From: Bdellovibrionales bacterium
GTDB taxonomy: Bacteria; Bdellovibrionota; Bdellovibrionia; Bdellovibrionales; UBA1609
Length of the DNA: 64,000 bases
Direction: 5' to 3'
Assembly (NCBI GenBank): GCA_965200875.1
Contig: OZ241456.1
Span: forward strand, 1,767,460-1,831,459
Below, one piece after another: positions 1 through 64,000 of this stretch. Both the position numbers and the translations under genes were made by a program. The first letter of the stretch is position 1. Every line of letters begins with the position of its first letter. The notes beneath the pieces are model-generated. The model had not been told where the DNA came from. It did not search any database and saw only the letters and a program-made list of their open reading frames with translations.

Positions 1-1884
1 CTAGTTGGCTTTTTTAAACAGATTCATCAACAACCGTTTTTTATTTTTCACGCTTAAAGAATATAGTTCCAGCTGAGCTTCTTGGAAGGAGGCATCCAGC
101 TGAAATGCTTTTTTGAAATAATCAAAAGCCAATTTTTTTTCTCCTTTCACTTTCAGAAACAAACCTTGCACAAAGTAAAAAAGAGCGGTTTTTGAGCATT
201 CCATACTCACACGACTAAAAAGTTTCAAAATCTCCTCTTTTTCCAATTTTGTTATTTCTTTGCCATCCTTATTTTTTATAATAGCCCAAATATAATATAA
301 AACAGCTTTATTAGGAACGGATCGGCAATTAATAATGGATTTAAAATTATCCAAGGCCTTATCATACTTGGTTTGTTCTATATTTTTCTTTCCCTGCTCG
401 TATAATTTTCTAATGACCACTTCATCAAAATAGGCATTTTTATCTAGGCTTTTCAAGTATTCCTTTTTTTTCGTGGGATCCGACAAAATGTGATATATCT
501 TTGTAATCAAGACAAAACACTGACTACTGACTTCCATCATCTCCTTTGGAGCATTTGGGCCAATTCGATCCGGATGAAAAACTTTTGCAAACTTTCTATA
601 GACCAACTCTATTTTATCCTGAGAGGCATTTAAAGGTAGATTCAGCAATTCAAAATAATTTTTCGTTTTGGATTTTTTAAGAAAGTTCTTATACTTTTCC
701 TGTAAAAAACCATAATTTTCAATAGACACTGTTTTTATGTCCAGATAATTTTTTTTTATTAAAAGACGATAATACATCTCAAACATAATATCCTGTGCAT
801 TCTTCTCCTTTAACAGATCATCGATCCGTTGAGAGGTCTCCAAGGTGTCCAGAAATTTAAACCCTGCCCGACGTAGTAATAGTGCTTTTTTGGAGTTGGG
901 CTGATTTGTTGGTTTGATATACACTGCCTTTAAGTTTTGAAAAAAAACCTCCAACCATTCCACCTGCACTTTGGAACGTATCCAGTTATCCACTAAAGAC
1001 AAAAGATGTTTTTCCTCCAGCTGAGTCGTCTGATTAAATACCTGAGAAGGTATAAAATGCTCGCAACGTACTATGGTCAAGTTATGATCCATAGCTTTAA
1101 ACAATCTGATAGTCATTTGCTCCCTTAATATTTTGTGTAGCTGATGCGGGCTTAAATAACACTTAGATACCAAGTACTCCCCTAAAGAGCCATCTTGCTT
1201 TTCTTTAAGAACTTTTTGCAATTTCTCTTCTGTGATTAAAAAATTCTTAACAAGCAAAACTCCAAGATAAGATTCCTGATCCACTAAGTTAACAGCACTG
1301 ATATTGCCATTCAGGAATAAAACTGTATCTTTTTTTTTTAATTCAGAGTAACTGATATGCAACACTCCTGTAAATCGAATGGAGCAAAGATAAAAATATA
1401 TAAACATTAACTCATGGCCTTGAATGATATATTCATTATCTTCCAAAAAGTTTTTCTTGTTTTTTTCCCAAGTATTCAAATAAAAAAATTTGATATTTTC
1501 CAAAACATTCAAAGAGAGCTTGAAAGTGCTTTTTATCTTTTTCTTGATCATCTGGGCATTTATGGGTTTTTTTAAAAACTCATCAATATGGGGGATTACA
1601 TCTCTATGAATAACATCCTTACCCAACACTCCAGACATAACCCATACCTTACAGCTAACAGGCAGTAAGCTTTTGGAAACAATTTGTCTTAAAAAACTAA
1701 TCCCATTCATCTTTGGAAGAATAACATCCACTATCAAAAGATCATAATGTGCTAAAGAAATTAATTGTTCTGCCTGCTGAGCAGAAGAGCTGATGGTTAC
1801 ATGTAAATCTTTTTCAACAAAAATGTTTTTTAGACTTTCCGCAAGATTTTTGTCATCTTCAATAATTAAAATTTTTTTACTCAT
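1..1884 (-). CDS. Response-regulator receiver + DnaJ (J-domain) + TPR protein
   Basis: N-terminal KKILIIEDD...LLIVDVILP receiver motifs; NYFELLNL...KVFHPDR J-domain with HPD; C-terminal TPR-like helices. Confidence 0.85.
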   Translation of the reverse strand: MSKKILIIEDDKNLAESLKNIFVEKDLHVTISSSAQQAEQLISLAHYDLLIVDVILPKMNGISFLRQIVSKSLLPVSCKVWVMSGVLGKDVIHRDVIPHIDEFLKKPINAQMIKKKIKSTFKLSLNVLENIKFFYLNTWEKNKKNFLEDNEYIIQGHELMFIYFYLCSIRFTGVLHISYSELKKKDTVLFLNGNISAVNLVDQESYLGVLLVKNFLITEEKLQKVLKEKQDGSLGEYLVSKCYLSPHQLHKILREQMTIRLFKAMDHNLTIVRCEHFIPSQVFNQTTQLEEKHLLSLVDNWIRSKVQVEWLEVFFQNLKAVYIKPTNQPNSKKALLLRRAGFKFLDTLETSQRIDDLLKEKNAQDIMFEMYYRLLIKKNYLDIKTVSIENYGFLQEKYKNFLKKSKTKNYFELLNLPLNASQDKIELVYRKFAKVFHPDRIGPNAPKEMMEVSSQCFVLITKIYHILSDPTKKKEYLKSLDKNAYFDEVVIRKLYEQGKKNIEQTKYDKALDNFKSIINCRSVPNKAVLYYIWAIIKNKDGKEITKLEKEEILKLFSRVSMECSKTALFYFVQGLFLKVKGEKKLAFDYFKKAFQLDASFQEAQLELYSLSVKNKKRLLMNLFKKAN

Positions 1885-2174
1885 AACTTTTTTAAGGTAG
1901 TGTTATATTCTTATATTCTCTAAAGCAATGATGCCTATCACACCCTACCTATCGCGCAAAATAGGTATATAAGTCCTGTGACACTTGATTTTTCGGCTTA
2001 TTTTATCTTAATATTGAAAATAATTTAGCCGAGTCGGAAAAATGTGGAGATCTGCCATTTAAAAACTGAGGATCTTTAAAAGTCATTTGGAGTAGCTTTT
2101 CGTATCATTATAAATATGGCCGGAAGTTTAAGCTTTATTTTATGGAGGGCTTTTAGGAGCATTTTCGATTTAAT

Positions 2175-3359
2175 TTGGAAAATATTAAGCCAGAAGGTAC
2201 AAAACACGGAATGAAAATACAATTTCAGCTTTTTACTGTTTTTTTAAAATACTGGATTTACCGGAAAAACCTCCTTGCAGTGGCTGTTTTTCATCTGCTG
2301 ACACTAATCAGTGCGGTTCAGGCCAGAGAGGATAACCTAGTTCTCCCCCTTTCCCGTGGAGGAAGCCACATATTTTTCACAGAAATAAATACCGGTTACT
2401 ATTATACGGAAAGCAATTACACAAACTTCAACAAGTCTCAATCCTTACAACAAGTCTTAGGTCTTAACAATAACAGCTCTGCCCCATTTTTTCATTATAT
2501 AAATATGGACTTTGGTCTGGGATACGCTTTTACGGATTGGTTCGAGATAGAAGCTTTTTCCAGCGGTTTTGGATTTGCACAAAGTGGAAGTGGAAATGGA
2601 AAAGATCTTCGTTTCTCAGGACCTCAAATAAACAGAGTGGGGATGGCCTTCCGCAGTCAACAGGATGTGGAAGGAGTTTTTGGCTTTATACCGGAATTTA
2701 GTTTTTCCATTCCTCTTGTGGAAAAACAGAACCTCAATAAACCTGTTACAGATGATGGAAGTATGTATTTCACTCCATCTATTTGGCTACATGGGATTAT
2801 TGGAGGAGTATTTTATCCTTTTATTTACACGGGCTTTAAGTGGCGTTCTAAATCCATATCCTCTCTCCTTCAATGGAAAGCAGGGGTTATGCTGAAAGGG
2901 GAAATGGCGGAGTTAGGAATAAACTCTTATGGTTTTTGGTCTGTTATTCGGGATAAATCCTCTCCTTCTCGCGGGGATCATGTTAATTTACTCAAAACCA
3001 CCAACGCCGGCAGTTTGAAATTTCTTTCCACAAATCCTGGTCTTATTGGATTTATGGGCTGGATAGCATGGCACTTTCCTTATGTAACTTTAAGGCTTCA
3101 TGGGGATTTTGATATCACCGGCACTCAATATTCTAAAGGTTACTCCTTTCTGGCTTCACTAATCATGGAAATAGGTTCAAAAGAGGAAAAAGTAAAAGGT
3201 ATCTTTAGTGATAAACCGGATTTTGAGCCTCAAATCATGGAAAATGAACAAGCCGTACAAGACATTTTTGAAAATGCAAAAGAAGACAACCGGTTGGAAG
3301 AGGAGACAGAAACACTCCTGAAAGAAACAGAACACGCAGAAGAAGAAAGAATGGAGTGA
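2175..3359 (+). CDS. Hypothetical secreted/outer-membrane protein (start may be ATG 2211)
   Basis: Signal-like segment ending AVQA; alternating aromatic/Gly beta-strand pattern; acidic C-tail. Confidence 0.55.
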   Translation: MENIKPEGTKHGMKIQFQLFTVFLKYWIYRKNLLAVAVFHLLTLISAVQAREDNLVLPLSRGGSHIFFTEINTGYYYTESNYTNFNKSQSLQQVLGLNNNSSAPFFHYINMDFGLGYAFTDWFEIEAFSSGFGFAQSGSGNGKDLRFSGPQINRVGMAFRSQQDVEGVFGFIPEFSFSIPLVEKQNLNKPVTDDGSMYFTPSIWLHGIIGGVFYPFIYTGFKWRSKSISSLLQWKAGVMLKGEMAELGINSYGFWSVIRDKSSPSRGDHVNLLKTTNAGSLKFLSTNPGLIGFMGWIAWHFPYVTLRLHGDFDITGTQYSKGYSFLASLIMEIGSKEEKVKGIFSDKPDFEPQIMENEQAVQDIFENAKEDNRLEEETETLLKETEHAEEERME

Positions 3360-3462
3360 CTAATATCGAAAAAAACCGCTTCTTTTTTACTTACGATCTT
3401 CATCCATTAAAAAAATATAACACATATTTAAAGTTCCTTCCGGCCTTAACCGATAAAAAAAT

Positions 3463-4608
3463 ATGGTAAAAAAACATCAATCTTTTATTTTATTTGCTTT
3501 TGGTCTTTTGCTGGGCGCGCTTTTTTACGGGCTTGCAAGCCATTTGTCCTTTTCTGCCAAAACGGGATACATCAAAAACTCTAGGAATATCGCATTTTGG
3601 AGAGGTATAACATACATAAGAGATTGTCCTCAACTCAATAACCTTAAAACTATAGACAATAATACCTTTATAAATTGCACAATTACGACAGAGAAACAAG
3701 ACCACGGAGTAAGATACAAAATTAAATCTAGGCTAAGGATAACAAAAAGCGAGGATAAAAAACTGAATATCTCTGTAACAAGCTCCATCAAAAATGACAC
3801 AGAACATGTCACAGAAGCGGATTACTGTTCAAATTGCTCAGAAAATATTGTTTTTGATATCAGCGAAGAGACAGATATTAACAACATTTCCAATGCTTTA
3901 AACAACCAAATTCTTAGTATTTTAAATCAGGAAGAGGATCGTATCGAAGAAGCTGTGGAAGAAGCTTACGACACTCATCAGAGAAAAGAAGAACTGGAAG
4001 AAAAAATCGCCAACTGTGAAATCAGCAAAAGATCTACCACAAGTTATGAAAGAAAAATCACACCTGAAGAACAAGTAGAGTGTAGAACAAATCAGCTGGA
4101 AGATATCACAAATCCCATAGCCAGAACCCGTTTTTTCCATTCAACAGTAAAAAAAGATTTATGGGACTTGATGGGACAAGAAGATCCTTTGGAACGATCT
4201 TTTTTTCTTTCCGACTACATGCAGGAATTAAACAACCCCGGACTTTTTACTCATGACTATTTTTCTATCCGCTCTGCCATAGACACCATGGAAAAGTACA
4301 GTGATTTAAGACGACATATAGAATCGTTAGGGGATAGTTATAATCAGTCCATCGCTTTAAACAATATCAAAGCAAATCTTCCTTTGTATTTTTACACAAA
4401 TGAGAAAACCACTGCCGGCAGGCAGGATCGAAGACTTTTAGAGTCCGCTTGGAATAAAAATTTCTCAAGAAACCCTTTTCCGACCTATTACTCCGCTTCC
4501 AGAAGGTCAAATTCCTCTCGAAGAAGCTCCACCAGAGGAGAAGGAATGTCTGCCAACCAATTTAGATCTATTGTAAATTCCCCGGAGTTCAAAAAACTTT
4601 ACCAATAA
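3463..4608 (+). CDS. Hypothetical membrane-anchored/secreted protein
   Basis: 381-aa ORF, N-terminal hydrophobic helix, several Cys, Ser/Arg-rich tail. Confidence 0.6.
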   Translation: MVKKHQSFILFAFGLLLGALFYGLASHLSFSAKTGYIKNSRNIAFWRGITYIRDCPQLNNLKTIDNNTFINCTITTEKQDHGVRYKIKSRLRITKSEDKKLNISVTSSIKNDTEHVTEADYCSNCSENIVFDISEETDINNISNALNNQILSILNQEEDRIEEAVEEAYDTHQRKEELEEKIANCEISKRSTTSYERKITPEEQVECRTNQLEDITNPIARTRFFHSTVKKDLWDLMGQEDPLERSFFLSDYMQELNNPGLFTHDYFSIRSAIDTMEKYSDLRRHIESLGDSYNQSIALNNIKANLPLYFYTNEKTTAGRQDRRLLESAWNKNFSRNPFPTYYSASRRSNSSRRSSTRGEGMSANQFRSIVNSPEFKKLYQ

Positions 4609-4673
4609 GCCCAGCCGCCATTAATAACTCAAATGCTTTTCAGAGATGAAAAAAATTAAGTTTCCTTGATGCC

Positions 4674-5909
4674 CTAAAAGGTAATGGCGACTTGACTTAT
4701 TGCTCCAATATGCCAGTGATCCTCCGTTGGAAATATAATGCCCATACTTGTATTCCAAACTACACCTTCTGCCAGATGATATTTTAATTCCAGTTCTGTA
4801 TGATAAAGCGAAACTCCCATATCAGGATAAGAAAGATGTATGGAAAAAACCGGCTTCAAACTTAAAGAATCCAAAATAGAAAAAGAAACAGAGGGTGAGA
4901 TATACATGGAAGAATGAATGGAATATTGCAGATATTCTGATAAATACTCAGGTTTTGTGGATTTTAGATCTTCATATTCTGAAATCAAACTAAAAAGCAA
5001 AGAGGAAAAAGAAGGATCAAAGTAAAAAACTTTTTTATCCGGATTAGAAGTGGATATCCCTGTATTCAGCTCCACACCCAGCCACTTTAAAGGAGTTTGC
5101 CAAGCCACTTCCAGTGCTCCTCCATAGACTTCTTCAGAAAGAGTACTCCCCGCTTCCAGTCGCAAAACTAACGGATTCATTTTATAATAGCCATACACAC
5201 CAAAATAAGAGGGGGACTCCACGGGAGTGGACTCATTCACCATATTCTGTGGAGCTGTTTTGTACATAGCCTCTACTCCATATTCATCTTTTGTAAAACC
5301 TAGCTGAATAAAAAAATTAAAGGCCATCTTCCCTATATAATGAACCATAGGCTGTATATAATAAGAAGAACCGATAAAACCCCGCCAAGAAACAAAACCA
5401 GAACTTCCCTCTTTATTATAGACTGGGCTAAAGATTACGGAACTGTCATTATAGTACATACCTAAACCGAAATGATGAGGCTTCCACCCTGTTTGAAACA
5501 GGCCAAAATCATGAGCGATTTCCAGATATAAATCTCTGACGGAAAGCAAGGGGATGGAAAAATCGGCTGTCTCTCCAAAACCAAAAAGCCGACCTTCTTG
5601 CGCCAGAAATTTTTTACGCAAAGAACCTTCAGAAGAATTGCCAAGAGGGACTAATTGAAACCAGGATCGAACACGAACATTATCAAAAGCTTTAATATCC
5701 GGTTTAAGACGCAAATTATGAAACATCTCACTGGAACCCCACTGCTCAAAGTCCCCTTTTTGCAAAATATTCCACTCCAGCTCATAAGAACCAGACCAAT
5801 CTAAAACGAGAGCCTGAACAGAAAGAACTGAAAAACCTGCAAAAAAAATCACACTAAAGCAAAGTATCCGCAAAGTTTTTATGACTCTCATAATACTAAG
5901 AACCTCCAC
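4674..5909 (-). CDS. Putative outer-membrane beta-barrel protein
   Basis: Signal peptide (…SVQA-LVLDWSGSY), amphipathic beta-strands, C-terminal Phe (…AITF). Confidence 0.7.
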   Translation of the reverse strand: MEVLSIMRVIKTLRILCFSVIFFAGFSVLSVQALVLDWSGSYELEWNILQKGDFEQWGSSEMFHNLRLKPDIKAFDNVRVRSWFQLVPLGNSSEGSLRKKFLAQEGRLFGFGETADFSIPLLSVRDLYLEIAHDFGLFQTGWKPHHFGLGMYYNDSSVIFSPVYNKEGSSGFVSWRGFIGSSYYIQPMVHYIGKMAFNFFIQLGFTKDEYGVEAMYKTAPQNMVNESTPVESPSYFGVYGYYKMNPLVLRLEAGSTLSEEVYGGALEVAWQTPLKWLGVELNTGISTSNPDKKVFYFDPSFSSLLFSLISEYEDLKSTKPEYLSEYLQYSIHSSMYISPSVSFSILDSLSLKPVFSIHLSYPDMGVSLYHTELELKYHLAEGVVWNTSMGIIFPTEDHWHIGAISQVAITF

Positions 5910-6070
5910 TGTTTATTTCCTAGAACCGGACCAGGAACCACTCTTGAATTTTTTAGGTGTTTTTAATGAAAACCCGACTAAATTAAAAACACTTTTTGCC
6001 CAAGGTCAATAAAAAAATATATTGCCATACATTACCATATATAAAAACCAAAAAAAAGATTAAAGGTTTT

Positions 6071-6355
6071 TTAGGAACGGGTTGCTGTCAAGTGACTGCG
6101 GGAAAGCTCTTCTTCATAATAACGGGCATACAACACTTCCCATTCCACACTGTTTTCTGAAACATTTCTTTTGAGGGAGGTAATTTTCTGGCGTGCTTTT
6201 TGTTCAATCCGATCATGCTCTTGAATAAAATGAGATAAAGCTCTTGCGGTGGCTCGCATCACTTTATCTTTATCTCTGTAGCAAACAAGCTTTTTCCGCA
6301 AAAGCCCTTCCACTATCATATAAGTCCAATTGGACTTTCTTTCAGGAGATAACAT
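6071..6355 (-). CDS. DUF507 family protein
   Basis: ARQKITSLKRNVSENSVEWEVLYARYYEEEL resembles DUF507; tandem with a paralogue. Confidence 0.75.
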   Translation of the reverse strand: MLSPERKSNWTYMIVEGLLRKKLVCYRDKDKVMRATARALSHFIQEHDRIEQKARQKITSLKRNVSENSVEWEVLYARYYEEELSRSHLTATRS

Positions 6356-6382
6356 TCAAACCTCTTTAAAAACACAAAAAAA

Positions 6383-6661
6383 CTATAAGATAATTCCGTT
6401 TTTTTTAGCTATTTTTTTCTTTAACAAAGGATACATTTTATATCTGTCAAATTGTCCGGCATGTGTTTTTTCCAAATCATCCAACATTTGAGATACTTCT
6501 TTTTCCAGAGCCTTTTCTTTATTCAAATCCTCTGAAAGAATAAGATGAATACTCTCAGCCACTTTTTGTTCATCAGCTTTCCATTCTACCAAATCATTTT
6601 TTTTCCATTCCTCAAAAATGAGATGAATCAAGTAACGGGAAAGGCCGGAAGTCCATTGCAT
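6383..6661 (-). CDS. DUF507 family protein
   Basis: LEKEVSQMLDDLE...FDRYKMYPLLKKKIAKKNGIIL resembles DUF507. Confidence 0.75.
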   Translation of the reverse strand: MQWTSGLSRYLIHLIFEEWKKNDLVEWKADEQKVAESIHLILSEDLNKEKALEKEVSQMLDDLEKTHAGQFDRYKMYPLLKKKIAKKNGIIL

Positions 6662-6773
6662 AATTTACGCTCCTGTTCTACTGTTAGAGAATATCGAAAT
6701 ATCCAGCTACTGTCACCCACAAAATATAACTTTGCCGGTTGTCATAAACCCTCTGCTGAAGTATTTTAATCAG

Positions 6774-9116
6774 ATGAGAAAAAAAACTGTTTTAATTGTT
6801 TGCGCTTTTTTTATATTCTTGTTGTGTTTGGTATTATCTCTGCTTGTACTGCGCCTCAATACCCGCATTAATAACAGCTTGAAAACCACTTGGTTTCCAC
6901 CATCTGTAAGATACTACACCGCCCCGGAAAAAATCACATCAGGAAACAACTTATCCACTAGGGAACTGAAGGATAAGTTAAAGCAAAGACATTATAAATT
7001 TTCCCAAGAAATTTCGTACCTCGATTCTGGCTATTTTCTCTCTCAAACCGGTAAAAATTGTCCTGATTTTTTTCCGACCGCAAAATTTTCTGAAACTACA
7101 GATGAAAATGACAAACCAGCGAATAATAATAACAGCAAATCCCTATCTGAATCACATACACTCACCATACCTTTGCCTTCTTTGGATCAGTTTAAAGAAT
7201 GCTTATTTTGGAAGGAGAAATACACAAATACCCTTTTTACCGCAGTCTTCGTAAATAACAGACTTTACTCTCTGCAAAAAGAGAACCAGCCAGTGAGTTC
7301 CATTTATCTCGAACCGGTTTTGTTTGCAGAATACGAAAATGGAGAACCTGTGTTAAGGCAAACTCAACCTTTGGAAACTTTCCCGTTTAATTGCCGACAA
7401 GCTGTCCTCTCTGCGGAGGATCACCAGTTTATCCTGCATGAAGGTATCAGTATAAAGGCTATTATAAGGGCTATATGGAGTAATATTCGAAAACTTCGTC
7501 TAGCAGAAGGAGGAAGCACCATCACACAACAATTAGTAAAAAACCTTTTCTTTAGTCAGAAAAAAAGTTTTTGGAGAAAGTTTCAGGAGCAAATCACAGC
7601 GTTGCTTTTGGAAATCAAACTCAGTAAAAAAAGCCCTAGAGATAAAATTTTTGAAAATATAAAAAACCCTAAAGATAAAATTTTAACGGCTTACCTGAAT
7701 ATAATCTATATGGGACAAAGTGGTTCTTTTCGCATTTATGGATTTGGTTCAGCGGCGGAATATTATATAGGAAAACCTTTGTCGGATTTGGATTTAAGTG
7801 AATGCGCTCTTTTAGCCGGCATCATAAAATCTCCAGGACGCTATAAACCTTCTAAAAATAACAAAGCCATCCTCTTAAGAAGAAACCATATCCTGAAAGT
7901 AATGTATGAAAAACAAATCATTAACGAAGAGGAGTTAAAAAAAGCCCAATCAAAACCCATCACAAAAAATATCAGCCCGCAAAATCCTCCCGCTTACTTT
8001 ACGGATGCGGTTTATAAACAAATAAAACATCTAAATCTCCCGACTGAAACAGATTTAAAAATATTCACCACTCTCTATCCTGATTTTCAGGCAAAAGCTG
8101 ATCAATCTGTCCGGCACGGCCTTAAATGGCTTGAAAAAAACCGCCTCAAAAAAAACTTAAAAACCTCTCTACAATCCGCTCTCATCAATGTGGATGTTTC
8201 CACAGGAGCTGTAAGGGCTATTACCGGTGGTCGAGATTTCAAAGCCAGCCAGTTTAACCGGGTTATCCAAGCTAAAAGACAAGTCGGTTCTTTAATGAAA
8301 CCTGTAGTGATTCTTTCCGCCCTCATGGAAAACCCAAGCCTTACTCCTCTGTCTTTGGTGGAAGATAAAAAGTTTACTTATAAATACGGAAATCAATCCT
8401 GGAGCCCGAAAAATTACAAAGAAAATTATAAAGGTGCTGTTCCCCTTTATTTGGCTCTTGCCCATTCTCTTAACGCGGGAGTGGCTCGAGTGGGCATTCA
8501 AACTGGCCTTAAACCTCTTGTCCAAACCCTGCAAAAACTGGGAGGGCCTTCTCAGATTTCCGCTCATCCCTCTTTGATTCTGGGAGCTATGGAAAAAAGC
8601 CCTTGGGAAATAGCACAAATATTTTTAACCATCGCCAATATGGGACAATATAGAAAACAACATCTTATACGAAAAGTAACAGATTTATCAGATAATATTT
8701 TATATGAACAAAACCAGGAAACAAGCACATCTATTGTAGACGCAAAAAAAACAGCCGTACTGGTGGGTATGTTAAAAGAGGTTACTCAATCCGGCACAGC
8801 TAAGGGACTTAAAAGTTTTTCCGTCCCCGTGGCTGGAAAAACAGGCACCACCAACGAGGAAAAAGACGCATGGTTTGTGGGCTTCACCCCGGAATCCTTA
8901 ACCGTAGTATGGGTGGGATTCGATGACAACCGCTCCCATTATCTGACAGGAGCTACAGGAGCTTTACCAATTTGGAAAACATTTATGAAAAAAATTCTCC
9001 CGGCTCTTTCCAAAAAAGACTTTGACTGGCCGGAAGGAGTACACTATCAAACTATTTCTCAACAAAAAAAAGACTCTAAGAACAGCCAAGATATTCATCT
9101 GATATTTGAACAATAA
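6774..9116 (+). CDS. mrcB: Class A penicillin-binding protein (PBP1B-like transglycosylase/transpeptidase)
   Basis: EDHQF, GGSTITQQLVKN, RKFQE glycosyltransferase motifs; GSLMKP (SxxK), SLN (SxN), KTGT transpeptidase motifs; N-terminal TM; start refined to ATG 6774. Confidence 0.9.
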   Translation: MRKKTVLIVCAFFIFLLCLVLSLLVLRLNTRINNSLKTTWFPPSVRYYTAPEKITSGNNLSTRELKDKLKQRHYKFSQEISYLDSGYFLSQTGKNCPDFFPTAKFSETTDENDKPANNNNSKSLSESHTLTIPLPSLDQFKECLFWKEKYTNTLFTAVFVNNRLYSLQKENQPVSSIYLEPVLFAEYENGEPVLRQTQPLETFPFNCRQAVLSAEDHQFILHEGISIKAIIRAIWSNIRKLRLAEGGSTITQQLVKNLFFSQKKSFWRKFQEQITALLLEIKLSKKSPRDKIFENIKNPKDKILTAYLNIIYMGQSGSFRIYGFGSAAEYYIGKPLSDLDLSECALLAGIIKSPGRYKPSKNNKAILLRRNHILKVMYEKQIINEEELKKAQSKPITKNISPQNPPAYFTDAVYKQIKHLNLPTETDLKIFTTLYPDFQAKADQSVRHGLKWLEKNRLKKNLKTSLQSALINVDVSTGAVRAITGGRDFKASQFNRVIQAKRQVGSLMKPVVILSALMENPSLTPLSLVEDKKFTYKYGNQSWSPKNYKENYKGAVPLYLALAHSLNAGVARVGIQTGLKPLVQTLQKLGGPSQISAHPSLILGAMEKSPWEIAQIFLTIANMGQYRKQHLIRKVTDLSDNILYEQNQETSTSIVDAKKTAVLVGMLKEVTQSGTAKGLKSFSVPVAGKTGTTNEEKDAWFVGFTPESLTVVWVGFDDNRSHYLTGATGALPIWKTFMKKILPALSKKDFDWPEGVHYQTISQQKKDSKNSQDIHLIFEQ

Positions 9117-9204
9117 ACCATACACTTACAAATGATATTGATTTTGCCGGTTTGACTTTCCAAATTACTAAAGCTACATTTTCTTTTAAGGCTGGGTAAC
9201 AAAA

Positions 9205-11946
9205 ATGACCATAAAACACGATTTACATCTTCCCAAAACAAACTTTCCCATGAAGGCCAAACTTCCTGAAAAAGAACCAAAATTGATTCAATTTTGGCGG
9301 GAAGAAGATATTTATCAAAAGTTAATCGATAAAACAAAAAACAAAAAACTTTTCAGTTTTATAGATGGTCCTCCTTATGCCAATGGCCCTTTACATATAG
9401 GCCATGCTTTAAACAAAATCCTGAAGGATATTGTGGTAAAATACATGAATCTTGCCGGCAAACATTGTCCGTTTACTCCCGTATGGGACTGCCACGGGTT
9501 ACCTATTGAAATGACTGCCCTTAAAAAAATCAAAAAAGAAAACGAAGCACTTAAGCCAAAACAAATAAGGGAGTTTTGCCGAAAAGAAGCTTTATCTTGG
9601 GTGAAAACACAAAAAGAGCAATTTGAAAGATTGGGAGTCTTGGCGGATTGGAACAACCCTCTTCTCACTTTGTCTGCGGAATATGAAGCAGAAGAGCTTC
9701 GTGCAATAGCGAAAGTGGTTGAAAAAAATCTTCTTTACCGGGGCAAAAAGCCTGTTTACTGGTGCTCCACTCTTAAAACCGCCATTGCCTCTTCAGAAGC
9801 GGAATATCGCGAACGAAAAAGCCCTTCCATTTATGTGAAATTTCTTCTGCCACGCCCTCTCAAGGAGTGGAAACTTTCAAATAAAAACTGCTATCTCGCA
9901 ATATGGACCACCACCCCCTGGACCCTGCCGGCCAACCAAGGTATTTGTTTAAAACCTGATTTCACTTACGCAATTTTTGATACGGAAAAGGAATTTTTAA
10001 TTCTGGCTGAAGATCTAAAAGAAAGTTTTGAAAAAACTACAGGTTTAAACCTCAAAAAAATTATTTCCTTCAAGGGAAAAGCTTTGGAAAATCAAAAAGC
10101 CAGACACCCTTTCTTAGAAAGAGACTCCTTAATTATCCTAGGAGACCATGTCACAAAAGCAGAAGGTACGGGTTGTGTTCATACTGCACCGGGGCATGGG
10201 TTGGAGGATTTTATCGTGGGCAAAAAATACAAATTACCCGTATCCGTTCCTGTGGATGAAAAAGGCTCTTTCACCAGCTCCATGCCAGAATGGAAGGGTT
10301 TAAATGTTTTTAAAGCCAACCCTCTGATTATTGAAAAACTAAAACAAAAATCAGCCTTATTGGCGGAAACAGAAATCACACACAACTACCCTTTTAATCC
10401 CCGTTCAAACACTCCTCTGATTTTCCGAGCCACTGATCAATGGTTCATACAATTTGATAAAACAGAACATCCTGTGCGAAAAAAATCCCTCTCTGAAATA
10501 AATCAAGAAATTCAATTTTATCCAGAATGGGGAAAAAAGCGACTAAGTGCCATGATAAAAGCCAGTCCTGACTGGTGTCTCAGCCGGCAAAGACACTGGG
10601 GTGTGCCTATTCCTGTCTTTTACTGCAAAAAATGCAAATACACTTTATTGGATAAAGAAATAATAAACCAGATTGCCGACAAGATGGAGGAATCAAACGA
10701 AGGTATTGAATATTGGTTTTCCAATTCTGCGGATAAATTGCTTTCTGAAAAAAAAGTCTGTCCGCTCTGCCAAAACACAGAATGGGAAAAAGGAGAGGAT
10801 ATTTTAGATGTATGGTTCGATAGTGGTATTTGTCACGAAGTCTTCAGAAAAAAATACGGAGAGAAAACTTTTCCGGCGGATATTTATCTGGAAGGAAGCG
10901 ATCAACATCGTGGTTGGTTTCAAACCAGCCTTAACTCCTCTGTTTGTTTAAACAGCAAAACTCCTTTTAAAGCACTGGTTACTCATTGTTTTGTAAATGA
11001 TGCGGAAGGATATAAAATGAGTAAAAGCAAAGGCAATGTAGTGAGTTTGGAAAATATCATTCAACAAAGCGGTGCGGAAATCGCACGCATCTGGGTATGT
11101 AGTGAAAACTATTCACAAGATCTGCAAATCCGACCGGAAAGTTTTGAAAGAGTCAGTGAAACTTACAGAAGATTCAGAAACACCATTCGTTTCATGCTCG
11201 GAAACCTGTGTGATTTTAATCCAGAAACAGATTTGGTAACCTTCTCTGAAATACAAGATATGGACAAATGGATCTTGGGAAAACTTGCAACTCTTATTCA
11301 ACAAAGCCAACTCTATTACAATAAGTTTTTATTTCATAAAATTTACCAGGAATTGAATATTTTTTTCACAAAAGACTTATCAGCCCTTTATTTGGACATT
11401 TTAAAAGACCGACTCTACACTTTCAAAAAAGAGGGAATAAAAAGGCGGTCCGCACAAAGTGCCATTTATCTGCTATTAAAAAATCTGTTATCCTTGATGA
11501 GCCCTATTATGACCTTCCTGAGTGAGGAAGCTTATCAGTTTCTTCCGGGAAAGAAAAAAGAAAAAAGTGTTTTACTGGAGGATTTTCCAGCCGTACAGGC
11601 AGAATGGATAAAACCTGAGATACAAAAAAAATTCAGTCACTTTTTAAAAATCCGTGAAATGACTTACTCTCAAATAGAATGTATGCGAAAAGAGCAAATT
11701 ATTGGCTCCAGCCTGCAAACACAGGTAAAGGTTAGCCTGCCAAAGGTCTTGTTTCAACAGATGAAAAACACATCTGATGAGCTTAGAGAGTTTCTTATTG
11801 TCTCTCAAGTGGAGATTCTTTCCGGCCAGGAAAGAAAAGTCGAAGTACAAAAAATAAAAGGGGAAAAATGCGAGAGGTGCTGGAATTACAGTGAAAAGTT
11901 GAATTTGCAAAAAATATGTCTAAAATGTATAAATAACCTATCATAA
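9205..11946 (+). CDS. ileS: Isoleucine--tRNA ligase
   Basis: DGPPYANG-LHIGH, WTTTPWTLPAN, GTGCVHTAPGHG, KMSKS, C-terminal zinc finger. Confidence 0.98.
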   Translation: MTIKHDLHLPKTNFPMKAKLPEKEPKLIQFWREEDIYQKLIDKTKNKKLFSFIDGPPYANGPLHIGHALNKILKDIVVKYMNLAGKHCPFTPVWDCHGLPIEMTALKKIKKENEALKPKQIREFCRKEALSWVKTQKEQFERLGVLADWNNPLLTLSAEYEAEELRAIAKVVEKNLLYRGKKPVYWCSTLKTAIASSEAEYRERKSPSIYVKFLLPRPLKEWKLSNKNCYLAIWTTTPWTLPANQGICLKPDFTYAIFDTEKEFLILAEDLKESFEKTTGLNLKKIISFKGKALENQKARHPFLERDSLIILGDHVTKAEGTGCVHTAPGHGLEDFIVGKKYKLPVSVPVDEKGSFTSSMPEWKGLNVFKANPLIIEKLKQKSALLAETEITHNYPFNPRSNTPLIFRATDQWFIQFDKTEHPVRKKSLSEINQEIQFYPEWGKKRLSAMIKASPDWCLSRQRHWGVPIPVFYCKKCKYTLLDKEIINQIADKMEESNEGIEYWFSNSADKLLSEKKVCPLCQNTEWEKGEDILDVWFDSGICHEVFRKKYGEKTFPADIYLEGSDQHRGWFQTSLNSSVCLNSKTPFKALVTHCFVNDAEGYKMSKSKGNVVSLENIIQQSGAEIARIWVCSENYSQDLQIRPESFERVSETYRRFRNTIRFMLGNLCDFNPETDLVTFSEIQDMDKWILGKLATLIQQSQLYYNKFLFHKIYQELNIFFTKDLSALYLDILKDRLYTFKKEGIKRRSAQSAIYLLLKNLLSLMSPIMTFLSEEAYQFLPGKKKEKSVLLEDFPAVQAEWIKPEIQKKFSHFLKIREMTYSQIECMRKEQIIGSSLQTQVKVSLPKVLFQQMKNTSDELREFLIVSQVEILSGQERKVEVQKIKGEKCERCWNYSEKLNLQKICLKCINNLS

Positions 11947-11960
11947 AATACAAAAAAATT

Positions 11961-12464
11961 ATGAAAACCTATTTAAAGTACTTTATATTTCTTTCCATTT
12001 CTTTTGCCATAGTTGCGTTAGATCAAGCCACCAAGCTTATGATCCACACACAATTTAATCTGGGAGAAAAAAAAATAATTATCCCCGGTTTTTTTAATAT
12101 TACATATGTCAGAAATACAGGAGGAGTTTTTGGTTTATTCTCCCAAAGCAACGATGTCATTCGTCTATTGCTTTTTCTTATCCTGCCGGTTTTGGCTTTC
12201 GTATTAATTGTCTCCATCATACATAAACTGGAGCTTAAGCAAAAATATCAACTACTAGCTTTCTCAGGTATTTTTGGAGGAGCACTTGGAAATTACATAG
12301 ATCGCGTTCACTTCGGATATGTGGTGGACTTTTTAGATTTTCATTACAAGGGTCAATCTTGGCCGGCCTTTAATGTGGGGGATATCTGCATTGTAGTGGG
12401 AGTCATATCAGCGATTGCCATTATATATGCAACAGAAGGAAAAGAAATAAAAACCCAAGAATGA
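11961..12464 (+). CDS. lspA: Lipoprotein signal peptidase II
   Basis: DQATK, NTGGVFG, GALGNYIDR, VVDFLD, FNVGD; follows ileS. Confidence 0.97.
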   Translation: MKTYLKYFIFLSISFAIVALDQATKLMIHTQFNLGEKKIIIPGFFNITYVRNTGGVFGLFSQSNDVIRLLLFLILPVLAFVLIVSIIHKLELKQKYQLLAFSGIFGGALGNYIDRVHFGYVVDFLDFHYKGQSWPAFNVGDICIVVGVISAIAIIYATEGKEIKTQE

Positions 12465-12521
12465 TATTATTTAGGCGGGCGTGAAAAACCCTATTGCTTC
12501 AATTATCACACTCTTTTTTCA

Positions 12522-12541
12522 TGTACTTTCCCTTGAAAACT
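12522..12541 (+). repeat. 20-bp direct repeat, copy 1 (TGTACTTTCCCTTGAAAACT)
   Basis: 19/20 identical to 14021-14040 (TGTACATTCCCTTGAAAACT). Confidence 0.85.
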
Positions 12542-12581
12542 AAAAGCCAAGTTGTTGGCTTTTAGTCCCGTGAAAACGGGA
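12539..12581. repeat. Two adjacent hairpins: 12-bp perfect inverted repeat and REP-like TCCCGT-GAAA-ACGGGA
   Basis: ACTAAAAGCCAA-gttg-TTGGCTTTTAGT (12539-12566) then TCCCGTgaaaACGGGA (12566-12581). Confidence 0.7.
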
Positions 12582-12711
12582 ATCCAATCAAAATAACATA
12601 CTTTTTTGCGTTCTCACTAATGTAAATTATTAAAATTACTGTATTTATTTCTTCTTTTCAAGAAGGTAAAATTATGGTATAAAATTGGTGAAAAAAACTA
12701 AGGAGGATAAG

Positions 12712-13080
12712 ATGTCAAATGTAGTTCCAGGTTTTAACATAAGCACTTCTATAGGTTTGTTTGACAAAAAAGGGAATGTGAAAATTGATAAAGTTTTAAA
12801 TTTTATGGATATTTCTAGAGCAGAATTGGCTGGTGCATTTGGTCTAACTGGAGATCAGCTTAGGCCGGACAGAACAGCTAACAGAACAAAAGAAGTGATA
12901 GCAGAATTGGCTGGATCTATAGAATATGTAGCAGATATTTTTTCAGGCAACGAGGAGAAAACCCGCAAATGGTTTAACTTGCCCAATATTCATTTTGGTG
13001 GTTCTACTCCTAAAAAAATTATTATGAATGGTCGTTTTCGAAGAGTAAAAAGTTTTATTTATTCCAGCCAAAAAAGATGA
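12712..13080 (+). CDS. Xre/MbcA/ParS-type antitoxin (DUF2384-like C-terminus)
   Basis: HTH-like N-half; IFSGNEEKTRKWFNLPNIHFGGSTPKKII C-terminal signature; AGGAGG RBS before ATG 12712; overlaps next gene (ATGA). Confidence 0.85.
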   Translation: MSNVVPGFNISTSIGLFDKKGNVKIDKVLNFMDISRAELAGAFGLTGDQLRPDRTANRTKEVIAELAGSIEYVADIFSGNEEKTRKWFNLPNIHFGGSTPKKIIMNGRFRRVKSFIYSSQKR

Positions 13081-14015
13081 AAAAAAATCGTATATATAAA
13101 AGCGAATACGCTCTTAGCCCTGAGCAATATGTTGAGTATGTTTTATGTAACTTGCAGAAAGCCAGTACACGAATCAGAATTTTTTATAAAGATTACCACA
13201 CTTATTTAGCTACCGAAAGAAATCTTTTATTAGATGAAATTTTACAAAGTTTGAAAAAAGTCGGCAAGAAAATAAAAAAAGATATTTTTTATCGAGTCGT
13301 TCTTTCACAATATATGAATGATCCTTTATGCACAAGCGGAAGCCTTTCATATTCCGGTAGATTTAATTTTGGATATAATATTTCTTATGATTATCCAAAG
13401 TTCTCTTGTCTCTATGTTTCCAATCATTCTGATGGAGCAAAAAGTGAAAAATTTCCAAACCCAGATCATAAAGTATTATCTTCCGCGGAAATATCACTAA
13501 TTCCAAACAGATCTTTTTTAACTTCAAGGTGTGAGGTTCATTTAACTAAAAATTGTATTGATTTACGAACACCAGACTGTTTAAAATACTTTACACAAAT
13601 TATTTCAAAGATAGAGCCTCCAGCTCGATTTCAAAAAAAATGGAAAAAGATGAACCGAAAAGTAAGAGGACAAAGTAAAGTAGAACCATTACGAACAATA
13701 AAAACACTACAACAATTATATCAGGCTTTGTTTGAAATATACTACGAGCAATGGATGACTTTTCTGGATGTTCCGTCAAACTCTCAATGGTTTGGTTATT
13801 ATGTAAAATCAGCTGGAATTGAAGCCATTATTTACCCATCTATCAGGCATAAAAATTATTACAATATGGCAATTTATCCTGACAACTTTGGGCCTAAAAG
13901 TTATGTGCGTCTGGCTGATCTCCATAAATCAGTCCCACAAGACAGAAAAGAAATCAATAAAAGCAACCATAGATTTTTTGAATATTCTTGTGATAACTTA
14001 TCATCTAGTCAATAA
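13077..14015 (+). CDS. RES-domain toxin (NAD+-targeting family)
   Basis: FYRV (R), GSLSYSGRFN, CLYVS...AKSE (E), GIEAIIYPS (S), NMAIY; coupled to Xre-type antitoxin. Confidence 0.85.
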   Translation: MKKNRIYKSEYALSPEQYVEYVLCNLQKASTRIRIFYKDYHTYLATERNLLLDEILQSLKKVGKKIKKDIFYRVVLSQYMNDPLCTSGSLSYSGRFNFGYNISYDYPKFSCLYVSNHSDGAKSEKFPNPDHKVLSSAEISLIPNRSFLTSRCEVHLTKNCIDLRTPDCLKYFTQIISKIEPPARFQKKWKKMNRKVRGQSKVEPLRTIKTLQQLYQALFEIYYEQWMTFLDVPSNSQWFGYYVKSAGIEAIIYPSIRHKNYYNMAIYPDNFGPKSYVRLADLHKSVPQDRKEINKSNHRFFEYSCDNLSSSQ

Positions 14016-14020
14016 TATGG

Positions 14021-14040
14021 TGTACATTCCCTTGAAAACT
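14021..14040 (+). repeat. 20-bp direct repeat, copy 2
   Basis: 19/20 identical to 12522-12541. Confidence 0.85.
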
Positions 14041-14864
14041 TACCCTTGTTTTGGATTAGAAGTTTTAGGTCAATGTAGTTATGATCCAACAAACCCAATA
14101 GTCTATTTTTCTATAGGCCAGCTGATTCCTCTTTTTATCATTGCCATTGCTGTTTATCAAATTTTAGACCCTATATTAAAATTACGGATCAAATCAAATA
14201 AAATCTTTCAATTTACATTTAATTTTTCTCGTTTAGAGAACTGGATACATAAACTTACACTTCCAGAACCGTTTCAACCATTTACCTTGTTTTTAAAATT
14301 TTTTGTTCACTCTGTTAAAATAAAATGTTTCTTTTATTTAGTCCTAATCTCTATATGTACCATTTTTTTCTCTAGTATTATTCCTTCCATTCCAAATTTT
14401 TATAAAATTCCGATTATTGGATACCCTATATTTTGGGAGATACTTTCTGGATTGATTCTCTCATTTTTAGGGTTTTATTTTATTAAGATCATCAGCAAAC
14501 CTGCTCAGTTAAATAGACACAATTACAAAGAATTTTTTGAAAGGGCTTTAGATATTATTGATCGTAGAGAAGAAAAAGAAATAGTCCCCTTAGCTAAAGA
14601 GCTGACACCTTCCTTAAAAACCATAATATCCATTTGTAGAGAGTATGAAGAGTTTTACTCACATGTTCAAAATTTAGCTTATAAAAAATATGCACCAAAT
14701 GCAAATTCTATCTTACTGAATAAACTAGACCAATTTATTAAACAGGATAAAGACTTACAAAGAATGGTTCAATTAAACGAATTTCAATATTATTGTTTCA
14801 AAATTTTAGATCTGCTATCTGTTCTTGACCCCCAAAATTTGGCTACCTTCTAAAAGGAGGTAAA

Positions 14865-15251
14865 ATGGATAGATTTTCCAAAAAGATTTCAAAAAATCAA
14901 AGATTTTTGATACTTTCAGAGCATTTTCAAGGTGGTCTCAGTATTTCCGAATTATCACGGAAGTATCAGATTCAAGCCGCAACTATTTATCAATGGAGGA
15001 GAGAGAAAATGCGCAGAGAAAAGAAAGCAACAGGATTAGACCAAGAGGAATTGCTTTTAGAGATAAATCGTTTAAAGGTGGAGAACTCTCGTTTAAAGCA
15101 TACTGTAGCTGATCAAGCATTGGATATCACCACTCTTAAGCAATGGAATGAGTTTATGAAAAAAAAGTGGAGGGAAGAAAAACTGAATTTGCAAAAGAGT
15201 TTATCATCCACTGCTCAGCGATCTGCTGTAAAAAAAGATTTTGTGAGTTAA
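14865..15251 (+). CDS. IS3 OrfA (HTH DNA-binding)
   Basis: SISELSRKYQIQAATIYQWRR HTH, leucine-zipper-like segment; A8G slippery site at 15159-15167. Confidence 0.9.
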   Translation: MDRFSKKISKNQRFLILSEHFQGGLSISELSRKYQIQAATIYQWRREKMRREKKATGLDQEELLLEINRLKVENSRLKHTVADQALDITTLKQWNEFMKKKWREEKLNLQKSLSSTAQRSAVKKDFVS

Positions 15252-16054
15252 TAGGGATTCATCCAAAGTCTCTTTACAAAGTGAGTGAGAGGAGAAGTGT
15301 TAAGATGAAGATAAAGGATAAAGATAAGCAAATTTTATCAGGGATAAGAGCTGTGATAAAGGATCGTCCCACTTATGGTTACAAGCGTGTAACGGCTCTT
15401 TACAACAAGGAGAGGGTTTTAAAGGGTTTAAGCAAGTATAATAAGAAGCGTATTTATCGTGTAATGAAAGAAAATGGCCTTTTGTTACCCAAAGCTGTCA
15501 GCAGAAGGGAAGGGCATAAGAGTACAGGAAAAGTGATGACATTGTATTCCAATACGAGGTGGTGTTCTGATTGTTTTGAAATTCATTGTTTTAATGGAGA
15601 GAAGGTGTATGTTTCTTTTGTGTTAGACACATGTGACAGGGAGATTTTAAGCTTTACGGCGTCGTTAAAGCCTCTTTTATCAGAAGAAGACATACAGGGT
15701 TTGATGATTAGTGCTGTAGAAGGGCGATTTGATGCTTGTCGAACAAATAGAGAGATTGAATTTTTATCGGATCGAGGGAGTATTTACAGAGCGTATAATG
15801 TGCAGGTATTGGCCCGCCAGCTGGGTTTAAAGCCTTGTTTTACGAGGGCTTACAGTCCAGAGAGTAATGGTATGGCAGAGGCTTTTGTAAAGACAATAAA
15901 ACGAGATTATGTGTATGTGAATGACTGCTCCTGTGCTGAAGACACTATGAAATTATTAAAAGAATGGATATATGATTATAACCATAAAGCTCCCCATTCA
16001 GCACTTGGCATGAAGTCACCTGTGGAGTATATTAAATCAACACAAATGAGGTAG
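15167..16054 (+). CDS. IS3 OrfB DDE transposase (probably expressed by -1 frameshift)
   Basis: PTYGYKR, SNTRWCSD, LSDRGS, SPESNGMAEAFVKTIK, YN..PHSALG; IS2-like. Confidence 0.92.
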   Translation: MEGRKTEFAKEFIIHCSAICCKKRFCELIGIHPKSLYKVSERRSVKMKIKDKDKQILSGIRAVIKDRPTYGYKRVTALYNKERVLKGLSKYNKKRIYRVMKENGLLLPKAVSRREGHKSTGKVMTLYSNTRWCSDCFEIHCFNGEKVYVSFVLDTCDREILSFTASLKPLLSEEDIQGLMISAVEGRFDACRTNREIEFLSDRGSIYRAYNVQVLARQLGLKPCFTRAYSPESNGMAEAFVKTIKRDYVYVNDCSCAEDTMKLLKEWIYDYNHKAPHSALGMKSPVEYIKSTQMR

Positions 16055-17217
16055 CCAAAAATAGGGGCCACTCCATATCTGATAAAATGTTTTGCAAGAT
16101 GGTTGCCTGCAAAGTTCCTAGGTTTTTTGAAGAGTTTTTATCCCATACTTCATTTAATAGTTATCGGTTCTCTGAAAAAAGAAAAGTTTTGGCAAATATT
16201 ATGAAATCCTCATTTGAAAATGAAGATTCTATTTTAAATAGAGAAAACCAATATGATGGATTAAGAAGTGTGAGAAATTTAACAGGTCTTTTATTTGAAA
16301 ACCATGCACTGCTACAACAATATTCTTTTAGTTCCCTCATTTCTGGGATGGAGCGAGTGAAGTTTACAAAAAAGTGGCAAATTGAACTGTACTTCTCTTG
16401 TTTAAAAGTAGCACTTACATTTTCTTTCAATGTAAAGTGTCATCAAACTTTAATACATATTCATGATGGTTTCTTGAAAATTGCATATATTTTAAATGAT
16501 ATTTTATGTAGCCAGTTTCATTTTGAAGAAAAAGTAAGTTTTTTCGATCAAGTAAGTTTTGAAATACACAACATATTATATTTTATAAATGAAGATAAAA
16601 TTAAAACTTATAGCTCTAACCACCCCAATCTTTTTCCTATAGGTTTTCATCACTCTGATAAAAGAAACTGGCCTGAAGTTTCTTTATATCATATTCTAGC
16701 AAAGTCTATCTTGGATTTACTTATAAATCTTTCCAGCATCAATGTAAAAAGTTCTGATGAACAATTCTCTGTTCGGCAAACAGGATCGAGTTTATTGTTG
16801 AGCTTGCTCAGAAATCTGCGCCAAGAAAATAAGAAAGTTTCTGAAATATTAATCAGTTATATTAAATTTTATATAAATGAAAATAATTTGAAAAGAAGAT
16901 GGTATCCGTACTTCACCAAATATATGGTTTTAGTCTTTGGATTACATTATCCTTCAAAAAAAGAAAAAAAATATGAATGGGATAACTTGAAAAGTTATAT
17001 TTTAGATACACTAAAAAAGACATTTCATTCCCTATACACTATTGAAAAAGAATTTGCTTTAAGTTTACTCCCTTTTGGTGTGTCTTATGATCCCTCAAAA
17101 AAAATTATAACCCAAATTATAAATAAAGAAGAAAGCACTTTACAATGTGAATGAAACAAATAAAATAACAGAACTTTCCGAGTACACTTTGATATTGTTC
17201 TTTAATATAAAAACAGT

Positions 17218-18168
17218 TCAATCATTCAAAAGAAAAAGTGTCTCTAGCTCCTGCGCTTTTATTCTTTGTAAGATTTTATTGATAGGATAGTAATCTGTTA
17301 CTTCTATTTTTTCTTTTTCATTTCCTTTTTCATCAATAATATATATTCGGCCACAATATTCTGGGTTAAATTGATACTGAAAACCATATTCCAATGTTTC
17401 ATAAAAGAAAAAACAAAAAATAAGTCTTCTTTTAATCTCTTTTACAGGGTCCATTGTATAACAGTCAACAATCGCTCTTTGCTTGTGATCTGCCGATGGT
17501 TGACCGTTAATAGCTGTGTGAATAAACTCACAATCCCCCATATCCGCATTATATTTAATTTTTGTTTTTTTTATAATTTCCACAAGGGTATTAATATCTG
17601 GATTTTTACTATCTGGAATGGTAAAACCTCTTTCATTAAGTAAATGATTAGCACAATGTCTTAAGACAGGTAAATTCTCTTTAGAGATCAATTTCCCTAT
17701 GTCCAATCTGATTTTCTGCAATAAATTTTTATCTGAAATATGGTCACTCCATTCCATCTTTGAAAATCTATCCCATGAGAGATAAGCTATAAGCATATTA
17801 TAAATATCTGGCAAAATATTTATACACTCTTGAGCAAAACTTTCAGCGTAATTATTGTCCCTTTGATGTCTTTCTTTAAGTTTTTCTTTTATACATTTTT
17901 CTGGAAGTTTGCTTTTTAATTCATTTTCCCAATGCTCCTTTATTGCAACACACTCAATAGTGTTCTTATCAAGTAGCGATTGAGGTATAGTAATTTCTCT
18001 AATAATTTTTTTTATACCTTCTATCCCAGCATATTCCAAAAGAGCCAAAGGTAAAATCGCCTCTTTTACAGGTGCTCCTTGATATTTGTCTAAAAATTTT
18101 TTGGCTAAAAAACCTTTAGACACTTTACCTCTTAAATTTTGATCTAAATGGTATGTATAAGTGTTCAT
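17218..18168 (-). CDS. Hypothetical protein, possible PIN-like nuclease fold
   Basis: Acidic pattern YHLDQN ... LLEY ... GDCEFI ... YTMD resembles the PIN-domain tetrad. Confidence 0.5.
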   Translation of the reverse strand: MNTYTYHLDQNLRGKVSKGFLAKKFLDKYQGAPVKEAILPLALLEYAGIEGIKKIIREITIPQSLLDKNTIECVAIKEHWENELKSKLPEKCIKEKLKERHQRDNNYAESFAQECINILPDIYNMLIAYLSWDRFSKMEWSDHISDKNLLQKIRLDIGKLISKENLPVLRHCANHLLNERGFTIPDSKNPDINTLVEIIKKTKIKYNADMGDCEFIHTAINGQPSADHKQRAIVDCYTMDPVKEIKRRLIFCFFFYETLEYGFQYQFNPEYCGRIYIIDEKGNEKEKIEVTDYYPINKILQRIKAQELETLFLLND

Positions 18169-18293
18169 ATTTATTCCTTATAAAATACATTAACAGATTT
18201 TTCCCAGACGACTGATTACCTGAAAGACCAAAAAAGCCTTTCTGAACTACACCACTTAAGAAAGAAATCCATCGCTTTTTTGAACCCAGTTTA

Positions 18294-18926
18294 TTATAGA
18301 AAATCCAGCTGATGGTTTTGTTGATCTAAAATAAAACCCTTCTGGCTTTTATTTTTCTTAAAATTGATTGCATCTCCTATTGTTTTTCCCATCAATTTCC
18401 TTAAGTCAATTACTGAACCGAACTTTAAAAATACATCAAAAAACCTTTTGTAATTCTTCCCCCAATACACCATTGCACAAGACATGGGTGCACCTTTACT
18501 TATTTTATCTCCATTTTCCAGAAACTTCAAACGGGTTTCATATAAAAAACATATACCAACAGCTTTGCTCCATACATATTCTTTCCAATGACTGGTATTG
18601 GTAGCGACGGGAATTAAAGCCAACACTTCAGAATGAAAATATTGATTCGCGTGTGCGCATTTATACAACCAGTTTTTTATTGTTGTTCCTCGCATTCGAT
18701 TTGACCCATAAGGAGGGTTCACATATATTGTTTTATAATTCCATTTTTTACTCAAACCATCATTTTCAGGTAAAGAAAATTCTTTCTTTGCTTTAACTAT
18801 TGACCACTGGTTCGAGCAGGGATCAAGACATATTGTGCCTCCAAATACTTCTCTAACTGCTGAAACATATCTATCAGGTGTACACCAATGAATACTTTGA
18901 GAGTGAACTGTGCGCCCAGCTGTCAT
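18294..18926 (-). CDS. Phage-Dam-like DNA N6-adenine methyltransferase
   Basis: WCTP, LDPCS, YVNPPY, LIPVATNTSHW, RLKF motifs. Confidence 0.85.
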   Translation of the reverse strand: MTAGRTVHSQSIHWCTPDRYVSAVREVFGGTICLDPCSNQWSIVKAKKEFSLPENDGLSKKWNYKTIYVNPPYGSNRMRGTTIKNWLYKCAHANQYFHSEVLALIPVATNTSHWKEYVWSKAVGICFLYETRLKFLENGDKISKGAPMSCAMVYWGKNYKRFFDVFLKFGSVIDLRKLMGKTIGDAINFKKNKSQKGFILDQQNHQLDFL

Positions 18927-18977
18927 TTTAGTATCTCCTTAGTGCAATCATGTATAACTATCAAATAAAAAAATTAC

Positions 18978-21440
18978 TTAACCGGTTTTTTTATTTGTTT
19001 GTATATGCTCAAAAATATATTTTTCGGGCTCCAAAGAGCTTTCCTCCTGATGACGAAACTCCCTCACAATACGATTCAGAGCTTCTCTCTTTATAAAACC
19101 TTTATCGCATAACTCTGAAAAATCCTCTTTGCTTATTCCAGTAACAGTTTTAAAAAACCGAGAGTCTTTTGTTTCAATAACATGATCAATTTTATACTCT
19201 CTGAATTGTGTCATATAAATAAAATCTGCCATACAAATAGCCAACCTTTTGATTTGAGTCATATACCATTTCTTTTTAACTCTTTTTTCTGGATCATTTT
19301 CCTTTTCCACAAAACTTTTGTGTTCTTCTTTTATTTTTTCTTCGTCTGCAATCCTGTTTTTTTCCAATTTCTTCTGTTGAGCTTCATTCCCTATCTGAAT
19401 AAAATCCTCAAGGCTTCCGGCTTGTTGACTTCTATAGCCTTTTACATTTTTTAGTGCTTCAAAAAGATGCGGATGATTTTCCAAAAGCACTAAAGAGGGA
19501 AAAGAGACCAAAGCGTCACTGGTGATTCTTCTAGCCAAGGCGGTTTTAGAACCTTCATTGGAAACAGCTGAAAAAATCTCCCTAGAAGTTACAGAATCAC
19601 CTGTCAGTCTTCCTTCATAAAATTGTTTTATATTCAGAGTTTCGCAAAAATCATCAATAACTTTTTTTAAAGTATCTCGAACTTGAAAACCCGGAAGCTT
19701 ATGACTATTCTCCTGATCCATCTGATCCGCCAAAGCAGACGCATAATCATAAGTGGTTCTTAAAGCGCGGAAAACCGCAAAATCAAAAACATATCCGAAA
19801 GGCTTCAATACTTTATTATGTTCTTTATCGAACCAAGCTGATTGAATCCGAAAGACAGCCTGAAAATAACTTTCCGCAGATCCAATATCATTTAATATTA
19901 AAATAGAATCCCATTCTTTAATGGTAACCCCAGTTAAAAACTTCCGGCAGGTAAGAGTTATTGTGCCCACCTTGTTTATTTTCCCAGAATTTACTTTTTC
20001 AATTTTAGAGGTTATATCTTTTTTATTTTTTGCCAGTACCTCATCAGACAGATCATTATCCGCCAAGTCATCACCTGTAGCCCCTCCTGTAGCATTGATA
20101 ACCTCATATTGAGAAAACACAGGGTGTCGCTTAAGCTTCCTGATAAGCAAAGTGACAGACTTTACTCTGTTCAGCCACCAAACACTATGTCTCTTTTGAG
20201 GTAAATTCAATTTTTCACCCAGTCTCCCATAAACACTTACGGCAGTTGCACCATGTTCTCTTTTTGACAAGCTTTCCAAAAAATGATCAACAGAGGAATC
20301 GTATGCAAACTTTTTTCCTTTAACTTTAAATAACTCATTTAAGGAAAAGTCTTTGTCGTCTGTGATCATAAATTTTTCCGAGTGGTTATTTATGTCTTTA
20401 TCTGTAATCTCTATGGTAAAAAGGTTCAAGTCCGGCATTTGTCTATAGACAAAAGGTTTTATTTCTTGAAGATCATCTGCCATTTCTTTTTGTTTGTTTT
20501 TTTGCTCATCAAGGTAGCTGTAAGTAAACACCTGTTCAGGGCAAAAATCCATAGAATCAATAAGACGAAAAGGAGTGCCGGATAAGTCAATCCGGAATTT
20601 TGGCTTAAGATATTGTAAGATATTGCTCACTCTCTTTGTTTGTCCTCCAAAATGCACTTCATCAAAAACAAGTAAATCCCACTTTGTTTTTAAAATTTTT
20701 TTAAGCCGATCTTTTATATTACCATTTTCATCAATATCCAAATCCTGTAAAGAGACACATAAAACCAAAGGACCGGAATGTAGAGAGAACACGCCTTCTT
20801 CATTAAGGGACAGTTCATTAATATCAGAACCTTGTTTGGCTCTGATTCCTGTCCAACCTTTAAAATCTACATGATCATTGACGGTGCTCATCCATTCGTC
20901 AATCACTCTGGGTTTATAAGTGACAATAATAGTTTTTTTAGCTTTAAGTTTTTTGGCAAGATGAATACTGGTAAAACACTTTCCAAATCTCATTTTGGCG
21001 TTTAAAAGAAAACGATTTTTATGGGTGGCTGAATCCATGATTTGATGAGAATAATCTTTATTAAACCACTTGCAAGCTTTATCGATAGCTGACTTTTGTT
21101 CTTTTCTTAAAATAAAATCATCTTTCCTCTTAACTCCGTGAACCACCTGGTTAAAGGCAATTTCTATGTCCTCCAAAGAGGCATAAAACCATTCTGTTCC
21201 AACTCCCGCTTTTTTGTGTTGTATGCCGTTATCCTGTAACTGCTGGTGAATGTGACGATCTTTTTTTCCTTTGGGTAAATCCTTCACCCACAAAATAATA
21301 GGCACTTCGGGGTTGCTCGCATTAAATTGCTCATTTATACGCTCTCTATGTCTGCCTTTTTGGCAGTATCCCACCTTAAGCAAACCCTCTTTTTTATAAG
21401 TTTTGGTTGTATAAACATAAAGTTCTAATTTCTTAGACAT
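18978..21440 (-). CDS. GIY-YIG/T5orf172-like nuclease fused to SF2 (ResIII-like) helicase; restriction subunit
   Basis: LYVY...LKVGY...RERINEQ...TEWF N-domain; LLNAKMRFGKC Walker A; FDEVH; LSGTPF; YFQAVFRIQS. Confidence 0.85.
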   Translation of the reverse strand: MSKKLELYVYTTKTYKKEGLLKVGYCQKGRHRERINEQFNASNPEVPIILWVKDLPKGKKDRHIHQQLQDNGIQHKKAGVGTEWFYASLEDIEIAFNQVVHGVKRKDDFILRKEQKSAIDKACKWFNKDYSHQIMDSATHKNRFLLNAKMRFGKCFTSIHLAKKLKAKKTIIVTYKPRVIDEWMSTVNDHVDFKGWTGIRAKQGSDINELSLNEEGVFSLHSGPLVLCVSLQDLDIDENGNIKDRLKKILKTKWDLLVFDEVHFGGQTKRVSNILQYLKPKFRIDLSGTPFRLIDSMDFCPEQVFTYSYLDEQKNKQKEMADDLQEIKPFVYRQMPDLNLFTIEITDKDINNHSEKFMITDDKDFSLNELFKVKGKKFAYDSSVDHFLESLSKREHGATAVSVYGRLGEKLNLPQKRHSVWWLNRVKSVTLLIRKLKRHPVFSQYEVINATGGATGDDLADNDLSDEVLAKNKKDITSKIEKVNSGKINKVGTITLTCRKFLTGVTIKEWDSILILNDIGSAESYFQAVFRIQSAWFDKEHNKVLKPFGYVFDFAVFRALRTTYDYASALADQMDQENSHKLPGFQVRDTLKKVIDDFCETLNIKQFYEGRLTGDSVTSREIFSAVSNEGSKTALARRITSDALVSFPSLVLLENHPHLFEALKNVKGYRSQQAGSLEDFIQIGNEAQQKKLEKNRIADEEKIKEEHKSFVEKENDPEKRVKKKWYMTQIKRLAICMADFIYMTQFREYKIDHVIETKDSRFFKTVTGISKEDFSELCDKGFIKREALNRIVREFRHQEESSLEPEKYIFEHIQTNKKTG

Positions 21441-21452
21441 TTTAATTCACCT

Positions 21453-21638
21453 TTAAACCCCGGAGGTATTTCTGATTTTTTTTCCGTCCACAGCCTTGAT
21501 AAAGGCAATGGTATCTTTTCTTAAGTGTTTATTTTGTATCCCTTTTTCAACAAGAGTTATAATTTGTTTTTTAGATTGAGGGCCAAAAGCTTTTTTAAAA
21601 GCTTTTTTAGAAATTTTATTACTAATATGTTTTTTCAT
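21453..21638 (-). CDS. Small basic hypothetical protein (possible partner of the zeta toxin)
   Basis: 61-aa ORF with GAGGG RBS, between zeta toxin and helicase genes. Confidence 0.55.
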   Translation of the reverse strand: MKKHISNKISKKAFKKAFGPQSKKQIITLVEKGIQNKHLRKDTIAFIKAVDGKKIRNTSGV

Positions 21639-21714
21639 TTTTCCCTCTTTTTAACAAAGTGCTTTCTTAAAAATTACAAGCTTAAGTAAACAAAACTCAA
21701 AAAATAAAGGTTTT

Positions 21715-22731
21715 TCAAAGGTTACTATTTATAAGTTTTGGAAGTATTTTTTTTACACAATCCAGTTGCGAAAATATTTTTTTTGCGGTTGTTGGTAAAT
21801 ATGCCAATCTATGATGGACAAAAATTACAAATAAGTCAATTGTTTTATCTGCTATCACAATATTTTCATCTTTAAATTGATCATATAACCGTTCCAAATC
21901 TTTGTTTGGTCCATTATAACCTATCAGCCCTATTAAGTGTGCTTTCTTTTCACTGTCTATTTCGTCTACTTCCAACAAGCCATTATACCATATCCATATT
22001 TTTATGGGAGCCTTACTTTTAAATTGAATATTTAGTAGCTTATTTAAGTTAGGAAACAAATTTTGAAAAGTATCAAACACTTCTTTTTTGGAGACATATC
22101 TTTTGATTTTTTCGTATCTTAACCTGACTCTCCTCCATGCCTCTTGATAGCTCTCCAAAAACACAATATGAATAGACACATTATAATCTTTTCTGAAAGC
22201 TTTTTTTATTTCTTCCACTACATGCAGTGTATTGTCCTTGCCTATTCTGAGATTTTTTTCATAAATAATATTTACTTTTTTCTGTGTAGACTTTTTATAC
22301 AAAATGCCGGCCAGTTTGGCGGATTCTGATTGTACAAACTGAGCTGCTTTTTTTGGATTAAGTTTTTTTAATATTTGATATTCCGGTAACTGTTTTTTCA
22401 GATCATCAAAGTTGATATACAGAAAAGACTCAACCTCCTTCCTTTGGACAACAGTATCTTTAAGAGAGGTTTTTCCGGATCCAATAGAACCTATTATAAA
22501 ATACAATCTTGGCACAGATTGAGTTTTATAGGTGGAGATGTATTTATTAATAATTTCTCTATGCAGTTGTTTTCTCTTTGTCTCAAGTTGACCATTATCT
22601 AGGGTAAAAAATTCCCGGCTTGTGGTTTGACGAGATAGCTTTTTTAAAAACTTAAAATATTGCTCCTGATTTTCAGGGTTTTCCTGTAAATCATAGTATT
22701 TTTTTATCTCAGACATTTTCAGCTCCACCAT
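21715..22731 (-). CDS. Zeta-toxin family P-loop kinase
   Basis: GSIGSGKT Walker A; INFDDLKKQLPEY; VQSESAKLA; AWRRVRLR...RYV. Confidence 0.8.
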   Translation of the reverse strand: MVELKMSEIKKYYDLQENPENQEQYFKFLKKLSRQTTSREFFTLDNGQLETKRKQLHREIINKYISTYKTQSVPRLYFIIGSIGSGKTSLKDTVVQRKEVESFLYINFDDLKKQLPEYQILKKLNPKKAAQFVQSESAKLAGILYKKSTQKKVNIIYEKNLRIGKDNTLHVVEEIKKAFRKDYNVSIHIVFLESYQEAWRRVRLRYEKIKRYVSKKEVFDTFQNLFPNLNKLLNIQFKSKAPIKIWIWYNGLLEVDEIDSEKKAHLIGLIGYNGPNKDLERLYDQFKDENIVIADKTIDLFVIFVHHRLAYLPTTAKKIFSQLDCVKKILPKLINSNL

Positions 22732-22883
22732 AAGTTTCCAGCTCTTAAAAATTTATTATTCCTGCAAAGGACACAAAGTGTCTTATGGAAATCCATGAAC
22801 AATTCTTTTATTATCTTCAAGTCCAGTGGGTTAAAATGTTAAAGCAGAAACATTTGACTATGATAATTATAGTCTAACTTTCC

Positions 22884-23594
22884 TTAATCCAATTCACTTA
22901 ACTGAACCCAGTTGTTTGATCTATCCTGTATAAACCAAAAAGTCCACCCATTCATCTCTTTCTGTGCAATCTCTTTTGCAACAGCTGAGGGAGTGTTGTA
23001 TATTTTGTCTTCATATTGTATTTTTCCTGATGTAAGTAATGTGGCTTTATAAGTTTTTCCTTTATAGGTTTTTATCAAAGGTCTTTCAGTTTCAAAATAA
23101 TTTTTTAAGTCAGGTCTGTTTTTACTTTGTTTCTTTGAAATAGTTTGTTTTTTTGAAACAATTTGTTTTTTTTCTTTTCCACTAAAACCTAACTCCATTA
23201 ATTCTGCTTGATGACTTTCCTTTATAGCTTGTTTGATAAAATCCTTTAATTTTGTTTCTTTCCCTAATTTTGGTTTTACTGTGTTCCCTTTAGGTTGTGC
23301 TATGGAAATAATTACAGCTTCTATATCATTCATATATTGTTCTTTTTTTGTGAAATAGACAGAAAAATGAGTCCAAAGTGCTGAGTGTTTATCTTTTAAA
23401 TGAGCATTAACCCGCCTTGCCAGATCAGATGCAAGACCAACATAGTAAAGCTCTTTTTCATCGTAAAGTGCATATACTCCCGGCTTGTTTCCGATATACT
23501 GAACAATAATTTTTTTGTATTTTTCAAAGATTTTCTTTGATATGCCTTCCAGTTTTTGGGTCAATATCATTGACTGGCTCTTTTTTATTCTCAT
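22884..23594 (-). CDS. GIY-YIG nuclease + C-terminal RAMA domain
   Basis: PGVYAL...YYVGLASDLARRVNAH...IEA...PKGN; C-term YKGKTYKATL...GKI...YNTPSAVA...NGWTFW; GGGAGG RBS before ATG 23594. Confidence 0.8.
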   Translation of the reverse strand: MRIKKSQSMILTQKLEGISKKIFEKYKKIIVQYIGNKPGVYALYDEKELYYVGLASDLARRVNAHLKDKHSALWTHFSVYFTKKEQYMNDIEAVIISIAQPKGNTVKPKLGKETKLKDFIKQAIKESHQAELMELGFSGKEKKQIVSKKQTISKKQSKNRPDLKNYFETERPLIKTYKGKTYKATLLTSGKIQYEDKIYNTPSAVAKEIAQKEMNGWTFWFIQDRSNNWVQLSELD

Positions 23595-23685
23595 AAATAA
23601 CCTCCCTTTAAAGTTAATCACCATAAACACTATTAATTACTATTAAAAAAAATCTTTCTTCACCGGTTAATATTTAAAAGCCCTT

Positions 23686-25143
23686 TCAAGCAGTCCATTT
23701 TTCCACTTGTTCTTTAATGTATTTCTGTTCCTTTAGATTGATATTAAAATACTTAAAAAGCTCTTCATCCGTCCAAGATGTCTTAGTATCCATTAAAGGA
23801 ACCCAAGCAAATGTTTTTCTTTTTGTATGTTGTGTTGATTTTCTTAAACCTAAAAGAAATCTTGCGAAATATGTCCTCAAAAAAAATAAAAAATTTTCTG
23901 CTTTGTCTTTATTTTTAAAACTATGAGCTACACTATAAGTTTCTGTCGAAATTTGCCCTTTTCCTAAAATAAAAAAATGTTCTGGCTTTGGAAGAATTTG
24001 ATCTCTCCTCCCTTTACCACCTCCAGAAGCCTCTGGAAAAGCTACTTGATATTCATTTATTTTGTCTTTGTTTAATGGTATTAAACTTTTTGGAAGTTTG
24101 TTAATTTTTTTGCCCATATTCAAACATTCAATCAGATGATCTGATTTAGAAAATGATATGTTGTTTCTCAAAAAATAATTACCGGGCAGGCCAAAAGGTT
24201 TCCTCGGCCACACCACTTCAGAAACAAATTTTTCACTGTTATTCAATATTTTATCAATTATTGAATACGCTTCTGTATGAGGAACTATAATATCCAATTT
24301 GGATAAATTGATTTTCATTTGATTTTGTTTGCCTTTTATAAGGGTTTCATCTTTATTTTTTCTATCCCAGTATAAAAAACACACTCCCCCTCTAATATCT
24401 ACAGTGGGAAACACGAAAGAGGAATTTTCAAAGTAAATTATTTTTTTAATATGTCTCTCTGTTATCATACGATTACGAAAATTATCCAACCCTTTCCCCC
24501 CAGAAAACCAACGAGCTGGCACAACAAAAGAAAATTGTTCAATATCCAGTGAGTCAATTAAAGCTTCAATCAAAATATTATAAATAGGTTTTGCGCTTTT
24601 TCCATGCCCCTCATCTTCTTCCTGATACGGGGGGTTACCGACTGCGATTATTTTTTTGTTTCCAGTGGTTTCTTTAATGTATTCCAGCATGGCTTTTAGC
24701 TCCTTTTTAAATTTTTCCTTATCCAGCCTTCCATCCACTTCCGACAGATAAGCCCCGTTTTTAATATTTTTGGTAAAATTTTTATTATGAGATTTTTCGT
24801 TTCCATAAAAAGTTCTGAGACTGAGGTTGTAATGCCTTTCATCAGGCGCCAGAGCAAAATATCTATTACTTTCGTATAGCTCCTTAGTGACTTTGTCCAT
24901 AAGGACCAATTTCTTTTTGGATTTGTGTAATACGGACACAAGAGCTGTAGCCAATAAAATTTCCCCAGCTTTGCAAAAAGGATCAAAAAATACATAATCA
25001 TTATTGGTAAAAAGTTTTTCATCAAGACAGTTTATCAGGTCTAAAGCCTTGTCCATTTTCATCACAGGTTGATCACGCCCTGTAACACTTCCTAAAATAT
25101 CCACAACATGGGTGTTTACATTTGCAAATAACTTGGCTGACAT
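23686..25143 (-). CDS. Eco57I-like N6-adenine DNA methyltransferase with target-recognition region
   Basis: FFDPFCKAGE (degenerate motif I), VGNPPYQE (motif IV), VPARWFSGGKGLDNFR, VFPTVDIRGGVC. Confidence 0.85.
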   Translation of the reverse strand: MSAKLFANVNTHVVDILGSVTGRDQPVMKMDKALDLINCLDEKLFTNNDYVFFDPFCKAGEILLATALVSVLHKSKKKLVLMDKVTKELYESNRYFALAPDERHYNLSLRTFYGNEKSHNKNFTKNIKNGAYLSEVDGRLDKEKFKKELKAMLEYIKETTGNKKIIAVGNPPYQEEDEGHGKSAKPIYNILIEALIDSLDIEQFSFVVPARWFSGGKGLDNFRNRMITERHIKKIIYFENSSFVFPTVDIRGGVCFLYWDRKNKDETLIKGKQNQMKINLSKLDIIVPHTEAYSIIDKILNNSEKFVSEVVWPRKPFGLPGNYFLRNNISFSKSDHLIECLNMGKKINKLPKSLIPLNKDKINEYQVAFPEASGGGKGRRDQILPKPEHFFILGKGQISTETYSVAHSFKNKDKAENFLFFLRTYFARFLLGLRKSTQHTKRKTFAWVPLMDTKTSWTDEELFKYFNINLKEQKYIKEQVEKWTA

Positions 25144-25266
25144 AAAATTCCTCGCTTGCAATAAATTAAGCCTTTTTGGTTGAAAATGCCATAAACTGTA
25201 ATATGAAACTTATCGACTGTTTTCAGGCAAAATATAAAAATTTGTGAAAAAAATTGAAAGTACTCA

Positions 25267-26040
25267 CTAAGCTGACTTTAAAAAGCGCAATGAATCTTTG
25301 CTCCACGGATTAGCAAGAGAAATTATATTTGTTTTTTTCTTACGCTTTTTCCATTTATCTTTTAGTTTGTTACTCACTAAAGAGCTAAGAAACTTAAAAT
25401 TCTTCTTGTATTCGAAAGGAATAATATTTTCTGATTGGCAAATTTTAAAATATTCAATCCAGGTTTGTTTAAAATTTATTGGGCGATGCTTGTTTTTCTT
25501 AAACCACTTTCTGCTGACAGCAGTTTTGTTCGCTGATTCTTTGGCCTGAACAGGATCTGTTTCCAGACAGGAAAGAGCTTCGTTTTCCTGTATGTGCCAC
25601 TCAATACAACACAAAAGATGAGTTAAAAATTTTTTGTTTTGTCTGATAAAGGATTCAAAAGAAAAATTATTGTTTCGTAATAGAAAATCAAAAACAATGG
25701 ATCGCACTCTTTCTCGGCAAAATTCTATGTTTTTTAAGTCAATATCTATAGCCCAAAAATTATTCAAAGTGTTGGCTGTGGCGTAAAAATGAGGTTTTTT
25801 AACATTCTCCCTCTCTGCCTTTTTCAAAAAAGCCCTTAACCGTCTTTTCAAAACAGCCTCAACAAAATTACCATGTCCGCAGGTTGGTTCAAAAAATATA
25901 ATATTTTCGTCCTCCCAAACGGAGTTATCCAACATGTCCAGCATTTGATGGACATGTTTTTCTGGAGTAAAAACTTCCCCAAAATCCCGGATTCTTTGTT
26001 TGCTCCTATGATGAGCAACAATATTCTCAGTTGTTCCCAT
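25267..26040 (-). CDS. SAM-binding methyltransferase-like subunit of a restriction-modification system
   Basis: RIRDFGEVFTP (motif X), FEPTCGHGNF (motif I), WAIDIDLKN; no NPPY seen. Confidence 0.8.
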   Translation of the reverse strand: MGTTENIVAHHRSKQRIRDFGEVFTPEKHVHQMLDMLDNSVWEDENIIFFEPTCGHGNFVEAVLKRRLRAFLKKAERENVKKPHFYATANTLNNFWAIDIDLKNIEFCRERVRSIVFDFLLRNNNFSFESFIRQNKKFLTHLLCCIEWHIQENEALSCLETDPVQAKESANKTAVSRKWFKKNKHRPINFKQTWIEYFKICQSENIIPFEYKKNFKFLSSLVSNKLKDKWKKRKKKTNIISLANPWSKDSLRFLKSA

Positions 26041-26142
26041 GATATTAAACTCATCGGCGGTTTTTGGATTTAGATAAATAGCCCTTAAGTATAGAATTGG
26101 ATTTGCTCTAAAAAGAGTGTTGGACTCCTATGGATGACCAAC

Positions 26143-26364
26143 TTGTCAATGATAAAAATTAGAGGTATGGAGATATTTATGAGCAACATGGATTTTTAAA
26201 CTCATATCCGCGTACTGGTTACCGCATTAAGTTTGTACAAAATGATGTTATCCTCCATTCTAAACAGCAGGCACTTTATAGCCTATGTCAGGCCTCGGGG
26301 GCTTCATCACTCATGGCTTAAAAAATATCTCCTCCTCTAATAACTTTTCTCTAATAAAGCTTTA
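26143..26364 (-). ncRNA. Putative bridge/seek RNA region in the IS110 3' non-coding end
   Basis: Long non-coding segment between transposase stop and right IR, containing GCGGTAACCAGTACGCGGATATGAG on the minus strand; position expected for IS1111-type guide RNAs. Confidence 0.55.
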
Positions 26365-27474
26365 TCAGGAAACCTCTCGTAAAGCTTCCCAAATAAAGCT
26401 TAAGTATTCCCTTGCACAAGCTACTTTTATTTTGTTTCTTTGTTTACCGCTCTTATATAAGTGGAAAAACCTTTTTCTCAATCTTCTTATGCACTTATCT
26501 GCAATATCCACCACCTGTTTTAGCTGACCTTCACGGGCGTTCTTAAGTCTGCGACTTATCCTGTAGCTGTAATCTAACTGCTGACAGGCTTCCACAACCG
26601 TTGTTCTGATCTGTTTATTCCCTAATTTACTGATATTGAACTTTCTTTCCTTACCTCCTGAGCTATACTCTCTAACATCAAAGCCCGCATAACTGGACAG
26701 TTTCCTAGGAGTGGCAAATCGTCTTATATCTCCTATCTCTATAATCAAAGTCATAGCAGAGAGAGTATCTATTCCACGGAAACAACAAAGAGTTTCTGCT
26801 TTTCTTTTATACTCAGGGTTCTTAGAAAACTGCACTATCTGTTCATCATATTCCTGAATACTTTGACTGATTTGTTGTTCCTGTTCCAATAACCTACCTA
26901 TATTGCTTTTAACTCTTTCACTTAAAGTTTTTACTTTTTGAAAAAGCCAGTCTGTATGAGAACCTGTCCAATGAGATTTGTTTCCTTTTTCTTCCCGATA
27001 ATTTAAACCCTGTCTTCTACTGAGGGAAAGAATATGTCTTCTGACGCAAGCTCTGTGACGAACTAAAAAGCTTCTGGAACGGATAACATCCCGGACCTCT
27101 TCATCACTCTTGTCTGGTACACATATGGCTGTAAGAAGTTCTTTGGAGAAATAAATGGCCAGATTTTTACTGTCTATGCGATCAGTTTTAACACATTTTC
27201 CTGGGTTTTTTGGGATCAAAGATGGAGCAATGATGCTATTTTGAATGCCTTTACTCATTAAAAAGCGGTGCAGGCTGTATCCGATGTATGTGGCTTCATA
27301 GCAAGTATGGAGTTTAAAGCCCTTTTTTTGGAGAGTTTGCAGTTTTTTCAGCAAACAGGCATTATTGGGTCGGCAGGAAAATTCAAATATTTCCCCTGTT
27401 TTTGAGTAAAAAGCTGTGCCATGAAAGGCTTTATCATCGACATCAAGCCCGACATGGAGTATGTTCTTTTTCAT
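26365..27474 (-). CDS. IS110 family DEDD recombinase/transposase
   Basis: VGLDVD (D), CYEAT (E), KTDRID (DD); GIDTLSA..EIGDIRRF..YAG..SSGG C-domain. Confidence 0.95.
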   Translation of the reverse strand: MKKNILHVGLDVDDKAFHGTAFYSKTGEIFEFSCRPNNACLLKKLQTLQKKGFKLHTCYEATYIGYSLHRFLMSKGIQNSIIAPSLIPKNPGKCVKTDRIDSKNLAIYFSKELLTAICVPDKSDEEVRDVIRSRSFLVRHRACVRRHILSLSRRQGLNYREEKGNKSHWTGSHTDWLFQKVKTLSERVKSNIGRLLEQEQQISQSIQEYDEQIVQFSKNPEYKRKAETLCCFRGIDTLSAMTLIIEIGDIRRFATPRKLSSYAGFDVREYSSGGKERKFNISKLGNKQIRTTVVEACQQLDYSYRISRRLKNAREGQLKQVVDIADKCIRRLRKRFFHLYKSGKQRNKIKVACAREYLSFIWEALREVS

Positions 27475-27688
27475 TGGATGACCTCCTTTATGTTAAAAGT
27501 TTTATTAACCCTCCTTATACCTTATAAGAAGGATAACTTCACATATTAGGGTAACCAGCCCCAGGAAAGGTTGGTCATCCATATCTTCTTATAAAGAAAC
27601 TGGCTCTGACTTTCTTTTCTGACTTCGACACAAAAAAACAAATCGCTGTTGAGGATACACAGTCTGCAAAAGTGCTTTTTTTTTAAGA

Positions 27689-27712
27689 TCTCTTAAGAAA
27701 ACAGATCAAAGT
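27689..27712 (+). repeat. att-like 24-bp direct repeat, left copy
   Basis: TCTCTTAAGAAAACAGATCAAAGT identical to 31022-31045. Confidence 0.9.
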
Positions 27713-27783
27713 ACAGTAAAGACGGCAGGAGTCAAGCTTGGGTCACATAACCCCCGTGTGGCCAAATGATATATGTCTTTGGA

Positions 27784-28101
27784 TTATGTTCCTGTTTCAT
27801 TTTCATCCAACATATCTTTTATTATTGTTCCTATTTGTCTGGTGAAAAATAATCCAGGGGTGAGAGTCCATAATAAAGCCATAAACTTTTCAAAGGTGTT
27901 ACTTTTACTATACCAACCATGTTTGCATTTCCAATGTGTACACGCCTCTGCTACCGCGTTATTCGCAATAGCAAAACCCCCTAGATATATAATAAAACAA
28001 ATAACAATAAAAGCTTTTCGTATTAATGTTTTTGCTATGGAAAAAAGGATATAAAGAGCAATACACCCCGCAAAAAGGCAAAGATATACTAAGAAACCCA
28101 T
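27784..28101 (-). CDS. Small hypothetical membrane protein
   Basis: AGAGAGG RBS; 2-3 hydrophobic segments. Confidence 0.6.
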   Translation of the reverse strand: MGFLVYLCLFAGCIALYILFSIAKTLIRKAFIVICFIIYLGGFAIANNAVAEACTHWKCKHGWYSKSNTFEKFMALLWTLTPGLFFTRQIGTIIKDMLDENETGT

Positions 28102-28117
28102 AATTCACAACCTCTCT

Positions 28118-28321
28118 TTATTCGCTTGTGGGGTGTTGGAATAGTATTGTCTCCCCTTCGTGCACATGCACAGCAAGACTATACCCTTTTTTAGTCATTT
28201 GTAAAAGATTCCATTTATGAACAAGGGGTATTCTTTGGTGAATATCATTAATTGCGTTTAGCTTCTCTATAACTTCCTTTAATTGTTTTTCAATATCCTT
28301 TCTTTTGAGTATTTTTGACAT
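28118..28321 (-). CDS. Small hypothetical protein
   Basis: AGGAGG RBS; co-oriented, tightly packed. Confidence 0.6.
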   Translation of the reverse strand: MSKILKRKDIEKQLKEVIEKLNAINDIHQRIPLVHKWNLLQMTKKGYSLAVHVHEGETILFQHPTSE

Positions 28322-28345
28322 TATCTTCCTCCTTTGTTTGTTGGT

Positions 28346-28606
28346 TTATTCATATTCAATTTCCATATTCATATTACTGGCTGGGATTCTATTTGAAGAG
28401 GACAGAGGGCTTTCTTTACTGGCCGGGACTCTTCCTTTTGAGGCTATATGTTTAACATTGGTTTTTATCTGAAAAACAAGACTGAATAGGAAAATAATAA
28501 TTATCACAAATATTCCAAACATCCATTTTAAAAACTGTATTCCTGCAACACACTCGCCGACTTTTTCAAGTAAGTACTCTTGAATATTACTTCTTTCTTT
28601 ATTCAT
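28346..28606 (-). CDS. Small single-TM protein with two RxPAS motifs
   Basis: LKWMFGIFVIIIIFLFSLVF TM; RVPAS and RIPAS; 4-nt overlap with upstream ORF. Confidence 0.6.
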   Translation of the reverse strand: MNKERSNIQEYLLEKVGECVAGIQFLKWMFGIFVIIIIFLFSLVFQIKTNVKHIASKGRVPASKESPLSSSNRIPASNMNMEIEYE

Positions 28607-28848
28607 ATATCACTTTCTTTATTTTGGCCGGCTTTGTTATAAATTTTCTTATAAAGAGATTCTTCGTACTTATCCATAGCATCAACACTCTGAGGTTTTT
28701 TGAAAACAGGTTTTTCATTATCATCTAGAATATTAAAATCTCCGTCCTTTGCTTTTCTCTCTACAAGTACAGTAATTTGTATTTTTACAAGTGCTCTAAG
28801 CTCTTTCTCTATACTCATTAATGTGTTTCTTATTATTTGATCATTCAT
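28603..28848 (-). CDS. Small hypothetical protein
   Basis: AGGAG RBS; translationally coupled to next ORF. Confidence 0.6.
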   Translation of the reverse strand: MNDQIIRNTLMSIEKELRALVKIQITVLVERKAKDGDFNILDDNEKPVFKKPQSVDAMDKYEESLYKKIYNKAGQNKESDI

Positions 28849-28888
28849 TATCTATTATCTCCTTTTTATTGTTTATTTGTTACTCATT

Positions 28889-29005
28889 TCATGCTATTTT
28901 TCGTTGTTGTTTACATTTTTCTTCATGCTTATCATAAGCTTTCCAATAACTTGATATTTTCTTTAATACTTTCCTTTGGCGGTTCTTTATATTTATTTTG
29001 GTTTT
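28889..29005 (-). pseudogene. 5'-truncated ORF fragment abutting IS3 copy 2
   Basis: Open frame from the IS edge: KTKINIKNRQRKVLKKISSYWKAYDKHEEKCKQQRKIA*; no ATG start. Confidence 0.45.
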
Positions 29006-29050
29006 TGTTCTTGACCCCCAAAATTTGGCTACCTTCTAAAAGGAGGTAAA

Positions 29051-29437
29051 ATGGATAGATTTTCCAAAAAGGTTTCAAAAAATCAAAGATTTTTGATACT
29101 TTCAGAGCATTTTCAAGGTGGTCTCAGTATTTCCGAATTATCACGGAAGTATCAGATTCAAGCCGCAACTATTTATCAATGGAGGAGAGAGAAAATGCGC
29201 AGAGAGAAGAAAGCAACAGGATTAGACCAAGAGGAATTGCTTTTAGAGATAAATCGTTTAAAGGTGGAGAACTCTCGTTTAAAGCATACTGTAGCTGATC
29301 AAGCATTGGATATCACCACTCTTAAGCAATGGAATGAGTTTATGAAAAAAAAGTGGAGGGAAGAAAAACTGAATTTGCAAAAGAGTTTATCATCCACTGC
29401 TCAGCGATCTGCTGTAAAAAAAGATTTTGTGAGTTAA
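29051..29437 (+). CDS. IS3 OrfA
   Basis: One residue different from the 14865 copy. Confidence 0.9.
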   Translation: MDRFSKKVSKNQRFLILSEHFQGGLSISELSRKYQIQAATIYQWRREKMRREKKATGLDQEELLLEINRLKVENSRLKHTVADQALDITTLKQWNEFMKKKWREEKLNLQKSLSSTAQRSAVKKDFVS

Positions 29438-30237
29438 TAGGGATTCATCCAAAGTCTCTTTACAAAGTGAGTGAGAGGAGAAGTGTTAAGATGCAGATAA
29501 AGGATAAAGACAAGCAAGTTTTATCAGGGATAAGAGCTGTGATAAAGGATCGTCCCACTTATGGTTACAAGCGTGTAACGGCTCTTTACAACAAGGAGAG
29601 GGTTTTAAAGGGTTTAAGCAAGTATAATAAGAAGCGTATTTATCGTGTAATGAAAGAAAATGGCCTTTTGTTACCCAAAGCTGTCAGCAGAAGGGAAGGG
29701 CATAAGAGTACAGGAAAAGTGATGACATTGTATTCCAATACGAGGTGGTGTTCTGATTGTTTTGAAATTCATTGTTTTAATGGAGAGAAGGTGTATGTTT
29801 CTTTTGTGTTAGACACATGTGACAGGGAGATTTTAAGCTTTACGGCGTCGTTAAAGCCTCTTTTATCAGAAGACATACAGGGTTTGATGATTAGTGCTGT
29901 AGAAGGGCGATTTGATGCTTGTCGAACAAATAGAGAGATTGAATTTTTATCGGATCGAGGGAGTATTTACAGAGCGTATAATGTGCAGGTATTGGCCCGC
30001 CAGCTGGGTTTAAAGCCTTGTTTTACGAGAGCTTACAGTCCAGAGAGTAATGGTATGGCAGAAGCTTTTGTAAAGACAATAAAACGAGATTATGTGTATG
30101 TGAATGACTGTTTCTGTGCTGAAGACACTATGAAATTATTAAAAGAATGGATATATGATTATAACCATAAAGCTCCCCATTCAGCACTTGGCATGAAGTC
30201 ACCTGTGGAGTATATTAAATCAACACAAATGAGGTAG
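29353..30237 (+). CDS. IS3 OrfB DDE transposase
   Basis: Near-identical to the 15167 copy. Confidence 0.92.
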   Translation: MEGRKTEFAKEFIIHCSAICCKKRFCELIGIHPKSLYKVSERRSVKMQIKDKDKQVLSGIRAVIKDRPTYGYKRVTALYNKERVLKGLSKYNKKRIYRVMKENGLLLPKAVSRREGHKSTGKVMTLYSNTRWCSDCFEIHCFNGEKVYVSFVLDTCDREILSFTASLKPLLSEDIQGLMISAVEGRFDACRTNREIEFLSDRGSIYRAYNVQVLARQLGLKPCFTRAYSPESNGMAEAFVKTIKRDYVYVNDCFCAEDTMKLLKEWIYDYNHKAPHSALGMKSPVEYIKSTQMR

Positions 30238-30273
30238 CCAAAAATAGGGGCCACTCCACAAATCTAAAACTAC

Positions 30274-30852
30274 TTATCTTAGACCTTCTAATGTTAAATA
30301 CATTCTAAAGTAACCATTTACTTTCGCACCTTGAAAATTCGTATTATAAATCAGCATCCTTCCTCCAAACCTCACACCTCTCAAATCCACCCCTGCCACA
30401 TTCACATTTCCAAAAGTCGCATTAAACAAATCCGCCCCTGCCACATTCGCATTGCTCAAATTCGCATAGTAAAAATTCGCACTGCTCAAATCCGCCTCGT
30501 ACAAATTCGCAAAACTTAAATTCGTAAAACTTAAATTCGTAAACCTCATATTAGCGTGGCTACAATTCGCCCCTTCCATATTCGCATTGCTCAAATTCGT
30601 AAACCTCATATCTGCATGTCTACAATCAGCCCCAGTCAGATCCGCTTCTTGTAAATTCGCCCCACTCAAATCCGCGCCTCGCAAATTCGCATTGCTCAAA
30701 TCCGCCCCACTCAAATCCGCCCCACTCAAATCACACTGATGCTCTCCAGGTTTAGTTATATAGTTTTTATAATCATAAATATTACATGGAATAGTCAGAC
30801 TATAGCTAAAAGTACCAAAGCTTAAAAATAGTAAAGTAATTATTAATTTCAT
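30274..30852 (-). CDS. Secreted pentapeptide-repeat protein
   Basis: Signal-like N-terminus; about 24 A(D/N)Lxx repeats; AGGAGG RBS. Confidence 0.9.
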   Translation of the reverse strand: MKLIITLLFLSFGTFSYSLTIPCNIYDYKNYITKPGEHQCDLSGADLSGADLSNANLRGADLSGANLQEADLTGADCRHADMRFTNLSNANMEGANCSHANMRFTNLSFTNLSFANLYEADLSSANFYYANLSNANVAGADLFNATFGNVNVAGVDLRGVRFGGRMLIYNTNFQGAKVNGYFRMYLTLEGLR

Positions 30853-31021
30853 TATTTACCTCCTTATGTTTAGTTTCTTTGCATAATATAGGGTTTTATA
30901 AAAAACACCTAATAAAAAAATAGCACTGTGAAAACTTTACACGCCTATAAAAAATATAAAGGGAATCATAAAGAAGAGGGGGGCAATATACACCTCTCGC
31001 TAGATAAAACTGTACCCGATT

Positions 31022-31045
31022 TCTCTTAAGAAAACAGATCAAAGT
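31022..31045 (+). repeat. att-like 24-bp direct repeat, right copy (last codons and stop of the adjacent gene)
   Basis: Identical to 27689-27712; reads ...FDLFS* on the minus strand. Confidence 0.9.
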
Positions 31046-31580
31046 GCGGAGATGATTCCTTATTAAAATCCGCCGTGGGAGCTTTTGTTTTTAAAGATCC
31101 TTTACGACTCAAAAGACCCATTTCAGCGCGAATACTCCTCATCTGCTCCAGTAATTGATACACTTGATATTCATTCTTGGATAAAGCGTTTTTTACAGCA
31201 TCTATTTGTTGGTTATAACTTTGAATAAACTGGCTGTGACGACTCATTAAACTCATAATTCTTTTTTGATCTTCTTTTCTTTGCTCTGGCTGAACCCAAT
31301 TTAAAAGCTTTTCTTCCCAAGTTTTAAACATATCTTTCACTGTTAAATCCATTTCTCTTTGAGCTTTAGACACCGCATCTATCTTTTCCCGTGCCCGATT
31401 AAGCCACTGCGTTACTTTGGAATACAGGAGGTTCATTTTTTCCTGATTGGATTCCGTCTGCACCTGAATATGATCCAAACGAGATACCAACTCTTTCCAA
31501 TCTTTCATAGACACAAATTGATCTTCAGGAAAAAGAGCTTTTTGATCCTGGAAAAGCTTATTTATTATATTTCTAGCCAT
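31026..31580 (-). CDS. Hypothetical coiled-coil protein (integration target)
   Basis: Helical/coiled-coil composition; likely start MARNIINKLF at 31580. Confidence 0.7.
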   Translation of the reverse strand: MARNIINKLFQDQKALFPEDQFVSMKDWKELVSRLDHIQVQTESNQEKMNLLYSKVTQWLNRAREKIDAVSKAQREMDLTVKDMFKTWEEKLLNWVQPEQRKEDQKRIMSLMSRHSQFIQSYNQQIDAVKNALSKNEYQVYQLLEQMRSIRAEMGLLSRKGSLKTKAPTADFNKESSPHFDLFS

Positions 31581-31688
31581 TTTTAACGACAAAAACTCCC
31601 ATATTTTTTTGACTATACGCTTAAGGTACACATAAAAAACACTTTCTGTTGCACCCTGAAACACTTTATGTAATTTTTACACTTACTT

Positions 31689-32648
31689 ATGACTGCTGTC
31701 ACTTATTTTAAACAATATCTTTCAAAAAAACTCCCTGAAAATACTAGGGAACATTTCACTATTTATAATTATCTGCGTTATTTTTGCCACGATGGGCAAA
31801 TTTTAACTGCCGATCTATTCACCCGATTTTACAGAAAAGCCCTGTTGTTCCCCTATTGGCAACAAAATCTCCCGGCTCTGGAAAAAACCTTACAGAAAGA
31901 ATTAAAAGCTTTCCAGAAATTTTATTACTCCACAGAATATGAACCTGAGGAGCTGGCACTTTCTGAAAAGTGGCAAATAGTGGCCTTACAAAAAGAAAAA
32001 GATATTATAGATATGGTTTCCTCTTATCTGCAAAATCACTCTTCAAAAGGAGATCGGATACAGGTTTTTCCTTTAGAAAGAGAAAGAGTCTTGGCTTTGA
32101 TCCTCAAACGGGATGGACACCTTAATGTTTTCAGCTTCAGTTCTTTAGCTGTTATCAGTAAGGGAAAACTGGAACCCCTTTCCCCTCTTTCTGAGCTGTA
32201 TTATTCCCGGCAATATGAATTAAAATCAGCTTACTCACATATCCTAGAAGATGGACATTTGAACTTTATTCATTTTAAAATCAAAGAGCAAAAAGTTACA
32301 GCTTATCAATGTCAAAATTCTTGCTTTCAAAAGTCTTATCAATTCAAACAAAAAAACCTAACTGAGATAAACAAAATCTTTCACCTATTAAAAAAAATAG
32401 AAAGCTTTTTTATTCAATCCAAATCGGACCCGCATTATAAGAACCTCATTGAATCCTTGCATAACCATTATCGAAAACTTTTGCTATCCCCTGTGGATAA
32501 TTCCCTAGAAACCGCACAAATATTATCTGAAGCCAAAAATGCTCTCCAAAACCTGTATCCCCATGATCACTTGCTGTTCCTGCTGACTGCCAATATCGAC
32601 TTTCATTTCAGAAATAAACAGGCAAAACCAGATGAAAAACAAAGCTGA
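31689..32648 (+). CDS. Hypothetical protein
   Basis: 319-aa ORF; no motif recognised. Confidence 0.65.
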   Translation: MTAVTYFKQYLSKKLPENTREHFTIYNYLRYFCHDGQILTADLFTRFYRKALLFPYWQQNLPALEKTLQKELKAFQKFYYSTEYEPEELALSEKWQIVALQKEKDIIDMVSSYLQNHSSKGDRIQVFPLERERVLALILKRDGHLNVFSFSSLAVISKGKLEPLSPLSELYYSRQYELKSAYSHILEDGHLNFIHFKIKEQKVTAYQCQNSCFQKSYQFKQKNLTEINKIFHLLKKIESFFIQSKSDPHYKNLIESLHNHYRKLLLSPVDNSLETAQILSEAKNALQNLYPHDHLLFLLTANIDFHFRNKQAKPDEKQS

Positions 32649-32741
32649 AGACCGGACTGTTTCTTACAGGGCCAAAATATTTTAAGACCATGATTTATAA
32701 TAAAAGCTCTCTTCAAAAAAACAGAAAGTATAAAAAACCAG

Positions 32742-33545
32742 ATGAAAAACAAAACAATACGGCTGAATCATTTTTTATCTTCCAGCGGAGTATGTTCGCG
32801 CCGAAAAGCAGATGAAATAATCAAGAACAACACCGTAACCGTAAATCACAAATCTGTTCGCGATCCAAGCTTAAAAATCCATCCAAAAACTGATCAAGTA
32901 AGACTAAAAGGAAAACCCGTAACATTTCCTAAAACAAAACACTACATTGCCTTTAACAAACCAAAAAAAGTTTTAACCACCATGAGTGATCCCAAAAATC
33001 GACTCTGTATAGCTGATTTTTTCAAAAAAACAAAAGAAAGAATTTTCCCGATTGGAAGGCTTGACTGGCATTCAGAGGGATTGATTTTACTCACTAACGA
33101 TGGGGATTTTTCCATGAAACTGAATAAAAAAATACCAAAAACCTATCTGGTAAAATTAAATGGTCATCCAAAGATGAGTCAACTCGCCAAACTCAAAAAA
33201 GGAGTTTTTACAGAGAAAGGAAAACTTAAAGCTTTGTACGCAGAACCTGCCCGAAAAAAAACCAAAAACTGGATCAAAGTGATTCTTATGGAAGGTCGAA
33301 ACAGACAACTGCATCGTATGTTCGAAAAAATCGGATTTCAAATAAAAATTTTAAGACGCACAGGTATAGGAAAATTAAAACTGAAATCCCTCAAACCTGG
33401 AGAGTATTACTCTCTTTCCTCGACAGATATAAAAAAAGCCCTTTCCTTTCCTCCTGAAGTAAAAAAAGCAGGAGAGGCCCATAAGCTTCTAGGTAAACCA
33501 TCTTCAAATTCAAAAAATCCAAAATCCAGGAAGAACAAACTTTAA
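32742..33545 (+). CDS. rRNA pseudouridine synthase (RsuA/RluB family, S4 domain)
   Basis: RLNHFLSSSGVCSRRKAD S4; NKPK; FPIGRLDWHSEGLILLTNDG; EGRNRQ. Confidence 0.93.
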   Translation: MKNKTIRLNHFLSSSGVCSRRKADEIIKNNTVTVNHKSVRDPSLKIHPKTDQVRLKGKPVTFPKTKHYIAFNKPKKVLTTMSDPKNRLCIADFFKKTKERIFPIGRLDWHSEGLILLTNDGDFSMKLNKKIPKTYLVKLNGHPKMSQLAKLKKGVFTEKGKLKALYAEPARKKTKNWIKVILMEGRNRQLHRMFEKIGFQIKILRRTGIGKLKLKSLKPGEYYSLSSTDIKKALSFPPEVKKAGEAHKLLGKPSSNSKNPKSRKNKL

Positions 33546-34030
33546 TTTTTCGGGCGATGATGTTTGATCGCTCTTTCCGCCATGCGATCCATTTCCTTTC
33601 TTTTTAAAGCCTCCCTTTTATCCCCTCGTTTTTTCCCTTTCACCAGTGCTATTTCCATCTTTGCTTTTCCATTTTTAAAATAAACTTTTAAAGGGACACA
33701 AGATAAACCTTTTTGGTGTAGCTGACCAATCAGCCTTTTTATTTCATAACTGTTCAACAGCAGTTTTCTTTTTCTTTCCGGTTCATGGTTACGTTCTGCG
33801 GCAGGCCGGTAAGGGCTGATATAGGCATTTTGGATATAAGGCTCTGATTTTCTGAACACAAGATAAGAGTCCTTTAACTGGCAATTTCCGTTTCTTAAAG
33901 ATTTTACTTCAGAACCCGTTAGCACCAAACCCGCTTCGAAAGTCTCCAAAACAGAATAATCAAAACTGGCTTTGCGATTAATTGCCACTATGGAACCAGA
34001 CTTCTTGTTTTGCGAAACTTTTTTTTTCAT
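33542..34030 (-). CDS. smpB: SsrA-binding protein
   Basis: NRKASFDY, EAGLVLTGSEVKSLR, RKRKLLL, GKKRGDKRE; start refined to 34030. Confidence 0.97.
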   Translation of the reverse strand: MKKKVSQNKKSGSIVAINRKASFDYSVLETFEAGLVLTGSEVKSLRNGNCQLKDSYLVFRKSEPYIQNAYISPYRPAAERNHEPERKRKLLLNSYEIKRLIGQLHQKGLSCVPLKVYFKNGKAKMEIALVKGKKRGDKREALKRKEMDRMAERAIKHHRPKN

Positions 34031-34145
34031 TTTACATCTTCCCTTGAGAAAAAAATCAATACCACACAAATTCAGTATAGCATATTTTTTCAAAAAACAG
34101 CAGTAATAAACTTGGGCCTTCATCAGACTTGAGTGATAATCTTTT

Positions 34146-35006
34146 TTACAAGTAATTCTTTTTCGAAAGCATACCAAACAAAAGCATAAATTGTGCAGGA
34201 GACAATTCTTCAGCACGCACAAAAGGGGATAAGCCTATTTCATCAAATATATTTTCCAGTCTATTTTTTCTTTTTTTTATATCCCTTATACTAACATAAT
34301 CAAAATCCCACTTACTTAACCGACTTAATAAAAATTTTCTTCTTTGAGCAAAACAAAATTTAACAAACAAAAAAAATGTAGGGATCTTTTTTGGAAAATG
34401 TTTTTTTTTACGAAACACCAAAACACGGCCTGCCACTTTAGGGCGAGGATAAAAATCAGACAAAGAAGCTCTTAAAAGCTCCTCCACTTCCCAAAAAGAC
34501 TGAGAAAGCACAGTTAAAATGCCATAACTTTTTGAACCGGGAACAGATACAATTCTTTGAGCCACCTCTTTTTGAAACATAAGAACCATCGCCTTAAGCA
34601 AATGAGAGCCAGGACAACATTTTAACAAAAGACGACTGGCCACTTGGTAGGGAAGATTACCCACCAAAACAGAATCGGAAAGAAGCTGAGACTCCCAAGG
34701 TAATTTCAAAATATCCCCTTCCAAAACAGAAACCTGTTTTTTTCTCCAATACCTGCAAAGAAGAGTGTCCCTCTCCACAACACAAACTGGCCGGTTAAGC
34801 TGAATTAATTCATCTGTTAAAGCTCCCAACCCCGGCCCCACTTCCACAATTAAGGAAGGACTTAATGTTTTCACCGTGGATACAATTTTCTGAATGATTA
34901 AATGATTAATTAAAAAATTTTGGCCCAAAAATTTTTTAGGAGAAAAACCCATTTCCCGCATTTGAGCTTTAATATTTTTTTCCAGTGAAAATTGTTTTTT
35001 GTTCAT
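34146..35006 (-). CDS. rsmA: 16S rRNA m6,2A dimethyltransferase
   Basis: KKFLGQNFL, EVGPGLGALT, VGNLPY, MFQKEVAQR, RAEELS. Confidence 0.95.
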   Translation of the reverse strand: MNKKQFSLEKNIKAQMREMGFSPKKFLGQNFLINHLIIQKIVSTVKTLSPSLIVEVGPGLGALTDELIQLNRPVCVVERDTLLCRYWRKKQVSVLEGDILKLPWESQLLSDSVLVGNLPYQVASRLLLKCCPGSHLLKAMVLMFQKEVAQRIVSVPGSKSYGILTVLSQSFWEVEELLRASLSDFYPRPKVAGRVLVFRKKKHFPKKIPTFFLFVKFCFAQRRKFLLSRLSKWDFDYVSIRDIKKRKNRLENIFDEIGLSPFVRAEELSPAQFMLLFGMLSKKNYL

Positions 35007-35030
35007 TCCTTAGTGTTTCTCCTGATAAAA

Positions 35031-36077
35031 TCAACAAAAATCTTCAGGAAGGGAATAAGGGTAACAATTAAGATCCTTGGGAGAGCTTATTCCTCTTTGA
35101 AAAAGTTTTATACCTGCAAGACCAATCATGGCCGCATTATCCGTGCAATACTTTAAATCCGGCAGGATTAAATTTATGTTATTCCTTTCTGCCCAGTCTT
35201 TGGCTTTCCTTCGCAACCTAGAATTGGCACTAACCCCACCCGCAATTATTACAGAATTAAAATGTCCCTTTTTTGCAAAATGATCCAAACGATTGATTAT
35301 CTGATCTGCCACAGCTTCCTGAAAATCCGCGCACAAATAAGGAATAAATTCTGAAGAAAGTTTCATTTTTTGAATTAATTTAAAAGCAGAGGTTTTTAAT
35401 CCTGAAAAACTGAAATTGAAGTTATCCGCCTTTAATTTGATTTTGGGGAAAGAATAACATCCAGGCTGAACCGACTGAGAGATTTTATCCATTTCCGCCC
35501 CTCCCGGATATTCTAGTCCTAATAATCTGGCCACTTTATCAAACACTTCACCAGCTGAGTCATCCAATGTGCGCGCGATTAAAAAATACTGACCAAAACC
35601 TCTTACTTCAAAAAGGCATGTGTGTCCACCACTTACAATCAAAGCCAAAAAAGGAAACTTCAAAGTTATCTTTTTTCTCATCTGCTCCCAAAGAAAAACA
35701 GAAAGAATATGCCCCTCAATATGATTTACAGCCACATAAGGTTTTTTAAACAACAAGGACAAACTCTTTACCGTAACCAAGCCCACAATAAGAGAGCCTA
35801 CAAGTCCTGGCCGATTAGTTACAGCTAAAAAATCCAGATCTGAAAAAGTGCATTTTGATTCCCGAAGAACCTCCTCTATTAAAGGCAGTAAATAATCTGC
35901 GTGGTTTCTGCTGGCAAGCTCCGGCACCACTCCTCCATAAGGCTGATGAACAGAGTGTTGACTGGCCACTTTATTGCACACAACAAATCCATCTTCCCTG
36001 ACAATGGCGACAGAAGTATCGTCACAGCTAGTTTCCACAGCCAATACTTTTTTCTGTCTTGCAGATTTTTTTTTCAT
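35031..36077 (-). CDS. tsaD: tRNA t6A threonylcarbamoyltransferase
   Basis: ETSCDDT, GGVVPELASRNH, NHIEGH, SGGHT, AGGVSAN, CTDNAAMI. Confidence 0.97.
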   Translation of the reverse strand: MKKKSARQKKVLAVETSCDDTSVAIVREDGFVVCNKVASQHSVHQPYGGVVPELASRNHADYLLPLIEEVLRESKCTFSDLDFLAVTNRPGLVGSLIVGLVTVKSLSLLFKKPYVAVNHIEGHILSVFLWEQMRKKITLKFPFLALIVSGGHTCLFEVRGFGQYFLIARTLDDSAGEVFDKVARLLGLEYPGGAEMDKISQSVQPGCYSFPKIKLKADNFNFSFSGLKTSAFKLIQKMKLSSEFIPYLCADFQEAVADQIINRLDHFAKKGHFNSVIIAGGVSANSRLRRKAKDWAERNNINLILPDLKYCTDNAAMIGLAGIKLFQRGISSPKDLNCYPYSLPEDFC

Positions 36078-36149
36078 TTCCTGTTTTTTCTTTCCGGGCG
36101 GAGAAGGAGTTTGATTGTTATAACTTTTTTAAAAAGAAACTTATAAGTT

Positions 36150-36782
36150 TTATTGAGTCGGTAATAATAGCTTTTTCGAGGACTTCGCCATATCACTTCC
36201 TGGAAAAGACTCCATTACTTCTCTAAAAAATACTTTGGCCTCTTTTTGCATACCAAGCTTTTGAAAACATCTGCCAATTTGAAAAGTGGCTTTTTCGTAA
36301 AACTGCCCTTTTTTATTTTGCTCACGATATCTTTCGTAACTGATAATAGCTGATTTCCATTTTTCCTCTTTAAAAAATTGTTCCGCTTTTTCAAACAACT
36401 TTTCCGGATCACTCGTTTGATCTTTTTTGTTGTTACCACGCACTTCATTGATGAGAGAGGCCAGTCGCAAATCTAATGTCTGAATTAAAGCCAACAAACC
36501 CTGTTCCAGCTGATCCATACGATCTTTTTGCTCTTTATCCGAAGTCTCAATTTGCCCTCTTAATTCCCGCATATCTGTTTCCACTTGCGAAATCTTTTGC
36601 ATCACATCCACACCATAGATGTAAACACCTCTTCTTTTTTTTTCTTCAGCAAGCTCTGTTGATTCCTCCTGATCAAAATCCTGATCTTCCTTTGCGTCCA
36701 CCTGCTCTTCTTGAACTTCCTTATGAGTCAAAAGACAGCCTGACAAAAGAAACATAAATATAAACAACAACCCTTTTTTCAC
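36150..36782 (-). CDS. cpoB: Tol-Pal associated TPR lipoprotein (CpoB/YbgF-like)
   Basis: Lipobox LSGC; coiled coil ELRGQIE; C-terminal TPR ...FPGS; downstream of pal. Confidence 0.8.
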   Translation of the reverse strand: MKKGLLFIFMFLLSGCLLTHKEVQEEQVDAKEDQDFDQEESTELAEEKKRRGVYIYGVDVMQKISQVETDMRELRGQIETSDKEQKDRMDQLEQGLLALIQTLDLRLASLINEVRGNNKKDQTSDPEKLFEKAEQFFKEEKWKSAIISYERYREQNKKGQFYEKATFQIGRCFQKLGMQKEAKVFFREVMESFPGSDMAKSSKKLLLPTQ

Positions 36783-37075
36783 ATTCCATCCCCTGTACTC
36801 ATTTTAAAGCGACTGAAATTCTCTGCTTTTTCCGCCCATTTAATGGACTCATTAAAAAACTGCCTTGAAGAGATATAATCCCTGTCCCGAAATCTCTTTT
36901 CCGCTTTATAATAATAATGTAAAGCTTTTTTCCAATAAACATCAGCGTTTGTATTGGAATTAACTTTACGGGCAGACTTAAGTGCTTTTTTAGCGATAGT
37001 GTATTCCAAAAATGGAGGTTTACCCGCACAGGATATCAAACAAGTAAAAGCAATAACCAAACCAGAAAATTTCAT
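36779..37075 (-). CDS. Small lipoprotein (DUF4398-like)
   Basis: Lipobox LISC; helical; inside the pal operon. Confidence 0.65.
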   Translation of the reverse strand: MKFSGLVIAFTCLISCAGKPPFLEYTIAKKALKSARKVNSNTNADVYWKKALHYYYKAEKRFRDRDYISSRQFFNESIKWAEKAENFSRFKMSTGDGM

Positions 37076-37557
37076 CAGTACATCGGAACAAAGTTAACTC
37101 TCCGATTTTTAGAATGATCTGTCTCCGAAAAAGGACGCTCTTCCCCATAACTGATAACAGATAGACGACTGGCTGATATACCTTCTTCCATTAGAAAATT
37201 TTTTACAGCTTCCGCCCGGCGACGACCCAAACCAATATTATAAGCCTCTGAACCCAAAGAGTCACAATGACCTTGCAATTCCACACTGGTAACTGTGGCA
37301 TTATTTTGAAGCCAATTTATATTTTGCCTTAAAGTGTCTTTAGCCTCCTCTGACAAAATAGAAGAATCATACTCAAAATACACTGTGCTTAAACCATCTG
37401 TATCACTATCACTTCCCTTACTGTCTGCATCTATGTCTTGGGAAGAAATATCACTCGCTTCTTTTCCCACAAGATTATTTTTATCTTTTTCCACAGTCGC
37501 ACAGGAAAGCAGAATAAAGTAAAAAAAACAAACAGCCACAATAAATACATTTCTCAT
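37075..37557 (-). CDS. pal: Peptidoglycan-associated lipoprotein (OmpA-like)
   Basis: Lipobox LLSC; VYFEYDSS, GHCD..GS..YNIGLG.RRA, SYGEERP, NRRV. Confidence 0.92.
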   Translation of the reverse strand: MRNVFIVAVCFFYFILLSCATVEKDKNNLVGKEASDISSQDIDADSKGSDSDTDGLSTVYFEYDSSILSEEAKDTLRQNINWLQNNATVTSVELQGHCDSLGSEAYNIGLGRRRAEAVKNFLMEEGISASRLSVISYGEERPFSETDHSKNRRVNFVPMY

Positions 37558-37909
37558 TTTCCATACCCCCTTTAATTATTTATTAATTCTTAAACAGTAT
37601 AACCCCAAATAAGTGTGACGAAAAGCTGGAAAAAATTAAATATTTCAAAAAAAAGCTTTTATGGCATTTTCTGGGCTAAATACTGCATAACATATAAATA
37701 AATCTTAAAAATCACTATTTTTAAAGAATTGAAAAGACTGAAATTTTAAGGGATTTTAAAACACTCCTGTATAACCCAGAAAATCGACAAAACCGGTAAA
37801 AAAAGCCGTTTTTGAAAAGGTTTGACCTGATTGTTGCTTGACTTTATTCCTGTTTCAAAGGATGATTCTGAAAAAATTACACTCTCCATGTTAGGACTTT
37901 TCATTCTAC

Positions 37910-38512
37910 ATGGTTCGAGCCGAGACGGAAAATGCCCTAGAAAATACCCTAGAAGCGTTTTGGCAAGTTCCCCATCGAGGCCATTTAAACAATCAAAGGC
38001 AGGGTAAAGTGATTCAACACGAAAACAAAGAAACTGACTGGATTAAAGACTTGGTTCGCCGGGAACAAGACATGGAAGCCACCGGACAAATCTCCCTTCC
38101 TGAAACCAGCCCGTCAAAGGAGCATCTGGCAGAGCACACATTTGAATTTATGCGACAACTACGCAGAGCTTTTACGGCTGACTCAGCAGTATTCAATCAC
38201 CTGAAGGGTTTTCTGGGAAGCCTTAGAATCTACGGCATAGCCAATACCCAAGCGGATTTTATGCTTTTTCGCCACGGACATAAATTAATTTTTTCTGTAA
38301 AAGAACCCGGTTTGATTTCTGTCAGGATGAAATTCAACAATCAACTCTTAAACAATAACAGCAATGTCCAGACAGAAGAACCCGCAGATTTCATAAAAGG
38401 GGAGTGGGGGCCTTTTAATGAATTAAAGTGGAGTTATAACGACCAAACCATAAATATTGACTACCTCATCCGCTATTATATGACCTTATTTGTAAAAAAC
38501 AGTGTCAAATAG
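37910..38512 (+). CDS. Hypothetical protein (true start may be downstream)
   Basis: 200-aa ORF. Confidence 0.6.
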   Translation: MVRAETENALENTLEAFWQVPHRGHLNNQRQGKVIQHENKETDWIKDLVRREQDMEATGQISLPETSPSKEHLAEHTFEFMRQLRRAFTADSAVFNHLKGFLGSLRIYGIANTQADFMLFRHGHKLIFSVKEPGLISVRMKFNNQLLNNNSNVQTEEPADFIKGEWGPFNELKWSYNDQTINIDYLIRYYMTLFVKNSVK

Positions 38513-38519
38513 TGATAAT

Positions 38520-39047
38520 TCAGGGAGAATCCATAAAATCCAGATCTGAAAAAGGGGATTTGCCAAATTGCAATTTCTTATCTGATTTTGTTTTCACCAT
38601 TTTTAAATGAGAACCCGCAGAAGAGTTTAAAGCACGAACAGAACCTACCCCTTGTTCTTTTGTGGGAAAACGATTTTGTAAAACCGGCTTAGATTCTCTA
38701 ACTGACGGAGAGGATTTAGGGTTTTTACCTAGTTGCTGATTTTCCTGGGGAGGGAAACCAGTACTTTCCAAGGCCTGAGCGGTTTTGATATTTTTCTCCA
38801 AACGCTCACAAAGTGCTTTAGTGGCTTGTAAAAGAGATTCCAGATTTTGAGTTCTGTCTTTAATAAGGGATTGATGACGATCCATCTGAGCTTCCACAGT
38901 CAAAGAAAGATTTTCCAAGTCAGTGATTTTTCTTCTTAAGACCTGTAAACCTGTACTGAGCCGTGTATCTTTTTTAAGAAACTGATTCCAGATTAAGTAA
39001 AAAGCAAAACAGAAAAAAGCAATAAGAATACCACTGGTAAAAAACAA
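38520..39047 (-). CDS. Hypothetical single-TM coiled-coil protein
   Basis: N-terminal TM then heptad region. Confidence 0.6.
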   Translation of the reverse strand: MFFTSGILIAFFCFAFYLIWNQFLKKDTRLSTGLQVLRRKITDLENLSLTVEAQMDRHQSLIKDRTQNLESLLQATKALCERLEKNIKTAQALESTGFPPQENQQLGKNPKSSPSVRESKPVLQNRFPTKEQGVGSVRALNSSAGSHLKMVKTKSDKKLQFGKSPFSDLDFMDSP

Positions 39048-39083
39048 GAAAAACCTCCGTATCTATCCTGTATTTTACTATTA

Positions 39084-39135
39084 AAGCAGGATAAGAAAAT
39101 AATCTCAACAAGCAGGGTAAGAAAATAATCTCAAC
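39084..39135. repeat. 26-bp tandem duplication
   Basis: AAGCAGGATAAGAAAATAATCTCAAC / AAGCAGGGTAAGAAAATAATCTCAAC (one mismatch). Confidence 0.9.
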
Positions 39136-39167
39136 CCGTCTCAAGTCGTGCTCTGCTATTTTTTCAA

Positions 39168-39935
39168 TTAAAGTGTTAGCTCTATTTTGACCGGGCAATG
39201 GTCTGAACCACCTTGCGAGGGCAATATATCTGCTGATTTTAATTTTTTAGTGAGTTCAGAAGTGGTACAAATATGATCAATTCTCCACCCGCGGTTATTT
39301 TTCCTCGCGTTTTCCTTATAGGACCACCAAGTGTAAATATCTTTTTTTTCCGGATGAAAATAGCGATAACAATCTGTAAACCCCAAAGCCAAAAAGTTTT
39401 CAAACCACTTTCGTTCTTCTGGCAAAAAACCACTGGAATGTGTCAGCCGTTTTGGATCAAAAACATCATGTTCCAAATAAGCAGTGTTATAATCTCCTAC
39501 AACAATAATATCTCTTTGTCGTTTCATCAAGGTGTGCAAATAAAGTGAAAATTTTCTTAAAAACTCCTGTTTAAAGAGATGGCGCGCTTCTGTTTGAGAG
39601 CCGTTTGGAAAGTACACATTAAAGAGCAAAAAATCTTCATGATCAGTGATCACAAACCTGCCCTCGTGGTCAAATTTTTTAATACCGATTCCATGCTCCA
39701 CCTCATCGACCGGCTGTTTTGTAAAAGTAACAGTCCCGGAATAACCCTTACGATCCGCAACCGACCAATAAGAAACTCTCTCTAGGAAATAAACAAAAGC
39801 ATCATCAAGATCTTCAGGATGAGCTTTGCTTTCCTGAAGACAAAGAATATCCGGATCTTCTTGCTGAACAAAATCCAGCAGGCCCTTACGGGCACAAGCC
39901 CTGATGCCATTAACATTCCAAGAAATAATTTTCAT
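39168..39935 (-). CDS. xth: Exodeoxyribonuclease III / AP endonuclease
   Basis: SWNVNGIRA, LCLQESK, GYSG, VYFPNG, GDYN, YTWWSY, GWRIDH, SDHCP. Confidence 0.96.
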   Translation of the reverse strand: MKIISWNVNGIRACARKGLLDFVQQEDPDILCLQESKAHPEDLDDAFVYFLERVSYWSVADRKGYSGTVTFTKQPVDEVEHGIGIKKFDHEGRFVITDHEDFLLFNVYFPNGSQTEARHLFKQEFLRKFSLYLHTLMKRQRDIIVVGDYNTAYLEHDVFDPKRLTHSSGFLPEERKWFENFLALGFTDCYRYFHPEKKDIYTWWSYKENARKNNRGWRIDHICTTSELTKKLKSADILPSQGGSDHCPVKIELTL

Positions 39936-39964
39936 AATTTATCTTTCCAACCAAAAATATTATA

Positions 39965-41002
39965 TCATATTTTTCGGGGATCAAAAGCATTTCTTATTCC
40001 ATCCCCTATAAAAGTCAAAACCATTAAAGTCGTAAACAAAGCTAGAGAGGGAAACAAAGCCAACCACCAAGCTACAGTAAAATGTTTTTCCGCTTGAAGC
40101 AACAACTCTCCCCAAGAAGGTGTAGGTGGCATCAGGCCAAAACCCAGATAATCCAAAATAGCCAGAAAAGAAATACCCACCGCCAAAGAAAAAGGGGAAA
40201 AAGTCAAAATAGGATTCAGGGCATTAGGCAAAATATGTTTAAACATCATTCTGAATACACTCATTCCCTGAACACGGCACACATCCACAAATTCCCTTTT
40301 TCTCAATTTTAAAAATTCAGCCCGTATATAATACGATATATTAATCCACCGGAAACAAGCCATAAACACCACCAACAACCAAAAAGGCGCGCCACCCACT
40401 AGATCCACCAATATAATCAGGAGCAAAAGAACAGGTACTGTCTCTATAATCTCCACTCCCCGCTGGCCCATAAGATCTAGACGCCCACCCGCAAAACCCA
40501 TTAAAGCCCCTAAAATGGTACCAAGAGTATAAGATAAAAACCACACCATAATGGCAAAGCCAATGCTATAACGAAAACCATAAATAAGCCGGGAGAGAAT
40601 GTCTCTTCCTCTGTCATCTGTACCCAGCCAGTTATCCAAAGAGGGAGGGGCAGGATAACTCTCCACTTTCGTATTGGACTCGAAAGGATGCCATTTTACC
40701 AGTGGCCATATCGCCCAATTCTTTCTTGAAAAATCCAACCTTCTGTAATCCACAACTTTTAAATCTGTTTTTAAATTCAAATCAGAAGGATGATATCGTG
40801 CCAGAACAGGGACATACCACTTCCCTTGGTAAAACATAATAAGAGGTTTGTTATTGGCCCAAAATTCCGCCGTCACACTGAGAAAAAGAAAAAACAAAAA
40901 ACACCAACCCGCTATAACAGATCGTTTATTGGATTTCAGTTTTCTCCATCTCTTTAAGGTTTCCGGATTTCTTATCAAATATTTTTCCACCATAATACAC
41001 AC
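39965..41002 (-). CDS. Peptide ABC transporter permease (OppC/YejE-like)
   Basis: WLGTDDRGRD, KHILPNA, PPTPSWG, GIRNAFDP. Confidence 0.93.
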   Translation of the reverse strand: MCIMVEKYLIRNPETLKRWRKLKSNKRSVIAGWCFLFFLFLSVTAEFWANNKPLIMFYQGKWYVPVLARYHPSDLNLKTDLKVVDYRRLDFSRKNWAIWPLVKWHPFESNTKVESYPAPPSLDNWLGTDDRGRDILSRLIYGFRYSIGFAIMVWFLSYTLGTILGALMGFAGGRLDLMGQRGVEIIETVPVLLLLIILVDLVGGAPFWLLVVFMACFRWINISYYIRAEFLKLRKREFVDVCRVQGMSVFRMMFKHILPNALNPILTFSPFSLAVGISFLAILDYLGFGLMPPTPSWGELLLQAEKHFTVAWWLALFPSLALFTTLMVLTFIGDGIRNAFDPRKI

Positions 41003-41036
41003 CCATAAACTAAAGCCCGTGCCTCAAACTGTTCCA

Positions 41037-42092
41037 TCAGGAAAAATCTATCCTTGGATCTGCCAGCACATAAACAAAATCAGAAATTAATCTTCCAAAT
41101 AAAGCTAAAACAGCTTGGATAAAAATAAGAGCCATCAACAGGTGATAATCCCTGTTGATAACAGAATTATAAGAGAGCAAGCCAATGCCATCCAGACTGA
41201 AAATTTTTTCCACAATCAAAGAACCTGCAAAAAACAAACCCAAAAAAGCCCCCATTCCTGTCACGATGGGAATCAGTGCGTTTCTTAAAGCATGTTTGTA
41301 AATAATAATCTGTTTACTCAAGCCTTTGGCCTTGGCAGTTCGAATATAATCCAGTCGCACTTCTTCTAAAAGAGAGTTTTTGGTTAAAAAAGTCAGCACA
41401 GTAAAATGTCCAATCATGTAACACAAAAGAGGAAGTACAAAATGATGAATGCGATCTCTCACTTTGCCAAAAAAATCTTTTTCAAAATATTGATCTGAAT
41501 ATAAATCCCCCACCGGAAACCAATTCAGAAATCCTCCCCCCGTAAGATAGATTTTTAACAAAATGCCCAAAACCAAAACGGGAAGGGAATACATTATCAA
41601 AAGAATCAGACTGCTCACAAAATCAAACCGACTTCCCTCCCGGTGAGCTTTTACAATACCCAGAGGAATGCAAATAAGATAAATCAAAATAAAAGAAATA
41701 ATGCCAAACTGCAAAGAAACAGGAAATTTGGACACAATGACCTGGATGACGGGTTCTTCGTATACAAAACTTTCCCCAAAATCCAAAGTGGCAATACTTT
41801 TAAGCCAGAGCCAATAACGAACATGAACCGGTTTATCAAAACCATATTGTTTTTTAAGACTTTTAATCACTTCCTCAGAAATAGCTGACCTTGAACCGGC
41901 AATGGATGATCCTCCGTCTCCACCCGCAAAAGCCCCTGAAAATTGAAGCTGAGCCAGCTTTTGCTCAACCGGTCCACCCGGAGCCAGATTAATAATAAAA
42001 AAACATACTAAAGTGACACCCAAAAGAGTGGGGAAAATGGCCAATACTCTTTTAAATAAATAAACCCACATCATTCCTCCCAAATTCACCAA
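41037..42092 (-). CDS. Peptide ABC transporter permease (OppB/YejB-like)
   Basis: LAPGGP, YGFDKP, DYIRTAKAKGL, HALRNA, DPRI. Confidence 0.93.
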   Translation of the reverse strand: MVNLGGMMWVYLFKRVLAIFPTLLGVTLVCFFIINLAPGGPVEQKLAQLQFSGAFAGGDGGSSIAGSRSAISEEVIKSLKKQYGFDKPVHVRYWLWLKSIATLDFGESFVYEEPVIQVIVSKFPVSLQFGIISFILIYLICIPLGIVKAHREGSRFDFVSSLILLIMYSLPVLVLGILLKIYLTGGGFLNWFPVGDLYSDQYFEKDFFGKVRDRIHHFVLPLLCYMIGHFTVLTFLTKNSLLEEVRLDYIRTAKAKGLSKQIIIYKHALRNALIPIVTGMGAFLGLFFAGSLIVEKIFSLDGIGLLSYNSVINRDYHLLMALIFIQAVLALFGRLISDFVYVLADPRIDFS

Positions 42093-42126
42093 ATATCAAG
42101 AGGTCTTGCAATGGTGCGATGTTTAT

Positions 42127-43794
42127 TTATTCTCTGCTGATCTTCCAATACTTTGTTCCTATTTCATAAGTATAAGTATCTCTTTCCTTTTTAACTTTTT
42201 TGCTATGAGCATAAAACTGAAAAGGTGAATTAAACAAAAATAAATAAGGATAATCTTCGGCAATCAAGCGATATACTTTCTGGAAGAGCTGGATTCTTTT
42301 CGTGCGATCCATTTCCCCCCGTCCCTTCTCAATCAAACGATCCACCTCCGGGTTGGAATAACTGATAAAATTGCTTCCCCCTTTACGGGCGGACTCTGAA
42401 TGCCATATCTGTTTTGGATCCAGCTCCACAGAACCAGCACTCCAACCCAAAGTAACCGCTGAAAACTTTTTTTCCTGAACAAGTTTTACAAAAGCACTCC
42501 AATCCATAAACCGAAGAGACATATCAATACCACTTTTTTTCAAGTCCTGCTGATAAATAGTTAAATATTTTTCAAACTCTTTTCTTGAAAAAATAAGAGT
42601 AAACTTAAACTCTATTTTTTTACCGTCCATTACTTTCTCCAAAATTCCGTTTTTATCAGTGTCCTCCCAGCCGGCAAGGCTCAACAACTCACCCGCTTTG
42701 CTGAGATCAAACGGAACAGGTTCCAGAGAAGGATCTGCATAATCACTCCATGAGTACCAAGGCCCGGTTGCCAATTTAGATTTTCCATACTGAAATTTCT
42801 TATTCATCATTTCCCGATTCATCAAATAATTTAAGGCTTTTCTCGTGTTTTTGTCCTTAAACCGCGGATCCTTTAAGTTCCAACCGATATAATTGTAACT
42901 GGAAGGCTGTTTGTTGCTAATCTCTTTTTTAACGATTTTTTTGCCCCAAGGAGGTTTGTTTGTTTTCTTCATGTACGCTTCTGCTCCCAAGCTTAAAAAG
43001 TCAAAATCTCCTGCCACCATACGAATTAATTGATCGTTCTCATCCCTGATAAATCGAAAAGCAACACGCGGGATCTGATAAGTATCACTTTTCACGACAC
43101 GGCCCCACCAATTTTTGTTTTGCTCCAATATAATTTGTTTTCCTTTCTCGTATTTTTTTAAAATGTAAGGACCGGAACCGATAAGCTCCCGGCTGAGTTT
43201 TTTCTCTTTATCTTTATAAATATGCTCCGGGATAATCTGTAAAGAACCCAGTACAGATAAATTCCCAAAATATTTTTTATTTGCTTTAAAACGTACACGA
43301 TTTTCGTCCAAAATCTCCACAGACTCCATGTTCTCTAGGTAAGGAAGAAAATGCGCTCCACCAAAAGAAGGATCCTTATAGGCTTTAAAAGAAAAAACCA
43401 CATCCTTAACCGTCAGAGGATGGCCATCATGCCATTTCACATTAGAGCGAATGGTAAAAGTAAAAAGTTTATAATCCTTATCCACTTCCCATTTTTCTGC
43501 CAGATGAGGCTCTAATTTATAAGTATCCGAATTGCGGATTAATAAAGTATCCAATACATAACCCTGCACGATAGAGGAATAAAAATCCGTTGAACGAATA
43601 GGGTGCAGGTTTTCCGGTTCTGATCTCAGGTTTCTAAACAGAGTAAAAGCTCCTTTAGTCTTTAATTTTTTTTCCTGAAGAACCGACAAAGCTTTTCTTT
43701 TGTTTTCCTTTTTACAACCTGTTCCCATTAAGAGAATCGCTATACTTAAAATTGTAAAAAGAGGAACACCTAGAGTTTTCACCAGATTTTTCAT
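42127..43794 (-). CDS. Peptide ABC transporter substrate-binding lipoprotein (OppA-like)
   Basis: Lipobox GTGC; PHLAEKW, KWHDG.PLT..DV.FS, GSGPY family-5 SBP motifs. Confidence 0.92.
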   Translation of the reverse strand: MKNLVKTLGVPLFTILSIAILLMGTGCKKENKRKALSVLQEKKLKTKGAFTLFRNLRSEPENLHPIRSTDFYSSIVQGYVLDTLLIRNSDTYKLEPHLAEKWEVDKDYKLFTFTIRSNVKWHDGHPLTVKDVVFSFKAYKDPSFGGAHFLPYLENMESVEILDENRVRFKANKKYFGNLSVLGSLQIIPEHIYKDKEKKLSRELIGSGPYILKKYEKGKQIILEQNKNWWGRVVKSDTYQIPRVAFRFIRDENDQLIRMVAGDFDFLSLGAEAYMKKTNKPPWGKKIVKKEISNKQPSSYNYIGWNLKDPRFKDKNTRKALNYLMNREMMNKKFQYGKSKLATGPWYSWSDYADPSLEPVPFDLSKAGELLSLAGWEDTDKNGILEKVMDGKKIEFKFTLIFSRKEFEKYLTIYQQDLKKSGIDMSLRFMDWSAFVKLVQEKKFSAVTLGWSAGSVELDPKQIWHSESARKGGSNFISYSNPEVDRLIEKGRGEMDRTKRIQLFQKVYRLIAEDYPYLFLFNSPFQFYAHSKKVKKERDTYTYEIGTKYWKISRE

Positions 43795-43977
43795 TTCTTC
43801 TTCCTTTCTTTGCCACTGACATTTCAAATGATTTTGGTTTTTATTGGTAACCTTTTTTGAGAGCTTTTTTATACTTACTCGATTTGAAACTTCAAATCAG
43901 ATATATTAACTATCAAATGTGACGGCAAATGACAAGCAAATCCGCCTTACTCAAAAATTCATAACATATCCCTTAGA

Positions 43978-46389
43978 TTAGTTTGTGATAATGTTTAAAA
44001 TCCTTCCAGGTTTGTAAATGACTTTTTTAATATCTTTACCTTTAAGAGCGTTTTGAACAGCCGGTTTTTGCCTAGCTATCTTAAGCACTTTGGCTTCATC
44101 AGCATTATTAAGGCAGGAAATGGAACCTCTGGTTTTTCCGTTTACCTGGACCCCTATAGTCAGTTCTTTTTCCTGAATCAGCTCTGGCTGAAACTCAGGC
44201 CACGGGCTTAAGGAAACTAAACCCTCTCCCCCTAAAGCAGACCATATTTCTTCAGCTATATGAGGCGCAAAAGGCATTAATAATTGAGATAATATTTTTG
44301 TCACTTTGTGGTTCCGGATTTTTTGCCGGTAAAGTGCGTTCACCAAAATCATCATCGCACTAATGGCAGTGTTGAGGTTAAGACTCTCAATATCCTCTGT
44401 CACCTTTTTTACAGTTCTGTTCAAAAGAACACTTAAGTTTTGATTCATCTCCCCCTGTTCGGGAAGTACATTCCCTTTTTCATCAAAGCAAAGTCTCCAT
44501 ACGCGCTCCAAAAATCTTCGACTTCCCTCAATACCCTGCGGGGACCAGGGTTTGTCTTTTTCCAAAGGACCTAAAAAAGTAATATAAATCCGAATAGTAT
44601 CAGCTCCGTATTTGTCTCTTAAAGAATCCGGATTGGCTGTGTTGCCACGGGATTTGGACATTTTCTGACTGTCTGCCCCTAGGATCATTCCCTGATGCAC
44701 CAATTTTTTAAAAGGCTCTTTATGAGAAACCATTTTCATATCGTACAAAAATTTTTGCCAAAACCGAGCATAAAGCAAATGTCCTACAGTATGTTCTGCT
44801 CCTCCCACATAGAGATCCACCGGCATCCAATATTTTTGTTTTTCAAAATCAAAAGGTTTTTTTTTGTTCTTAGGGTCCGTGTAACGAAGAAAATACCAAG
44901 AAGAAGCCGCATAACCTGGCATGGTGCTTTCCTCTCTTTTCCCTTTTTCACCAGTTTTCGCGTCTGTATAATCAATAAATTGCTTATGACACGCAAGAGG
45001 AGGTTCACCTTTTTCTGATGGCGTGTAATGGACAGTTTCAGGAAGTTTTACGGGAAGTTCTGTTTCCTCCAGAGCTTTTGTTTCCTGCTCAAAATGCACA
45101 ACAGGAAAAGGCTCTCCCCAGTACCTTTGACGAGAAAAAATCCAATCTTTTAATTTGTATTGAATGTCTTTTTTTCCATATTTATTTTTTTCCAACTCAT
45201 GGATAACTTTTTTAAAAGCCTCTTTCAAAGTGAGTCCATTTAAAAAATCAGAATTAATATGTGGACCATCCTCTGTAAACACCTGTTTACTCTCGTCAGA
45301 ATTATCAGGTTTTATTACTTGTTTTATAGGCAGATTAAATTTTTTCGCGAACTCAAAATCTCTTTCATCGTGCGCGGGCACGGCCATGATAGCTCCTGTG
45401 CCGTAATCCATCAGGACATAATCAGCAACCCATACAGGAATATCCTCTTTGGTAAAAGGATGAATCACATAAGATCCGGTAAAAACACCGGTTTTGCTTT
45501 CGGCAGATTTTCTTTCCACATCAGATATACCAAGAGTTTTTTCCCGGTAAGCCCGCACTTCCTCTCGATAATCTTTTGTGGTGATTTCCTCCACTAATGG
45601 ATGTTCAGGAGAAAGCACCATAAAAGAAACTCCGAACAAGGTATCCGGGCGAGTGGTAAATATCTCCATTTTTTTTTGAGAGTTTTTAATGGAGAAAAAA
45701 ATTCTCGCACCGACACTCTTTCCAATCCAATTTTTTTGCCCTTCCAGAGTTCTTTCCGGCCAGTCTAAAAGAGATAAATCCTGTAAAAGCCTTTCCGCAT
45801 ATTCAGTAATGGCCAACAGCCACTGTTTGACAGGCTTTTTGAAAACAGAGTGGCCCCCTCTCTCACTTTTTCCATCTATAACCTCTTCATTGGCTAAAAT
45901 AGTTTTAAGAGCCGGACACCAGTTTACAGGTGCTTTTTTTTGATAAGCCATACCTTTTTTAAAAAATTGCAGAAAAAGAAATTGTGTCCATTTATAATAT
46001 TCCGGCTCACAGGTGAAGATTTCCCGATCCCAGTTAAAACTGTATCCAAAAGATTTTAACTGCCTGCGAAAATTGTCAATGGCCTGATAAGTAATAACCG
46101 AAGGATGAATTCCGGTTTGAATGGCATATTGCTCTGCCGGAAGCCCAAAAGCATCATAACCCATAGGATGAAGCACATTAAAACCCCGACTTCTTTTGTA
46201 GCGCGCAAGTATTTCCGTAGGAGTATAAGAGGCCAAGTGTCCTATATGCAAACCTCCGCCGGAAGGATAGGGAAACATACTGAGAGCGTAAAACTTGGGT
46301 TTGCTGAGATCTGCCTCTACTTCAAAACACCGGCTTTTCGCCCATTTTTTCTGCCACTTTTTTTCAAGAATTTTATGATTAAAGGCCAT
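43978..46389 (-). CDS. leuS: Leucine--tRNA ligase
   Basis: MFPYPSG..LHIGH, FTTRPDTLFG, GTGAIMAVPAHD, SRQRYWG, KMSKS, QVNGK. Confidence 0.98.
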   Translation of the reverse strand: MAFNHKILEKKWQKKWAKSRCFEVEADLSKPKFYALSMFPYPSGGGLHIGHLASYTPTEILARYKRSRGFNVLHPMGYDAFGLPAEQYAIQTGIHPSVITYQAIDNFRRQLKSFGYSFNWDREIFTCEPEYYKWTQFLFLQFFKKGMAYQKKAPVNWCPALKTILANEEVIDGKSERGGHSVFKKPVKQWLLAITEYAERLLQDLSLLDWPERTLEGQKNWIGKSVGARIFFSIKNSQKKMEIFTTRPDTLFGVSFMVLSPEHPLVEEITTKDYREEVRAYREKTLGISDVERKSAESKTGVFTGSYVIHPFTKEDIPVWVADYVLMDYGTGAIMAVPAHDERDFEFAKKFNLPIKQVIKPDNSDESKQVFTEDGPHINSDFLNGLTLKEAFKKVIHELEKNKYGKKDIQYKLKDWIFSRQRYWGEPFPVVHFEQETKALEETELPVKLPETVHYTPSEKGEPPLACHKQFIDYTDAKTGEKGKREESTMPGYAASSWYFLRYTDPKNKKKPFDFEKQKYWMPVDLYVGGAEHTVGHLLYARFWQKFLYDMKMVSHKEPFKKLVHQGMILGADSQKMSKSRGNTANPDSLRDKYGADTIRIYITFLGPLEKDKPWSPQGIEGSRRFLERVWRLCFDEKGNVLPEQGEMNQNLSVLLNRTVKKVTEDIESLNLNTAISAMMILVNALYRQKIRNHKVTKILSQLLMPFAPHIAEEIWSALGGEGLVSLSPWPEFQPELIQEKELTIGVQVNGKTRGSISCLNNADEAKVLKIARQKPAVQNALKGKDIKKVIYKPGRILNIITN

Positions 46390-46642
46390 TTCAATAAAAA
46401 CTTTCCAGAACTTAAGCCAATTTTTTTCTCAAAGATTTTTCATCTTTATCCAAGAACCTTAATATTCCCAAAAAACTCATTCAGTCATCACCTTGTAAAT
46501 TCCACTGAAGACAGACAGTCAATCAGCTAATTGAAAGGTTTTAAAGCTCCTCTATACCTTATCGTTATTTTGCATGACTTTTTGACAGTAGACAAGCCTG
46601 TAATGAATTTTTCACGGAAATAATTTTATCAAAAACCGAGGA

Positions 46643-47389
46643 TTATTTCACTTTTTCCAAAAACTCCAGAACCTTTTTGATATAAAACTCTCTTTCTGTT
46701 TTAAGTCCTTTCAAGTGAGCACTTTTTTTTAAATGACAAACAGTAATATCCGCTTGCTTTACTCTATGGAAAAATTTATCAATGACTAAAGGGGGAACTT
46801 GTTTATCCTGTTCTGCCCTCAGGCTGAGAATGGGAAAACCTTTTGAAATCAGTGAAAGAGTACTCTTGATTTTTCCAACAAATAAATATTTAAAGGCCAA
46901 GACCATTTTAATCGTTAAATATATTTTTAAGAAAACATTAGTGACACCATGATAATAAGTGAGAAGACGCCAGCTCACCAAGGGAAAATTTACAAATGGC
47001 CCGCCGTCACATATCAGTGCTTTGATGTCGGATCTTTTTGGAAGTGCCAAAAAAACGGCTGTAGAGGGAAAAGAAAAACTGAAAATAATTTTAAAACCTG
47101 GCAAATCATTTAAATGCTTTTCCAACTCCTCACGCCATATTTCTAAAACCTCTTTTTTGGTCTTTTTAACTGCCGACAAAAAATCCCTCCAATGATCTTT
47201 CCCATGCAGAAAAGCCGGATAAGTATAAACATCAAAACCATTTTCATTCAGGAACTCTACATGATGCTTCATCTGCTCAGGAACACCCCCTAAATGATGA
47301 ACCAGAACAATCAAAGTGTCGCAACTTTTACTTTTCGATGAATAATAGATGCCGGGTTTTATATTTTTCATTATTGATACTCTCTGCAA
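46643..47389 (-). CDS. Alpha/beta-hydrolase-fold protein
   Basis: VLVHHLGG, FSFSF nucleophile-elbow-like, DKQVP, C-terminal His (SAHL). Confidence 0.65.
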   Translation of the reverse strand: MQRVSIMKNIKPGIYYSSKSKSCDTLIVLVHHLGGVPEQMKHHVEFLNENGFDVYTYPAFLHGKDHWRDFLSAVKKTKKEVLEIWREELEKHLNDLPGFKIIFSFSFPSTAVFLALPKRSDIKALICDGGPFVNFPLVSWRLLTYYHGVTNVFLKIYLTIKMVLAFKYLFVGKIKSTLSLISKGFPILSLRAEQDKQVPPLVIDKFFHRVKQADITVCHLKKSAHLKGLKTEREFYIKKVLEFLEKVK

Positions 47390-47427
47390 AGCGCGACTTA
47401 AGTACAGTCGCTGGAGGTCTTGTTTCC

Positions 47428-48093
47428 TTATTTCCTGATTCCAATAGTCAGTCCTTCCTCTGTGGGAATGAGAGTGGTGGTGGTATAAAAGCCAGAGTCA
47501 GCCACTTCCCTGTTAAAAGCCAACATAGTTTTCAAAGCTTTCTCATCTTGCTCACTCCTAGCCTCTCCGTAAACAGCACCAAAAAGAAAAGTGTTGTCCG
47601 CCGATAAGAGGCCACCGGGTGTCAAATATTTATTACTCCAATGCAAATAATCCAGATAAGAATTTTTGTCCGCGTCAATAAAAACCATATCAAAAGGGGC
47701 TTTGCTTTCAAGTTTTTTTAAACTTTCCAAAGCCGGACCTAGAAGAAAATTAATTTTTCGGAAAACAGGATCCTTTTGAATTAAAGCTTTGGCTTTTTCC
47801 TGTCTTTTTTTGTTTATGTCCAGAGTAAAAATTTCTCCATCTTCCGGCAAAGCACGAGCTATCATCAAAGTGGAATAACCATAAAGAGTGCCTATTTCCA
47901 CCACCTTTTTGACTTTTAGGGCCTTACAGAGAAACTGCAAAATCCCTCCTTCGTAAGCGGAAATCTGCATATACTCCACATTTTCCTTTTTGGAATATTC
48001 CCGAATATTCTTAAGGATATTATCCTCTTTAGAAAATATCTCTCTTAAATATACATTTCTTTTTGTTTCTCTTGTTCTCACCTTTTCCTCCAC
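47428..48093 (-). CDS. SAM-dependent O-methyltransferase (Methyltransf_3 family)
   Basis: VVEIGTLYGYS, FDMVFIDADK, GGLLSADN. Confidence 0.9.
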   Translation of the reverse strand: MEEKVRTRETKRNVYLREIFSKEDNILKNIREYSKKENVEYMQISAYEGGILQFLCKALKVKKVVEIGTLYGYSTLMIARALPEDGEIFTLDINKKRQEKAKALIQKDPVFRKINFLLGPALESLKKLESKAPFDMVFIDADKNSYLDYLHWSNKYLTPGGLLSADNTFLFGAVYGEARSEQDEKALKTMLAFNREVADSGFYTTTTLIPTEEGLTIGIRK

Positions 48094-48336
48094 TTAAGTA
48101 TATGAAGTTCTCTTTCTGAAATTTTAAAACATAACTACCACTTGAAACAAAGTTTTTTGTAAACCACCTGAATACTCAGGAATAACGCTTGTTTTTTATG
48201 TATATTACTGATAAACAATGTATGTGGCAATCCCATTTGAACAAGCTGGAAAACCTGATATTTCCAGCCGGAAGACGGAAAGTTTGCACGACTTAAATTG
48301 CCCCTTTTTTCAGCAATAGGAAACAAAAGAAAAAAG

Positions 48337-50139
48337 ATGTCATCTTTAATTGAAGTTAAAAATTTATTCGTGGAATTTAAAACCGACGAAAAAACTGTAA
48401 AAGCTGTTCAGGATATTTCCTTTAACATTCCCAAAGGAAAAACAGTGGGACTAGTGGGAGAATCCGGTTCTGGAAAAAGTGTAACCGGCCTTTCCCTTAT
48501 GCGACTTATTCCTGAACCACCCGGCCTTATTGCCGGTGGTGAGATCTTTTTAAGCACAGAGGAAAAACCAAGCGGAAAACAAAACCCTTCTTCTTCCTCA
48601 AAAACAGCAATAAATACGAACCTGCAGAAAAACTCTGTTCCTCTCACAGAAACAGTGAATATCTTAAAACTACCAGAATCCCGGATGAGAAAAATCCGTG
48701 GCAATCGAATATCCATGATATTTCAGGAACCTATGTCCAGTCTGAACCCTGTATTTACAGTGGGAAATCAAATCGCAGAAGCCTTGATCTTGCACAGAAA
48801 CATGAATAAAAAATCTGCTTGGGAAAAAGCCACAGAACTGTTGGCACAGGTGGAAGTGGACAATCCTTCAGAAAGAGTTAAATCCTACCCTCATCAACTC
48901 AGTGGCGGACAAAGGCAAAGGGTAATGATTGCAATGGCCATTGCCTGCAACCCTGATCTATTAATCGCAGATGAACCCACCACTGCCCTAGATGTCACCA
49001 TCCAGAAACAAATCATGATCCTGCTTAAAAAGCTTCAGCAAAAATATTCCATGAGTATTTTATTTATCACCCATGACTTGGGATTAATCGCAGAAATAGC
49101 GGATAAAGTACTGGTTATGCACCAAGGGCAAATCGTGGAACAAGACAGTACTTTTAATATTTTTAAAGCACCTTCTCACCCCTACACCAAAGGATTGATA
49201 GCCTGTCGGCCCACTTTGGACAAAAACAGCAGACGCCTCCCTGTAATGAGCGATTACATGGATGAACAGGGACAGGCTTTAGAACCGGGTGATAAATGGG
49301 ACAAAAAAATCGTTAAAAATCTCTCTTCAAAAGAGGTGTTACTGGAAGTAAAAAATTTAAAAAAACACTTTCCTCTTCAAAAAAATCTATTTGGAAAAGT
49401 AAAGTCATACGTGAAAGCTGTAGATGATGTATCATTTACTGTTAAAAAAGGGGAAACCTTGGGACTGGTGGGAGAATCTGGTTGTGGGAAAACCACTTTG
49501 GGAAGAGTAATCCTGCGCCTGCTCAATGCCTCGTCTGGGGAAGTGATCTACCAAGGACAAAACATAATGAACCTTGCCAGAAAAAAAATGCGACACTTAA
49601 GAAGGAAAATGCAGGTGATTTTTCAAGATCCCTATTCTTCCCTTAATCCTCGTATGACTATTGGTTCGGCGGTCATGGAACCAATGATTATTCATAACCT
49701 AGGAGAAAATAAAAAAGAAAGAATAAAAAAAACTGAGAAACTTTTGGAAAGAGTCGGTCTCACAGGGGATATGCTTTATCGTTATCCCCATGAATTTTCC
49801 GGCGGACAAAGACAAAGAGTTTGTATCGCTCGTGCACTGGCTGTTGAACCAGAGTTTATTATATGTGATGAATCTGTATCTGCATTGGATGTGTCCATTC
49901 AATCACAAATTATTAATTTGTTAATGGATCTTCAAGAGGAAATGGACTTGACTTATATTTTTATCTCCCATGATTTATCTGTCGTAAAATTTATTTCTGA
50001 TGAAGTATGTGTTATGAACAAAGGTAAAATTGTCGAGCGAAATAGCTCTTTGGAAATTTACAAAAATCCCAAAGAGGATTACACGAAAAAACTTCTTGAT
50101 TCCATTCCTGAAGGAATACCTAAGCCCCCCCCGCAATAA
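48337..50139 (+). CDS. Peptide ABC transporter ATP-binding protein, two fused NBDs
   Basis: Two GESG(S/C)GK Walker A, two YPH(Q/E)(L/F)SGGQRQR signatures; start refined to 48337. Confidence 0.95.
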
Positions 50140-50350
50140 CCTTATCCACAAGATAAGGAAAATATTACAAACCCAGTATAAAAATTTTTCACATCCATTT
50201 AAACAATATTCAATGTTCTTTCCCTTTATTAAAAAATTACTTTGACTTTACAAGTCATCTTCTTCTATATCAGGCAAAGCACTAGAAATATTTTAAACAA
50301 CAGAATTTTTCAGCTTTGCAGACTGAAATTAGCCGGAAAAGTGATTACTG

Positions 50351-51970
50351 ATGAAAAAATATGTTTTTACCTGTTTTATCTTTTTTATATGTGCCTGTAA
50401 CAACAACCAGGGAACCAACATTAACCAAGAAGCCAGCACCAGCATAGAACCAGAAAATGTCACACTCCCGGAACCTTCTGTCGAAGGCAAAGACTCCACC
50501 CGCTTTAAACTGACCCAGCTTTCTGCTGTAACAGAAAAATTCCTCAAAATAAACGACAATATTGTATTTACAGACTTGAATGAACAAATAAAGTCGAACC
50601 AGTTTCTAAAAGATATACAGTTAAAAGTGAAATCCCATTGTATCATCAACAGGGGCACAGTTTTGATTCAAGAATTTACCAGAGCCATTAGCCAATCCAT
50701 ACCTATTATCGAGCTTTTGCCAACGAAAGCTCTTTCTCAAATAACAGCTTCTCCTCCTTCTTGCGGGTTTTCTTTCAAAGCGGAACATAAAGACGGATCA
50801 GCTCACCATTTTGAACTACCTCCTCTGCCTATTACGGATTACAGTGCCAAACGTTTTATCCAGATCAGAGAGGCCTCCTCCGAAATAGATAACCTCTTTC
50901 CGTATGTAATGATGGAAAGTTTAATGAATTATTCGATAGATTTAGGAGAACAGGAACCAATGGATAGCTTAAAGCTGATATGTGATCATTTTTCCCTTTC
51001 CCGATCCTTTAGTCCACAAAATTTTATTTCTTTATCCACTTTCCCTTTTTCAGATCTGAAAGAAAACGTGAAAAAGAAAATTCAGAATAAAAAACCTCAA
51101 CAGCAATGCCGGATTTTTGGATACAGAAACAACACACTGGTTGGGGTGTCATCCTTTTTCCATATTTTTTACCCTCAACCCTCTCTTGATGTGTATATAG
51201 AAGATGAAGTTTTATCTGATGAGGAAAAAAACTCTTTTTACCATATAATCATGAATGTAGAGGGATTGCCCAAAACACGACCGCTTGTTTCTATTTACTC
51301 CTATAAAATTAGTAACCTTCATTCTTATCCTGTTCATATATTAATTGAAGATTATGAAGATATAGAGTTGAAATTATATGGACTATATTATGGTAGTAAA
51401 GAGGAAAAAGGTTTTTATAATGTGCATTCTTCTTTATTTCACTTATCCAACATAAAGACATCAGGTGGCAAAGTAACTCAAAAAAAAATAGATGATGGAA
51501 TATTAATAACACTGGGGTCATACAGTGCTATCGAGATTTATGTGGCTTTAGAAAAGGATTTTGAACTTTGTCATAGTCAGAACGACGATCCAACTTGGAT
51601 TGGAGGAGTGATGCTCTACCCAGATCTTAAAATATATCAATTAATTTCCAACCAAACAGAGTTAATTCCTTTTGAAAAAAATATTCAATATCAGCTTAAT
51701 ACCTTCCCCGGAAACCAGTTTCAGTTTATAACAAATAGAGTCCACACAACTTTCGAACGACAAAGAAACAGAACAAATCATCTATGGTTCAGAGATGGAC
51801 ATTGCAATGGGAAAATAACAGATACTCCATATCCCATTATTGAGGTATATGGCCAAGACAGAAAGCTAAGAGTCAGATTTACAGACTCTACACCTGTCCA
51901 ACAACACCAATATGACGAAAGTGATACTGCAATACGATTTATGTTTGGAAAATTTATCAGAGGGATTTGA
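50351..51970 (+). CDS. Hypothetical lipoprotein
   Basis: Lipobox ICAC; 539 aa with several Cys. Confidence 0.65.
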   Translation: MKKYVFTCFIFFICACNNNQGTNINQEASTSIEPENVTLPEPSVEGKDSTRFKLTQLSAVTEKFLKINDNIVFTDLNEQIKSNQFLKDIQLKVKSHCIINRGTVLIQEFTRAISQSIPIIELLPTKALSQITASPPSCGFSFKAEHKDGSAHHFELPPLPITDYSAKRFIQIREASSEIDNLFPYVMMESLMNYSIDLGEQEPMDSLKLICDHFSLSRSFSPQNFISLSTFPFSDLKENVKKKIQNKKPQQQCRIFGYRNNTLVGVSSFFHIFYPQPSLDVYIEDEVLSDEEKNSFYHIIMNVEGLPKTRPLVSIYSYKISNLHSYPVHILIEDYEDIELKLYGLYYGSKEEKGFYNVHSSLFHLSNIKTSGGKVTQKKIDDGILITLGSYSAIEIYVALEKDFELCHSQNDDPTWIGGVMLYPDLKIYQLISNQTELIPFEKNIQYQLNTFPGNQFQFITNRVHTTFERQRNRTNHLWFRDGHCNGKITDTPYPIIEVYGQDRKLRVRFTDSTPVQQHQYDESDTAIRFMFGKFIRGI

Positions 51971-52008
51971 ATGAAGCCCTGTTAAAAAATCCAATTTCAA
52001 TATTTTTT

Positions 52009-54612
52009 TTATAGCCTTTCAGACTGAAGCTTTAACACTCTCAAACAAGACTGCACGACAGAATCCGCATTGATTCCATGATACTGATAAATATCCCCTG
52101 GCCTGCCACATCGGGAGTGCTTTCTCACAGCCAATGATTCCTGATACACCCCCAGAACAGAACCAATGTTATCCAATAAACCCGGTTCACCGTCATGTAC
52201 GCTCACTATGGGGGCTTTTGTACACGCCAAACCCAAACCCTTTCCAAGATGCGTATAATCATTGTTATAAGCTAGGTTTCCCAACAATAAATCAGGGCTG
52301 GTGACTATAATAACATTAGCATAAATTCCCTGACTTAAAAGTGCTTTGGCCGCTGACAGAGCAGAAGTGGAAGGGGATCCCATAGAAAAAATATGCACTA
52401 CATTATCTTCCTCCCTGTAATCCGCATAACCGGTGTAATTTAACAAATAGTAAGCTCCTGCCAAAACCTCCTTTCGAATCCGTGAAAAAATTTCCGAGGT
52501 TGAGACAGAATCTATATGAGATTCCTCCTGAGCAAAAGGTAGAGAGTGATTTTTAGGAGTCAGCAAAATATCCGACTTGGTTTTAAATCTTTTTTGAGTT
52601 TTTAAACACTCAAGAAATTGCTTTTGATCCACACCTCTTGTCACTGCTCGGATCAACACTCCCGCTCTTCCCTCATTTTCTCCAGTAAAGTGTCTTTGAA
52701 GCGCGTCTTTGAAAATCCAATCCATTTCCTGCAGAAAAAAAGGCTCCCAAGTAATTTGATTGGGTATTTGAAAATCAGACTTCCAGCCATGCTGTGCCCC
52801 CTCTGGAGATAAAGTAACCCCAGACGGAGTACCACATAAAATAAAGCCGGCATTCCAATAGAGGGCATAAAAATACTGATCCAAAGCTCTTTTAATAAAA
52901 AAATCGTATATCGTCATTAAAGGGAGTACTGGCACACCCAGTATATCTTTCATTTTTCCGAAGGCTGTCATACAGGAGATGCTGTTGGCTTCAGCAATCT
53001 CAAAACGAATGAAACGATTTTGACTTTCCTGACGAGTTGTCAGATTTGGGCTTTTTTTATCTTCCAGTCCTTTTTTTACTTGTTCCTCCTTAATCCAAGA
53101 AGGGCCGAATACCTTGTTATTCATTGTAAACCCCAAGTTAGTAGAAGTGCCCACATCAGGGGACATGGAATAAAGCAAACGAGCTGGCTCTTTTAACATC
53201 TGCTCATCAGGCTTTAACGATTTTTCGTTGGCAATGCGGGAAAATTTAGCGGTTATCTGACCCAGGAACCACTGCGTATGAGGATAGCTCAAATTCTTAA
53301 AATCTAGGGATAAACTCTCCGGGCAGGAGGTGGAAAAAAGTTTTTTAAAACGTTTTTGATTTTCTTTTTTTATCCGGGCTTGAGAAAGGATTTCTTCATA
53401 AAGTTTTTCCCTTCTTTTTTTTAAAAAAAGTCCTTCCGGGGAATTTTCAGGAAAAAGCGGAAACTCTCCCTTACTTTCCACTCCTTCCCTTAATTTATCC
53501 AGCTCTTTTTTTGAAATTAAATAAGAATGATTGCCACTCCTGCCGGCCATTTCCAACCCCCAACCCTTAATGGTGTGGGCAATAATAAAACATGGCCGAG
53601 TTGGATCTTCTTTGCTTGCTTGCAGAGCGGAAATGAGGCTTGGAAAATCGTGCCCACCCAAATCTATAAAAGCAGATTTTACTTTCTCTGCCGGAATATT
53701 TTGCAAAAAAGCTTTTAATTTTTGATGTTTTGATAAAGTATTTTTCAAATCAGCCGGATCCTTATGAAATAAGGCCTGAAACTCATGATCTTTTAATTCC
53801 TTTTCCAGAAAAAATTGAAAATCCTTCCCTCCTGGCTCTTGGAATAGTCTTTTTCTGATAGAACCATGCCTTAACTGAATCACCCTCCATCCATTTACGG
53901 AAAGCGTTTTTTCAATTCTCAAGTCGTCAGAGCATTCCATGACATTATCATTAACGAGACGATGACCATCTAGGCTTTGGCGATTGTAATCCAAAATCCA
54001 AGTTAAATGACCTAATTCCCTCTCCGCCAGATCTGGAACAGCCTCCATAAGAGAACCTTCCCTAAACTCAGAGTCTCCCATTACCGCCCAAAAATGAGCA
54101 GGTGGAGTTTTGTACCCTTGAATATCAACCGCTTTATAAGCCAAACTCAGGTAACCCGCCACTACTGGAGGAATACCCACTGTTCCAGAAGGAAGAAAAT
54201 TATGATGATCTGGATCATATACGGAATGATAGGACTGAAAAGTAAATTCCTTGTTCCTAGGAAAAGCCCTTAACCCTCTCATGGCTTGTTCCGCAAACGC
54301 CGGAGAAAGAGGCTTCATATACTCATCCAACAACAAGCCCAACAAATAATTATAAGCATGATCTGTTGGGGAGGCATGAGGTTTGTTGGCGATATGATCA
54401 TATCCTGACTTAACAACAAGATGTAACGCGCCCATAATATGCAAGGCACTGGTGCTGGCAGAACAATGCCCTCCCACTTTAGGATCTCCTTTTTCCTGAT
54501 CTGTCCGGGAATTGGCTGTGTAGATCATCTGATTCAATATCAGATGCGCTCTGCGGGCAATAATATTTAAAATGTGTGATTCTTTCGGGTTCAAATTTTC
54601 CATAATAACCAT
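52009..54612 (-). CDS. aceE: Pyruvate dehydrogenase E1, AceE/transketolase-like
   Basis: KVGGH..S, KPHASP, GDSE..EG...NRQSLDG TPP motif, HTIKG, EGAQH. Confidence 0.85.
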   Translation of the reverse strand: MVIMENLNPKESHILNIIARRAHLILNQMIYTANSRTDQEKGDPKVGGHCSASTSALHIMGALHLVVKSGYDHIANKPHASPTDHAYNYLLGLLLDEYMKPLSPAFAEQAMRGLRAFPRNKEFTFQSYHSVYDPDHHNFLPSGTVGIPPVVAGYLSLAYKAVDIQGYKTPPAHFWAVMGDSEFREGSLMEAVPDLAERELGHLTWILDYNRQSLDGHRLVNDNVMECSDDLRIEKTLSVNGWRVIQLRHGSIRKRLFQEPGGKDFQFFLEKELKDHEFQALFHKDPADLKNTLSKHQKLKAFLQNIPAEKVKSAFIDLGGHDFPSLISALQASKEDPTRPCFIIAHTIKGWGLEMAGRSGNHSYLISKKELDKLREGVESKGEFPLFPENSPEGLFLKKRREKLYEEILSQARIKKENQKRFKKLFSTSCPESLSLDFKNLSYPHTQWFLGQITAKFSRIANEKSLKPDEQMLKEPARLLYSMSPDVGTSTNLGFTMNNKVFGPSWIKEEQVKKGLEDKKSPNLTTRQESQNRFIRFEIAEANSISCMTAFGKMKDILGVPVLPLMTIYDFFIKRALDQYFYALYWNAGFILCGTPSGVTLSPEGAQHGWKSDFQIPNQITWEPFFLQEMDWIFKDALQRHFTGENEGRAGVLIRAVTRGVDQKQFLECLKTQKRFKTKSDILLTPKNHSLPFAQEESHIDSVSTSEIFSRIRKEVLAGAYYLLNYTGYADYREEDNVVHIFSMGSPSTSALSAAKALLSQGIYANVIIVTSPDLLLGNLAYNNDYTHLGKGLGLACTKAPIVSVHDGEPGLLDNIGSVLGVYQESLAVRKHSRCGRPGDIYQYHGINADSVVQSCLRVLKLQSERL

Positions 54613-54664
54613 TCTTTGACTGAATTAAAATGTTGTCATGTTCATTTTAAGAGGTCAATATCCT

Positions 54665-55573
54665 CTATTCCTGCCGAGAAAACAGATTCTGAGAGAGAAA
54701 GGGGGCTATAGAAAGATGAAAAATTTGTTTAATATGAATATAACCATCCTCTTCAATCAGTCCTCCAGGGGGATTGGGAAAAGGTTCAGCCAATAAAAAC
54801 GCGTGAAGAGCGGCGGAGTCAATATCCTCCACTCCTGAGCTTTTTATCACTCTCATATCCTGCACTTCCCCCTCTGGGGAAAGATACACATAAAGACTGG
54901 TGGAAAAATACCTGCTCTTATGTTTATAAACAAACTTATTAAAAGAAAAGGCTTTTTGTAACAATTCGTTTTTAATATATTGTGTCCATCTCCAATAAAG
55001 CTGTTCTTTCATACGGGCAAAATACGAATAATAAACAAACTCCCTAGTATTCAACAAAGTGTGTGAACCAAACTCCACCCCCGGTAAAAAATCCATAGTT
55101 CGGCTTAATTCCTGCCGGTTTTTTTCCGGAAAAATGTTTTCTGACTCTATAGCCGATAAATCCACACTGAGTGGTGCCGTTATTTTATCTACCAAATCCG
55201 GAACTTGGGAGCTGACTTTCCGTTCAATGGATTTCGAAAAATGCTGATTTTTTACACGCAGATTTTGATCCGCCTGATGAAATAGTCCGTTTAACATGGC
55301 TTGTGTTTCCTTTTCTACTGTCTTATCCTTTTTACTCAGATAAGATGTTTGTGTTTTTGGAGGGATTTTATTAAACCTTTCCTGACTGACAATTTGCTGG
55401 TGAACAGGATATTCCACCAATATAAAATCATTATGGTTTTCTGTTTGCAAAACCGGCCTTTTGTATGGAAAAAAGGGGAATTTATACGAAACAAACAGAG
55501 GGAGATGAATCAGAAATGAACAAAAAAAAGCTAACAAAAACGGCCTTATTCGTTTTTTTTTATAATAAAACAA
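54665..55573 (-). CDS. TonB-family energy transducer
   Basis: N-terminal TM with SFLIH; C-terminal KSSG...D.AAL.A...PFPNPP. Confidence 0.85.
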   Translation of the reverse strand: MFYYKKKRIRPFLLAFFCSFLIHLPLFVSYKFPFFPYKRPVLQTENHNDFILVEYPVHQQIVSQERFNKIPPKTQTSYLSKKDKTVEKETQAMLNGLFHQADQNLRVKNQHFSKSIERKVSSQVPDLVDKITAPLSVDLSAIESENIFPEKNRQELSRTMDFLPGVEFGSHTLLNTREFVYYSYFARMKEQLYWRWTQYIKNELLQKAFSFNKFVYKHKSRYFSTSLYVYLSPEGEVQDMRVIKSSGVEDIDSAALHAFLLAEPFPNPPGGLIEEDGYIHIKQIFHLSIAPFLSQNLFSRQE

Positions 55574-55733
55574 TGAAAACCTCCGCTTTTTTTAATGACA
55601 ATAAAAAATCAATCTTAACACAGAAAATAAAGTTTTCATATATTGTCTGTAAATATTGTATCTTAATGGATTATAAGGTCTCTTTCAGGATTATAGCCTG
55701 AAGATTTATAACGCTTTTTGGAGCTTAAGACTT

Positions 55734-56459
55734 ATGGAGCTTGTATTTTATTCCGCCACGGATGTAGGTCTGGTCAGACATAACAACCAAGACAGCATTT
55801 TGGCAGATGGAAATAATCGGCTTTTTATGGTGGCTGATGGTATGGGAGGACATAAAGGAGGAGAAGTGGCTTCCTTATTGGCCGTTAAAACCCTATCAAA
55901 CAAGCTTACTGGAAAAACAAAAAAAAACAAATCTCTTTTTGAGGATATATACTCAGCCTGTGTGGAGGCCAACAAAGTAATCTATAATAAAAGTCAAAAA
56001 AAAGTTGAACTTAGAGGAATGGGCACCACTTTATGCCTGTTTTTAGTGAGACATGATGGTCTAGCTTACATAGCCAATATTGGAGATTCCAGGCTATATA
56101 TGGAGAAACAGGGAAAAATGTGGCTTTTAACAGAAGATCATAACTTCATAACCAACCAGATGAAAACCAGTTTCTTGTCTGGAGAAGATATGCCGGAACC
56201 CACTTCTGAAAACAGTGCTCTCACCAAAAGTGTAGGATTTTTTGCCTCCGTGGAACCCGATATTTTTGAAAGACAAGTGGAAAAAGGCGAAAAATACCTG
56301 ATTTGTTCTGATGGATTAAGCAGTTTTGTTCCTGATACAGAAATTAACGCTATTTTACAAAATCACTCTTTACAAAATGTCCCAAAAGAATGTATTAAAA
56401 GGGCCTTGGATGCAGGTGGAGATGATAATGTGTCCGTAATTGTTATTGAGGTTCAATAA
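55734..56459 (+). CDS. PP2C-type Ser/Thr phosphatase (Stp1-like)
   Basis: TDVGLVR.NNQD, VADGMGGH, GMGTT, NIGDSR, CSDGL, GGDDN. Confidence 0.95.
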   Translation: MELVFYSATDVGLVRHNNQDSILADGNNRLFMVADGMGGHKGGEVASLLAVKTLSNKLTGKTKKNKSLFEDIYSACVEANKVIYNKSQKKVELRGMGTTLCLFLVRHDGLAYIANIGDSRLYMEKQGKMWLLTEDHNFITNQMKTSFLSGEDMPEPTSENSALTKSVGFFASVEPDIFERQVEKGEKYLICSDGLSSFVPDTEINAILQNHSLQNVPKECIKRALDAGGDDNVSVIVIEVQ

Positions 56460-56532
56460 ATTTTTAAATAAAGTGATAATGATTTCCCGGATTTTTTGAG
56501 TAAACCGGGGGGAAAATAAAAGGCAAATCAAC

Positions 56533-57582
56533 ATGATTGGAAAAAAACTCACTATATTTGTCAGCTCCAAAACCAGCGGGCTGAAAGAAATTCATATTTC
56601 TGCGTTCCAAATTCGTTATGGACTCACGGGACTTGGAGTTTTAGGATTGCTTTTATGTGTGTTCGCAGTGGATTATTTCTTTGCTTTCTCTTCCCGGCTT
56701 GATTATCGAAAGTATCAGTCAGAAAATAAAAGCTTAAAAGCTCAACTTTCTCAAACTCAGCTCAAAATGAAGAAGCTTAATTCCCGTTTAAGACAAATTG
56801 AAGATTTTTCCTATAAAATCAAAGTGATTGCCGGACTGAAACAACCTACTTCCTCCCTTATGGCTATGGGGCCTCTTTCCGGATCCTCTTTCCCAGATTT
56901 ATCTTCTTCCAGTTCTGGATTTCCGGCAAAAAAATCAAATCGCGAGCTGGACGATAAAGCCTCTAGCTCCCAAACTTTATCCCCTCTGTCTGCTGAATCC
57001 CTAGTAATATACATGGATCATCTGGACAAAAAGTCCCGCTTGGTTCATCAAAATATCACCTTAATAATGGAGCAATTATATGAAAGAAAAGATATTATCA
57101 ACAGCACACCAAGTCTTTTGCCGGTTAAAGGATGGATTAGCTCCCATTTTGGTTATCGCCAATACCCTTTCACAGGAGAAGTATCTCTCCACGAAGGTAT
57201 GGATATTGCCGCTTTTCCAGGCACTCCGGTTTATGCTCCTGCCAATGGTGTTGTTGTATTTGCCGGATATAAAAAAGGTTATGGAAAAGTCATAGTAGTG
57301 GATCATGGCTATGAGCTTTCCACCCTTTATGGGCATTTATCTGATATAATGGTGTCTAGGTGGCAAAAAGTGGAGAGAAGACAAGTCATTGGTGCTATCG
57401 GCAATACTGGCAACTCTTCTGGTCCACATCTGCATTATGAAGTGCGTATTTCCAATGTTCCAGTGGACCCTGCCAATTACATTTTAAACCAAACCGGCTT
57501 TGAGCTTACTGAACATATAGACCACTTATCCTTAAAAGATAAACCAAAAAATACCCATCAACGAGATATAAACTCATTATAG
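56533..57582 (+). CDS. M23 family peptidoglycan endopeptidase
   Basis: TM + coiled coil; HEGMD (HxxxD), YGHL, SGPHLHYEV. Confidence 0.93.
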   Translation: MIGKKLTIFVSSKTSGLKEIHISAFQIRYGLTGLGVLGLLLCVFAVDYFFAFSSRLDYRKYQSENKSLKAQLSQTQLKMKKLNSRLRQIEDFSYKIKVIAGLKQPTSSLMAMGPLSGSSFPDLSSSSSGFPAKKSNRELDDKASSSQTLSPLSAESLVIYMDHLDKKSRLVHQNITLIMEQLYERKDIINSTPSLLPVKGWISSHFGYRQYPFTGEVSLHEGMDIAAFPGTPVYAPANGVVVFAGYKKGYGKVIVVDHGYELSTLYGHLSDIMVSRWQKVERRQVIGAIGNTGNSSGPHLHYEVRISNVPVDPANYILNQTGFELTEHIDHLSLKDKPKNTHQRDINSL

Positions 57583-57622
57583 AAAATAATAAAATCACAC
57601 AATCAAAAAACAGGAGGGTTTT

Positions 57623-58291
57623 ATGAATTTTGTTAAATTATTAAAAAAAGAGCTTAATCCTTATCATCTGCTCAAGCACCCTTTTTATCAAAAGTGGACA
57701 GAAGGAACATTACCTAAAAAGTGTTTGCAAAATTACGCTGTTCAATACTATCAACATGTATCGGCTTTTCCACGCTATATCAGTGCTTTGCATTCCTTGT
57801 GTGAAAATCCAAAAGATCGAAAAATCCTGCTCGAAAATTTAAATGACGAAGAAGGAGCTAAAGGTAAACCGCATCCTGATCTATGGATGTATTTTGCAGA
57901 AGGTTTGGGTTTAGACAAAGAAGCTGTGGAAAAAACCCCGGCCTGTAAAAACCTTCAGAAATTAATACAGAGCTTTTTTTTTCACTGCCGAAACTCTTAT
58001 GCGGAAGGTTTATCGGCTCTTTACAGTTACGAATACCAAGTACCGGAAGTGGCGGAAACAAAAATACAGGGATTAAAAAAACATTATAATATCACAGATG
58101 AAAAAACACTTTTGTTTTTTCTAGTTCATAAGTCTGCTGATATTGAACATAGAAAAGCCCTAGAGGAACTACTGGAGCACTTGCCTGAGAAGCAACAAAA
58201 ACCCGCACTGGATTCTGCCATAAATACAGCAAAAGCTCTTTGGAGTTTTCTAACAGAGATGGAATCTGTTCCTCAGGCGGTTACTACATAA
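57623..58291 (+). CDS. CADD/CT610-type heme-oxygenase-like metalloenzyme (putative pABA synthase)
   Basis: HPFYQKW, YYQHV, NLNDEEG...H, YEYQVPEVAETK, HKSADIEH metal-ligand pattern; folate-gene context. Confidence 0.88.
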   Translation: MNFVKLLKKELNPYHLLKHPFYQKWTEGTLPKKCLQNYAVQYYQHVSAFPRYISALHSLCENPKDRKILLENLNDEEGAKGKPHPDLWMYFAEGLGLDKEAVEKTPACKNLQKLIQSFFFHCRNSYAEGLSALYSYEYQVPEVAETKIQGLKKHYNITDEKTLLFFLVHKSADIEHRKALEELLEHLPEKQQKPALDSAINTAKALWSFLTEMESVPQAVTT

Positions 58292-58526
58292 CCTCTTGGT
58301 TCGGCGATGTTTTTCCGATTTTTTGTAAAGAAATCATTGCTGATTCACAAATAGAAAGCATCAAATTATAAGAAAACAAAGGTGTTATTGTAAAATCTTG
58401 CAATTTTTTCCCGAACCTTTTTAAAAAAATCAAGTGATAATAATGCCGTTATCATTTATTCAGGACCTATTTAGTCGACTTGATTAAGAAAACAAAGAGT
58501 CTATTTGACCGATCCAGAGCTTTCTC

Positions 58527-58570
58527 TTTTGTCAAATATTATTTGACAAAAACCCAAAACAGATTATTAT
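58527..58570 (+). promoter_or_regulatory. Sigma70-like promoter (TTGACA 58543-58548, TATTAT 58565-58570) overlapped by a 25-bp palindrome
   Basis: Perfect -35, 16-bp spacer, near-consensus -10; TTTTGTCAAATA-T-TATTTGACAAAA at 58527-58551. Confidence 0.65.
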
Positions 58571-58576
58571 ATTACA

Positions 58577-58653
58577 TATAAATACAAGGTTCCTCGTTCC
58601 TTATTCCTGAACTTAATTGTGGTTAAGGTTGGACACGAGGGCCGATTTTTTTT
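58577..58653 (+). ncRNA. Putative structured leader/small RNA ending in a U-tract upstream of the NYN gene
   Basis: CCTCGT 58592-58597 pairs with ACGAGG 58635-58640; TCC/GGA; inner CTTAAT/GTTAAG; T8 at 58646-58653. Confidence 0.5.
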
Positions 58654-58670
58654 GTTTGGTTCTTCATTCA

Positions 58671-59318
58671 ATGGAAAAAGTAGCTTTTATTGTTGATGGT
58701 GGGTTCTTTGTTAAAAAATACAAAGAGAAAAACAAGAAATATCCAACAGCAGATGATGTGGAAAAATATATTCAAAAAATCTTTGATTATATTAAAAAAA
58801 ATTCAACTGATAAAGTAGAAATTTACAGGGTATTTTATTATGACTGTCCACCTTTAAATAATCTTAGCAAATCTGAAATACGAAAAAACAAACCCACTAA
58901 CATAACAAATGAAAATATCAAGAATATATGTTCCTCTTTTACAAAAAACTATAAAACAATAAAAAAGTTTCATGATTCAATGAAGAGAAAAGACTTTTTT
59001 GCCTTGAGAATGGGACAACTAAAAATTCAAGGTTGGTGGCCAAATCAAACAAATCCAAATTATGCTAAACTAAAGATCAGACAAAAAGGTGTGGATATGC
59101 GAATAGGGTTGGATATTGCCAGTATTACAGCTAAAAAATTATGCACGAAGCTTGTTTTGATATCAGGAGATATAGATATGATTCCAGCTATGAAAACGGC
59201 CAGAAAAGAAGGTGTGCATGTGTATTGGCATAGCATAGATGACGGACGACATGGGTCCAATCTGGAATTAGCAACCCATTCAGATATAGTGTTAACAAAA
59301 AAACGATTGAAAATATAA
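58671..59318 (+). CDS. NYN (LabA/DUF88, PIN-like) ribonuclease-domain protein
   Basis: AFIVDGGF, YRVFYYDC.P, RQKGVDMRIGLDI, LISGDIDMIPAMKTARKEG, LATHSD; start refined to ATG 58671. Confidence 0.92.
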   Translation: MEKVAFIVDGGFFVKKYKEKNKKYPTADDVEKYIQKIFDYIKKNSTDKVEIYRVFYYDCPPLNNLSKSEIRKNKPTNITNENIKNICSSFTKNYKTIKKFHDSMKRKDFFALRMGQLKIQGWWPNQTNPNYAKLKIRQKGVDMRIGLDIASITAKKLCTKLVLISGDIDMIPAMKTARKEGVHVYWHSIDDGRHGSNLELATHSDIVLTKKRLKI

Positions 59319-59454
59319 TGCTATTCTTTCATTTTTAGGATGCAGGTATACCTTCAGGAGATTCAAGTACTGGAAAAAGCAAATTTAAAAATGTGACAAA
59401 TCGTGTTTTTTGCTGAAAAATAAAAATCAATTTTGACCGGGAGGTGAATTTTAA

Positions 59455-59919
59455 ATGTTCTCCAAATCTTTTCCCCGTAAAAAGCGACGCACTCGTTCTC
59501 TGTTAAAAAGACTTGCAGGATACTATAAATTACCTCCTGCTAACATTAAGGTTTTGGAAATAAAGTCTCTTGTACTACCTGTACATATCGGACGAACAAG
59601 AGAAGAACGTTTAAACACTCAGGATGTCTCTTTTAATATTTTTCTTGTTCTTCCTGCCAGACTAAAAGGTGAAAAAACTGATGAATTCAAAGATTCTGTT
59701 TGCTATTTCAAAATATGCGAGCGAATCAGGCAGTTAAGCTCCCAAAACAAGTTTTTTCTGATTGAAAAACTGGCTTTTGAAGTTTTTACCGATTTAAAAA
59801 CCGAATTGCCTTTTTTTACCAAAATTCAAGTAAGTGTTCACAAACTAAATCCCCCCGTTCCCAACTTGAAAGGTGGTGTTTCATACACTTATGGAGATAA
59901 TATGACGGGAATAAAGTAA
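59455..59919 (+). CDS. folB: Dihydroneopterin aldolase
   Basis: HIGRTREER..QDV, SVCY, LIEKLA, VHKLNPP; basic N-terminal extension. Confidence 0.85.
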   Translation: MFSKSFPRKKRRTRSLLKRLAGYYKLPPANIKVLEIKSLVLPVHIGRTREERLNTQDVSFNIFLVLPARLKGEKTDEFKDSVCYFKICERIRQLSSQNKFFLIEKLAFEVFTDLKTELPFFTKIQVSVHKLNPPVPNLKGGVSYTYGDNMTGIK

Positions 59920-60096
59920 GTGCGTACCTTTCTTTTCTTTACCAGATATAATTTGACTAATTAATAGTTTTAAACGACACTACTTATAGCTTTTGAAAAA
60001 GCAGGTGTTGCGAAGTATGTCATTTCCACCATAAAAAAGAAAAAAATACAAAGCTGGAAATTTTTAAACCACAATCTAAAAAAAAAGGAGAATCAA

Positions 60097-62025
60097 ATGA
60101 AAAAGCTAGAATGTTTTATATTGTTTTTATTTTGGGGGTTATCCTCTCTAACTTTTGTCAGTCATGCAGAATCCAATGAATCTGTAACAGAAAAATCACC
60201 AGAAACAAAAAAGTTGGTCATTAAATCTTTAAATGAAACTCCGGCAGATGCAAGTCGCCACATTGCTGTCACTATTATTACAAAAGAAGATATCTCAAAG
60301 TGTGTCGGTTGTGATTTCACCGATGTTTTGGAAAGAGCCGGTGTGCAGGTTCGCCGTTTTCATTCTCAGTTCCACCAGTCCTCTGACACAGACAAAGCTT
60401 ATGTTTCCCTTAGGGGTATGTCCGACGCCCAAATTGCCTTGGAGGTAGATGGCGTTAGGCAACAAGACAATATGATAGGTGAAGCTCTATGGACTTTTAT
60501 TCCCCTTAACCATATTGCACGCATTGAAGTAGTCCGTGGACCTCAGTCAGCTTATGTAGGGGACTCTGCTATGGGTGGGGTGATTCGGATTTTCACAAAA
60601 AAAGCGGACTGTCCACCAGAAGAGTTTTGCGCACTGGCTCAAGCAGATATTTCCAATAAATCCACCACGGGAAATACAGCGTATGTAAGCGCGAACACTC
60701 GTACCGGGCAGTCTGGTGTTCGTTTGGGAGCACAGCTGGATAAAAGCTCTGATCCAGAAAAAACAGACGATTATAAAGAGCAGGCGTTTACTTTTAACTT
60801 TGATCACAGATCCACAAATGACAAGTGGTTGATAGAAGGCAGTTCTGTTTTTTATAACAGCCGTAATGAAGGAGAACCTGCTCCTTTTGTGGAAAAAGGA
60901 GATTCAAAGCTGGCAAGCCTTGGAACCACTTATTACATATCCCCTGATTTGCTTTTTAAAAACCTTCTAGGATATAACGAAGAACAACAATTTTATAACG
61001 ATGACCTCACAAAATACACCAGTGGGAGGCTTTCCATAAAACTTTTTGGAGAATATCACTTTCAGCTGGAAAGAGTGGGGAATTACATTTTAACGACTGG
61101 CCTAGAGAAAAAAAGAGAAAGAATCGATTCTGATCCTGATAATGTGTATGATCATAAAAAAAGAGATACAAGAGCTTTATTTGCCAATGTAAGAGGAGAA
61201 AATGGACCTTTGGTTTATCAAGTGGCTTTGCGGGCTGATGATCTGTCCGGGGACACAAAGAATAAAGTTTTTACATGGGATGGAGATGCCTCCTATTATA
61301 TCGCTCGGCTGGAATCCCACGATGTTTTTTTAACAGGGGGAGCGGGCACGGGTTTTCGAGCACCTGGATTTGACGAACAATACCTCAATAGTTTTTCTGA
61401 ATCTGATGAAGAGGAAGTATGGGGTTCTTTAACTGAGGCAAATCCTGATTTGACTTTGGAAAAGTCTGCCACTTATGAGATAGGAGTGCGAATAGAAAAA
61501 GCAAAACACTACTTTCTGGATATAACAGGTTTTGAAACAAATCTGAAAAACGCTGTCTTTTTTGGAGAACAAGAAGAAGCACTCACTGATGAAGATCATC
61601 TTATTTATATAACACCCTTAAAACAAGGCAAGGACACCAAAATACAGGGTGTGGAGTTTCAGGCCAGATGGGCACTGAATCCCTGGACCGGACGCATCGG
61701 ATACACTTACACAAAACCTGCGGATGGTGTGGAAAACTTCAGAGGGATGAATCCTGTCAAGCACTTAGGATTTATAGGGATGGATTATACTCTAAACCCC
61801 AACACCTCCTTTGGTGCAGAAATGTTACACAGAGGGGAAAGGGCTGATCAATCCGTGTCTGGAGATAAAGTGAATTTATTCGGTGTGTATGCCAGTTATA
61901 ATTTGTATGAGAATGCCAATATCAAACTGGCTGTGGAAAATCTGACAAATGAAAAATATGACCTGTATAATTTCACGACAGGACAAGGACGTACCTTATG
62001 GTTCAATGTCACACTGAAATATTAA
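60097..62025 (+). CDS. TonB-dependent outer-membrane receptor (BtuB-like architecture)
   Basis: Signal peptide; plug motifs VSLRG, VDGV, IARIEVVRGPQSAYVGDSAMGGVIRIFT; GFRAP, NPDL..E, ENLTNEKY, GRT; C-terminal Y. Confidence 0.92.
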   Translation: MKKLECFILFLFWGLSSLTFVSHAESNESVTEKSPETKKLVIKSLNETPADASRHIAVTIITKEDISKCVGCDFTDVLERAGVQVRRFHSQFHQSSDTDKAYVSLRGMSDAQIALEVDGVRQQDNMIGEALWTFIPLNHIARIEVVRGPQSAYVGDSAMGGVIRIFTKKADCPPEEFCALAQADISNKSTTGNTAYVSANTRTGQSGVRLGAQLDKSSDPEKTDDYKEQAFTFNFDHRSTNDKWLIEGSSVFYNSRNEGEPAPFVEKGDSKLASLGTTYYISPDLLFKNLLGYNEEQQFYNDDLTKYTSGRLSIKLFGEYHFQLERVGNYILTTGLEKKRERIDSDPDNVYDHKKRDTRALFANVRGENGPLVYQVALRADDLSGDTKNKVFTWDGDASYYIARLESHDVFLTGGAGTGFRAPGFDEQYLNSFSESDEEEVWGSLTEANPDLTLEKSATYEIGVRIEKAKHYFLDITGFETNLKNAVFFGEQEEALTDEDHLIYITPLKQGKDTKIQGVEFQARWALNPWTGRIGYTYTKPADGVENFRGMNPVKHLGFIGMDYTLNPNTSFGAEMLHRGERADQSVSGDKVNLFGVYASYNLYENANIKLAVENLTNEKYDLYNFTTGQGRTLWFNVTLKY

Positions 62026-62046
62026 ACCTTTTTAACAAAGCACAAA

Positions 62047-63294
62047 GTGACAACTTATATCGGCCTAGGATCCAATGTTGGAAATCGTCTGCAAAACCTA
62101 GAGCAGGCTGTAAAAGAAATGGCAAACGCGGGCCTTTCCATTTTAAAAGTCTCACCGGTTTATGAAAATCCTGCTCTTCTTCCACCAAAAGTGCCAGAAG
62201 AATGGAATCATCTTTTTTTAAATGCCACAGCGCAGATCCAATGCGATAAAAAAACTCCGGAACAATTATTATCTGTTTTAAAAACTATTGAAAAAAAACT
62301 TGGGCGCGGAAAAAATCCAAAGTGGGCCCCTAGAACGATTGACTTAGACATTTTACTATTTGACAAAAAAATCATTAATACTCCTCAGTTAAAAGTGCCA
62401 CATCCTGAATTAAAAAAAAGAAACTTCGTAATAACCCCTTTAAAAGAAATGCAAGCAAGCAAAGCCAAAGCCCTTGAGCTTTTTCGAAGTCTGAAAACAA
62501 AACTTCCAACATGGATGTATATTGTCAATATCACTCCTGATTCCTTTTCCGATGGAGGCCAGATAAACTTAAGCAGTTTTGAATCTATTTTAAAGCAAGT
62601 GTCGGAGCAATATATCCATATAGTGGATTTAGGAGCAGAGTCCACTCGTCCAGGTGCTATTCCTGTTTCTCCGGCGGAAGAGTGGCAAAGACTTCTGCCT
62701 TACATTGAAAAGTTTAAGGATTTTTACGAAAACAAAATTTTTCGCCCTAAATTAAGTATAGATACAAGGCATGCTAAAACTGCAAAAAAAGCCCTTGATA
62801 AAGGAGTAGTGGATATTATTAACGATGTCAGCGGGCTTACCAAAGAAATGTTGGAGCTACTTAAAAAACAAGAAGTGGAGTATGTTCTCACGCATAGTGT
62901 AACTCTGCCGGCAAACAGGAAAAAAACCCTGCCTTTAGATAAAGACCCTTTGGAGGAGATAAAAAAATGGTTGGATAAAAAAATAAATATTCTGGAAAGT
63001 CATAACATTTCCTTGGATCGCGTGATTTTTGATCCCGGCATTGGTTTTGGAAAAACAGCGGGTCAGTCCTTGGAAATTTTAAAGAGAATTAAAGAGTTTC
63101 ACTGTTTTCCTTTGAGAATTATGGTGGGGCATTCTAGAAAATCCTTTATGAAAAGTTTTTCTCCTGATAACCCAGGAAAAAGAGATGCGGAAAGTGCGGG
63201 TATATCTCTTTCTTTAATGGAAAAAGGAGTGGATATTTTGCGTGTGCATAGAGCTGACTTTCACGCACGCGTGGCACGCGGATTTTTGAGCTAG
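62047..63294 (+). CDS. folKP: Bifunctional HPPK / dihydropteroate synthase (FolK-FolP fusion)
   Basis: YIGLGSN, FLN, WAPRTIDLDIL, PH (FolK); NITPDSFSDGG, GAESTRPG, SIDT, NDVSG, DPGIGFGK, GHSRKS, RVH (FolP). Confidence 0.95.
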   Translation: MTTYIGLGSNVGNRLQNLEQAVKEMANAGLSILKVSPVYENPALLPPKVPEEWNHLFLNATAQIQCDKKTPEQLLSVLKTIEKKLGRGKNPKWAPRTIDLDILLFDKKIINTPQLKVPHPELKKRNFVITPLKEMQASKAKALELFRSLKTKLPTWMYIVNITPDSFSDGGQINLSSFESILKQVSEQYIHIVDLGAESTRPGAIPVSPAEEWQRLLPYIEKFKDFYENKIFRPKLSIDTRHAKTAKKALDKGVVDIINDVSGLTKEMLELLKKQEVEYVLTHSVTLPANRKKTLPLDKDPLEEIKKWLDKKINILESHNISLDRVIFDPGIGFGKTAGQSLEILKRIKEFHCFPLRIMVGHSRKSFMKSFSPDNPGKRDAESAGISLSLMEKGVDILRVHRADFHARVARGFLS

Positions 63295-63373
63295 CGGATC
63301 CCCTTATAACTGATGTTCCCGGCCTGTGATGATTACCAAAAAAGGATACTTAAAAAATTAAAAGGAGATATTT

Positions 63374-64000
63374 ATGCAAATTGAAGCTATTCACACAGAA
63401 GTTTTTTCTCAAGGTATGGAGCTTACAAATTTTATTCTGAAACACGCCAGAGACAAAATAAAAGAAAACTCTGTATTAGCTGTTACCTCTAAAATTGTCA
63501 GTGTAGCGGAAGGTCGCGTTGTCCAAAAAGAAAAAATCAGCAAAGAAGACTTGATTAAAAAAGAATGCGAACATTACTTGGGAAAAATTGGATACGGTTG
63601 TCATTTGACCATACATCACGGATTGTTAGTTCCTTCTGCGGGTATTGATGAATCCAACTCCTTTAACCATGAGTATATTTTGTACCCAAAAGATCCTTTT
63701 TTATCTGCAAAAAAAATAAGGACTGCTCTTAAACAAAAACTTTCTTTAAAAAATTTTGCAGTCATAATAACGGACTCACGCACATTCCCTTTAAGAAAAG
63801 GAGTAACAGGGGTGGCCCTAGCCTATAGTGGTTTAAAAGCCGTTAAAAGCCTGATAGGAAAAAAAGATCTATTTGGTCGCCCTTTGCGAATGACTACCAT
63901 AAACATAATAGATGCTTTAGCCAGTGCTGTGGTTTTACTAATGGGAGAGGGGGCTGAACAATGTCCTTTGGCTTTGATAAAAAAAGCTCCTTTGGAATTT
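63374..64000 (+). CDS. CofE/CT611-like gamma-glutamyl ligase (alternative folylpolyglutamate synthase), runs off the window; not in the ORF track
   Basis: AGGAG RBS, ATG 63374: MQIEAIHTE...VLAVTSKIVSVAEGR...PSAGIDESNS...VIITDSRTFPLRKGVTGVALAYSG...DLFGRPL...DALA...MGEGAE. Confidence 0.85.
   Translation, partial: MQIEAIHTEVFSQGMELTNFILKHARDKIKENSVLAVTSKIVSVAEGRVVQKEKISKEDLIKKECEHYLGKIGYGCHLTIHHGLLVPSAGIDESNSFNHEYILYPKDPFLSAKKIRTALKQKLSLKNFAVIITDSRTFPLRKGVTGVALAYSGLKAVKSLIGKKDLFGRPLRMTTINIIDALASAVVLLMGEGAEQCPLALIKKAPLEF

Follow-up and report, generated by a model that had tools for sequence, protein, structure and literature searches.

Organization of the locus

The window, a stretch of 64 000 nucleotides from a Bdellovibrionales genome, carries a compact cassette on its forward strand. 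A sigma70-type promoter at 58543–58570 (TTGACA −35 box, 58543–58548; TATTAT −10 box, 58565–58570; 16-nt spacer) scores 11/12 against the sigma70 consensus, and transcription is predicted to start at about 58577. It is followed by a predicted structured RNA of approximately 77 nt (58577–58653; class E below), comprising an AU-rich 5′ leader, a three-helix rod and a U8 tail, and then by a solitary NYN gene (LabA/DUF88, PF01936; phrog_5783) at 58671–59318, predicted to encode an RNase of 215 aa. The ATG at 58671 sits 17 nt past the T8 tract (58646–58653). The GC content of the cassette is 29–31%, against 34–47% in the remaining 300-nt bins of 52000–64000. A preliminary description of this DNA had proposed an AT-rich unit made up of a sigma70-like promoter, a GC-stemmed RNA ending in T8 (here the hairpin at 58588–58643) and a NYN gene with intact catalytic aspartates, with no protein antitoxin; each of these elements was recovered.

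Promoter-like sites were not in excess in the region overall (8, compared with 10.7 in shuffled sequences). In the 11 homologous copies of the RNA, a site scoring at least 9/12 lay within 30 nt of the RNA in 8; among 2041 random positions the share was 6.7%. A perfect inverted repeat of 12 bp around a 1-nt centre (58527–58551) overlaps the −35 box of the window promoter; it is a possible operator, and blastn showed no conservation of it in relatives.

The cassette lies in a genome-specific insertion (approximately 58292–59547, both ends approximate) between a gene for a CADD-family protein (TIGR04305; 57623–58291) and the conserved part of folB (59455–59919). In eight of nine other CADD-bearing genomes of the genus, folB begins 23–180 nt after CADD and NYN is absent, which identifies the cassette as an insertion; in the ninth, CADD and folB lie apart. 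No convincing terminal or target-site repeats were found at the insertion. Since the cassette is missing between CADD and folB in these eight genomes, a functional link to folate was ruled out, and the location in the folate cluster is incidental. CADD is present in 10/15 genomes of the genus. CADD, folB and a fused folK-folP gene (62047–63294) together form a folate/pABA gene set of Chlamydia-like type, here within a Bdellovibrionales genome, and the cluster also includes a TonB-dependent receptor gene (60097–62025) that separates folB from folK-folP. Where the NYN gene ends, another promoter-like site scoring 11/12 (59292–59319) is directed at folB and could restore its expression after the insertion. 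The spacer behind CADD contains a hairpin (58424–58461), and over 38 nt the spacer matches the region upstream of CADD in the related genome G084 at 89%. No CRISPR genes were seen beside the window cassette, which lies outside any defence island.

The NYN protein

The 215-aa product matched Pfam NYN with an E-value of 1e-6 and 29.7 bits, against a curated cut-off of 24.2. No match was obtained in NCBIfam, a sequence search of the PDB returned 0 matches, and an Atlas look-up gave NYN clusters only. The AlphaFold2 model (pLDDT 92.9) was superposed on 2qip with Z 15.7 and rmsd 2.8 over 149 aligned residues and on the NYN domain of MARF1 with Z 15.5 and rmsd 2.8 over 145, the next row having Z 9.6. 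Across 49 homologs, D142, D167 and D169 never vary and D9 almost never does; from the fold and these residues the protein is a putative metal-dependent RNase. A longer ORF starting at TTG 58617 was rejected because the homologs begin at the equivalent of ATG 58671. One search returned 2991 relatives.

NYN.COG1432/LabA-DUF88 proteins (2qip) have the same fold and catalytic aspartates (PMC5499597). Unlike them, the window subfamily has an insertion of approximately 70 residues and invariant YDCP-P and RxG motifs, and its invariant non-catalytic residues R53, Y57, P61, R113 and G115 surround the insertion. The consulted part of PMC5499597 lists NYN.COG1432 as of unknown function and mentions no RNA partner.

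No small ORF of at least 60 aa that might encode an antitoxin was seen adjoining the window NYN gene, and no neighbour of at least 90 aa recurred as a partner in 112 homologous loci, the largest clusters (6 and 5 loci) being integrases or recombinases. This absence of a co-transcribed protein antitoxin sets the window NYN apart from type II systems with VapBC-like PIN toxins.

Structure and covariation of the upstream RNA

The rod consists of an outer helix P1 (58588–58597 with 58635–58643; 9 bp) that continues into P2 (58598–58600 with 58631–58633; 3 bp), a conserved unpaired UUAUU bulge (58601–58605) and an inner helix P3 (58606–58612 with 58622–58628; 7 bp) closed by a 9-nt loop (58613–58621). 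The T8 tract after P1 is predicted to form an intrinsic terminator and the 3′ end of the RNA, and termination at the U-tract would be expected. The window hairpin, with a structured insert for its ‘loop’, was for that reason missed by an automated terminator scan. Taken singly, the hairpin is only modestly stable for its composition (58588–58643; −21 kcal/mol, z −2.3 to −2.6). The inner CTTAAT/GTTAAG hairpin of the preliminary description did not survive: it was seen in the partial-transcript fold alone, and covariation prefers the register of P3, with its 9-nt loop, the 3-bp middle helix and the UUAUU bulge. A pseudoknot between leader and loop, tried in a single register, was unsupported (66.7% paired, one pair broken in 8/10), and no tandem repeats were found in 58290–58700.

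A class E model was built from an alignment of seven copies. It matched 11 places in 9 of the 109 genomes of the family, ten of them strongly (six training copies and four new); a weak match in G090 (E 0.01), with no NYN behind it, was excluded from the counts. The set of 11 copies used for covariation includes one from a different family (G371). Over these copies 93.2% of cells are paired and 8 of the 19 pairs show double changes. P1 and P2 account for 12 pairs (93.9% paired, both sides changed in 6) and P3 for 7 (92% paired), one of which is C-G in six copies and U-A in five. The covariation score was reached by 0/500 shuffles, a count that is not a probability because the class E copies are related, and slid controls were 34–52% paired. 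The P3 loop is 8–10 nt long, a T run of at least five is present in 8 of the 11 copies, and the letters of the unpaired leader and bulge are invariant. The covariation analysis of homologous upstream regions that the preliminary description had called for thus returned a conserved, covarying structure nearly confined to NYN loci and their remnants, an outcome that favours the description.

A generic terminator or attenuator that throttles or insulates whatever accessory gene lies downstream, with no specific link to NYN, would also present a hairpin with a U-tail and a modest single-sequence z. We regard it as the least probable of the readings and very unlikely: the element is preceded by a promoter-like site of its own, its conserved unpaired letters would exceed what a plain terminator requires, and 8 of the 10 strong class E matches in the 109 genomes fall on NYN genes or what remains of them, a local duplicate accounting for one of the remaining two.

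The element might instead be a cis-acting autoregulatory 5′ leader, in which NYN binds or cuts the leader of its own mRNA and so brings about termination, hiding of the ribosome site or decay. A mildly harmful RNase would thereby be kept at a limited level, and the released RNA would have no inhibitory role. Such a leader predicts covariation and the absence of a protein partner equally well. In three class E copies, moreover, the ATG follows the U-tract and P1 carries GAGG in its 3′ strand, 11–13 nt upstream, so that a Shine–Dalgarno site could be sequestered. Folding speaks against a switch: with P1 penalized the best alternative reached −23 kcal/mol against −27 for the rod, an early 5′ hairpin reached only −1.8, and an antiterminator was rejected for lack of a competitive alternative fold of the class E RNA. 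We consider the leader somewhat unlikely, although the strongest of the competing readings and clearly more probable than a generic terminator; further evidence on both is given below.

Rfam 15 was searched with the window and gave a best score of 21.5 bits, far under the gathering threshold; over the element, the only same-strand hit was a 13.7-bit chance match. In 20 homologous loci there were seven Rfam matches, none of them on the upstream element. Scanning viral contigs for the class E pattern gave six matches; none had the P1 helix, and they were taken as chance.

Upstream elements of homologous genes

Homologous loci (160) were fetched from genomes and viral contigs, as the best 80 of 584 and the best 80 of 581 confirmed candidates, and 124 were retained after removal of near-duplicates. 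In this sample of best-ranked candidates, an upstream element was recognized by eye in 115/124 loci, and the loci were distributed over class A (54), B (26), C (16), D (9), E (6), other (4) and none (9).

Class A consists of an outer stem, an internal loop, an inner hairpin and a U-tail, and covaries at 12/12 pairs in 38 sequences. In 51 held-out sources, 13 of the 14 matches to the class A model lay immediately upstream of NYN. In whole genomes the model gave a single strong match per genome, at NYN, in 4/5 genomes, which again argues against a generic terminator. Example folds of classes B and D had z-scores of −6.1 and −5.5. Class C is an array of one or two units (an AUCC word, a 5-bp stem and a UAGG loop), in most cases with a separate hairpin after it. 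Twenty units were found in the 16 NYN loci, against six chance matches in 659 kb elsewhere, and the units vary in the stem alone. In one class C locus (L025:120–185) two units lie antisense to the NYN gene, about 165–195 nt upstream of it.

In most classes the element is single-copy and abuts the gene, as would suit a cis-acting leader. Repeated units with a separate hairpin in class C speak against one, and a leader would not account for the class C units on the opposite strand in L025.

The classes could not be merged into one RNA family. Cross-searches between class models were negative, the class A model missing the window RNA and the class E model matching no other class; it is thus by position and architecture, rather than by demonstrated homology, that the classes belong together. 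A universal AUCC word was also rejected: unpaired AU(C/A)(C/A) was weakly enriched (ATCC 63 vs 37 and TTCC 41 vs 41, of 111). On a quick protein tree (107 of 125 rows, two of them, L042 and L081, mis-extracted and long) RNA class changed 13 times, against a shuffled mean of 54.4; this clustering is no proof of co-evolution because kin share labels, and the autoregulatory leader predicts it equally.

The motif QKG[V/I/T/A]D was altered in 9/9 element-less loci, which represent two lineages, against 3/110 scored element-bearing loci. A Lysobacterales subclade without upstream element (L042, L068, L073, L081, L083, L084, L089 and L097) has QTQVD in place of QKGVD and is located behind housekeeping genes; it is possibly a domesticated form. 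A homolog on a Campylobacter conjugative plasmid (L229:1880–1990) is preceded by a degenerate class A-like stretch and a separate hairpin, with no match to the class A model. One viral contig carries a DUF3800-VIII RNA (RF03075; L176:1813–1878) some 1.1 kb ahead of a class A NYN cassette.

Mobility and loss of the cassette

The NYN protein was matched in 13 of the 109 family genomes, at different sites and in a patchy distribution, and homologs occurred in 65 phage records and 167 plasmid records. In the lambdoid phage ev099 a homolog with its own promoter-like site, a hairpin (z −4.0) and a U-tail lies between cI and N, the slot of rexAB in lambda. Searched against E. coli, the ev099 homolog matched 275/5426 genomes, with most of the query covered in 74; one partial copy that was checked is interrupted by an IS3-family element. 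PADLOC matched 7 of 111 adjacent genes at E ≤ 1e-15, approximately five of them defence-like, so clustering in defence islands is weak.

Gene and RNA differ in their retention. Only 4 of the 11 class E copies have an intact gene; in the others the gene is truncated (three), carries a stop or a frameshift, or has left no remnant. For class A in the same family, nine strong and two further copies were accompanied by five intact, two broken and four absent genes; 17 of 26 class A matches had been excluded (15 short and terminator-like, two unrelated). Taken together, within the order 9/9 intact genes retain an RNA, and at 13/22 RNA copies the gene is broken or absent; those gene fragments that stand without RNA are missing the N-terminal catalytic strand. 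This asymmetry would fit loss of the toxin first. It can be explained in part by the smaller target of the RNA (70 vs 650 nt), and assembly errors may underlie some stops and frameshifts. Orphan RNAs now stand ahead of other genes in G092 and G081 (class A) and G082 (class E), as a generic terminator would allow; that orphans survive with near-intact structure weighs against an autoregulatory leader.

Two orphan class A RNAs in two genomes (L278:1501–1568 and L285:1501–1568) are followed by the same non-NYN gene pair, the first ORF of which begins with a KKKIICLANSKK motif; either NYN was deleted there or the leader was put to new use. In one genome (L279 and L301; G084:C1:1820410–1821776), a NYN gene and a tmRNA gene are enclosed by two class A copies that lie 1.3 kb from each other, a layout that suggests integration at tmRNA.

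A dedicated, covarying RNA element is thus fixed before a solitary, mobile and often-lost NYN gene. Judged from its sequence, the cassette is a mobile two-part unit of this RNA and the putative NYN RNase.

Comparison with known systems

Known systems were compared on the basis of parts of the cited sources. Type III toxin–antitoxin loci are defined in PMC3401426, in the part consulted, as repeats, then a terminator, then a toxin. The window cassette resembles ToxIN, CptIN and TenpIN (PMC3401426) in having a promoter, a non-coding RNA, a terminator and one predicted RNase gene without a protein antitoxin. It further resembles them in its mobility and patchy distribution and, through its class C homologs, in a repeat array with a separate hairpin. 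It differs in the fold of the toxin, which is NYN/PIN-like (Pfam NYN only; best structure matches NYN), and in its RNA, a single rod that doubles as the predicted terminator. With no tandem repeats, and no support for the one leader–loop pseudoknot tried, the window RNA departs from the canonical type III antitoxin; among the homologs, class C alone has a tandem array, of one or two units. Of the type III layout suggested in the preliminary description, the promoter, RNA, predicted terminator and lone gene therefore stand, and a toxin of the ToxN, CptN or TenpN families and tandem repeats are both absent.

AbiF is likewise a prophage-borne solitary nuclease under a structured upstream RNA (bioRxiv 10.1101/2025.04.15.648962). 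It is related to Cas13/HEPN, whereas the window protein is NYN, and neither an Abi_2/HEPN domain nor an Rfam abiF RNA was found in the window, nor an abiF RNA in 20 homologous loci. According to the same partly consulted source, RCd22, the AbiF RNA of C. difficile, acts in cis and also in trans; by this precedent the autoregulatory leader and a trans-acting RNA may both hold.

Two further solitary candidates have no protein antitoxin. DS-3 (PMC13092281) is a PIN-like RNase that defends and requires its catalytic residues; it is a 340-aa hypothetical protein and was compared by description alone. HEC-09 (bioRxiv 10.1101/2024.01.29.577857) is a PIN/NYN candidate; PADLOC matches of the window protein were weak, HEC-09 having E 0.011. 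HEC-09 gave no defence when tested in E. coli (bioRxiv 10.1101/2024.01.29.577857), nor did NYND, another NYN gene, possibly of a different subfamily. In the parts of PMC13092281 and bioRxiv 10.1101/2024.01.29.577857 consulted, no RNA partner is mentioned for DS-3 or HEC-09. The DefensePredictor supplement, as far as consulted, lists WP_116651624.1 as a predicted defence gene with a log-odds of 8.0; it was assigned to the window NYN family by eye from the listed sequence, and the rows consulted name no RNA partner.

A stand-alone bacterial NYN with biochemical data is the CRISPR-associated protein of Bacteroides fragilis, an Mn2+-dependent ssRNase (bioRxiv 10.1101/2024.04.08.588522). It differs from the window protein in lying within a type III CRISPR operon and in its proposed trimming of crRNA. 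Its proposed role as a crRNA trimmer lends some support to another reading, in which the RNA is a working product, guide or cofactor that NYN matures or uses as a ribonucleoprotein, the RNA directing or activating cleavage. The invariant non-catalytic residues around the insertion would also be compatible with this. The RNAs have no variable spacer-like segment, their loops are short and conserved, and variation confined to the stems of class C units points the same way, making a guide or cofactor improbable, if slightly less so than a generic terminator.

Interpretation

The reading that we prefer, at a probability of about 0.5, is that the cassette acts as a type III-like RNA-antitoxin system, that its toxin fold is new and that it is probably directed against phage. 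The promoter would drive the structured RNA of approximately 77 nt. Most transcripts would stop at the U-tail and release it, giving a high ratio of RNA to protein, and the NYN RNase would be made from rare read-through. The RNA would bind and inhibit the RNase, with contacts through the unpaired bulge and the loop. Phage infection, by halting host transcription, would deplete the unstable RNA, and the freed RNase would abort the infection. The RNA-controlled NYN RNase of the preliminary description is supported in part, by the conserved, covarying upstream structure, by the lack of a protein partner and by one RNA class of repeats plus terminator; the rest of that proposal is predicted.

Extended to the homologs, the RNA-antitoxin reading would describe a large new class built on the NYN/PIN fold across many phyla, prophages and plasmids, in which each clade has its cognate RNA and the freed RNase aborts infection. 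Cognate RNAs would range from single rods fused to the terminator to ToxI-like repeat arrays. This wider proposal is held more tentatively, at a little less than even odds.

To our knowledge, RNA-antitoxin systems comprise few toxin folds, namely ToxN-like and AbiF, and PIN/NYN toxins occur only with protein antitoxins or with none; AbiF has been linked to the origin of Cas13. If the RNA-antitoxin reading is true, NYN would be a common third toxin fold among such systems and the first RNA-inhibited PIN-fold toxin, the element classes would provide a natural series for the rise of repeat-array antitoxins out of terminator leaders, and a large branch of COG1432, so far listed as ‘function unknown’, would gain a function. 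For the study of protein–RNA specificity, five or more RNA architectures are available. Such NYN genes may be mis-scored in defence screens when they are cloned without the upstream 100 nt or with just a portion of it.

The preliminary description knew of no account of this pairing, and none of a NYN RNase with a dedicated RNA was found in the literature covered, which took in three RNA-motif surveys in their main texts, without mention of NYN/LabA. The pairing of RNase and RNA is real and widespread, and apparently undescribed. The Fremin supplements, in the part consulted, list the anonymous candidates HMP2_4496, HMP2_4524 and DNAVirus_9008 near NYN/LabA genes, and these may overlap one of the RNA classes described here.
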